Virus record (IMG/VR): IMGVR_UViG_3300017613_000633
Span: 1-32,958 of that record
Origin: a virus
Length of the DNA stretch: 32,958 nt
Direction: 5' to 3' (one strand)
Shown here: piece by piece, positions 1 to 32,958 of the stretch
How the letters are laid out: each line of letters opens with the position of its first letter
How positions within the stretch are numbered: position 1 is the stretch's first letter
Notes under the pieces: generated by a model
Seen by the model: only the letters and a program-made list of their open reading frames with translations
Told to the model about the DNA's origin: nothing
Database searches by the model: none
Program-made: the position numbers and the translations under genes

Positions 1-121
1 ACTATCTAGGCGCTCTGGTGTTGGAGTCACTACAATCCATAACTGGATTACGGGGCATTCTACTCCTACCATGTTAAATCTCACGGCGTTTATTGTCTCT
101 TGCGGGTATGCTGGATTTAAA
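1..121. repeat. Terminal direct repeat, copy 1 (identical to 32838..32958); circular-closure overlap or terminal redundancy
   Basis: Read base by base: 1-121 equals 32838-32958 with no mismatch. The repeat cuts through an ORF that is continuous across the junction. Confidence 0.95.
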
Positions 122-160
122 TATACCATTAAAAATGGATATGAGTTGGTGCCACTATGA
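2..160 (+). CDS. Small helix-turn-helix DNA-binding protein, 3' part (ORF starts at 32785 and continues across the circular junction; 70 aa in total)
   Basis: The frame is continuous through the repeat: MTYIDIITKAKGRQSLSSLSRRSGVGVTTIHNWITGHSTPTMLNLTAFIVSCGYAGFKYTIKNGYELVPL*. The segment LSRRSGVGVTTIHNWITG reads as an XRE/Cro-type HTH. Stop TGA at 158-160. Confidence 0.6.
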   Translation, partial: LSRRSGVGVTTIHNWITGHSTPTMLNLTAFIVSCGYAGFKYTIKNGYELVPL

Positions 161-303
161 AATTCTTAACACCCGAAGATAAGGCCGAGGCAATACGCCT
201 TTACGCTAAAGAAGATATTCCTATAGTCGAGATAGCTTATGCGCTTAAATGCTCACCTGATGTGATAGAGCGCATGTTACGGGCAGAGGGGCAGTTATTG
301 TGA
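157..303 (+). CDS. Small protein (48 aa) with HTH-like core
   Basis: ATG at 157 overlaps the upstream stop (ATGA). Translation: MKFLTPEDKAEAIRLYAKEDIPIVEIAYALKCSPDVIERMLRAEGQLL*. The pattern resembles short resolvase/terminase-type HTH domains. It is below the ORF-track size cutoff. Confidence 0.45.
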   Translation: MKFLTPEDKAEAIRLYAKEDIPIVEIAYALKCSPDVIERMLRAEGQLL

Positions 304-410
304 GTCGCAAGCCAGTAAATAAACAGGCAGAAAAAACGGTATGGGATAAGAAGCTAGCAAAGCGGAAAGAGGCTGAGACTTACAAAGAATTGCTAAAGTT
401 ATTTAAGTAA
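300..410 (+). CDS. Possible 36-aa basic peptide (GTG start)
   Basis: GTG at 300 overlaps the upstream stop (GTGA). Translation: SRKPVNKQAEKTVWDKKLAKRKEAETYKELLKLFK*. It ends directly before a hairpin plus T-run. The call rests on coupling only. Confidence 0.25.
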   Translation: MSRKPVNKQAEKTVWDKKLAKRKEAETYKELLKLFK

Positions 411-437
411 CGGAATCCAGTTGTATCCGTATTTTTT
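410..437 (+). terminator. Candidate intrinsic terminator ending the rightward operon
   Basis: 5-bp stem ACGGA (410-414) / TCCGT (426-430) followed by TTTTTT (432-437), immediately after the last rightward stop codon. Confidence 0.4.
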
Positions 438-492
438 AAGGGGTAGAGAAATGCGCAATAGAAGATTAGGGTATTATTCAATTAATAGGCAC

Positions 493-521
493 TTGCAGTT
501 GTTTTGGTGTATGGTTATATT
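493..521 (+). promoter_or_regulatory. Candidate sigma70-type promoter in the convergent intergenic region
   Basis: TTGCAG (493-498), 17-nt spacer, TATATT (516-521). No credible ORF lies downstream; a terminator hairpin lies about 80 nt downstream. Confidence 0.3.
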
Positions 522-596
522 GTTATCTGCTTTCGTAGTGGTCGGGATTTAAACCCCGTTCCCGTAGTTTGTCGCTATCCACGTCAAGACACCCTT

Positions 597-617
597 AACC
601 CCTTAATTGGGGTTTTT
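597..617 (+). terminator. Intrinsic terminator-like hairpin (plus-strand orientation)
   Basis: AACCCC (597-602), loop TTAATT, GGGGTT (609-614) running into a T-run to 617. Confidence 0.5.
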
Positions 618-649
618 GGGTGCCAGTACTGCAAGAACTGGTTAACAAT

Positions 650-697
650 AGTAAAACCCTCCCTGCTACCCATCAGAACAGCACCCTGCGGAGGGTT
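650..697 (-). terminator. Candidate terminator for the leftward late operon
   Basis: 8-bp stem AACCCTCC (655-662) / GGAGGGTT (690-697) with a 27-nt loop. On the minus strand the stem runs into TTTTAC. It lies about 85 nt past the last leftward stop (782). Confidence 0.3.
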
Positions 698-781
698 AAT
701 TTAGTTTATTGAGTAGGTGGTTGTGGTGTAACGGTAGCATTACAGGTTATAGCTTAGGCTAAGTCGGGAGCCGCTGCAGTA

Positions 782-1138
782 TCACAGTGATTCTTTGATG
801 ATATAAACCAGTATTGAAACAAGCATCCCGATTGATACCCATTTAAGCTGACGGGCTTCTTTCTTAAACTCAGCTGTCAGTGCTTGGTTGATCTTTATGT
901 TTCCTATGTCCTCACCTTGCTTATCCAGCCTGGTGGTTAGCATGTTAACATTGGTTGCAATGTTGTTAATCTCCACTTGCTGAACCTGTGTGACTGCCAC
1001 CATGTCAGTTAATTTCTCTAAGTTAGCAGATACCAAATTATTAAATTCTCTTTGTGAGTCTTTAAACTCTTTATGTGAGATTTTAAATTCGTCTATCTTT
1101 TGCTCAACCCTCTTGATCTCGCTCATGTCGTCGCTCAT
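782..1138 (-). CDS. Tail-anchored coiled-coil membrane protein (lysis-cassette position, function unknown)
   Basis: 118 aa. The N-terminal two thirds are charged and heptad-like, and there is a single C-terminal hydrophobic segment WVSIGMLVSILVYII. ATGA overlap with the upstream ORF. It is the last gene of the leftward operon. Confidence 0.6.
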   Translation of the reverse strand: MSDDMSEIKRVEQKIDEFKISHKEFKDSQREFNNLVSANLEKLTDMVAVTQVQQVEINNIATNVNMLTTRLDKQGEDIGNIKINQALTAEFKKEARQLKWVSIGMLVSILVYIIKESL

Positions 1139-1536
1139 TCAATTTTATCCATGCAAACAAGGTTAATCTTGCGCTGGTTATTATAAGAGACAAGCATATT
1201 ATTGATATAAGTAGCAATGCTTGTGATTCCTTTTAATAATAGCATTATCTCGACCACCTCCGTTATTAGACTTAAGTTTAATGGTGCGTACCATAAGGAA
1301 TAACTTAAACTGTTATAAAATCCAATTTGGATAAGAAAATGACACATTGAGGTTATTAAATTAACCGTTGCATACAATAATAGCAGCTTGTTGTTGTATT
1401 TTATATAAAGCATTGCCGATATTGCCGACACAGCAGCATATGAAGCACTACAGGCAAAGTAATAATGCTCTGGTGTAAATCCATCAACTAGATAGATAAG
1501 CGCGTACATAAGCGATACAACGGCAATATTAATCAT
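1135..1536 (-). CDS. Four-TM small membrane protein, holin candidate
   Basis: 133 aa with four hydrophobic segments (INIAVVSLMYALIYLV, SYAAVSAISAMLYI, LLLLYATVNLITSMCHFLI, ITEVVEIMLLL). The holin call is from position and topology only. Confidence 0.55.
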   Translation of the reverse strand: MINIAVVSLMYALIYLVDGFTPEHYYFACSASYAAVSAISAMLYIKYNNKLLLLYATVNLITSMCHFLIQIGFYNSLSYSLWYAPLNLSLITEVVEIMLLLKGITSIATYINNMLVSYNNQRKINLVCMDKIE

Positions 1537-1622
1537 TTCTTAGGTTTTTTAGCTGGCTTCTTGGCTGGCTTTTTAATTAAGGTTATTGGTGGCGGTTTGC
1601 CTTTGTCTTTACTACGTGCCAT
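1533..1622 (-). CDS. Possible 29-aa Lys/Pro-rich micropeptide
   Basis: Translation: MARSKDKGKPPPITLIKKPAKKPAKKPKK*. Its ATG lies 1 nt after the upstream stop, and its stop overlaps the downstream ATG (ATGA). It is below the ORF-track cutoff. Confidence 0.3.
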   Translation of the reverse strand: MARSKDKGKPPPITLIKKPAKKPAKKPKK

Positions 1623-1623
1623 T

Positions 1624-1989
1624 TTATACCCCTGTTATAACAATTTCATTGCCAACCAAGACCAAACGCAAAGAAAAGATAGCAGTCAACTTTTGATTCC
1701 AAGTTAACTCACCTCCGTCTGTGTATTTTAATAGCTCTTTGTTGAATGAATTGACAATACTTACCGCCATATCTTCGGTGTTGGGGTATATATCCTCTTG
1801 AACGTCAAGCCATAAAACATCATACTCTTTAATTACCTTCCAGTCCGAGCCGTCTTTTTTTAGAAGTTTCGGTTGTAAAATGTCGGGGTGGCTGGGGTTG
1901 TTTATATCAAATAAGCCAGCGTAAAAATCGTGTCCGCTTAGTTTAAATTGATATCCGCTCACTGCATCTGTAATATTCATTGTTTTCAC
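1624..1989 (-). CDS. Hypothetical protein (121 aa)
   Basis: Intact ORF in the operon orientation with no recognisable motif. Confidence 0.55.
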   Translation of the reverse strand: MKTMNITDAVSGYQFKLSGHDFYAGLFDINNPSHPDILQPKLLKKDGSDWKVIKEYDVLWLDVQEDIYPNTEDMAVSIVNSFNKELLKYTDGGELTWNQKLTAIFSLRLVLVGNEIVITGV

Positions 1990-2043
1990 CTCATTTGTTA
2001 ACTCTAACAGTATAGCATTTGCCTATTTCTACTGCGCGTCATT

Positions 2044-2412
2044 TTATTTCTCTTTTGTGTAGTGCGCCTCATCACGCTCAATGCTTGCAACGCAATGATT
2101 GTGCTGCCCTACCGCTACAAGGAACAAGAAATCAACCACCACAGCCATTGCCGAGGCTGTCTTGCTGCCCTGCAATTTCATATATCCAATTTTACTGCTG
2201 ATTGTTATGTCTGGATTGCCTCCAAATATAACATTTACATCTTGGTCTTGAGCTATCCATAGATTGTAGCGATAAGGCCGTAAACGCTTAAATGGTATAG
2301 CAATCAGGGTTAATGCCACCTGATACCAGCCCCGCCATGTAAGGAATATCAAAGCGCTCCAAACAATAACGATGCCTAGAAGTATCATTTTAGCTTTAAC
2401 CCAAGCCCTCAC
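2044..2412 (-). CDS. Membrane protein (122 aa), two N-terminal TM helices
   Basis: Hydrophobic segments MILLGIVIVWSALIFLTW and YQVALTLIAIPF. 4-nt overlap with the upstream ORF. Confidence 0.6.
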   Translation of the reverse strand: MRAWVKAKMILLGIVIVWSALIFLTWRGWYQVALTLIAIPFKRLRPYRYNLWIAQDQDVNVIFGGNPDITISSKIGYMKLQGSKTASAMAVVVDFLFLVAVGQHNHCVASIERDEAHYTKEK

Positions 2413-2792
2413 TTTTTATATTCCTCATCGGCTGTTCCGTCAACTAAAATTTCAGCCACTCTGGGCGCTAACAGTATGCCTATCGCCACCAAGTAGTTCA
2501 GCGCGTCAGTGTTAGATTGCATGTCTAAATCGACATAAGTTGTCATCTCTAGTTCTTCTTTTATATCAATAACAATGTCATCAGTTGACTTGCGTATTAG
2601 TGTGCGTTCAGGCTGGGTTAAGCGGTTTCTAAATGATCGCTTTGAGATGTGTCGTATTGGTTGTGGTGCATCTACAGTGGAACTATAGGCTTGCTGTTGC
2701 CAGCCTTGACCAACTGGAATCCGATACTGCTCACCCTCAACCAAATCAGCCTCTACGCAATCAGTCCAGACCCCATCTATTAATTTTTGCAT
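2409..2792 (-). CDS. Hypothetical protein (127 aa)
   Basis: Intact ORF, tightly packed in the operon orientation. Confidence 0.55.
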   Translation of the reverse strand: MQKLIDGVWTDCVEADLVEGEQYRIPVGQGWQQQAYSSTVDAPQPIRHISKRSFRNRLTQPERTLIRKSTDDIVIDIKEELEMTTYVDLDMQSNTDALNYLVAIGILLAPRVAEILVDGTADEEYKK

Positions 2793-2795
2793 TTA

Positions 2796-3212
2796 TTATA
2801 CTCCGAATTGGTAGCCGTAGTGAATTGTGGTGCCTGTTGAGCCTGTGTCCTTTACAATTGTAATGACTTCGTCAATACCGCCTTGTATTGGTGGTACTTG
2901 TGCTGCTTGCTCATCAGCTGATGTATTAGAGTTAAGACCAGAGCCAATAAAAAACTCATTTGCCAGCCCGCTATCGGCTCCAACTAAAGTTTTAGATGTA
3001 ACCGCATCAACGCCCGATATCCTAACTGAGATGACCGTTTCCTTGCTGGCGCTATCGGTTGATAGATTAAGTAGCTTAACCGCCTCACCAGATGGCGGGG
3101 TAAGTGTAACTATGTCGCCAGAAGCCCCGCTTGATAAAATCACTATACCACTCGTCACTGACGGCGTGAAAGATCCACCACCACCACCTAAGAACCCTGT
3201 GTTAATTGTCAT
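2796..3212 (-). CDS. Hypothetical virion/tail-associated protein (138 aa)
   Basis: Gly-rich N-terminus (FLGGGGGSF) and a Ser/Thr/Val-rich beta-type composition. It sits directly downstream of the tailspike-like gene. Confidence 0.5.
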   Translation of the reverse strand: MTINTGFLGGGGGSFTPSVTSGIVILSSGASGDIVTLTPPSGEAVKLLNLSTDSASKETVISVRISGVDAVTSKTLVGADSGLANEFFIGSGLNSNTSADEQAAQVPPIQGGIDEVITIVKDTGSTGTTIHYGYQFGV

Positions 3213-3213
3213 T

Positions 3214-4122
3214 CTATACCCCCCAATCGCTTATTCCGTCTGACGTTAGCGTTAATGATATGCTAACCCCTGAATTAAATGTAATGCTCGTGTCTGTGCC
3301 GCCTGAGTAGCTTATTGTATCACTTCCAGACCTTGTAACTACAGGCTGTGATGCTCTGTACGCATCAGGTAAATCTATTTGGATTGTCTGGTTAGCACTG
3401 ACCGAGTTTGCAAGGGGTAATGTATAACCTGCGTTTCCGTCTCTCAACTCGTTTATGCGCAAAGCAGATAAAGCGCCTCCGCCCGTGTGAGGTATAACAG
3501 TAACTAGGTTATCCGTTAGGCTTTCTAGCGCTGTTACCTCTGGCAGCTTAGACCCATTTAAGGCGGGTAGCCAGTTTGTTCCGCCATCCGTTGTGGGTTC
3601 GTTTGCAAGATTAGCGTCAACTAGTGAGCGCCATAAATAACCATCGTTTGATTGTGCAATATCGCCAGTTGAGTAAGGCTTTTGACTGTTATATACATCT
3701 ATAAACCTAATCTCCATCCAGAAGGAATTTGCATTAGGTGTTAATGTAGGGTCATTGCCTTGGTTGGTATCTTGTAGTGATATGTAAAACACACCTAAAG
3801 CGGTTTTTGCTATATCGTCTTTGTCATATACAACCGTTTCATCATATACCTCAAAATCACCCAAGGCACCTTCACCACCTACTGGGTCACGCTCCCACAC
3901 TTGCTGGCTATCTGCGTCTTGCAATACAACCCTAGCCTTTCCAGTGTAAAAGGTATTAGGAACTCGGCCTAAAGCATCAAGCTCAACAGGGTTAGTGTTG
4001 GCTATGGTTTCTAGGTCATCTTTATATGTGGTTAATGGGCTGTTTGTGCCTGACTTGTAAAAGTAAAGCTTTCCGTATGGTGGGTATGAAAACCCCGGAA
4101 CTGGATTTATAAATCTTGGCAT
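3214..4122 (-). CDS. Tailspike/tail fiber protein with P22-like head-binding N-terminal domain
   Basis: 302 aa. The N-terminus PYGKLYFYKSGTNSPLTTYKDDLETIANTNPVELDALGRVP...VVLQDADSQQVWERDPV follows the pattern I recall for the P22 tailspike head-binding domain. Not searched. Confidence 0.55.
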   Translation of the reverse strand: MPRFINPVPGFSYPPYGKLYFYKSGTNSPLTTYKDDLETIANTNPVELDALGRVPNTFYTGKARVVLQDADSQQVWERDPVGGEGALGDFEVYDETVVYDKDDIAKTALGVFYISLQDTNQGNDPTLTPNANSFWMEIRFIDVYNSQKPYSTGDIAQSNDGYLWRSLVDANLANEPTTDGGTNWLPALNGSKLPEVTALESLTDNLVTVIPHTGGGALSALRINELRDGNAGYTLPLANSVSANQTIQIDLPDAYRASQPVVTRSGSDTISYSGGTDTSITFNSGVSISLTLTSDGISDWGV

Positions 4123-6095
4123 TAATTGTCACCTTCTTCTTCGTTAGATGGGTTTATTATTATGCCAAACCCAGTCGCTCGTTTTGATTCTCTAAGCATT
4201 TTATCAAATATCTCGCCAGCTTTCGATGATGTCGCCTCTAAGTTTCTTAGCTTATCCCAATCACTGTTCCATGATGGATCAAATAAAACATCCGCCATTT
4301 GGCTAACCCTCTTATTGAATGCCGCTTCTTCACCAACACCTAGCGTAGTATCAATTGGAGACCTAACTAAGTTTCTGATTGACTGAATTATTCCGCCCCT
4401 CATCTCTTTCGATATCTCTGCCCTGACCCCAGTTTGAGAACCGCCTGGGCGACCCTTGCTCGCTCTTTTTAATGCTGTTTCTAGGTATTTTAATTTCTTC
4501 CTTACTTCTGGCGTGGCGGCCTCATAAAGAACGCGCCTGCTTTTTTCATTACCATAAATTGAATTATACAATTGACTGGGTACGTTTTCAGTAGATGCTG
4601 ATTGAGATAGTTCGCCTAAGTCTGATCGCATTCTTCCCATTCTACGTTGCAACTCAGACCTCAAAAGCATATCCCACGCATCAGGGTCGATATCTTTTAT
4701 TGTTTTCTTGGCATTCTTTATGACGTTGGTGTCTGTCTCGGATGGGTCAAAAACCTGCTTTGATAGCTGCTTTAATTGCAAGTCATCAAGCTTAGACGCT
4801 CTACCAATAGGGCTGTCAACCATGGCGTCAACATCGGGTGAAAGTCTTGCAAATTCAGATTTTGCAGCCCTATATGATGGGCTTTGAGATGTTAAATCAT
4901 CCGTTAAATCTGTAATCACATCAGTCATGTATCGCTTGGTAGTATTCCCTAATGAGTTTTCACCGTAACTATCAATTTTTTGTTGTAACTCTAACTTGGC
5001 ATGGTGTAATTTCTGTAAGTCACCGTTGGCGTTTTTAATCTTAGCCGCTGCTGAATTTAGGTTTTTGGAAATCTCCCCGCTACCATCAAACTGTGCGGCC
5101 ATCTTGTTTATTTTTAATTCAAGATTATCGGTATTAATCAGCTCGGTTTTCCCTTGCCTCTGCCTCCTGAACGCCTGCTTATAAATTGGCGATGAGTATT
5201 CAGAGCGTATAGCTTTGATCTTTTCAACAGACTTTTCCGCTGCCGTTCTAAACCTTGCTCCAGCGTCAGTGATTGAATTTGGTGGTGCTATTGACTCTAA
5301 AACCCTATCAACAGCCTCGGCTGATTGCGCGTTTTGTATTGATAATTCACGCCTAGCTTTTGCCGCGCCACTTGGAAGCTGTGAAACAAAAGCTTGTCTT
5401 TCAATGTCAGTGGGGTTTAATGTTTTTTGAGCCTTAAAAAGGTCAATTCCCGTTTCTTGTGCTGCTTGGGTTCCTGCTATCTCTGCGTTTAATTGTTCTG
5501 GTATATCTGCGTTCTTGCCTGTTTTATTTGGCTTAAATCCTTGCTTAGCTGGTGTGCTAAGCAGCTTAGCTGGTGACAATTCAAGTGCAATATCAGGTAG
5601 AATACTAACAAATGTCGCTATAGCTGGGCTTTTTGTTTTATCTAACGCGTCTGCTCCCGCCCTATCTTTAAACTCTTTTACGTAGTTTATTATCCCGCTT
5701 AACGGCTCAAGTTTCCTGCCTATATAATCAAAAGCGGCCTGCCCTCTTTCTGTGGGTGGTATTCTGAATTTATCTTGTATGCTCTCTATGGTCTTGGTAG
5801 GGTCGTTGTCTGTAAATGGATTCATTACATCAACTAGGGCTGTTAACCCCCCTGCTATCTCTCCCGCTGCGCTAGAGCCTACTGTTGCGGCTGCGGATAA
5901 TCCGCCAATTAAAGGGTTGTCAATTAATGGATTGCTTGGCTCTTGCTGCTCAACCACCTCAATCTGTGCAGGCTCAGAAGGTTCGGGGTTAGCCCTCCCT
6001 TCTTTTATTTTTGCTACAATCAGCGCTATTGCCCTATCGTCCTTATTGGCTTCGGCTAGCCGTAGTTTTTGAATTAAAAGCTTTTCATCAATCAT
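4122..6095 (-). CDS. Large internal virion / ejection protein candidate (657 aa)
   Basis: Occupies the P22 ejection-protein (gp16) position between the hub and the tailspike. Helical, charged composition with no catalytic motif seen. Confidence 0.45.
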   Translation of the reverse strand: MIDEKLLIQKLRLAEANKDDRAIALIVAKIKEGRANPEPSEPAQIEVVEQQEPSNPLIDNPLIGGLSAAATVGSSAAGEIAGGLTALVDVMNPFTDNDPTKTIESIQDKFRIPPTERGQAAFDYIGRKLEPLSGIINYVKEFKDRAGADALDKTKSPAIATFVSILPDIALELSPAKLLSTPAKQGFKPNKTGKNADIPEQLNAEIAGTQAAQETGIDLFKAQKTLNPTDIERQAFVSQLPSGAAKARRELSIQNAQSAEAVDRVLESIAPPNSITDAGARFRTAAEKSVEKIKAIRSEYSSPIYKQAFRRQRQGKTELINTDNLELKINKMAAQFDGSGEISKNLNSAAAKIKNANGDLQKLHHAKLELQQKIDSYGENSLGNTTKRYMTDVITDLTDDLTSQSPSYRAAKSEFARLSPDVDAMVDSPIGRASKLDDLQLKQLSKQVFDPSETDTNVIKNAKKTIKDIDPDAWDMLLRSELQRRMGRMRSDLGELSQSASTENVPSQLYNSIYGNEKSRRVLYEAATPEVRKKLKYLETALKRASKGRPGGSQTGVRAEISKEMRGGIIQSIRNLVRSPIDTTLGVGEEAAFNKRVSQMADVLFDPSWNSDWDKLRNLEATSSKAGEIFDKMLRESKRATGFGIIINPSNEEEGDN

Positions 6096-6097
6096 AT

Positions 6098-7249
6098 TTA
6101 AAGCCCATACTTGCCGAGAACTTCTTCATCGGTTTCTTTTCTATCCTCAAATTCATAATCTCGCCAACCGTTAATGGTGTCAACCGTCCTTGAGTCACCG
6201 GATGCCTGAGCTGCCGACAAGCCCACATCAACGCGAGCATTAGCCAAGTCTAAACCTTGCTGAATAAGGCGTATATTGGCCTCTGTGCTTTTCCCAAAAC
6301 CCGCTTCCATTGATTCCAGCCATCTAGCTTCGTTTGCTGTGAACTGTGAGCCAAATACTGGTTTAAGTTGCTTCAACACTTGCTTACCTAAGTTATTCAT
6401 TAGCTCGGCTTCATCAGCGCCCTCTATGCCCATAAACTTCTTAAATGCAAGCGCCACTTCTTCTGGCTTTCCTGTATCAACCCTGCCCAATAACTGCAAG
6501 CCTCGTTTCAATACAGGTACTAATTCTGCCGCCTCTAGCCCTGCTGTGATATCTAGCTTCTCCCTAGCAACTAAATCACCAGCCCTAGCCTTTGCTGTAG
6601 CTGTTCTAACTTCAAGTTTGGCTTTGTCTTCTCTGGCCTTCTTGTCTCTAGCGGAAGCTGCTGATAGTACATTTTTAGCCTCAGAGCCTGTAACTCGATT
6701 TCCGTTCTCATCATTGACCCATCTAGACCCGTCATTCATAACGCTAACCACCGCGCCGTTACCGTATATAACTGATTTACTAACTAGTGGGGCTTTTTTA
6801 TCCTTAGCCTCACTAAGAATCCCCAACTTGCCGCCAGCCTGAATAGCCTGACCGAGGGAGTTCATAACTACATCAATGTTCCCAGCTCTAAGGTTGTTTA
6901 GCATGTAGTCGTTAGAAAATGAGTCTCCGCCAAGCTCGTTAATGGTTTCACCTCTACCCTCTAAAAACTGAATTGTTCCTTCAACATCTCCAGAGCCAAG
7001 AATTGCTTGACCCGTAACCATATCATCATACCAAGCCTTTTTACGGTTTTTACTTAATGCGTTAAATGAGCCGACTATTTTATTAGCTCTATCTGGGTCA
7101 ATAGCCATTAGCTGTTGGAAGTCCATTAATTTAGATGGGTCTTGACCGCCTCCCATTTGACCAGCTAACGCACCAGCTAAACGGTTAGACTGCTGAGCCT
7201 GCCCAGCCTTCTGGCCTTGCAGATAATTATTTAGAGGATTAAAAGCCAT
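6098..7249 (-). CDS. Internal virion / ejection protein candidate (383 aa)
   Basis: Q/G-rich N-terminus (NNYLQGQKAGQAQQSNRLAGALAGQMGGGQ). Assigned by position in the ejection-protein block. Confidence 0.45.
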   Translation of the reverse strand: MAFNPLNNYLQGQKAGQAQQSNRLAGALAGQMGGGQDPSKLMDFQQLMAIDPDRANKIVGSFNALSKNRKKAWYDDMVTGQAILGSGDVEGTIQFLEGRGETINELGGDSFSNDYMLNNLRAGNIDVVMNSLGQAIQAGGKLGILSEAKDKKAPLVSKSVIYGNGAVVSVMNDGSRWVNDENGNRVTGSEAKNVLSAASARDKKAREDKAKLEVRTATAKARAGDLVAREKLDITAGLEAAELVPVLKRGLQLLGRVDTGKPEEVALAFKKFMGIEGADEAELMNNLGKQVLKQLKPVFGSQFTANEARWLESMEAGFGKSTEANIRLIQQGLDLANARVDVGLSAAQASGDSRTVDTINGWRDYEFEDRKETDEEVLGKYGL

Positions 7250-9510
7250 TATGGTAAATTCCCTGTGGTGGTTGGGGTTTGATTACCCTGATAGTACCCA
7301 TAAGCACCCGCCAAATTACCTAGCAACTGCTGATTGTTTGCCCCTTGAGCTAAAGCCGCGTTAACTTGGGCTTGTCCAGCGTTGCCAATGGCGTTGGTGT
7401 TTTGCGAACCTTGACCAACTGCCAAATTAGACAATATTGTTGCTAATTGCTGCTGTTGCTGTGCTGACATATTACCAGAGTTTTGGATTATGTTAGCCAA
7501 GTTAGCGCCACCGCCCCCATACACATTAGATAATCCAGAGCCTTGCTGATTACTTAGGTTGGCTAGTGCGCCAGTAGACAGTTGTATTTGACTTGCTAAA
7601 TCTCTGCCAGCTTGAGTTCTCGCCCCGCCCAATGCTTGCCCTGCATTTTGATACATATTAGCAGCGTTAACCCCAGCGTTACCCATCATGTTAGCGCCTT
7701 GTCCAGCCAGCCCACCTGCGAAGTTGGCTTGATTTAAGCCTGTGTTAGACTGTATCCCAGCGCCTTGTCCAGACAGGGCGCTGATAATGTTAGCCATGTT
7801 AGTCCCGCCTTGAGACTGCATCGTTGCTTGATTTGCTGCTGTTGTAGCCCCTAAATTTGCTTGGTCTTGGCCTGACCCTATTTGTGCTTGAGCGCCCAAA
7901 CCACCCAATGAAGATAAAATATTTGCTGAATTTTGACCAGCTTGGGTTGATATGTTCGCTTGGTTTAAGCCTGACGTTGACATTATATCCGCCATATCCT
8001 GACCTCTACCTGATGCTATGTCAGATCCGTATTTTGCAGTGTTTGAGGTGATTCCAGAACCAAACTGCCCTCCTTGCTGTTGATATCCTGCGCCCTGACC
8101 AAATAGGCTTGCCATATTGGTGGATTGCTGCCCTGCTAAGTTTGCTCGAGACTGAGCCGCCCCAAGTCTATTGCTGGCGTTCTGCAAGCTTGCTTGTGTT
8201 TGCATCTGTGCGTTTTGAGCCGCCAAATTACCCTGTTGCTGTCCAGCTTGGGACAGGAATTGCCCTTGCTGCCCTGCTGCTTGTAATCCTTGCCCTGTGG
8301 ATTGGAAAGCCCTATTAAATTGGTTGTCTAGGTCTTGAGCGGCTATACCAGCGCTTCTATCCTGCAATTCTCTTAGAATATTTCCACTTACCACATTGCC
8401 TGTTGCGCTGCCTTGGTTGGTAACGTTACGCATCATCTCATCTTGAAGGTACTTAGTACCGGGGTTGTTCATCATGGCATTATTAAAAGCCTCTTGCCCC
8501 TGAGCGCCTGACAAAGCTAATTGTTGCTGTTGTGACTGTAAACCGCCTCCGGCATAAGCGCCTACACCCTGCGCCGCTTGGTTGAATTGGTCTTGACCTG
8601 TGTTTTGATCGACATTTGAAGCTCTGCCGCCAAAGTTTCCACCCAGAGCGTTCATTCCACGATCAAACAATGCGTTTGATGCGCCCATTCCCTGTTGAAG
8701 CTGGCTCATAGCATTGCTAGTGCCTAGCGAGGCTTGCTGTTGGGCTAGATTCGCGCCAGTGTTTAATATATTTAATCCCTGCTGTGAACCTTGACTTAGT
8801 TGATTTAACGCGCCTCCTTCACTCCGCCTAAGTGTGTTCCCACCTTGCTGCGCACCACTCATGACAGCATTGACGCTTTGGTTCGCTGTGTTTTGAAGTG
8901 AATTTAAACCCTGTCCTAACCCTTGGTTTAGCTGATTAGCACCTCGCTGCCCCGCTGCACCCAAAGTATTTACACCCTGATTAACACCTTGCTGTATATA
9001 ATTCCCCGCGCCCTGCTGTGCGTTTTGTAGGGTATTTAAAGCCCCTTGACCGCCCATACTGATTTGATTCTGACCAAAGGTGTTGGCATTCTGTAAAGCA
9101 TTTAACCCTTGCTGAGTTGAACCCTGCAAGGCATTTAGCCCGCCAGTTAACCCGCCAGTATAAGCCTGTTCAGCACCCGCTAGGCCGTAGTTTTGACTGC
9201 CACCTGTTGGGGCTGGTTGGTATGGGGTTTGTGGCTGTGCCATTGTTTGCACTGCTGGCTCTGGAACGCCTGCTGTTTGCAGGTTTTGCATAGCTCGCTG
9301 GGCGCTGGCGCTCATTTGGTCGGGTTGCCTCATCATATTTTGAATGGGGAACCCGCCCTTTTGTTTAATTTGAGACTGCGAAGCAATTGGGGCTGACGCT
9401 GCTATATTTGAAGGGTTAGACCCTATGCTTGAAGGTATGCGCCCACCAACATTAGGCCGTCTCATCATATCATTCTGCAAGTTTCTTAAAGCACTAACTG
9501 GCGCTCTCAT
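7249..9510 (-). CDS. Q/N/G/A-rich low-complexity virion protein (753 aa), ejection-protein position
   Basis: Single long ORF with degenerate repeats such as GLNALQN, GALNTLQN, GLNSLQN and NxANI(I/L)S. On reading I see no Trp, Cys or His. Confidence 0.55.
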   Translation of the reverse strand: MRAPVSALRNLQNDMMRRPNVGGRIPSSIGSNPSNIAASAPIASQSQIKQKGGFPIQNMMRQPDQMSASAQRAMQNLQTAGVPEPAVQTMAQPQTPYQPAPTGGSQNYGLAGAEQAYTGGLTGGLNALQGSTQQGLNALQNANTFGQNQISMGGQGALNTLQNAQQGAGNYIQQGVNQGVNTLGAAGQRGANQLNQGLGQGLNSLQNTANQSVNAVMSGAQQGGNTLRRSEGGALNQLSQGSQQGLNILNTGANLAQQQASLGTSNAMSQLQQGMGASNALFDRGMNALGGNFGGRASNVDQNTGQDQFNQAAQGVGAYAGGGLQSQQQQLALSGAQGQEAFNNAMMNNPGTKYLQDEMMRNVTNQGSATGNVVSGNILRELQDRSAGIAAQDLDNQFNRAFQSTGQGLQAAGQQGQFLSQAGQQQGNLAAQNAQMQTQASLQNASNRLGAAQSRANLAGQQSTNMASLFGQGAGYQQQGGQFGSGITSNTAKYGSDIASGRGQDMADIMSTSGLNQANISTQAGQNSANILSSLGGLGAQAQIGSGQDQANLGATTAANQATMQSQGGTNMANIISALSGQGAGIQSNTGLNQANFAGGLAGQGANMMGNAGVNAANMYQNAGQALGGARTQAGRDLASQIQLSTGALANLSNQQGSGLSNVYGGGGANLANIIQNSGNMSAQQQQQLATILSNLAVGQGSQNTNAIGNAGQAQVNAALAQGANNQQLLGNLAGAYGYYQGNQTPTTTGNLP

Positions 9511-10052
9511 AATAAATTCCCATCAAGCCTATAGCTTGGCATGTTATATTCTGGATATTGAGGCTTATTTGCAATCGCTTCTTGAATCCTCTGCTTGTCG
9601 CCTCCGTAAATCGGATTTAAAGCCTGCTGACTAGTTTGGTAATCGGGCAATTGCTGCTGAAAAATGTTTGCATCGTAATTAAGCTGTGTTGGTTGGAATT
9701 GAGAATAATCTACAGCTCCGCCCATTAAAGCATTGTGAGCCTGCGGCATACCTGCGAGTATTTGATTCTGCGCTGCAACATTGCCTTGCTGAAAAGTCTG
9801 GGCTTGCTGTGGCATGAATTGACCAAACACGTCTAAAGCGCTTTGATACCCTTGTTGTGCGTTAGCCTCTGCTGATGGGAATAACTTAAATAAATCGCCT
9901 CTAGCTTGCTTTGTAGCTTTTTCTGTTGCTGCTATTTGAGCATCAGATGTGTCTCTAGCTGCCCCAGCAGCTTTTTTAGCTGCTTTGTTTGATGCTACTG
10001 CTCCAACTATGGAAGAACCACCAATTGCTAAAGCTGTGAATAATCCTGACAT
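9507..10052 (-). CDS. Small virion protein candidate (181 aa), hydrophobic N-terminus and Q-rich body
   Basis: MSGLFTALAIGGSSIVGAVAS followed by a Q-rich sequence. 4-nt overlap with the downstream gene. Confidence 0.5.
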   Translation of the reverse strand: MSGLFTALAIGGSSIVGAVASNKAAKKAAGAARDTSDAQIAATEKATKQARGDLFKLFPSAEANAQQGYQSALDVFGQFMPQQAQTFQQGNVAAQNQILAGMPQAHNALMGGAVDYSQFQPTQLNYDANIFQQQLPDYQTSQQALNPIYGGDKQRIQEAIANKPQYPEYNMPSYRLDGNLL

Positions 10053-10480
10053 TAGCTAATATCCCCTAAGTAAAAACGCTCTAACTCGTCAAAGTTCTCG
10101 GCTGTTATGTTCTTTTGTATTTCGTCACCGTCAACCCCATCAGTAGGATGAATGGTTAACCATATAGTGTCTGCATGCGCCACAATAGCCCTTTTCTTTC
10201 CACTATGACCGCTTAATTGATTGTAACCTGTTAACCTTACTGCGCCAGTCTCAGAGCCTACAGTGGCATCACCGCTAACCATAAATTCCATATGGTCATA
10301 TTTGTATATTTGGCCTGTTATTGCTACGCCTGCGGGTATGGTTATTTGTCTTGCATACATGCCGCCATGTATTTTATGTGTAACGGGTATGTCTACCTGT
10401 GGCATTGTCAATGCTATTTCATCGTAAGCTGTTATAGCATCCCTATATAATTGAGTTGCAGCATTCAAACTAATACCCAC
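10052..10480 (-). CDS. Hypothetical virion-module protein (142 aa)
   Basis: Intact ORF in the operon orientation with a beta-rich sequence. Confidence 0.5.
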   Translation of the reverse strand: MGISLNAATQLYRDAITAYDEIALTMPQVDIPVTHKIHGGMYARQITIPAGVAITGQIYKYDHMEFMVSGDATVGSETGAVRLTGYNQLSGHSGKKRAIVAHADTIWLTIHPTDGVDGDEIQKNITAENFDELERFYLGDIS

Positions 10481-10725
10481 CCTTGCTTAGTGTCACCAGC
10501 AATAGACTGGTCACGTTTAACGTATAATATAGAACCAGACGTACCCGCATCATTCATATAAATAGCACCTTGAATAGCCTCAAACACACCTTCTGGATTA
10601 CCTGAGCCTATTATCATTTCTCTCTGAGTAACTAAGCTAGTCCACGCCCTAAACGATTGCTCCATTGAACCATCATCATTAAGAATTGGTCTATTTGCGT
10701 CTGGTGGTGATACTCTAGCGCCCAC
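10465..10725 (-). CDS. Hypothetical protein (86 aa) at the tail-needle (gp26) position
   Basis: It directly follows the gp10-like gene but is far shorter than P22 gp26. Function not assigned. Confidence 0.45.
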   Translation of the reverse strand: MGARVSPPDANRPILNDDGSMEQSFRAWTSLVTQREMIIGSGNPEGVFEAIQGAIYMNDAGTSGSILYVKRDQSIAGDTKQGWVLV

Positions 10726-12199
10726 GTTGCGCCCCTGTTTTAATATTAACTCGTAACTTTAGCGCTCTAAATTTGCAAGGGTCTGAGAATTCAAAAAGTA
10801 AAACCCCTAACCTTGGAAACCTGCCAAGCCTCGCCCAAACTTGTCTTACATTATACTCCCCAATCTTACCCATTGCTCGAGGTATTGGGTCATTGAATGA
10901 TTTGCCATCAACGCAAGTGCTTAATCTTACCTCTGGCTCTGGCTGGTCATCATTACCAACACCTGACTCTGTTGTTAGCTCTACGCTGTTAAGTGAAAAT
11001 GAATCGCCCTGATTAGCCAAAGGTTGTAATGAAAACGCCCTCAGTATTGGGTTGTCATACTCTTTATAATTATCAAGCTTCAATTCACCTATTCGACCAT
11101 CTTGTGAGTCACCACATAACACTCGACCATAAGCCGTCACCAGTGAATTAACTCTATGTCTAACATTCTGCGTCAAGCCCTTAGTGTCAACGATTTGACT
11201 TTGTCTTTCGCTCCACGTACCCGTTAGCACTTCATAAACAAAAGTGACTGATGGCAGCGAGAACTCAACAAAATAAGCGCCAGCTTGAGCGTATGAAAAT
11301 GCAAAGCTTTCAACTATTTCATCTCTGGTAAATTCTTGCAGTTTGGTGTCAATAGCTGTTGTACTAACCTTTTGAGGTGTAGCCCCGTTAAGCGTCCATA
11401 TAGCCGCGCTTTCGTTTACTGCGCCACCTATAAACATGAAGCCATCATTAATGTTAACTAAGCTAAATGGGGCAAAGCAGCCTTTAGATACGAACAAGCC
11501 GTTACGCTGGAAAGGAAAGCCCGGCAAACCTAAGTTATCAAAACCCTCTATCGTCTCTGCGCCTGCTATTGTAAGCTTATTCTTAACCACTATCGGCGCA
11601 ACAATTGCGTCTGGGTCTGCAGCTGCTGATGCAAAGTCTAACGCGCTCCACGTCAAGCCGTCATTAGCTGAGGATTTAATTATTCGCTTAGTGTCAGTAG
11701 TCACCACAAAGAATGAATCAACATAAACCACATGCTGAGGCTTACCGTTGGTAGTGGTGAAATCTACATCAGTTATTTGCTGAAATACTGTGCCTGCTGA
11801 CTCATCGATAATATAGCCTTTCCCGTTTGGCACTAACACTAATAGTTGAGTGCCATTATCAGCAAATGAGCATCTTTCATCACCATCAATAGTCCCTAGT
11901 GTTACAGCGGTAAAGACTTCTACACCTTCTGCGTCGTTGGTTCTGTCTATTCTGTATAGAGTACTACCGTTAAGGAAGTAAGGCTTACCGTCTTTAACGT
12001 GTGAGCCTCTATTGATTTGGTCAATTGCACCTGTCGTTAGAATCTCAGACAATCCAGCCGACCCCTTTATCATGGCATCAGATAACGCCACAGCTTGAGG
12101 TTTATCAATGTAACAGTTCAAACACTGTTGATTAGACAAAGGCAGGCTGTCAGATACGTAATAACCGTTGCCTAGTGAAACCGGTACAGGCTGACCCAT
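10715..12199 (-). CDS. P22 gp10-like tail hub / packaged-DNA stabilization protein
   Basis: 494 aa (P22 gp10 is about 470 aa). The C-terminal end VRQVWARLGRFPRLGVLLFEF...LKLRV resembles the gp10 C-terminus (VLWKRVGRIRRLIGFKLRV) as I recall it. Synteny with the gp4-like gene supports the call. Confidence 0.55.
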   Translation of the reverse strand: MGQPVPVSLGNGYYVSDSLPLSNQQCLNCYIDKPQAVALSDAMIKGSAGLSEILTTGAIDQINRGSHVKDGKPYFLNGSTLYRIDRTNDAEGVEVFTAVTLGTIDGDERCSFADNGTQLLVLVPNGKGYIIDESAGTVFQQITDVDFTTTNGKPQHVVYVDSFFVVTTDTKRIIKSSANDGLTWSALDFASAAADPDAIVAPIVVKNKLTIAGAETIEGFDNLGLPGFPFQRNGLFVSKGCFAPFSLVNINDGFMFIGGAVNESAAIWTLNGATPQKVSTTAIDTKLQEFTRDEIVESFAFSYAQAGAYFVEFSLPSVTFVYEVLTGTWSERQSQIVDTKGLTQNVRHRVNSLVTAYGRVLCGDSQDGRIGELKLDNYKEYDNPILRAFSLQPLANQGDSFSLNSVELTTESGVGNDDQPEPEVRLSTCVDGKSFNDPIPRAMGKIGEYNVRQVWARLGRFPRLGVLLFEFSDPCKFRALKLRVNIKTGAQRGR

Positions 12200-13836
12200 T
12201 ACCTAGCCTCTACTATGTAATAGCTGTCTGCCTCTGCGGTAATATTGTTTGTAGTGGCAACGTTTGCAACTTGCAACTTAATGTAATCGTTTTGATCTAG
12301 CGTTGTGTTGATATTTATGTTGAAAAAAGCAACATCCCTACCACCTTGAAAACTGTTAACCTCCCTTGTCTGGTCTAGCACTGTCACAAAAGACGATGCC
12401 GAATCATCCCATTTAGTAACCCGTAGGGATATATCATCACCCGGCGTTCCATCAATCAAGAAATCGGCTATGACCTTAAACTCTCTTGGCGTATTGCCTA
12501 AATGCCTTAATTGCCCGCCTGCTGGGTTATCAAAGTGCTGTAAATCTTGAGATGTCCATAAGCCCGCTTCTACATCAACAAATACGCCAGCCGTTGTTAT
12601 GGTGCTAACCACTTCTGTTGTCACCTCTATATGCCCGCCCTCGAAGGTGTTAGGCATACCATTATTACCCGACCATGCAGACACTAAATCCGAATTACTC
12701 ATATTTGGGGTTATGTTTGCATCTTGGGAGTTAAACACCCCATTTCTTGTAATTATTGCGCTTTCAATAGAAACCGTTGACGGGTTAATAAAATTAGCCG
12801 GGGCAAAGTCAAAAAATGATACCGTAGCATTTAGGTCAATGTTTTGGTTAGACCTAAACCTCGATGCCATAGTGAAGCCAGCACCAGCTTTAAAAAGCGA
12901 GTAAGCACCGTCTGTTAAGCCTCTAACTATTGATGTATCAATGAAATAACCACCAACCCAAGTCCCTGCAAGCGTTAGCTCTGGCTTGCCACCAAACCGC
13001 CCAGTACCTACTTCTAAGCCCTGCCGGTAATCTGTAATCGTGCCTAGTGATGTGCAATCGTTGTAATTAATACGCGCAAACTCAAAAGCATCAAAGCCCG
13101 TGGACGACGTTAAGTTATAGACCTGTGAGGCTGCGCCAGTTACTTCAACCGCATAGTCAGAACCAATCAAGTTACCCGACCCGCCAACCGGTGACGTGAA
13201 CATTGTATAGCCAGTCTCGGAAGATGTAAGCTTAGATATGTCGAAGCTGTAACCCGCCAAATTTAAGCCGCCTGCAGGAACATCTATTGATTGACTACCC
13301 ATATCAATGATGCCGTCAATAAAATACTGCTTAGTGCTGTCAAGCGCTCCTGCTAGGTCTGATGCTTGCGTAACTATCATTCTATTTTGCAAGTCTTCGA
13401 TGTTACCCGCTGTAATTTCAACTGAATTAGGTGTTTGAACAATGCTAACGTTAGAGCCTGCCTTTATGCGCTTAAAGGTGACTTGTGCTGCTGTTGAGTC
13501 AACAATAATATTAGCGCCATCAGAAGCACTTCCAGCGTTAGCTAGATTCGTTTTTAGTGCTATGCTGCCGTATGGGTCAAGCGCCGCTGTAATACCCTGA
13601 GATGGGGCGATTGCGCGAATATAGTTAAGTGTACTAGATGGTTGATTAAGTATCTGAACCGCAGTTGGTGAGCCTACGTTTTTAATCTGGCCTGTTACAC
13701 CTAGGCTAGACGACATTGAAGCAAATGAAATGCTATTCAATGTGCCATTTCGTACCAATGCGAAGTTGTCAGACTCAACCGCACTCGTTACCGCTACAGC
13801 ATCTGTTATGTCTTTTGCGACTGATTGACAAGTCAT
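12199..13836 (-). CDS. Beta-rich tail protein (545 aa), possible second spike/fiber
   Basis: Ser/Thr/Gly/Val/Asn-rich, beta-helix-like composition. It is inserted between the gp4-like and gp10-like genes. Confidence 0.45.
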   Translation of the reverse strand: MTCQSVAKDITDAVAVTSAVESDNFALVRNGTLNSISFASMSSSLGVTGQIKNVGSPTAVQILNQPSSTLNYIRAIAPSQGITAALDPYGSIALKTNLANAGSASDGANIIVDSTAAQVTFKRIKAGSNVSIVQTPNSVEITAGNIEDLQNRMIVTQASDLAGALDSTKQYFIDGIIDMGSQSIDVPAGGLNLAGYSFDISKLTSSETGYTMFTSPVGGSGNLIGSDYAVEVTGAASQVYNLTSSTGFDAFEFARINYNDCTSLGTITDYRQGLEVGTGRFGGKPELTLAGTWVGGYFIDTSIVRGLTDGAYSLFKAGAGFTMASRFRSNQNIDLNATVSFFDFAPANFINPSTVSIESAIITRNGVFNSQDANITPNMSNSDLVSAWSGNNGMPNTFEGGHIEVTTEVVSTITTAGVFVDVEAGLWTSQDLQHFDNPAGGQLRHLGNTPREFKVIADFLIDGTPGDDISLRVTKWDDSASSFVTVLDQTREVNSFQGGRDVAFFNININTTLDQNDYIKLQVANVATTNNITAEADSYYIVEAR

Positions 13837-14289
13837 CTAGCTATCTCCGCATGTTGCCGCGTCATCTTCGCAGCAACCATCATAAAAATTGTAATCTGAA
13901 AAGGTGTCGTTGTCATTACCTGAGCCGCGAGGCGTGTTTGATGTGTACTTACTGCCGATAATGGGCGAGCCAAGCTTAATCATTACGTTTAGACCATTTG
14001 CTGCGCGTCTTGCTAGCTCTGGTGTGACAACAACGTCATAAGTAGTGGCAAGCTCAAGTGCTACGTTGGTTTTTATCCCCATGATGGCACCTGCTGGCAC
14101 TGTGACGGTATCATCCGGGTTGGTTAATTCTGTATAGCCAAGCTTGATGCCGTCTGCGTCTTGCATAGCCATATATTCATTTAGATATCTAACACCTGTC
14201 TGAAAGTCTACTGCTGGTATTGCCTGTTCTGCTGAGTTGATTAGCAGCTCTTGCAATATATCACTTACGAGGCTTTTTGCTGTTGCCAT
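13837..14289 (-). CDS. P22 gp4-like head-to-tail adaptor
   Basis: 150 aa. The LNEYMAMQDADGIKLGY and PRGSGNDNDTFSDYNFY segments parallel P22 gp4 (LEAMMAEWYQDGKGIITGY, PTGSGNSFANLNEWHYF). Confidence 0.7.
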   Translation of the reverse strand: MATAKSLVSDILQELLINSAEQAIPAVDFQTGVRYLNEYMAMQDADGIKLGYTELTNPDDTVTVPAGAIMGIKTNVALELATTYDVVVTPELARRAANGLNVMIKLGSPIIGSKYTSNTPRGSGNDNDTFSDYNFYDGCCEDDAATCGDS

Positions 14290-14407
14290 TTGATTTAGCC
14301 TTGTTTGTGGGTTTTTTCCAGCCTAGCGATAATGCGCAATCAAGTGAGGTTTGATTAACCTTAACTTTTGTACCGTCTGGTTTTACTAAAGTGGTAAGTT
14401 CTGACAT
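14261..14407 (-). CDS. Possible small protein (48 aa)
   Basis: Translation: MSELTTLVKPDGTKVKVNQTSLDCALSLGWKKPTNKAKSNGNSKKPRK*. AAGG lies 8-11 nt upstream of the ATG. It overlaps the adaptor start by 29 nt and is below the ORF-track cutoff. Confidence 0.35.
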   Translation of the reverse strand: MSELTTLVKPDGTKVKVNQTSLDCALSLGWKKPTNKAKSNGNSKKPRK

Positions 14408-14492
14408 GAGAAACCTTTCGAAAAGATTATTGACGTATTATAAGCCTTTTGCCAATGTCTCTATAGATAGGCAATTTGCCAAGGGTTAAAAT

Positions 14493-14795
14493 ATGATTCC
14501 ATTGTTAAGAATTTACTTTGAGAAGCAAGAGGCTAAGAATAAAAAAAGCTACGGTACGGGTGACTTTAAACCTGCGCCTGCTGTTAGGTTTGTTTTATCT
14601 AGACTGCTTAAAAAAATAAAGCGACCTGTGTATAAAGAAGTGGTAAGTGGAAATATATCGCCCGCTGATGGTAGAAATATTGTAGCTGCTGCCAATCAAA
14701 TAAATGTCAGTGTTCAAAACGAGCTAAAGCTAATGAAGTTGCAAATTGATACAGGTAAAGAAGTAAACAAGCTTGGAGAGTTATCCATATACTAA
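14493..14795 (+). CDS. Basic 100-aa protein encoded antisense to the structural operon
   Basis: It is the only ORF of this size in the 430-nt gap between the capsid and adaptor genes. AAGGG lies 7 nt upstream of the ATG. Lys/Arg-rich. It ends 5 nt before a strong hairpin. Confidence 0.5.
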   Translation: MIPLLRIYFEKQEAKNKKSYGTGDFKPAPAVRFVLSRLLKKIKRPVYKEVVSGNISPADGRNIVAAANQINVSVQNELKLMKLQIDTGKEVNKLGELSIY

Positions 14796-14799
14796 TAAA

Positions 14800-14821
14800 A
14801 AAGCCCCAATTAAGGGGCTTT
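14800..14821. terminator. Bidirectional intrinsic terminator after the major capsid gene
   Basis: Perfect 8-bp stem AAAGCCCC (14800-14807) / GGGGCTTT (14814-14821) with loop AATTAA. On the minus strand it is followed by TTTTTTATT, on the plus strand by TGTTTT. Confidence 0.8.
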
Positions 14822-14841
14822 GTTTTATGTCTTAGTTGTTA

Positions 14842-16110
14842 CTAAGGTGTACCGAATGACTTACCAGCGAAGAACGGGTTAAGAACCGCGTAAGCTGGAC
14901 GGAAATCAAATCGTACAATCTGCTTGTTCGCATCGCCATCTGCGTACTTAGATACGCGGAATTGTAAACCGTCCTCTGTAGTAGCGATAGTGTCAGTGCT
15001 GTAAAGCTTCTTGATAGGTACAGAGCCCATTGAGAACGCTTGCTTATGCCAGAATAAGTTAGGCTGAATAAGCGTACTTGCTGCGCCGCCTAACGTTACA
15101 ACGTCACCAGAAGTTAGGGCTGAATCTACAGTGTTGTAGCCGCCTGTTGCTTCATAGATGCCCGGTCCTGTAATAACCAAAGTTCCCGCACCAGAGCCGT
15201 TAAGCGTTACTGATTCGGTTACTGTACCGCTGAATAAGATAGTTGCGCCTGTTTCATCTAGGATGGGTTGACGTGTTGACAAGTTCAAGCGGTTACGGCC
15301 TGTAACTGTGATGGTTTCACCCGCTGCAACTACCAAGTTAGCTTGGAAACCAGTGACCGCGATAGATTGCGTCATGGTGTCCTTAGCTGCTAAGTAAGTG
15401 CCTGTAGGTGTAGCTGACAATGTGCCTGCTCGGTCTGCGCCTGTGCCAGTTGTGTAGCTTGGCAATGTGGTGGCAGTCATAACCTTCATGCCTGCGAACA
15501 TATCAGTGATTACGGCACGTTGGTTGGCTGACATAGCGCCAGTCTCACCACCTAAGCTACGCTGATTAGATGCAAGTTTGCGTTGTGTGTATGGGTTAGC
15601 AAAATAACACCAGCCATCGTCCATTGGTACGCCAGAAGATTGCATGATTGCGCCCGCTTCTGAAACCTCGTCCCATGTGGTGATGCCTGTGCCAACTGTA
15701 CCAGCGAGTAAAGCAGTGTTTTTCATACAGAAGTTAGCGAAATCAAGCTCAACGTCAGTTTTGATACGTGTAGCCATTGGAGCAAGAAGTTGGTCAAGTT
15801 GATCCATCTTGATTGCTTCGTCTGCTTCGTCAAAATCAACGTCAACTGTGAAGTAGTCCTGAACCACACCGCTGGCTTTACCAGTGATAATGTCAGAGCG
15901 TGTTCCACCTGAAATATCACCTTTAGCGGTACGCTTAGAAACGTAATCAGTAGGTCGTTTAAAATCTACAGTGTCACCAGTGTCAGGGTTAAACTTGTTG
16001 TTTAAAAGCTGTGTGTTTACATTCTTAGAAATAACTCGACCTGATTCGAATTTATCTAAAAATACCTTAGCGAGTTTTCGCGTAAAGTTACTGTCAAAAT
16101 TGTTAGCCAT
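14842..16110 (-). CDS. Major capsid protein, P22 coat-protein family
   Basis: 422 aa, directly downstream of the scaffold gene. The overall pattern and the C-terminal region (LFWHKQAFSMGSVPI...) resemble P22 gp5 (VFWADDAIRIVSQPI...). Confidence 0.88.
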   Translation of the reverse strand: MANNFDSNFTRKLAKVFLDKFESGRVISKNVNTQLLNNKFNPDTGDTVDFKRPTDYVSKRTAKGDISGGTRSDIITGKASGVVQDYFTVDVDFDEADEAIKMDQLDQLLAPMATRIKTDVELDFANFCMKNTALLAGTVGTGITTWDEVSEAGAIMQSSGVPMDDGWCYFANPYTQRKLASNQRSLGGETGAMSANQRAVITDMFAGMKVMTATTLPSYTTGTGADRAGTLSATPTGTYLAAKDTMTQSIAVTGFQANLVVAAGETITVTGRNRLNLSTRQPILDETGATILFSGTVTESVTLNGSGAGTLVITGPGIYEATGGYNTVDSALTSGDVVTLGGAASTLIQPNLFWHKQAFSMGSVPIKKLYSTDTIATTEDGLQFRVSKYADGDANKQIVRFDFRPAYAVLNPFFAGKSFGTP

Positions 16111-16121
16111 GAGTGGCTCCT

Positions 16122-16943
16122 TTATTCAAATTTAGCATTGCCGATAAAATTATATTTACCTGCGTCTTTATCACCGCCCTGCCCACTGACTTTAGTGGGT
16201 GGTGCTGGTGCGTTAGTTTTGCGAGGCTTTAAAGCCTGCGCTTTAGGTTTTATGACATTATCTACATAGCTTCCCGCCTGAAATGGATTCATGCCGTTTA
16301 GCTTTTCAATTTCGTCAAAGTTTGCTGCTAGATGCTTCACTATGAGCGCACCCTCCGGATGGTCGAGCAAATACGCCCCAACATCCCCGCTTAACCCACT
16401 GCCAACAACGGTCTGCACTGACTGCGTTAGCTCTGCCTCGTCGATTCCAAATTCTTTGGCTCTCTGCGTGAAAGCTTTTCCTTTTTTCTCGGTTTCGGCT
16501 TGCTGCTGCTGCATCAACTGCTGTTGCTGTTGCTGCTGGTACTGAGTTTGCTGCTCTTGTGCGTACTCATATCGTGCCGCATCTCTTACGGACTGTTCAT
16601 AAGCTTGTAACTTTGAATCGTAATCATCATCAAAAGGGTCTGGTCGCTCCATTACTTGCGGGGCTTGCTGTCTATTCTGTGCTTCGTACTCGTCAAGTTT
16701 ACGCTTATACTCTGCCGCCTCTCGCTTGGCTTGTTCAGCCTCGAAATGCTTTTGAGATATTCGCTTGTTAATTGCATCCTGATTAACTTGCTTTTCACTA
16801 TCAATGGGATTTTCTTCGTGTTCCTCGTCACTATCAGTTGCTAAATCTGCTGGCTCATTGGCCTCTGTGATTTCCTCGCTTTCGACTTCCTCAACGTACT
16901 CGTCATGTTCAAAAATCGGATCGTCACTTTGTAGCTCACTCAT
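16122..16943 (-). CDS. Scaffolding protein
   Basis: 273 aa with an acidic N-terminus, a long helical charged/Q-rich core (QQQQQQLMQQQQ), and a position between portal and coat. Confidence 0.8.
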   Translation of the reverse strand: MSELQSDDPIFEHDEYVEEVESEEITEANEPADLATDSDEEHEENPIDSEKQVNQDAINKRISQKHFEAEQAKREAAEYKRKLDEYEAQNRQQAPQVMERPDPFDDDYDSKLQAYEQSVRDAARYEYAQEQQTQYQQQQQQQLMQQQQAETEKKGKAFTQRAKEFGIDEAELTQSVQTVVGSGLSGDVGAYLLDHPEGALIVKHLAANFDEIEKLNGMNPFQAGSYVDNVIKPKAQALKPRKTNAPAPPTKVSGQGGDKDAGKYNFIGNAKFE

Positions 16944-16991
16944 GTTATTGCCCTTAAAAGGTATTTATAGCCGCGATACTGTCGCGTACAG

Positions 16992-17020
16992 TTGACTTAT
17001 TATAAACCTAGTGCTAAGTT
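16992..17020 (+). promoter_or_regulatory. Candidate sigma70 promoter for the plus-strand island
   Basis: TTGACT (16992-16997), 17-nt spacer, TAAGTT (17015-17020), about 40 nt upstream of the island's first gene. Confidence 0.45.
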
Positions 17021-17061
17021 TGCTGTAGATGGGCGATATGCCTATGATTGAGGGTTTATTA

Positions 17062-17229
17062 ATGAAGTGTGAACTAACAGAGATAATCCATGACAAGGGA
17101 TGGACGGTTTGGGCTGCTTGTGAGTTATGGGGCATCAGGTACGACGTGTGGCGCAGAAAATGCCGCAATCCAAAGTTAAGAAATCAATTAATTAGTATGT
17201 GTAAAGGGTTGGAGGATAAAAATGAATAA
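17062..17229 (+). CDS. Small HTH-like protein (55 aa), island gene 1
   Basis: GAGGG lies 7 nt upstream of ATG 17062. Translation: MKCELTEIIHDKGWTVWAACELWGIRYDVWRRKCRNPKLRNQLISMCKGLEDKNE*. The ORF track extends it to 17029. Confidence 0.5.
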   Translation: MKCELTEIIHDKGWTVWAACELWGIRYDVWRRKCRNPKLRNQLISMCKGLEDKNE

Positions 17230-17392
17230 ATACACACGAAAACAAATAAACCAGCAAAGCGATAGATTCCGTAAAACAGAGTTTGTTGCTATTGATGATG
17301 TAGAAGTGATTGTTGAGGATATATTAAAAATAGCTATCGAATGTGGCGCTGATGAAGATAAGTTAATGTCTAAGTTTGGGGGTGATGAGTGA
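17222..17392 (+). CDS. Small acidic protein (56 aa), island gene 2
   Basis: Strong SD GGAGGA 5 nt upstream of ATG 17222. Translation: MNKYTRKQINQQSDRFRKTEFVAIDDVEVIVEDILKIAIECGADEDKLMSKFGGDE*. It overlaps gene 1 by 8 nt and is below the ORF-track cutoff. Confidence 0.5.
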   Translation: MNKYTRKQINQQSDRFRKTEFVAIDDVEVIVEDILKIAIECGADEDKLMSKFGGDE

Positions 17393-17502
17393 CATACATA
17401 TTATTTGGCGCGATCGGCTTCCTTGCCGCTGGTTTTTCTGGTGTCGCTATTGGGGTTATAGTGGCGTTTGTGGTTGAGTTTCTGTATCAGGTGTTTCGTT
17501 AA
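17389..17502 (+). CDS. Possible 37-aa single-TM hydrophobic peptide, island gene 3
   Basis: GTG 17389 overlaps the gene 2 stop (GTGA), with GGGGGTGA just upstream. Translation: (M)TYILFGAIGFLAAGFSGVAIGVIVAFVVEFLYQVFR*. The first 22 codons fill the intergenic gap and the last 47 nt overlap the portal 3' end convergently. Confidence 0.35.
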   Translation: MTYILFGAIGFLAAGFSGVAIGVIVAFVVEFLYQVFR

Positions 17503-19687
17503 GCTCCTGAGCCACATCGTCATAAGCCTCTGCAGCGTTGGGGTTGACTATAGCGTCAGCGCCCATTGCTTCTTTAATGGCTTTTAATGTATCTGCCAAT
17601 ACCTTTTGATTTTCGACTTGCTGCTTTTGCATTTCCATCATTTGATTGAACTGCATGTTAACTTGCTGCATATCAATCTTTTCTTGCTCCTGCCTAATCT
17701 TGGCAGCGTCAACGTTGTACTTATCGTCCTTTTCACGCTGAAACTTGGCAACGTCTAGCTCAATCTTTTGTTGTTCTAGCTGTGCCTTAGCCATCTCAAC
17801 TTGTATCTGTGCTTGATCGAGCTGCGCTTTACGCTGTGTTTCCGCCTGTGCTGCTTGCCCTTTAACCATCTCGGCTTCTGCCATGACCATGTTAGGGTCT
17901 GGCTGTGGCGGTTGGCTCTGCGCTTCCTGTGCGGCCTGTTGTTCTTCTGGTGTCATTTGGTCAAACGGGATAACGCCATTTTGCAACTGTAAAGCCCTGG
18001 CTCTATCGGCTACAACGTCCATTCCCGGCTCTGTGCTGTTTTTCAATAACACATCGCGACTTATTTCAACCAAGGTAGGGTCAATGGCGGCATAAGCAAG
18101 CATCTTGTCTGTCATTGCTTCCTGTCTGTTGGCAAACGCTGCCCCATAAGTGCAGCTCACATCATATTCACCTGTTGATAGGTCGTTAAGTGTTACGGGT
18201 TGTCCTGTCTGGTTGTCTATAACGGTTTGGTTAAGCGTGATTATCTCGCTTTCACCATCTTCTTTTAATATGCGTTGCTGCCTTGTTGCGTCATACACTC
18301 TGGGTATTGCGTTGACTAGGCATTTGCCCACCGCTGTCAGTGTGGTTTGTATCGAGCGATAGTATTTAACTGTTGAACTGTTAGATTTTTCAATCTGCTT
18401 ATCTAATGCCACGCCCGATTGTAGATTAGCATTGTTTGCTAGTTGCGGACTAAATGCGCCTGTTGCTAGGTCGATAGATTGCGCTGACATTTGGCTAAGT
18501 TGTGATAGTCCGGGGTTAACGGGTGCGCCACCTAAAAACTGTGGAGTCATGCCCGGTAAATTAGGGTCTATATTGAAATCCTGCCAAGGGTTAGCGTTGG
18601 TGTTAAGGGTTGATAGGCTTCTTTCGTGCCCTTTGCGCATTTCTGGCGTACCCCAAAACTTGGGTCTAGGAGATAAAACCACTTCCTCCACTTCGCGACT
18701 AAACGCCATGTTGTGTACGCGTTGTTGATCCATCGCTTTAGCAATAGCACCCCGAACAACGGCTTTACCGTCAATGACCTTGTGGTTAGCGTAGCAACCG
18801 AACACAGGCAGGTAATCGAACACGGTTTCTTCTGGCTCGCTTATCCAGTCGCCACCGTCCATGATGCGCTGGTAAACCTTATGGGTTTTACGTTTGCGCC
18901 TGCGGGTTTCTGTGATGCCAGCCATTGCTAGCTCGTCTTGAATCATCTGAAAGTCATCATCAACTTTGTATATCTTGCCGTCTGACATTTCAACAATTTC
19001 AATGGTTTCTGGTTTTTTGTAAAAGAATCGCGTGATAGTGATTACATCAGGTTTGTCGTAATAAACCTCTGATTTAATATCACGGTTAACGCTCATCATC
19101 TTGCCGTCTGGGAATTTCTTCTCATATTCATCTTTGCTTATGTCGTCATCAATAAAGACAAATCTTGCGTCACTGTTGTCCTGCTCTGTTGATGCTTGAT
19201 CGAACCATACCCGGTTTACAAAGTCAGGGATATAACGAATAAATAAATCTTGGTCGAACGAATCACCCTCAATGTAATCCTGCTCAACATAAAGCCCAGA
19301 CATACCGCTTGTGACCATCATTCTACCCATTGATGAATAGGATAGCTCCGCGCTGCTGATGTTCTCTATGTTGCGTATAAGCCCTTCTAGCGCCTCAGCA
19401 ACATCTTCTGAGGACTCACCGCTTGATGGTTTAATCTTGATAGCAAATTCGTTATCTTCAATCTCACCACAAATAGAGTCGAGAATGGGGTTGCAGCGGT
19501 CATCGGTGTAGCGAGGCTTACCATTCATCTTTGAGATAATGTCTGGCTCCCACTGGCCGTCCTCTTTCTCTACAAAGTAAAGCTGCTCTCTGGCCTTTTC
19601 TCGCTCGTCGTCGTTTGTAGACTGTGACTTTTTGCGTTCTTCCGCAACGGTTTGGTAATCACTATAATCAATCATCTCTAACCCCAA
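17456..19687 (-). CDS. Portal protein, P22 gp1-like with C-terminal coiled-coil barrel
   Basis: 743 aa. The core (ETRRRKRKTHKVYQRIMDG...YLPVFGCYANHKVIDGKAVVRG...RPKFWGTPE) parallels P22 gp1 (ERQIKRRRVYKSIIT...[21 protein letters not shown]...KKPFFWPEQ). The C-terminal helical tail is long and Q/E/K-rich. Confidence 0.92.
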   Translation of the reverse strand: MGLEMIDYSDYQTVAEERKKSQSTNDDEREKAREQLYFVEKEDGQWEPDIISKMNGKPRYTDDRCNPILDSICGEIEDNEFAIKIKPSSGESSEDVAEALEGLIRNIENISSAELSYSSMGRMMVTSGMSGLYVEQDYIEGDSFDQDLFIRYIPDFVNRVWFDQASTEQDNSDARFVFIDDDISKDEYEKKFPDGKMMSVNRDIKSEVYYDKPDVITITRFFYKKPETIEIVEMSDGKIYKVDDDFQMIQDELAMAGITETRRRKRKTHKVYQRIMDGGDWISEPEETVFDYLPVFGCYANHKVIDGKAVVRGAIAKAMDQQRVHNMAFSREVEEVVLSPRPKFWGTPEMRKGHERSLSTLNTNANPWQDFNIDPNLPGMTPQFLGGAPVNPGLSQLSQMSAQSIDLATGAFSPQLANNANLQSGVALDKQIEKSNSSTVKYYRSIQTTLTAVGKCLVNAIPRVYDATRQQRILKEDGESEIITLNQTVIDNQTGQPVTLNDLSTGEYDVSCTYGAAFANRQEAMTDKMLAYAAIDPTLVEISRDVLLKNSTEPGMDVVADRARALQLQNGVIPFDQMTPEEQQAAQEAQSQPPQPDPNMVMAEAEMVKGQAAQAETQRKAQLDQAQIQVEMAKAQLEQQKIELDVAKFQREKDDKYNVDAAKIRQEQEKIDMQQVNMQFNQMMEMQKQQVENQKVLADTLKAIKEAMGADAIVNPNAAEAYDDVAQELNETPDTETQPQTPL

Positions 19688-21126
19688 AAACTATCAAATT
19701 CTAATGGCGCAGCCTCTTGAACAAGGTCTGGTATTTCCTCACCCATTGCTAAGCAATCAGCCATGCCGGGCGATTTTATCTTTAATTTATTCTTCATTTC
19801 TTCTTTGCTCATAAGCTGTATCTTGCCAACACCGTTAGGTTTGGTGGGTATGCGGCAAACCTCAGCACGTAACTTTTGCAGCATTTTAATCTCTGAGCTG
19901 ATGCTAATAATTGTGTCTGGGTCTACATATTCTTTGCGGACAACCGCCCTATGCGTATTGTAAAAGCGTTGTGCTAGCTTCATGTAATACTGCGCCCGCT
20001 TATTGTAAAACATATCGGCATTGGTCTTGGGTTTATCTTTACTACCCAATGAGCCTAAACCATCATAGACGGCCTTTTTATTCTCAACTTCGTTACTGCC
20101 TCGATACATCCTTAGGTCACACTTGACACCCTTGAATGAATCGCCAATCTGCCTGCGCAATAATGCGCCCATGCCGTCACCATCCCATACAAACAAATCG
20201 CTGTTAGACTGGATAGCCAATGACGTGGCTTTATCACAAGCCTCGTTACCATCCTTTGCGTCTATCTCTGTAACTTCTGTGTATAGAATGCCCTTGCGTG
20301 TTGCAAATCCTTTGGAGTCCTCGCCCTCATCTGCTGGGTCAAACGAGCTAACAACTGCGCCAGTGGGTGTGATACCTAACTTAGTATGAGCATCAATGGC
20401 CGCGTCAAACCATTCAGGCTTGATAATGGCATCTTCGATACTGTCGTTGAATTTACCTTCCCATATCCAATCGTACTTTGACCGCTCTAGGTTTTGATAA
20501 TCCCACTCCCTTAGTGCTTCTTGTTCTTTATTCCACCAAGGGTTGTCACGCCAGTTAACGACTAAAACCAAGTGTAAGTCATCTTCGTAATAGCCGTGTT
20601 TTTCTAGCTCAGATAAATACGGAACAATAAACCGCTGGCTGAATGGGTCTGCTGACGATTGCGGATTGGCCGTGAATATACATTTAGCACCGGGGTTGCG
20701 TAATATGGTTGGCAGTAGCTTATCAATGGAGTCTTGGCTTGCCCTGTGTGCTTCCTCAAACCATGAGTATCTATATCCCTGCGCTGATTGCATGGAGTCA
20801 GGGTTGCGGTTAGCTCCTTTGTAGGTGGTCTTGGCTCCGTCTGGGCTTATTACGCACGTTTTCTGTACGTCCCATCCGTCAAGGTTTAGCCTGTCTTGTA
20901 TTGAGCCTTCAAAAACCCTGTGAACGGAATCTGATACAGAGTCTTGAAACTCTCGCAAACAATAAACGTCTGCTTTTTCCGTTGCCATTTTAAAAGTAAG
21001 GAAGTCACCAACGCCTATGCTCTTGCCGCTACCTCTGCCACCAACAATAACAATAATCTGCTGCCTTGCTGTGAATAGTCGCTCAAGGGCTTTATTAATC
21101 TTTAGTTTCGGCATTGATGAACTCAA
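19678..21126 (-). CDS. terL: Terminase large subunit
   Basis: 482 aa. Walker A VGGRGSGKS and Walker B-like YSWFEEA. Flanked by the terS and portal genes. Confidence 0.95.
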   Translation of the reverse strand: MSSSMPKLKINKALERLFTARQQIIVIVGGRGSGKSIGVGDFLTFKMATEKADVYCLREFQDSVSDSVHRVFEGSIQDRLNLDGWDVQKTCVISPDGAKTTYKGANRNPDSMQSAQGYRYSWFEEAHRASQDSIDKLLPTILRNPGAKCIFTANPQSSADPFSQRFIVPYLSELEKHGYYEDDLHLVLVVNWRDNPWWNKEQEALREWDYQNLERSKYDWIWEGKFNDSIEDAIIKPEWFDAAIDAHTKLGITPTGAVVSSFDPADEGEDSKGFATRKGILYTEVTEIDAKDGNEACDKATSLAIQSNSDLFVWDGDGMGALLRRQIGDSFKGVKCDLRMYRGSNEVENKKAVYDGLGSLGSKDKPKTNADMFYNKRAQYYMKLAQRFYNTHRAVVRKEYVDPDTIISISSEIKMLQKLRAEVCRIPTKPNGVGKIQLMSKEEMKNKLKIKSPGMADCLAMGEEIPDLVQEAAPLEFDSFWG

Positions 21127-21451
21127 CTGTCCATTTGGAATCTACAGAGCCAGATAATTCATTCTTAACCTTAGTCCCTTCCTTCCTATCAATAACCCTA
21201 TTAGCCGTGGGTAAATCGTCGTCATTTAACGCACTATGCACTATCCTTTTGGCTTTCATAACTGGTTGATTTTTTAATGTCTCTTTTCGGTCAAGAAATT
21301 CTGGGTGTTTCTCAATGTAGTTGTACAGCGTTTGCTTGCTTATGTTGGCATAGCAACACGCCTCTAAGTCTGTGCAGCCCCATGAAAAAGCATCCTCTAA
21401 TTCTTTGACTTTAGATTCTGTCATTAATGTCGGTCTACCCGCTGGCATCAC
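21095..21451 (-). CDS. terS: Terminase small subunit
   Basis: 118 aa. The N-terminal GRPT...KELEDAFSWGCTDLEACCYANISKQTLYNYIEKHPEF is a typical small-terminase HTH. It overlaps the terL start. Confidence 0.8.
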   Translation of the reverse strand: MMPAGRPTLMTESKVKELEDAFSWGCTDLEACCYANISKQTLYNYIEKHPEFLDRKETLKNQPVMKAKRIVHSALNDDDLPTANRVIDRKEGTKVKNELSGSVDSKWTVEFINAETKD

Positions 21452-21783
21452 ACTATCTCACAAACGGGAAGTATATCGACTGTGGAATCGAAAACAGGCG
21501 CTTCTAGCTCGCCCGCTGAATAAGCCACACGCAGGTAATGGGTGTACTCGCCTTTAGTGCCGGATACTTGTAATGTGTTCTCTAGTATTTCAAGCTGTAA
21601 AGTAGTGCCTATTACGGATATACCAGAAATCAAACTGGCTGAATAAACCTCAGTACAAGTGCCCGTTAGCTTTACTCTGTACTCTGCCTCTGCAAATAAG
21701 TTAGCATCGACAGGAGTAATACCATCAGCCGCCAATACTGGTAAGCTAATTAACTGGTAAGCGTTTTCATACAAAACAGACAT
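21448..21783 (-). CDS. Hypothetical protein (111 aa), beta-rich
   Basis: Intact ORF with a 4-nt overlap with terS. Confidence 0.55.
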   Translation of the reverse strand: MSVLYENAYQLISLPVLAADGITPVDANLFAEAEYRVKLTGTCTEVYSASLISGISVIGTTLQLEILENTLQVSGTKGEYTHYLRVAYSAGELEAPVFDSTVDILPVCEIV

Positions 21784-21792
21784 GCTATGCCC

Positions 21793-22134
21793 CTAAGCTG
21801 GGAATGTTACAGCTAAAGCGCTGATTGAGGATGGCTGGCCAGATGTATAATCTAAGCTTGTTAAGTTTAAATCTGCCCCTGTTAAGCCTACTGTTAGAGT
21901 GTAAGTGCCTGTCCCGTCTGATAATGTTGCGCTATCTGCTGTACCTGTTTCCGCTGCGTTTACATTTGCGATTGCGTTAGCTGTTGCAACTCCACCAGTG
22001 TATGAGGCGAATCCTGCTAACGTATGAACCGCTAGTGCTGTCGCGCCATCCAATATGGTTAATGTTGCTGTGGCATAATCAGTGCCCCAATCTGTAGCCC
22101 TTGCCACCCTTGCCGCTGTGTTACCTGTTGCCAT
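21793..22134 (-). CDS. Hypothetical Ala/Thr/Gly-rich protein (113 aa)
   Basis: Intact ORF with a structural-type (Ig-like/fiber-like) composition. Confidence 0.55.
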   Translation of the reverse strand: MATGNTAARVARATDWGTDYATATLTILDGATALAVHTLAGFASYTGGVATANAIANVNAAETGTADSATLSDGTGTYTLTVGLTGADLNLTSLDYTSGQPSSISALAVTFPA

Positions 22135-22439
22135 TACTTTCTCACTCCGATAAATGTTGATTGCTTTATTATACCTGTAAAGGTAGCTGAATATCTAGCC
22201 TGCCTGAATAATGGCTCTGGAATTGTGAATTGTATTGACCCGATTGGGTAGGACGTTACCGCCCCGCCTAATGCTGATACTAATGGCGCGTCTATAGTAA
22301 AAGCCAATACACCCGTAGGAAAAGTTGATTGTGGCGAGCCAGATATGGAAAATGAAGGGGCTGAAACATCAAACGAAGCAGCACCGCTTACCCCACTCAC
22401 GCCCCAACTATTAACCGCACCCCAACTATTAACCGCCAT
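22134..22439 (-). CDS. Hypothetical protein (101 aa) with N-terminal 6-aa tandem duplication
   Basis: MAVNSWGAVNSWG... is encoded by an 18-bp tandem repeat at 22402-22437. Confidence 0.5.
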   Translation of the reverse strand: MAVNSWGAVNSWGVSGVSGAASFDVSAPSFSISGSPQSTFPTGVLAFTIDAPLVSALGGAVTSYPIGSIQFTIPEPLFRQARYSATFTGIIKQSTFIGVRK

Positions 22440-23863
22440 TAGCTGGTTACACCTGTAATAACAGCACCATCAATATGTGTTGCTTCGTTGTCTACTACTA
22501 GCCCTATAACGTTGGTTGTAGCCGCTACAGCAAGCCCCGCTACAGTCGCAGAATTTGACACATAAGCAATGCTAGCATCATGTATTGTTTCGCCTGTTGA
22601 CTCGTTGATTAGTATTGTTCTGTAAGTTCCCTCAGGTATTGCGTTAGGGCTTCCTGATACTGTGATGCTAGATGTAGGGGCGGAAAGTATTTCAATTCGA
22701 CCATGCCATAATTCGTTTGTTGTAGTAACAAACGCAGAAACTGGAATAAACCCCATGTCTGCCGTTACGTTATGTGATGATGAAGCTGGGCTTGTAATGC
22801 CAACCTCTGCATCAATAAGGACGGTGGCTATGGATGTGGTCGGGGTTATATTGGTGTTATCAAGCAGGTATTTTTTGTACGTTATTTTAGCTGGTGACGT
22901 ACTTCTATCTTCATAGATTAGATAATAGTTAAGCTCGTCTAAAACAACGATACCCCGAGAACCCGCTGTTGAGTAGTTGTTAAACGTAAACGTTGAGTTA
23001 TTTGTATCTGTGTCAATCACGCCGTGTATTAAATACAAATGGTCTGACAGCGTGTCACCTTTAACTGATGCGTATAGCTCGCCGTTGATAGACCTTGCGC
23101 AAACATGGTCATCAATTGAATCACCCACAGGTAAACCCATCGTTTCTACCACCCATCCCGTTGAGTAGTCTGACGGGTTTGATTCAGTTTGATGGTAAGC
23201 TATTTTAAAATTAGTAGCGCCACAGTATACAACGCCTACCCATTCAACAGCCCCTTTCATAAAAGTAAAACCGTCTAACGAGCGTATGTTTCCGTCTGCC
23301 TCTCTATTGAAGCCGGATTCTATCTGAGTGTAGTCTGGATTCGTATTAGAAAACCCATTATAGGCAACTAACAATCCGTCCTTAGTTGACATTGATGTTG
23401 AGTCATTAGATGAACCTAATGCAAAAATTAGTTGATTGCCTTGCTGGTCAACTATTAGTGACATTTGCTCACTATCAAATGCAGAGTTGTTAAATTGCCC
23501 GGAGTCAAGCTTGTTTGCAACAGAGGTTCCGTAGGAGTTAGAAACAGGGTTGTACGGAATGGTAAATAAGTAAGATGCCCCGCCAGCACCTTTATAGCCT
23601 ATTAATCCATACTCATCATTAACAGAATCATAATCAACATCGTAAGACCTACCGCCGAGGCTGGGTACAGTTAGTTTTTCTGTGTTTTGCGCTACCCCGT
23701 CCCCCCAGCCAGTGCGAGTTCCAGCAGCGCCCAGCGACATTTCTTCATAGATATTGCTAGTATCTTGGAGCGTCCACCGCCCGTCATGGTAAACAAAATT
23801 GCTAGCATTGCTTTTTACTTCGTAGTGACCGCCAGTAACGGGTGCTATGTTGCCTATTGCCAT
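22439..23863 (-). CDS. Large beta-rich structural-like protein (474 aa)
   Basis: Strong SD GGGGGAG upstream of the ATG. Ser/Thr/Asn/Gly-rich. No catalytic motif recognised. Confidence 0.6.
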   Translation of the reverse strand: MAIGNIAPVTGGHYEVKSNASNFVYHDGRWTLQDTSNIYEEMSLGAAGTRTGWGDGVAQNTEKLTVPSLGGRSYDVDYDSVNDEYGLIGYKGAGGASYLFTIPYNPVSNSYGTSVANKLDSGQFNNSAFDSEQMSLIVDQQGNQLIFALGSSNDSTSMSTKDGLLVAYNGFSNTNPDYTQIESGFNREADGNIRSLDGFTFMKGAVEWVGVVYCGATNFKIAYHQTESNPSDYSTGWVVETMGLPVGDSIDDHVCARSINGELYASVKGDTLSDHLYLIHGVIDTDTNNSTFTFNNYSTAGSRGIVVLDELNYYLIYEDRSTSPAKITYKKYLLDNTNITPTTSIATVLIDAEVGITSPASSSHNVTADMGFIPVSAFVTTTNELWHGRIEILSAPTSSITVSGSPNAIPEGTYRTILINESTGETIHDASIAYVSNSATVAGLAVAATTNVIGLVVDNEATHIDGAVITGVTS

Positions 23864-24029
23864 ATCTACACTCCCCCAAATCCGTTAAAAGTTTTCATAA
23901 TATTAAGACCTTTTTCCTGTACGTGACATACCTTTCTTACTACCGTTATCTTCTCTGTAATTTTGTATTTACCGATAACCTCAGTAGTCAGTATCAATTT
24001 TTTATCTCACCTTAATTCCGTTAATTATA

Positions 24030-24104
24030 TCATTCATCCAATAAACCCCCAACCACTAAAAATATAATGCAGGGGATGGCGATTAACCATAGTGTTATTG
24101 TCAT
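24030..24104 (-). CDS. Possible 24-aa hydrophobic peptide
   Basis: Translation: MTITLWLIAIPCIIFLVVGGLLDE*. Its ATG overlaps the upstream stop (TAATG). It is below the ORF-track cutoff. Confidence 0.3.
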   Translation of the reverse strand: MTITLWLIAIPCIIFLVVGGLLDE

Positions 24105-24349
24105 TAGTTATGATCCTTGTGTGGGATATCATGTAAAGCCTTTGACCAACCCAAAGAAATTTTGATAATTGGAAGTGTTATTGATAAACCAAAACTATTA
24201 CCGATAGTTAAGAGGTCAATGTTAAACAACGGCCAAATATATCCAGTTTCTTCGCCTTGCTTTTTATCTTCTCTACGGAATATATCAACGACTGTTATAG
24301 ATGCTACTAGCTGCCCAATGAATACTGTTTTGTCAAAAAACTTCATCAC
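24104..24349 (-). CDS. Hypothetical protein (81 aa)
   Basis: SD AAGGGGGAG upstream of the ATG. The antisense 118-aa track ORF looks like noise. Confidence 0.55.
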   Translation of the reverse strand: MMKFFDKTVFIGQLVASITVVDIFRREDKKQGEETGYIWPLFNIDLLTIGNSFGLSITLPIIKISLGWSKALHDIPHKDHN

Positions 24350-24396
24350 TCCCCCTTACTTAGTTTGTTGGCGTAACCCTTTAATTAGGGCTGTTT

Positions 24397-24771
24397 CTAA
24401 TTTGCTAGTTTTGCCGCATATTCAATTAAAAATATTTTGGGCGCTATCCAGATTTGTAGCCAAACTAGGTTGAAAGCAACAAGTGGTATAAAAACAAAGG
24501 GTAATTGAAATACATTAAACATCATTAAAGGGTTATTTAATAAATCATTTTCTTTTGCAAAGTCATACTGCTTCTTATTTGCCCATACCCAAACTACGCA
24601 AAACACAACGCCAAAAAAACACATAGCCGCACTTTTTACGCCATGCCACAAAAGCAATTGACTTATTACTTCTGGCAACTCTCCCGCTAAAAACTCACCA
24701 GACGAATCAATACCGTTATTAGCTTTATTTAATATCTCACTTAATGCCTTTTGTAATTCTTCGTTTATCAT
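24397..24771 (-). CDS. Multi-TM membrane protein (124 aa)
   Basis: Hydrophobic stretches AAMCFFGVVFCVVWVWA and LPFVFIPLVAFNLVWLQIWIAPKIFLI. Confidence 0.6.
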   Translation of the reverse strand: MINEELQKALSEILNKANNGIDSSGEFLAGELPEVISQLLLWHGVKSAAMCFFGVVFCVVWVWANKKQYDFAKENDLLNNPLMMFNVFQLPFVFIPLVAFNLVWLQIWIAPKIFLIEYAAKLAN

Positions 24772-24847
24772 TTCATCTCTCTCTATTTTAGGGCTTTTTC
24801 CTCCACACTGGTAGGGTAGCCTATAATTTGTTTATTTCGCGTAATTT

Positions 24848-25027
24848 TCAGCCATTATTTCGATCCTTATACAGATTGCCTTGCGGTTTAAGTATTTGAC
24901 CCTTACTATCAACCCAGCATCCATAACTTAACCATCTGCGGATTTGTACAGGGCTTGTGCCAGTTTGAACCCCTGCATTATTGCTATTTCCGTACCGTTC
25001 TTTGATTACATCAGCTAGCTTTTGCAT
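24848..25027 (-). CDS. Small HTH-like protein (59 aa), first gene after the late-type promoter
   Basis: Perfect SD GGAGG 7 nt upstream of ATG 25027. Translation: MQKLADVIKERYGNSNNAGVQTGTSPVQIRRWLSYGCWVDSKGQILKPQGNLYKDRNNG*. It is one codon below the ORF-track cutoff. Confidence 0.55.
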   Translation of the reverse strand: MQKLADVIKERYGNSNNAGVQTGTSPVQIRRWLSYGCWVDSKGQILKPQGNLYKDRNNG

Positions 25028-25058
25028 CTTATTTCCTCCCTCTGGTTAATTCACACAC

Positions 25059-25098
25059 ACCTTAAAACACTTTTGTATTGATGTAAACAGTTTTGTTT
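25059..25098 (-). promoter_or_regulatory. Promoter-like element with two 15-nt direct repeats (copy B of a shared motif)
   Basis: Minus strand reads aaACAAAACTGTTTAcatcaATACAAAAGTGTTTTAAGGT. -35 TTTACA (25082-25087), 17-nt spacer, -10 TAAGGT (25059-25064). It overlaps the dnaB stop. Confidence 0.45.
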
Positions 25099-26432
25099 TA
25101 TTTAAATTTATCATCAGGCTCGTGATATTCATCATCAGTGCAAGCGAATCGTTGAAAGTCCAATTCATTGCGAAGCATCTTGATACCAGCCTCACCAAAT
25201 CTAACTTTGTTGAATATTTCCATTGTCAACATGCCTTTGTGTGGTTTTAAGTCCTCGCTAGGCGTGTGTAAGAATATCAGCGCGTCAGAATCATTCTCAA
25301 TCGCGCCAGTTTCGCGTAAATCACTTGCGTTAGGCACTCCTATCGAATTTTTTTTAAGTTGAGCCAAGACGATACCAGCGCAGCCCAATTCCATGAATAA
25401 ATCTTTAAGCCTATTGCTGGCGTTAGTTAATTCTTGATACATTTTACTGCTGTCAATCTTGAGCCTCTGAATGTAATCAATAACGATCAAATCAAGCTCT
25501 CCATACTTAGCTTTTATCTGCCTGGCCTTTCTTTCAATATCGTCAATTGATAATCCGCTTGAATCATCAACGTGCAATTTAGATTTTTTTACTAACTCAA
25601 GAGCATTGCTCACACCATGCCATTGATGATCCTCTAACTCACCTTTCTTGATAGCTGCAAATGGCACATTGCCGATGTCTGACACTAGCTTCATCATTAC
25701 TTTTTGGCGCTTCATCTCCATACTAAAAAACAGTGACCGCCTACCCTGCAAAGTGTAATGACCCAATATGTTTAAAGCTTTCGTGGTCTTACCTCCACCA
25801 GACCTAGCAGCCAAACCGATGTAATCACCAGCATGAAAACCGCCTGTAGCCTCATCAATGTGATAGTCACCTGTTGAAAGTCCAGACAACCCCGTCTGAC
25901 TTTGAGACAGCCGTTCCATTTCTTGTATGAAGTCTTCACATAAATCTGGTGCGCCATGAATGAGTTCTTCGCCATTAGATTGGAATAACGGCTCAAGGTT
26001 ATCGTATAGCTCTCGCCTAACGCCCTCATAGTCATCTGAACCGTAAATAGCATCTGAGGCAGCGTAACACGCCTCTATTACCTTTCGGCCGTTCCAGTGC
26101 CGTATGACGGCCTCACAATAGGCTATTACATTCTTACTGCTAGGCGTATCTTTACTCATTTGAATTAAATAAGAAAAGTGGTCGATTGTCTGATGCTTTT
26201 TTTCTAAGTAATCACCAAGGGTGACAATATCAATCGCCGTCTTTCTTGATGCAAGCTCTTTGATTGCCGTGAATATCTCCTGATTTGTGCCGTTATAAAA
26301 GTGTTCAGGCTTTAGTATTTCCAGTACACCGTTTAATACTTTATCGTCAATAAGGATCGAGCCGATTATTGATTGCTCTGACTCTGGGCTATTTGGTGGC
26401 AGCTTTAAGTTGTCCATGATTAATCTCTCCAT
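25098..26432 (-). CDS. dnaB: Replicative DNA helicase, DnaB family
   Basis: 444 aa. The N-terminus is LPPNSPESEQSIIGSILID; Walker A is GLAARSGGGKTT and Walker B is DLIVIDYIQ. Confidence 0.95.
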   Translation of the reverse strand: MERLIMDNLKLPPNSPESEQSIIGSILIDDKVLNGVLEILKPEHFYNGTNQEIFTAIKELASRKTAIDIVTLGDYLEKKHQTIDHFSYLIQMSKDTPSSKNVIAYCEAVIRHWNGRKVIEACYAASDAIYGSDDYEGVRRELYDNLEPLFQSNGEELIHGAPDLCEDFIQEMERLSQSQTGLSGLSTGDYHIDEATGGFHAGDYIGLAARSGGGKTTKALNILGHYTLQGRRSLFFSMEMKRQKVMMKLVSDIGNVPFAAIKKGELEDHQWHGVSNALELVKKSKLHVDDSSGLSIDDIERKARQIKAKYGELDLIVIDYIQRLKIDSSKMYQELTNASNRLKDLFMELGCAGIVLAQLKKNSIGVPNASDLRETGAIENDSDALIFLHTPSEDLKPHKGMLTMEIFNKVRFGEAGIKMLRNELDFQRFACTDDEYHEPDDKFK

Positions 26433-27205
26433 TGCTTTTCATTTAAGAATTTAGGTAACTGCATATTTTCAAATCTATTAAACCCATCTGCTGAGTGGGC
26501 TTTTTTGCAGAAGTCACATATTGCATTTATCTCAGCCTTAAACTCAAGCTCAGTGTGTGACTTGAAGTATTGAGCATTAAATATCTTCTTAAATGTTTTT
26601 TCAAAGGTTTTAGCTTTTGGCGATGTGTCGGTAACGTTTATGCCTGCCTTGCATTTTTTCCATATTGCCCAAAGGTGCTGAAAGGCATTTTCAGTTATTG
26701 TGTGATTGGCTTGCCTATCAGTTTCTTTTATATCTTCTAATCTAATCTTATCTTGCATGACGTTTTCTGATTTAGTCATGATTGAGTCATGACTTTTGAA
26801 GTTTTCTATTATGCTTCTCATCTCAGGATTGCTGGTCATTGATTTGTCCAGCCGCCTAGCCAGCTTTAGACATGTAACCACGCCTTGACTGTTTTCAAAC
26901 AAACCTACATCGACAAAATAGCGCATCATTTCTTCGACTTTTTGCGCGGTACAGCCAGTGTTTCTTGCTATGATTCTAGCGTCATGCTCTAGGTCAAAGG
27001 TTATGTTGTCTTTATCTATCTTGCCAGCTATAAGCTCTATGCAATACCAGTATAGGCCATAACCTTCAAGGCCGTAATCTAACATTACATTTTGTAGTTT
27101 CGCGTCTTGATTTGCGTCTGTGTCGTGCTTAATCCACTTCATTGATATACTCGTTATTTGGCGAGGTACTAAGCGGTTGGATATGGTTAATAGAAAACCA
27201 TGCAC
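26420..27205 (-). CDS. Replisome organizer / replication initiation protein (DUF4373-like N-terminal domain)
   Basis: MKWIKHDTDANQDAKLQNVMLDYGLEGYGLYWYCIEL matches the phage replisome-organizer N-domain as I recall it. It overlaps the dnaB start. ATG 27205 has SD GAGGG. An alternative start lies at 27142. Confidence 0.72.
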   Translation of the reverse strand: MHGFLLTISNRLVPRQITSISMKWIKHDTDANQDAKLQNVMLDYGLEGYGLYWYCIELIAGKIDKDNITFDLEHDARIIARNTGCTAQKVEEMMRYFVDVGLFENSQGVVTCLKLARRLDKSMTSNPEMRSIIENFKSHDSIMTKSENVMQDKIRLEDIKETDRQANHTITENAFQHLWAIWKKCKAGINVTDTSPKAKTFEKTFKKIFNAQYFKSHTELEFKAEINAICDFCKKAHSADGFNRFENMQLPKFLNEKQWRD

Positions 27206-27281
27206 TTTTCCCTCATTGAAATAACTCTATTAAAGTCTGACTTTATCGCTTGGATCCAACACCTAACGATATGGTTATACT

Positions 27282-27318
27282 ACGCCACTTGTTAACTATT
27301 GCAAGTGGCGTTTTTGTT
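27282..27318 (+). terminator. Perfect 10-bp hairpin plus T-run, oriented as a plus-strand terminator inside the leftward early operon
   Basis: ACGCCACTTG (27282-27291) / CAAGTGGCGT (27302-27311) followed by TTTTGTT. On the minus strand no U-tract follows. Confidence 0.5.
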
Positions 27319-27409
27319 ATTGGTCGTAATCCCCTTGAAGCAATTTAAGCTTAAAGCTTTCGATCATGAACAGCCAATCTTTTGTTTTTGGCTGCTTGCC
27401 TTCGATCAT
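27317..27409 (-). CDS. Possible 30-aa peptide
   Basis: Translation: MIEGKQPKTKDWLFMIESFKLKLLQGDYDQ*. ATGA overlap with the upstream stop. It ends at the hairpin. Confidence 0.22.
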   Translation of the reverse strand: MIEGKQPKTKDWLFMIESFKLKLLQGDYDQ

Positions 27410-27606
27410 CTCACCACCTCACAATAAATATGTTTTTTAGTCTGCCAGCACTTAACCTGGTAATTTGATTTAGGTGCTGAATATGTTTTTGTCCTTGACC
27501 TGCCATCGTATAAGGTTGGGCTTGTTCCTATCGCCTGTATGTACTCATGTAAAAAGTAGATAGCCCAGCCTTCGAAGTTGAAGTTGATAAATGTTTTATT
27601 TTTCAT
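27406..27606 (-). CDS. Hypothetical protein (66 aa)
   Basis: Intact ORF packed in the operon orientation. Confidence 0.5.
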   Translation of the reverse strand: MKNKTFINFNFEGWAIYFLHEYIQAIGTSPTLYDGRSRTKTYSAPKSNYQVKCWQTKKHIYCEVVR

Positions 27607-27608
27607 AG

Positions 27609-27887
27609 CTAACCCTTTACCGTTATTAAGTCTTTATTAAACAGTTTCATTTGAGTTTCTTGCAACGCCCTCATTTGGTCCTGATAGCTAACTCTTGACG
27701 CATCAAGTAGCTGGTGGCATTCATAGCAAGCATATACGCCAAACAAGTCAGGTGATTTTATGCCGACACCGCGAAACCCTGAGTTTAGGTGCGCGAATAC
27801 AACGGTGTCATCGTCAACGCAGTATGGTGATGCTCTTAGACTGCAATCCTCACCTCTTGCTGATCGGCGTATTTTTTTACTCTGCAT
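27609..27887 (-). CDS. YbcO/DUF1364-like putative nuclease
   Basis: ARGEDCSLRASPYC...VFAHL...PDLFGVYACYECHQ parallels E. coli DLP12 YbcO (ARGRECQVRIPGVC...VLAHI...PDLIATIACSACHD) as I recall it. Confidence 0.68.
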   Translation of the reverse strand: MQSKKIRRSARGEDCSLRASPYCVDDDTVVFAHLNSGFRGVGIKSPDLFGVYACYECHQLLDASRVSYQDQMRALQETQMKLFNKDLITVKG

Positions 27888-28320
27888 CTTGCATCACCGC
27901 TTTTAAATATAAATCGTCTGGATGTGTAAAAACACAGCCCTCTTGTGCCGCTTCAATCTCATAAATCATCAGAAACGCCGCAAATTCTTTCACCTTGAGT
28001 TTCTTGGTTTCAGCTCGAGGGGTGAACCACTTGCCTTGTATTTTTACAGGCTCACTTGGCAGATACTCAGGTACCATCTTGTCATGCCATGTTTGAGTGC
28101 TTACCAACTCACCCCTTGACTGATAAAGGAACTCGCAGAATTCACCATGCCATTTCCAAAGCAAGCGATTCTGCGCGGCATTACGAGTTAGATTATCTTC
28201 TTCCACAGTGACTTTTACAGGTTTGTCACTAGCCGCCCAGATGCTGGATAACATGACCCTTACCATCTCAGGCCATTCGCGGCCCTTATCGCGGGTCAGT
28301 ATTTTTACTTGCTTGTCCAT
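27877..28320 (-). CDS. ninB: NinB/Orf-family recombination mediator
   Basis: 147 aa. TRNAAQNRLLWKWHGEF and KVKEFAAFLMIYEIEAAQEGC resemble lambda Orf (RSLDQNRKLWACLGDV, RVGEFAELLELIQAFGTERG). Confidence 0.62.
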   Translation of the reverse strand: MDKQVKILTRDKGREWPEMVRVMLSSIWAASDKPVKVTVEEDNLTRNAAQNRLLWKWHGEFCEFLYQSRGELVSTQTWHDKMVPEYLPSEPVKIQGKWFTPRAETKKLKVKEFAAFLMIYEIEAAQEGCVFTHPDDLYLKAVMQDAE

Positions 28321-28472
28321 TAGCCCACCTCCTTCTTGTGCTGCTTTAAAACCAATTCGGCTATGATAGCAGCCATTGTGTAATCGTGTCTTTCTGCTGC
28401 TTGGCGTGTTTTTGATATCTCTTTAAGCTTCGTGTGAATATTCTTGTTTATCATTAATGTTTTGCTGCTCAT
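28320..28472 (-). CDS. Arc/Mnt-like ribbon-helix-helix protein (50 aa), first gene of the leftward early operon
   Basis: Translation: MSSKTLMINKNIHTKLKEISKTRQAAERHDYTMAAIIAELVLKQHKKEVG*. The beta-strand plus two-helix layout is like P22 Arc. TAATG coupling to ninB. It is below the ORF-track cutoff. Confidence 0.5.
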   Translation of the reverse strand: MSSKTLMINKNIHTKLKEISKTRQAAERHDYTMAAIIAELVLKQHKKEVG

Positions 28473-28489
28473 TGTGTCGCCTTGTTTGA

Positions 28490-28517
28490 TTGATTTAACA
28501 CATTCTAACTGTATAAA
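28490..28517 (+). promoter_or_regulatory. Candidate rightward early promoter
   Basis: TTGATT (28490-28495), 16-nt spacer ending in TG, TATAAA (28512-28517). Confidence 0.5.
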
Positions 28518-28530
28518 TTATATTAATCAA
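28502..28530 (-). promoter_or_regulatory. Candidate leftward early promoter, physically overlapping the rightward one
   Basis: On the minus strand: TTGATT (28525-28530), 17-nt spacer, TAGAAT (28502-28507). Confidence 0.5.
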
Positions 28531-28602
28531 TATACAAAATAATAGTTGCACCGATGTTAATTCGTGTGTATTGTTTGGATTCACTTAACGGGAGTAAATG
28601 AA

Positions 28603-29115
28603 ATGAGCGCACATAAAACGCACTATAGAAAAGTTTTTAAGTCAGATCATTTGGGGCAAGCTGACCTTGAAGATTTCCAAGAGGCTGGAAGCAATTTAAT
28701 TTTTACAATATCGCAAGTTAGACAAGAAATAGGGGCAAGGGTAGCAGGAAAAAAAATTGATGCTAATATTGCTTATTTTAAAGAAAAAATTAAGCCAATG
28801 GTTTTAAATGCTACTAATTCAGGTGTAATAAAAAAGCTAACTGGTAGTTCGTTTGTAGAAGACTGGCAAAACTTAACAGTACAATTATATATTGACCCTA
28901 ATGTAAAGTTTAAAGGTGATGTGGTAGGCGGTGTTAAGATTAGTCCGATGAAGCCTAAAGTAGCACGACCACAAGTAACTAAAGATAATGCTCAAATGTG
29001 GAATAGGGCAAAAGAGTCGTACAAGTCTAACGGCAATTTTAACGCTGTATTAAAACGTGCTGATATTACACCCGAAAACCAAAAGTTAATTATTTCGGAG
29101 TTGTCAGATGTTTGA
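28603..29115 (+). CDS. Conserved-looking phage protein (170 aa), first gene of the recombination module
   Basis: SD GGGAG 8 nt upstream of ATG 28603 (the track's GTG at 28564 is unlikely). No family recognised with confidence. Confidence 0.62.
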   Translation: MSAHKTHYRKVFKSDHLGQADLEDFQEAGSNLIFTISQVRQEIGARVAGKKIDANIAYFKEKIKPMVLNATNSGVIKKLTGSSFVEDWQNLTVQLYIDPNVKFKGDVVGGVKISPMKPKVARPQVTKDNAQMWNRAKESYKSNGNFNAVLKRADITPENQKLIISELSDV

Positions 29116-29737
29116 TTTTATAGACGTTGAGCAAAATTCAGATGATTGGTATCAACTAAGGGCTGGAAAGCTAACTAGCTCTAAGTTAGGGACAATCATG
29201 GCTAATTATGGCAAGTTTTTTGGCGAACCTGCAAAAAAATACGCTGTTAATATAGCGATTGAGCAGATAACAGGCGAACCCATACCAAGTACATACAGCA
29301 ATGCTCACATGGAAAGGGGGCACGAGCAAGAGCCACTAGCTAGACGCTTATATGAAGAAACTACTTTTTGTGATGTTTCAAATGGCGGATTCTTTGAGTC
29401 TGAATTTTTAGGTTGTTCGCCAGACGGGTTAGTAAATGATAACGGTGTAATTGAGATTAAATCAGTTATAGGGCACGTTCACTTTGCGAACATTAAACGC
29501 GGGAAAGTCGATCCCGCTTATTATTGGCAATGTGTGGGCAATCTTAAATTTACTGGTAGGGATTGGCTTGACTTTATTAGTTACTGCTTAGAATTTCCAG
29601 AGGGTAAACAATTGTACACTCACAGGATATACGCTAGTGAATTGAATGAAGAATTTGAAAAACTAGACGGTAGGATTAAAGAATTTGAGAAACTTGTAAA
29701 AAGCTCAAAAGAAATTATTTTAAACTCACAATATTAA
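29108..29737 (+). CDS. YqaJ-type (lambda-exonuclease fold) recombination exonuclease
   Basis: DDWYQLRAGKLTSSKLGTIM...ERGHEQEPLAR...SPDGLV...IEIKS are the typical YqaJ viral recombinase motifs. Confidence 0.85.
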   Translation: MFDFIDVEQNSDDWYQLRAGKLTSSKLGTIMANYGKFFGEPAKKYAVNIAIEQITGEPIPSTYSNAHMERGHEQEPLARRLYEETTFCDVSNGGFFESEFLGCSPDGLVNDNGVIEIKSVIGHVHFANIKRGKVDPAYYWQCVGNLKFTGRDWLDFISYCLEFPEGKQLYTHRIYASELNEEFEKLDGRIKEFEKLVKSSKEIILNSQY

Positions 29738-29747
29738 GGCGGTAAAA

Positions 29748-30194
29748 ATGGCTACAACAATAACAGGCAAATTAAACAAAGACGCGAGACAATTTCAAGC
29801 TGGCGATTCAACAGGGTTTGGAGTCAGATTAGGCGTGAAGTACCAAGACCCAAAAACAAAGCAGGACGATTGGTGTAATTACTCAGCAGTTGTATTTGCT
29901 AAGTCACCAGGTCAAATACAATTCTATCAACAGTCACTGGTTGAAGGTTCAGTTGTCGAGGTGTTTTGTGAAAAGCAAAGTATTGAGCAATACCAAGGAG
30001 CTAACGGCCTGCAATTATCTATTAACATGCTGAACGCTAGATTAGGTTATGTTCATACTGGTCAGCAGCCTAGCCAACAACAAGCGCCACAACAACGCCA
30101 GCAAGCACCACAGCAGCAAGCGCCACAATATCAGAATCAGCAGCAAGGTTATCAGCATCCGCCGATGATACTCCGTTCGCCCCAGTTGGATTGA
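29748..30194 (+). CDS. ssb: Single-stranded DNA-binding protein (OB fold, Q/P-rich tail)
   Basis: The N-terminal OB-like region (ITGKLNKDARQF...GFGVRLGVKY...VVEV) is followed by QQPSQQQAPQQRQQAPQQQAPQYQNQQQ. The in-frame end lacks the usual acidic D-D-D-I-P-F tip. Confidence 0.75.
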   Translation: MATTITGKLNKDARQFQAGDSTGFGVRLGVKYQDPKTKQDDWCNYSAVVFAKSPGQIQFYQQSLVEGSVVEVFCEKQSIEQYQGANGLQLSINMLNARLGYVHTGQQPSQQQAPQQRQQAPQQQAPQYQNQQQGYQHPPMILRSPQLD

Positions 30195-30215
30195 AATACA
30201 ATAACGCGCTAATAC

Positions 30216-30503
30216 ATGTCATTTAGACGCGCAGCTAGGGCAGATGCAAACCAGCCTGAGATTGTGGAATGTTTCCGCTCTCTTGGGTGGTATGTGCTGA
30301 TTATAAGCCAGCTAAAGAACTGCTGTGACATTATGGTATCAAAAGGCGGACAAACTATTGCTATCGAGATAAAAGACGGTAGCAAGCCGCCTAGCGCGCG
30401 TAAACTGTCAACTGGTGAGCAAAAGTTTAAAGGTGAATGGCTTGGTAGATGGGAGCTTATCGAGTCAGTTAATGATGTTATTAAATTAAACGGTGAAATA
30501 TGA
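30216..30503 (+). CDS. PD-(D/E)XK nuclease, phage Holliday-junction-resolvase-like (VRR-NUC type)
   Basis: RADANQPEIVECFRSLGW...CDIMVSKGGQTIAIEIKDG...KLSTGEQKF follows the RDxNExxIV...PDLLV...EVK...Q pattern of phage resolvases. Confidence 0.68.
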   Translation: MSFRRAARADANQPEIVECFRSLGWYVLIISQLKNCCDIMVSKGGQTIAIEIKDGSKPPSARKLSTGEQKFKGEWLGRWELIESVNDVIKLNGEI

Positions 30504-30831
30504 AACACGACCCAGTAAACAACCCTAAACACTATGACTTGTTTCCAAACGAACAAAGCATAGACATAATTCAAAGCCGCATGTCGCTGGATGAGTTCAA
30601 AGGCTTTCTAAAAGGCAACTGCTTAAAGTATCGACTTAGGCAGGCAATAAAGGCGATTTACAGCAAGACATTGACAAAGCTAACTGGTATCAAGCGAAGT
30701 TGCGGGCAATGGATAAAAAATGGCCTGAGTCGGATGATAGGATGAATATAGTTGTGCATAATGGAGCATTTAATCAAAACATACACCAACGAAAACGAAA
30801 CGGTTTTAGATTTTACTATGGGTTCAGGTAG
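30500..30831 (+). pseudogene. DUF3310-family gene split by a -1 frame break at 30650-30653
   Basis: Frame 0 (30500-30652) gives VNNPKHY...GNCLKYRLRQAIK. The expected continuation GDLQQDIDKANWYQAKLRAM is encoded from 30652 in the -1 frame. Frame 0 itself runs on to a stop at 30745 with non-family sequence. Confidence 0.6.
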
Positions 30832-30931
30832 CACAGGAGTAGCAGCTAAAAACCTAAACCGCAAATTTATAGGTATAGAGTTGGACGAAGAATACTTTAA
30901 GATTGCACAAGATAGAATTAGTGCAACATAA
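30761..30931 (+). pseudogene. C-terminal remnant of a beta-class N6/N4 DNA methyltransferase
   Basis: The 56-codon ORF MEHLIKTYTNENETVLDFTMGSGSTGVAAKNLNRKFIGIELDEEYFKIAQDRISAT* carries the AdoMet motif (F-x-G-S-G-[ST]-T) and a C-terminal helix. No DPPY catalytic region lies upstream, and there is an in-frame stop at 30749-30751. Confidence 0.62.
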
Positions 30932-31005
30932 CCACACAATAATGGGCAAGCTTGCCTTGTCCCGATTAAATGCCTTGTTAGGCGGTAACTATAAGGGGTA
31001 GACAA

Positions 31006-31272
31006 ATGAACATGATTAGTGAATTACGAGGCAGAGTGAAAACTAGTGGAGGCGCGTACATTACCATTGAAGATTACAATAAATTACAGGTGGAATGGAT
31101 TAAAAGAGCAAAGTTAGATGTAAGCCTAAACCAGTTAAAGGCTGATGCTTTCTTTGAGGTCGGTGAAAAACTAAAATATGAATATGAAGGGCCTTATGAT
31201 CAAAGTAGCATAGAAGAGTTTTTTGACGCACTAGCGCAGGATTTAATACTAAAGGCTGATAGCTTGGTTTAG
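31006..31272 (+). CDS. Hypothetical protein (88 aa)
   Basis: SD AAGGGG 7 nt upstream of the ATG. Confidence 0.62.
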   Translation: MNMISELRGRVKTSGGAYITIEDYNKLQVEWIKRAKLDVSLNQLKADAFFEVGEKLKYEYEGPYDQSSIEEFFDALAQDLILKADSLV

Positions 31273-31359
31273 TAACATAACCTTTTAAATAACGGGCGTT
31301 TTACGTCCCTGTTTATTTGGTTGTTATGTGACGTATTGAACTAATAAGGAAGATGTAAA

Positions 31360-31458
31360 ATGAGATTATGGTCAGACGATAAAACAGAAGATGATATTGA
31401 ATACTACGCTAATGATTGCGAGACTGAAGAATGTAGGGGTGCATTATGCCAAGCATAA
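31360..31458 (+). CDS. Possible 32-aa acidic peptide
   Basis: SD AAGGAAG upstream. Translation: MRLWSDDKTEDDIEYYANDCETEECRGALCQA*. It overlaps the next start by 13 nt. Confidence 0.3.
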   Translation: MRLWSDDKTEDDIEYYANDCETEECRGALCQA

Positions 31459-31709
31459 ACAAACAACTGTTTGCTGTTATCCAAGAGGAAGCATGTGACT
31501 ACCAAAAGTTTATCCGGCTTGAAACTGTAGTGAGTAAGATTGTAAGGGATGAATGCGGAAAGGTGGATTGTTACCACTACCAGAAATATATCGAGATAAT
31601 GAACATGGTTAATAATGCTGGATGGGAAACAAAAAAAGATGAAATACTAAAATCTTTACGTGCAGCCACTAACCTCATTGAACGTAGAAACTCGGAATAC
31701 CTACCATAA
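31446..31709 (+). CDS. Hypothetical protein (87 aa)
   Basis: SD AGGGG 7 nt upstream of the ATG. Confidence 0.6.
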   Translation: MPSINKQLFAVIQEEACDYQKFIRLETVVSKIVRDECGKVDCYHYQKYIEIMNMVNNAGWETKKDEILKSLRAATNLIERRNSEYLP

Positions 31710-31786
31710 ACGACAAGGGGCATACTAATGAGAGATCAAGTATTGGAGTCTGATTTTAATATTGCAAAAGGCAGGATTGAAGCAGC

Positions 31787-32218
31787 ATGATAAAAATTAA
31801 ACGCTTAACAAGTAACGCAAAAATACCAACACTATCAAACCCTAATGATGCTGGTTTAGATTTATGTACCACTATCAATGTGGATATACTACCTGGTTGC
31901 CGCGCAACGCTACCAACTGGATTAGCTTTTGCGTTGCCAGTCGGTACTGTTGGTCTTGTATGGCCTCGTAGTAAGTTAGCTAGTAAATGGGGCTTGGACA
32001 TACTTGCTGGCGTTGTGGATTGCGATTACAGGGGTGAGGTTATGGTTAGCGTAATCAACTTAGGTCATAAAATAATAGAGTTGCGAGAAGGTGACAAAAT
32101 AGCGCAGATGATAGTCCAAGAGCATAAAAGTGGATTACCTATTGTTGAGACTAATGACCTTGATGAAACCGTTCGCGGCAAGGCTGGAATTAATGACACT
32201 GAAATAAGATTAAATTAA
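31787..32218 (+). CDS. dut: Trimeric dUTPase
   Basis: Motifs AGLDL, PRSKLASKWGL, GVVDCDYRGEV and GDKIAQM are present. The C-terminal motif V is degenerate (RGKAGINDTE). Confidence 0.9.
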   Translation: MIKIKRLTSNAKIPTLSNPNDAGLDLCTTINVDILPGCRATLPTGLAFALPVGTVGLVWPRSKLASKWGLDILAGVVDCDYRGEVMVSVINLGHKIIELREGDKIAQMIVQEHKSGLPIVETNDLDETVRGKAGINDTEIRLN

Positions 32219-32220
32219 TC

Positions 32221-32260
32221 ATACAAAAGTGTTTACATTGATACAGAAGTGTTTTATTAT
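32221..32260 (+). promoter_or_regulatory. Promoter with two 15-nt direct repeats (copy A of a shared motif)
   Basis: ATACAAAAGTGTTTA (32221-32235) and ATACAGAAGTGTTTT (32241-32255), period 20 nt. -35 TTTACA (32232-32237), 17-nt spacer, -10 TATTAT (32255-32260). Confidence 0.5.
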
Positions 32261-32291
32261 AGTTTCAAGCTAACAAAACGGAAGAAATAAA

Positions 32292-32450
32292 ATGAAAGCA
32301 ACTATTGAGAACTACATGGATTGCAAAAGTGAAAAAGAGTTTGATTTTTTGGGGTCGCTACAAAAAGACGACTCTTTTGATGGGGTTGAAAGTATTGACC
32401 CTTGTTATTTAGGCGGTGATTTTCACAGTGTTCAGATTCATTATTATTAA
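32292..32450 (+). CDS. Small acidic protein (52 aa)
   Basis: SD GGAAG upstream. Translation: MKATIENYMDCKSEKEFDFLGSLQKDDSFDGVESIDPCYLGGDFHSVQIHYY*. It has 11 D/E versus 4 K/R and is below the ORF-track cutoff. Confidence 0.5.
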   Translation: MKATIENYMDCKSEKEFDFLGSLQKDDSFDGVESIDPCYLGGDFHSVQIHYY

Positions 32451-32500
32451 TCAACCAACACTTAAGGGCTACCAACATCAACTAAACGGGAGTTAGAAAA

Positions 32501-32788
32501 ATGTTAAACCACTTAATCGAAGAAGATGAACCAAGTAAGTTAGAATTAGCAACTGAACATCATTGGGATGAGCTAAACGGAAGGGGTATTACAACATTCT
32601 CTGATGACGAAGAAACTCGCGTCATAGACATGGACATAATAACCCAAGATTGCCTTAATGATTTTAGGCTTTTAGGACTTTATGAGACAACCAACGAGGG
32701 CTTGCCATTTATTGAGGCTTTAAGGGATAAGATACGCACTATGAAAAATGATTTAATGGAAACGGCTCTTGAGGACTTTTATTCATGA
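32501..32788 (+). CDS. Small strongly acidic protein (95 aa)
   Basis: SD GGGAG upstream. By my count it has 24 D/E versus 8 K/R. Confidence 0.65.
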   Translation: MLNHLIEEDEPSKLELATEHHWDELNGRGITTFSDDEETRVIDMDIITQDCLNDFRLLGLYETTNEGLPFIEALRDKIRTMKNDLMETALEDFYS

Positions 32789-32958
32789 CTTATATTGATA
32801 TTATAACAAAAGCAAAAGGCAGGCAAAGTTTGTCGTCACTATCTAGGCGCTCTGGTGTTGGAGTCACTACAATCCATAACTGGATTACGGGGCATTCTAC
32901 TCCTACCATGTTAAATCTCACGGCGTTTATTGTCTCTTGCGGGTATGCTGGATTTAAA
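32785..32958 (+). CDS. Small HTH DNA-binding protein, 5' part (continues at 2..160 across the circular junction)
   Basis: ATG 32785 overlaps the upstream stop (ATGA). The ORF is open to the window end and in phase with 2..160. Confidence 0.6.
   Translation, partial: MTYIDIITKAKGRQSLSSLSRRSGVGVTTIHNWITGHSTPTMLNLTAFIVSCGYAGFK
32838..32958. repeat. Terminal direct repeat, copy 2 (identical to 1..121)
   Basis: Base-for-base identity with 1-121. Confidence 0.95.

Follow-up and report, generated by a model that had tools for sequence, protein, structure and literature searches.

A candidate delayed-early cassette of small acidic and HTH proteins in marine phages

What does the short operon that follows the dUTPase gene in virus record IMGVR_UViG_3300017613_000633 do? 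The first-pass annotation saw in it the layout of an anti-defence operon: a fresh promoter with operator-like repeats, two small acidic proteins, and HTH proteins that could act as Aca-like autoregulators. We analysed the window (the whole stretch of DNA, 32,958 nucleotides) together with related phages, and every feature claimed in that annotation is in the sequence where it had been placed. The reading we prefer, at a probability of roughly 55%, is a delayed-early accessory and regulatory cassette with two promoters under Cro/Aca-type feedback, carried by marine mosaic phages whose host group is probably Alteromonadales.

The operon downstream of dut

Positions 32838-32958 of the window are an exact 121-bp copy of positions 1-121. 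Since the window end duplicates its start, the assembly is circularly closed, with 32,837 bp. The HTH gene described as spanning the junction does so: its ORF starts at 32785 and runs over the circular junction to window position 160. At the genome level, the capsid is P22-like (38% identity to Sf6 and HK620), and dut is the final gene of the early-left arm, with the cassette promoter directly 3' of it. The region contains the following features:

31787-32218: dut, dUTPase (Pfam, 3.5e-32)
32221-32260, plus strand: promoter P_L2, sigma-70-like (-35 TTTACA at 32232-37, 17-bp spacer, -10 TATTAT at 32255-60)
32292-32450, plus strand: orf52, a 52-aa acidic ORFan in the operon's variable first slot
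32501-32788, plus strand: orf95, 95 aa, from a rare phage protein family that is acidic throughout, ATGA-coupled to the next gene
32785-32958 and 1-160, plus strand: HTH70, a 70-aa XRE/Cro-type HTH read across the circular junction
157-303, plus strand: HTH48, a 48-aa tri-helical HTH, resolvase/sigma-region-4-like, with C-terminal AEGQLL
300-410, plus strand: orf36, a 36-aa basic protein with a GTG start and conserved SRKPxNKxAEKxxWxKK...ELELLRLF
410-437, plus strand: weak hairpin and T-run (-4.5 kcal/mol, z = -1.26), at most a partial terminator
451-552, plus strand: membrane ORF of 33 aa, with an RBS, its position conserved in relatives
590-622, plus strand: strong intrinsic terminator, CACCC..AACCCC-TTAATT-GGGGTT-TTT-GGGTG (-17.9 kcal/mol, z = -3.4)

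P_L2 is the top consensus match within 31000-32958 (10/12 positions), in a promoter scan that overall did not rise above shuffles (10 sites vs. 6.6 +/- 2.7). The fresh promoter claimed after dut was borne out as TTTACA-17-TATTAT at 32232-32260, and a promoter with 17-bp spacing sits at the equivalent position in all relatives read. Its repeats, ATACAAAAGTGTTT (32221-34) and ATACAGAAGTGTTT (32241-54), are 14-mers identical at 13 of 14 positions and spaced 20 bp start to start; they are direct rather than inverted, as first described. The 14-bp consensus is ATACA[A/G]AAGTGTTT, and the copies end at the -35 and -10 hexamers, overlapping the -35 and the spacer. In the whole window, ATACARAAGTGTTT has three exact matches, where about 0.001 would be expected by chance. 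From these elements we infer the promoter and operator roles of P_L2. Dyads are the usual binding sites of dimeric HTH repressors, and the direct repeats of P_L2 sit against our preferred reading in this respect.

Successive cassette genes overlap via ATGA/GTGA. At the 3' end, the tiny basic ORF reported earlier is orf36. The hairpin with its T-run is also present, but it does not mark the end of the operon as had been claimed: it is weak (24 of 200 shuffles fold equally well), conserved in contig L003 only, and weaker than the terminator at 590-622. Because the membrane ORF and this strong terminator lie 3' of 437, the operon probably ends near 620. A search of the whole window against Rfam gave zero matches.

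The two acidic proteins have the composition first noted. The smaller one, orf52 (11 D/E, 4 K/R), is alone in its cluster among 5.8e9 proteins, as the homology search retrieved only itself, and it was not found in any relative. It had no match in Pfam, PHROG, PDB or PADLOC. Its codon usage is typical for genes of this phage, and the leader/RBS AACGGAAGAAATAAAATG is present as its own copy.

The larger one, orf95, has 24 D/E (25%) and 8 K/R, with a net charge of -16. Its family comprises 35 clusters among 5.8 billion proteins, with 16 representatives, all metagenomic. All 18 members of the family alignment are net acidic, with a D/E content of 16-25% and 11 columns of at least 70% D/E. It had no match in Pfam, PHROGs or PADLOC, and hmmsearch of the family profile against PDB reached only unrelated proteins (best E 0.61). 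Thus, neither acidic protein matched a recognised family, in line with the first-pass annotation, and homology to housekeeping phage functions was found for neither.

Structure prediction had been proposed for the acidic proteins, and we modelled orf95. A first AF2 model from a 3-sequence alignment was poor (pLDDT 56) and was replaced by an 18-sequence run, which was confident (pLDDT 86, pTM 0.70). The predicted fold consists of an alpha helix, a beta-hairpin and then three alpha helices. With Foldseek, the best E values were 2.4 (PDB) and 0.41 (BFVD), and nothing fell below 0.4, so that the modelled fold looks novel relative to these two databases. For orf95 (sequence and fold) and orf52 (sequence), the searches showed no resemblance to Acr, Ocr/ArdA or any other viral structure, solved or predicted. 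Likewise, orf95 had no match to RelE/ParE-like or other known toxins in Pfam, PADLOC, PDB or Foldseek searches, and no structural similarity to AsiA or other polymerase binders.

Both HTH assignments stood, at a general level. HTH70 matches Pfam HTH_3 weakly (E 5.9e-4, 20.3 bits vs. a cut-off of 23), and a profile of 11 cassette HTH proteins matched HipB (5e-5), P22 C2 (2e-3), 434 Cro (0.03) and also HigA in PDB. Judged by these matches, HTH70 is a member of the XRE / Cro-CI HTH superfamily, at superfamily level only. Membership in an Aca family was not confirmed: among the solved Aca proteins in PDB, only Aca11 was retrieved by the cassette-HTH profile, not significantly (E = 0.11), and the protein appears as a generic XRE. 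Within the cassette, conservation is highest for HTH48. Its matches to HTH_23, HTH_7 and HTH_38 are all under curated cut-offs, as are the best ones among eight HTH48 homologues (HTH_38 1.3e-5, HTH_23 1.5e-4, Sigma70_r4 1.6e-4). Sigma70_r4 was matched weakly by 2/8 family members, and the homologue in phage JLT2 (gp35) is annotated 'RNA polymerase sigma factor'. Across all five cassette proteins, Pfam, PHROGs and PADLOC yielded nothing beyond such sub-threshold HTH matches.

The cassette in related phages

The cassette is conserved, in the order orf95, XRE-HTH, HTH48, often a DNA methyltransferase, basic ORF and small membrane ORF, among roughly a dozen contigs of marine phages, and a cultured phage, Paraglaciecola phage JLT2, has it too. 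It always lies behind a conserved promoter, the repeat elements of which vary by lineage. The synteny of an orf95-family gene, a 66-85-aa XRE-like HTH with overlapping start/stop, and a 47-58-aa HTH48 was read in loci L001/L195, L002, L003, L007, L020, L021, L022/L023, L024, L028/L029 and L191. In L193 it is the same except for a DUF551 ORF inserted ahead of HTH48, and L022 has a second XRE-like domain fused to HTH48. In JLT2 it corresponds to gp37-gp36-gp35, within a cassette that spans gp34-gp38. Two pattern scans of 185,579 bacterial genomes found no bacterial relatives, and a further XRE-based scan added no architectures.

The gene content varies at defined places. First-slot genes differ between loci or are missing. 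Where methyltransferases occur, they are of at least three types and sit precisely between HTH48 and orf36; the window has none. The operon is thus a hotspot of orphan DNA methyltransferases. The XRE type of L007, which has an orf95-type protein, is paired in L006/L009/L033 with an unrelated acidic protein of 93-100 aa; hhalign found no relationship between the L006-type 93-aa protein and the orf95 family (probability 0.1). Apart from L006/L009/L033, orf95 and the HTH occur together in all loci. As a conserved HTH partner in about a dozen loci, orf95 does not look like variable cargo.

These data bear on whether this is a genuine acr-aca-type anti-defence operon. There, orf95 (perhaps also orf52) would inhibit a host restriction enzyme or CRISPR-Cas effector, e.g. 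as a DNA mimic, and HTH70 would be an Aca-like autorepressor of a new kind, with a second accessory operon under its control. The acr-aca layout, with small acidic genes, then an HTH, and promoter repeats, is matched, and the pairing of one XRE type with two non-homologous acidic proteins argues in the same direction. So do the recurrent orphan methyltransferases, the variable ORFans of the first slot and the acidity kept across the orf95 family. The cassette is also missing from H6/1, the closest cultured relative, with a capsid 76% identical and the same genome plan; the cassette is therefore dispensable for that virion type. However, typical acr genes are patchy, and orf95 matches the HTH in conservation and is nearly always found with it; HTH48, orf36 and the membrane ORF are also kept, unlike in acr operons. 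Together with the missing similarity to Acr, Ocr or ArdA in the sequence and Foldseek searches above, and an HTH without a significant match to solved Aca proteins, this leaves the anti-defence operon a possible but rather unlikely explanation.

At the promoter level, the -35/-10 pair with its 17-bp spacer is kept in all loci, the spacer and flank sequences differ, and repeats or dyads lie inside the core promoter in every lineage. They are direct 14-mers in the window and L003, CAAAACTG-N12-CAGTTTTG in L002, a 15-bp perfect inverted repeat in L006/L009, AGACAG-TT-CTGTCT in L022, TGACA-GTGT-TGTCA in L020/21/24, and two copies of CTGTACATAC in JLT2. A degenerate dyad pattern scan of IMG/VR was set aside, as it returned mostly chance matches.

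In L191, a window-like HTH48 (80% identity) stands beside an XRE and an operator that are both group-C-like, which suggests that operator type follows XRE type. HTH48 was considered as the binder of the operator because CAAAA[G/C]TG-type sites and a nearly identical HTH48 are common to the window, L003 and L002; the L191 locus speaks against this. The window and L003 have identical promoters and repeats with different XRE proteins (70 vs. 85 aa, with different recognition helices); this leaves two options, a binder other than the XRE or a recent recombination in L003.

A second promoter with the same repeats after dnaB

What is new here is that the repeat pair and -35 of P_L2 were found at a second promoter, where the early-right arm ends with dnaB:

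25059-25098, minus strand: promoter P_R2, directly after the dnaB stop (-35 TTTACA at 25087-82, -10 TAAGGT at 25064-59)
24848-25027, minus strand: 59-aa ORF, the first gene behind P_R2, with a GGGAGG RBS; phrog_10496 (annotated unknown function)

P_R2 carries AAACAAAACTGTTT (25098-85) and ATACAAAAGTGTTT (25078-65) on the minus strand, and its 45-bp core is identical to that of P_L2 at 34/45 positions. The operator-like repeats first noticed in the operon promoter are thus present there but not private to it. The two promoters lie about 7 kb apart on opposite strands, each at the far end of its arm and facing outward. JLT2 also has twin promoters, at 22535/22565 on the minus strand and at 31267/31296 on the plus strand after dnaB, and a third phage with them is the L028 contig, read as L042. 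The -10 boxes in JLT2 read TAGAGT and TACTAT. In the cassette-less H6/1, no such promoter pair was found. The likeness of P_L2 and P_R2 could also merely reflect duplicated module-junction sequence.

Since the same repeat pair stands at both promoters, the repeats look like operators of a two-promoter delayed-early circuit. In our preferred reading, the sigma-70-type promoter after dut would re-initiate transcription of the conserved cassette genes, strung as variable first slot (orf52), orf95, XRE-HTH, HTH48, methyltransferase (absent here), orf36, membrane ORF and terminator. A single phage-encoded DNA-binding protein would probably occlude both P_L2 and P_R2, as their common repeat pair suggests, and both delayed-early operons would shut down once this binder accumulates, in a Cro/Aca-type negative feedback. 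The most likely binder would be the cassette XRE-HTH; HTH48 is another candidate, as are the 59-aa ORF that follows P_R2 and an early protein of 50 aa (28320-28472) that is RHH-like.

The ATGA coupling would keep orf95 in fixed proportion to HTH70. We infer what orf95 and orf52 do, and for orf95, which is small, helical and has acidic patches kept across its family, charge and position point to the role of a conserved effector within the cassette. It would most likely bind a nucleic-acid-binding protein, either a host defence or transcription protein or one of the cassette HTH proteins. We regard the Aca/Cro-like regulatory logic as plausible and an anti-defence function of the acidic proteins as conjecture.

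The twin promoters could instead be targets for a switch from early to later expression, in a module that retargets RNA polymerase, where orf95, the XRE-HTH and the sigma-region-4-like HTH48 act jointly on transcription. Here orf95 would act as an anti-repressor, mimic DNA as a decoy for the HTH, or bind the host sigma factor or the beta-flap. HTH-family matches in the window are confined to HTH70 and HTH48, and among the window ORFs scanned no Q-like antiterminator, CI repressor or integrase was matched. Moreover, the XRE accompanies orf95 and is translationally coupled to it, L022 has a fusion of an XRE-like domain with HTH48, and twin promoters end both early arms in three phages. The weak Sigma70_r4 matches of HTH48 relatives and the sigma-factor annotation of JLT2 gp35 would fit as well, although every HTH48 domain match lies below curated cut-offs. 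P_R2 serves an operon of three small proteins, the 59-aa ORF followed by two small membrane-protein genes. A separate extended -10 promoter precedes the late genes, so P_R2 is not obviously a late promoter. Since H6/1 shares the genome plan without the cassette, and orf95 lacks structural similarity to AsiA or other polymerase binders, we judge such a switch unlikely.

Operators common to two promoters are also found in lambdoid immunity regions, which raises a lysogeny-type region, with HTH70 as a CI-like repressor and OL/OR-like twin operators, or a HigBA-like toxin-antitoxin pair of orf95 and HTH70. The XRE profile matches HipB, HigA and P22 C2, the HTH of L002 weakly matches PF21716 (an HTH family encoded downstream of HI1420-like genes), and the authors of JLT2 suspect lysogeny from a Rha-like gene (PMC9239159). 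Both forms are highly improbable: no integrase, excisionase or CI-length repressor was matched among window ORFs of at least 100 aa, no relative appeared in the scans of bacterial genomes, and the twin promoters point outward at the distal arm ends instead of flanking a regulator gene. Besides, orf95 is strongly acidic and helical and has no RelE/ParE-like fold, unlike known type II toxins.

Implications and comparison with known systems

A bolder proposal, which we make tentatively and consider doubtful as a whole, is that the orf95 family is a new counter-defence or host-takeover class with a fold unseen in PDB/BFVD, held in fixed ratio with an XRE that represses two delayed-early promoters via lineage-specific operators. 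In marine Alteromonadales phages, the operon would then serve as a landing site for genes that act against restriction, both orphan methyltransferases and ORFans like orf52. If the reading of the cassette holds, orf95 would be a compact, conserved and previously unannotated candidate effector family that can be screened for anti-defence or host-takeover activity. A group of marine phages with no recognisable antiterminator or repressor would offer a testable two-promoter circuit, and accessory genes and methyltransferases of related uncultured phages could be mined from two positions, the first slot and the one that separates HTH48 from the basic ORF. Experiments are feasible because JLT2 (gp34-gp38), which grows on Paraglaciecola IceBac 372, is a cultured carrier.

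When compared to lambdoid and P22 Cro-CI systems, the P22-like capsid and the small XRE-type HTH are similar, and the same operator sequence at two opposite-strand promoters recalls OL/OR. As the sites overlap the -35 and -10, binding should repress. In contrast to lambdoid phages, the promoters do not surround the regulator gene but mark the outer ends of the early arms, about 7 kb from each other; each has two sites instead of three; no CI or integrase was found; and the presumed regulator is encoded third in the operon that it would control.

The likeness to T4 AsiA/MotA is by analogy only, with no similarity to either protein and a -35 hexamer that is kept, not replaced. It lies in a helical acidic protein of about 90 aa encoded with DNA-binding partners, one of which resembles sigma region 4, and in phage promoters that share a phage-specific element at or near the -35.

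With Ocr/ArdA, orf95 shares its small size, 25% D/E, net charge of -16, family-conserved acidic positions and an early expression context beside methyltransferase insertion sites. Similarity in sequence or fold was not found, and its predicted alpha-beta-hairpin-alpha3 arrangement is presumably unlike the Ocr and ArdA folds.

Finally, the acr-aca-like layout of the first-pass annotation stood in part: the operon has its own promoter, core-promoter repeats and acidic genes before a coupled HTH, but no Acr/Aca homology was found. It differs from acr-aca operons in its direct repeats (relatives carry dyads at the same place), in an HTH not detectable in any solved Aca family, in orf95 as a conserved partner instead of patchy cargo, and in a core of five conserved genes (two HTH, basic, membrane protein and orf95), with no Acr homology and no CRISPR-Cas link. 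The HTH lies 3' of small genes (orf52, orf95, then HTH70 with the ATGA overlap), and three conserved genes follow. The likeness lies in a short operon that a strong promoter of its own drives, small and often acidic genes before a small HTH, repeats inside the promoter, and a gene before the HTH that seems exchangeable between relatives. Two further parallels are that an acr-aca regulator may control several operons and that such operons can harbour methyltransferase genes (PMC13551039).

Anatomy of the gene block after dut

The window comprises the complete genome of a P22-like podophage. By sequence comparison, its first 121 bases are repeated as its last 121; thus, the assembly is circularly closed (32,837 bp), and the ORF starting at 32785 continues to position 160. 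The capsid presents 76% identity to Pseudoalteromonas virus vB_PspP-H6/1 (H6/1) and 38% to Sf6 and HK620. Early genes form two arms that run in opposite directions from about 28472-28564. On the minus strand come the genes for a 50-aa protein, NinB, a nuclease, an O-like initiator, and DnaB, next small genes, and then the genes for terminase, portal, scaffold, capsid, and tail. The plus-strand arm carries a recombination module (exonuclease, SSB), a DUF3310 protein, a methyltransferase fragment, and dut, followed by the orf52/orf95 block. Integrase, excisionase, CI-type repressor, and antiterminator families had no match among the window ORFs of at least 100 aa. The 56-aa product at 30761-30931 in the source gene call (3261-3431 of locus L004) has an N6_N4_Mtase match; it looks as if the early-left arm once held a DNA methyltransferase gene of which this is a remnant.

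The translations and charge counts agree with the first-pass annotation: 11 D/E versus 4 K/R in orf52 and 24 versus 8 in orf95. Beyond them lie a 70-aa HTH, a 48-aa HTH (HTH48), and a 36-aa basic ORF, and neighbouring genes share ATGA/GTGA start/stop overlaps. The hairpin at 410-437 is weak (-4.5 kcal/mol, z = -1.3); an ORF for a 33-aa membrane protein comes after it, and then a strong terminator, near which the operon probably ends.

Features bounding the block
31787-32218, plus strand: dut, a clear dUTPase by domain match
590-622: strong terminator, -17.9 kcal/mol

The terminator, GCCCCTTAATTGGGGTTTTTGGGTG, recurs unchanged in 15 IMG/VR contigs that otherwise show no relationship, their upstream sequence included, and was seen in L002, L003, and L005-L019 (L numbers here and below denote loci on other phage contigs). 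It could be mobile or host-derived, or an attachment-type core. On its 5' side, a conserved non-coding stretch (535-598) is common to the window, L002, and L003; it consists of TAGTGGTC, a variable hairpin, and then TTCC..CAGTTTGYCGCTRTCCAC..AAGRCACC. Rfam gave no match for it; it could represent a small RNA or a 3'-UTR element. A second hairpin at 657-695, CCCTCCCTGC...GCGGAGGG (-14.6 kcal/mol, also in L002), is placed where the cassette and the lysis/late genes converge, in the gap between them, and possibly terminates transcription from both sides.

Twin promoters and their repeats

The promoter proposed after dut was recovered as TTTACA-17-TATTAT (32232-32260), immediately 3' of the dut stop codon; it is the best consensus match in the region, in a scan that overall did not exceed shuffles. 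Its direct repeats also stood: ATACAAAAGTGTTT (32221-34) and ATACAGAAGTGTTT (32241-54) are 14-mers 20 bp apart, reaching as far as the -35 and -10 hexamers. In all loci read, including the cultured siphovirus Paraglaciecola Antarctic JLT virus 2 (JLT2), a -35/-10 pair with a 17-bp spacer adjoins the upstream stop codon; the hexamers are kept, the surrounding bases vary, and the core promoter of each lineage carries its own repeat or dyad. Sites inside the core promoter would occlude RNA polymerase, which fits repression.

Promoter (-35, spacer, -10), repeat, first slot (between promoter and orf95), and methyltransferase (MTase) type in related loci
Window: slot orf52; no MTase between HTH48 and the basic ORF
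L001: TTTACA-17-TATCGT; slot empty; C5
L002: TTTACA-17-TATCTT; CAAAACTG-N12-CAGTTTTG; slot 216 aa; phrog_757
L003, L007: slot empty
L006/L009: 15-bp perfect inverted repeat CTTAACGCTTTACAC-N13-GTGTAAAGCGTTAAG
L020: TTGACA-17-TATATT; TGACA-GTGT-TGTCA; slot 149-163 aa (range over L020, L021, and L028); N6_N4
L021: promoter, repeat, and slot as L020; C5
L022: TTTACA-17-TATCTT; AGACAG-TT-CTGTCT; slot empty
L024: promoter and repeat as L020; slot empty; C5
L028: TTGACA-17-TATACT; slot 58 aa plus 163 aa; phrog_757
L033: phrog_757
L191: TTTACA-17-TATAAT
L194: C5
JLT2: TGTACA-17-TAGAGT; CTGTACATAC x2, one at -35 and one just 3' of -10; slot gp38

A twin of this promoter is a new observation of this analysis. 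The exact 14-mer has one further copy in the window (minus strand, 25078-25065; about 0.001 expected by chance), paired with a 2-mismatch copy at 25098-25085 (minus strand), again 20 bp apart and flanking TTTACA. Next come a TAAGGT -10, a GGGAGG RBS, and an ORF of 59 aa, and the 45-bp cores of the two promoters are identical at 34 of 45 positions.

Twin promoter and the genes behind it
25059-25098, minus strand: twin promoter, immediately 3' of the stop codon of dnaB, where the minus-strand early arm has its distal end
24848-25027, minus strand: 59-aa ORF, phrog_10496, a family without assigned function
24397-24771 and 24104-24349, minus strand: two small membrane-protein genes

The same arrangement was found in JLT2, with CTGTACATAC x2 before gp38 and T/CTGTACATAC x2 after the helicase block, before gp60, and on the L028 contig, where a second copy of ACATTAGTGTTGACA...TGTGTCTAT lies on the opposite strand 10 kb away. 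In H6/1, which has no cassette, the post-dnaB promoter shares no word of at least 11 bases with the left arm. Thus, the best reading of the repeats is as putative operators, in a circuit of two promoters that moves together with the cassette.

Further downstream, an extended -10 promoter-like element, TGATATAAT (~23990-24010, minus strand), lies in the gap 23863-24104, 5' of a 474-aa ORF and the late genes, and possibly marks where the late operon really begins. Proteins of 77-85 aa (...NVWAERMS...) precede the twin promoter after the replication genes at 11609-11845 of L042 (the L028 contig read again, reverse complement) and at 30773-31263 of JLT2; they are HTH-like by eye, and no counterpart was noticed in the window.

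A conserved cassette and its proteins

An orf95 homologue, a 66-85-aa XRE-like HTH with start/stop overlap, and a 47-58-aa HTH48 (C-terminal AEGQLL) recur as a string in L001/L195, L002, L003, L007, L020, L021, L022/L023, L024, L028/L029, and L191; in L193, a DUF551 ORF is inserted between the two HTH genes. In JLT2 the string is gp37-gp36-gp35, where gp36 is annotated as 'transcriptional regulator' and gp35 as 'RNA polymerase sigma factor'; the JLT2 paper makes no mention of gp35-gp38. A basic SRKPxNK... ORF and a small membrane ORF usually follow before convergence on the lysis genes, and in many loci HTH48 and the basic ORF are separated by an orphan DNA methyltransferase, whose type differs among loci. 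The first slot is variable, and none of its proteins in these loci has an assigned function. Neither orf95 nor HTH48 was found in H6/1, the closest cultured relative by capsid, so the cassette is a mosaic module outside the virion-type core.

Neither acidic protein has a relative of known function, in line with the first-pass annotation: this holds for orf95 in sequence and fold searches and for orf52 in sequence searches. The orf95 family grew from 3 proteins in a first search to 16 (profile search of 1.84 billion representatives) and 35 clusters (5.8 billion proteins), from metagenomes only, including several Tara samples; no member found has a Pfam domain. Net acidity is common to all aligned members, and D/E make up at least 70% of each of 11 alignment columns, including the hairpin turn D36-E37-E38 and D45/D50/D54 in helix 2. 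A confident model (18-sequence alignment, pLDDT 86, pTM 0.70) predicts a helix (13-28), a beta-hairpin (30-43), helices at 44-56 and 60-64, and a long helix (68-94). Foldseek gave no match below E = 2.4 (PDB) or 0.41 (BFVD), and the family profile had none among PDB sequences; no relative with a housekeeping role appeared in the PDB/BFVD searches, and no positive link to known anti-defence proteins was found either. In L006, L009, and L033, the slot 5' of an XRE of the L007 type holds a different acidic protein (93-100 aa), for which hhalign detected no relationship to orf95 (probability 0.1).

The orf52 protein clusters with no other among 5.8 billion proteins and has no match in Pfam, PHROGs, PDB, or PADLOC. 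It is probably a real gene, because its in-frame codon usage lies at the 35th percentile among 52-codon pieces of this phage's known genes, with no off-frame piece scoring as high, and because it has its own copy of the leader/RBS seen 5' of orf95 homologues in L001 and L007. Relative to the L003 locus, it resembles an insertion of ~220 bp that separates the -10 from the orf95 leader. Within it, a consensus scan picked out a terminator-like hairpin and T-rich tail (32382-32402, GGGGTTGAAAGTATTGACCCT TGTTATTTAG), which could attenuate read-through into orf95 or be there by chance.

Against PDB, a profile of 11 cassette XRE proteins matched HipB (5e-5) and P22 C2 (2e-3), and also HigA and 434 Cro; its sole Aca match was Aca11 (E = 0.11). 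HTH48 is a generic tri-helical HTH, with HTH_23, HTH_7, HTH_38, and Sigma70_r4 matches all under cut-offs. In L022, a 115-aa protein (4509-4856) fuses a second XRE-like domain to HTH48, which suggests that the two cassette HTH proteins act together.

The XRE protein is a candidate binder of the operators, since operator type tracks XRE type in JLT2 and in groups B and C of the relatives. In L191, a window-like HTH48 (80% identity) occurs together with an XRE that resembles group C, and the operator there, AACGCTTTACA...AATTAAA, is likewise group-C-like. However, the window and L003 share promoter and repeats, yet their XREs look unrelated (70 versus 85 aa). With dut 92% identical between them and the orf95 genes 65%, a recombination joint between promoter and orf95 is possible. 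Another candidate binder is the 50-aa protein opening the early-right arm (28320-28472, minus strand; MSSKTLMINKNIHTKLKEIS...), which looks like a ribbon-helix-helix regulator; it has only a weak PHROG match (E = 0.09).

Possible function and comparison with acr-aca operons

The block is a real feature, well described in the first-pass annotation, and is best classed as a putatively HTH-controlled accessory operon in the phage early region. In the mechanism we propose, both promoters would fire, a cassette HTH would repress both in an Aca/Cro-like manner, and orf95 would be an effector acting through its acidic surface. The anti-defence (acr-aca-type) function previously suggested for the operon has about one chance in four, because the core comprises five conserved genes, the orf95-HTH pairing is strict, and there is no homology to any known anti-defence protein. 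According to recent work, Aca proteins, the HTH autorepressors of anti-CRISPR operons, can control more than one operon, and methyltransferases and R-M genes are found in acr-aca operons (PMC13551039); the twin promoter is thus compatible with an anti-defence role. A conserved cassette with a two-promoter circuit is of greater interest than a single acr-like operon.
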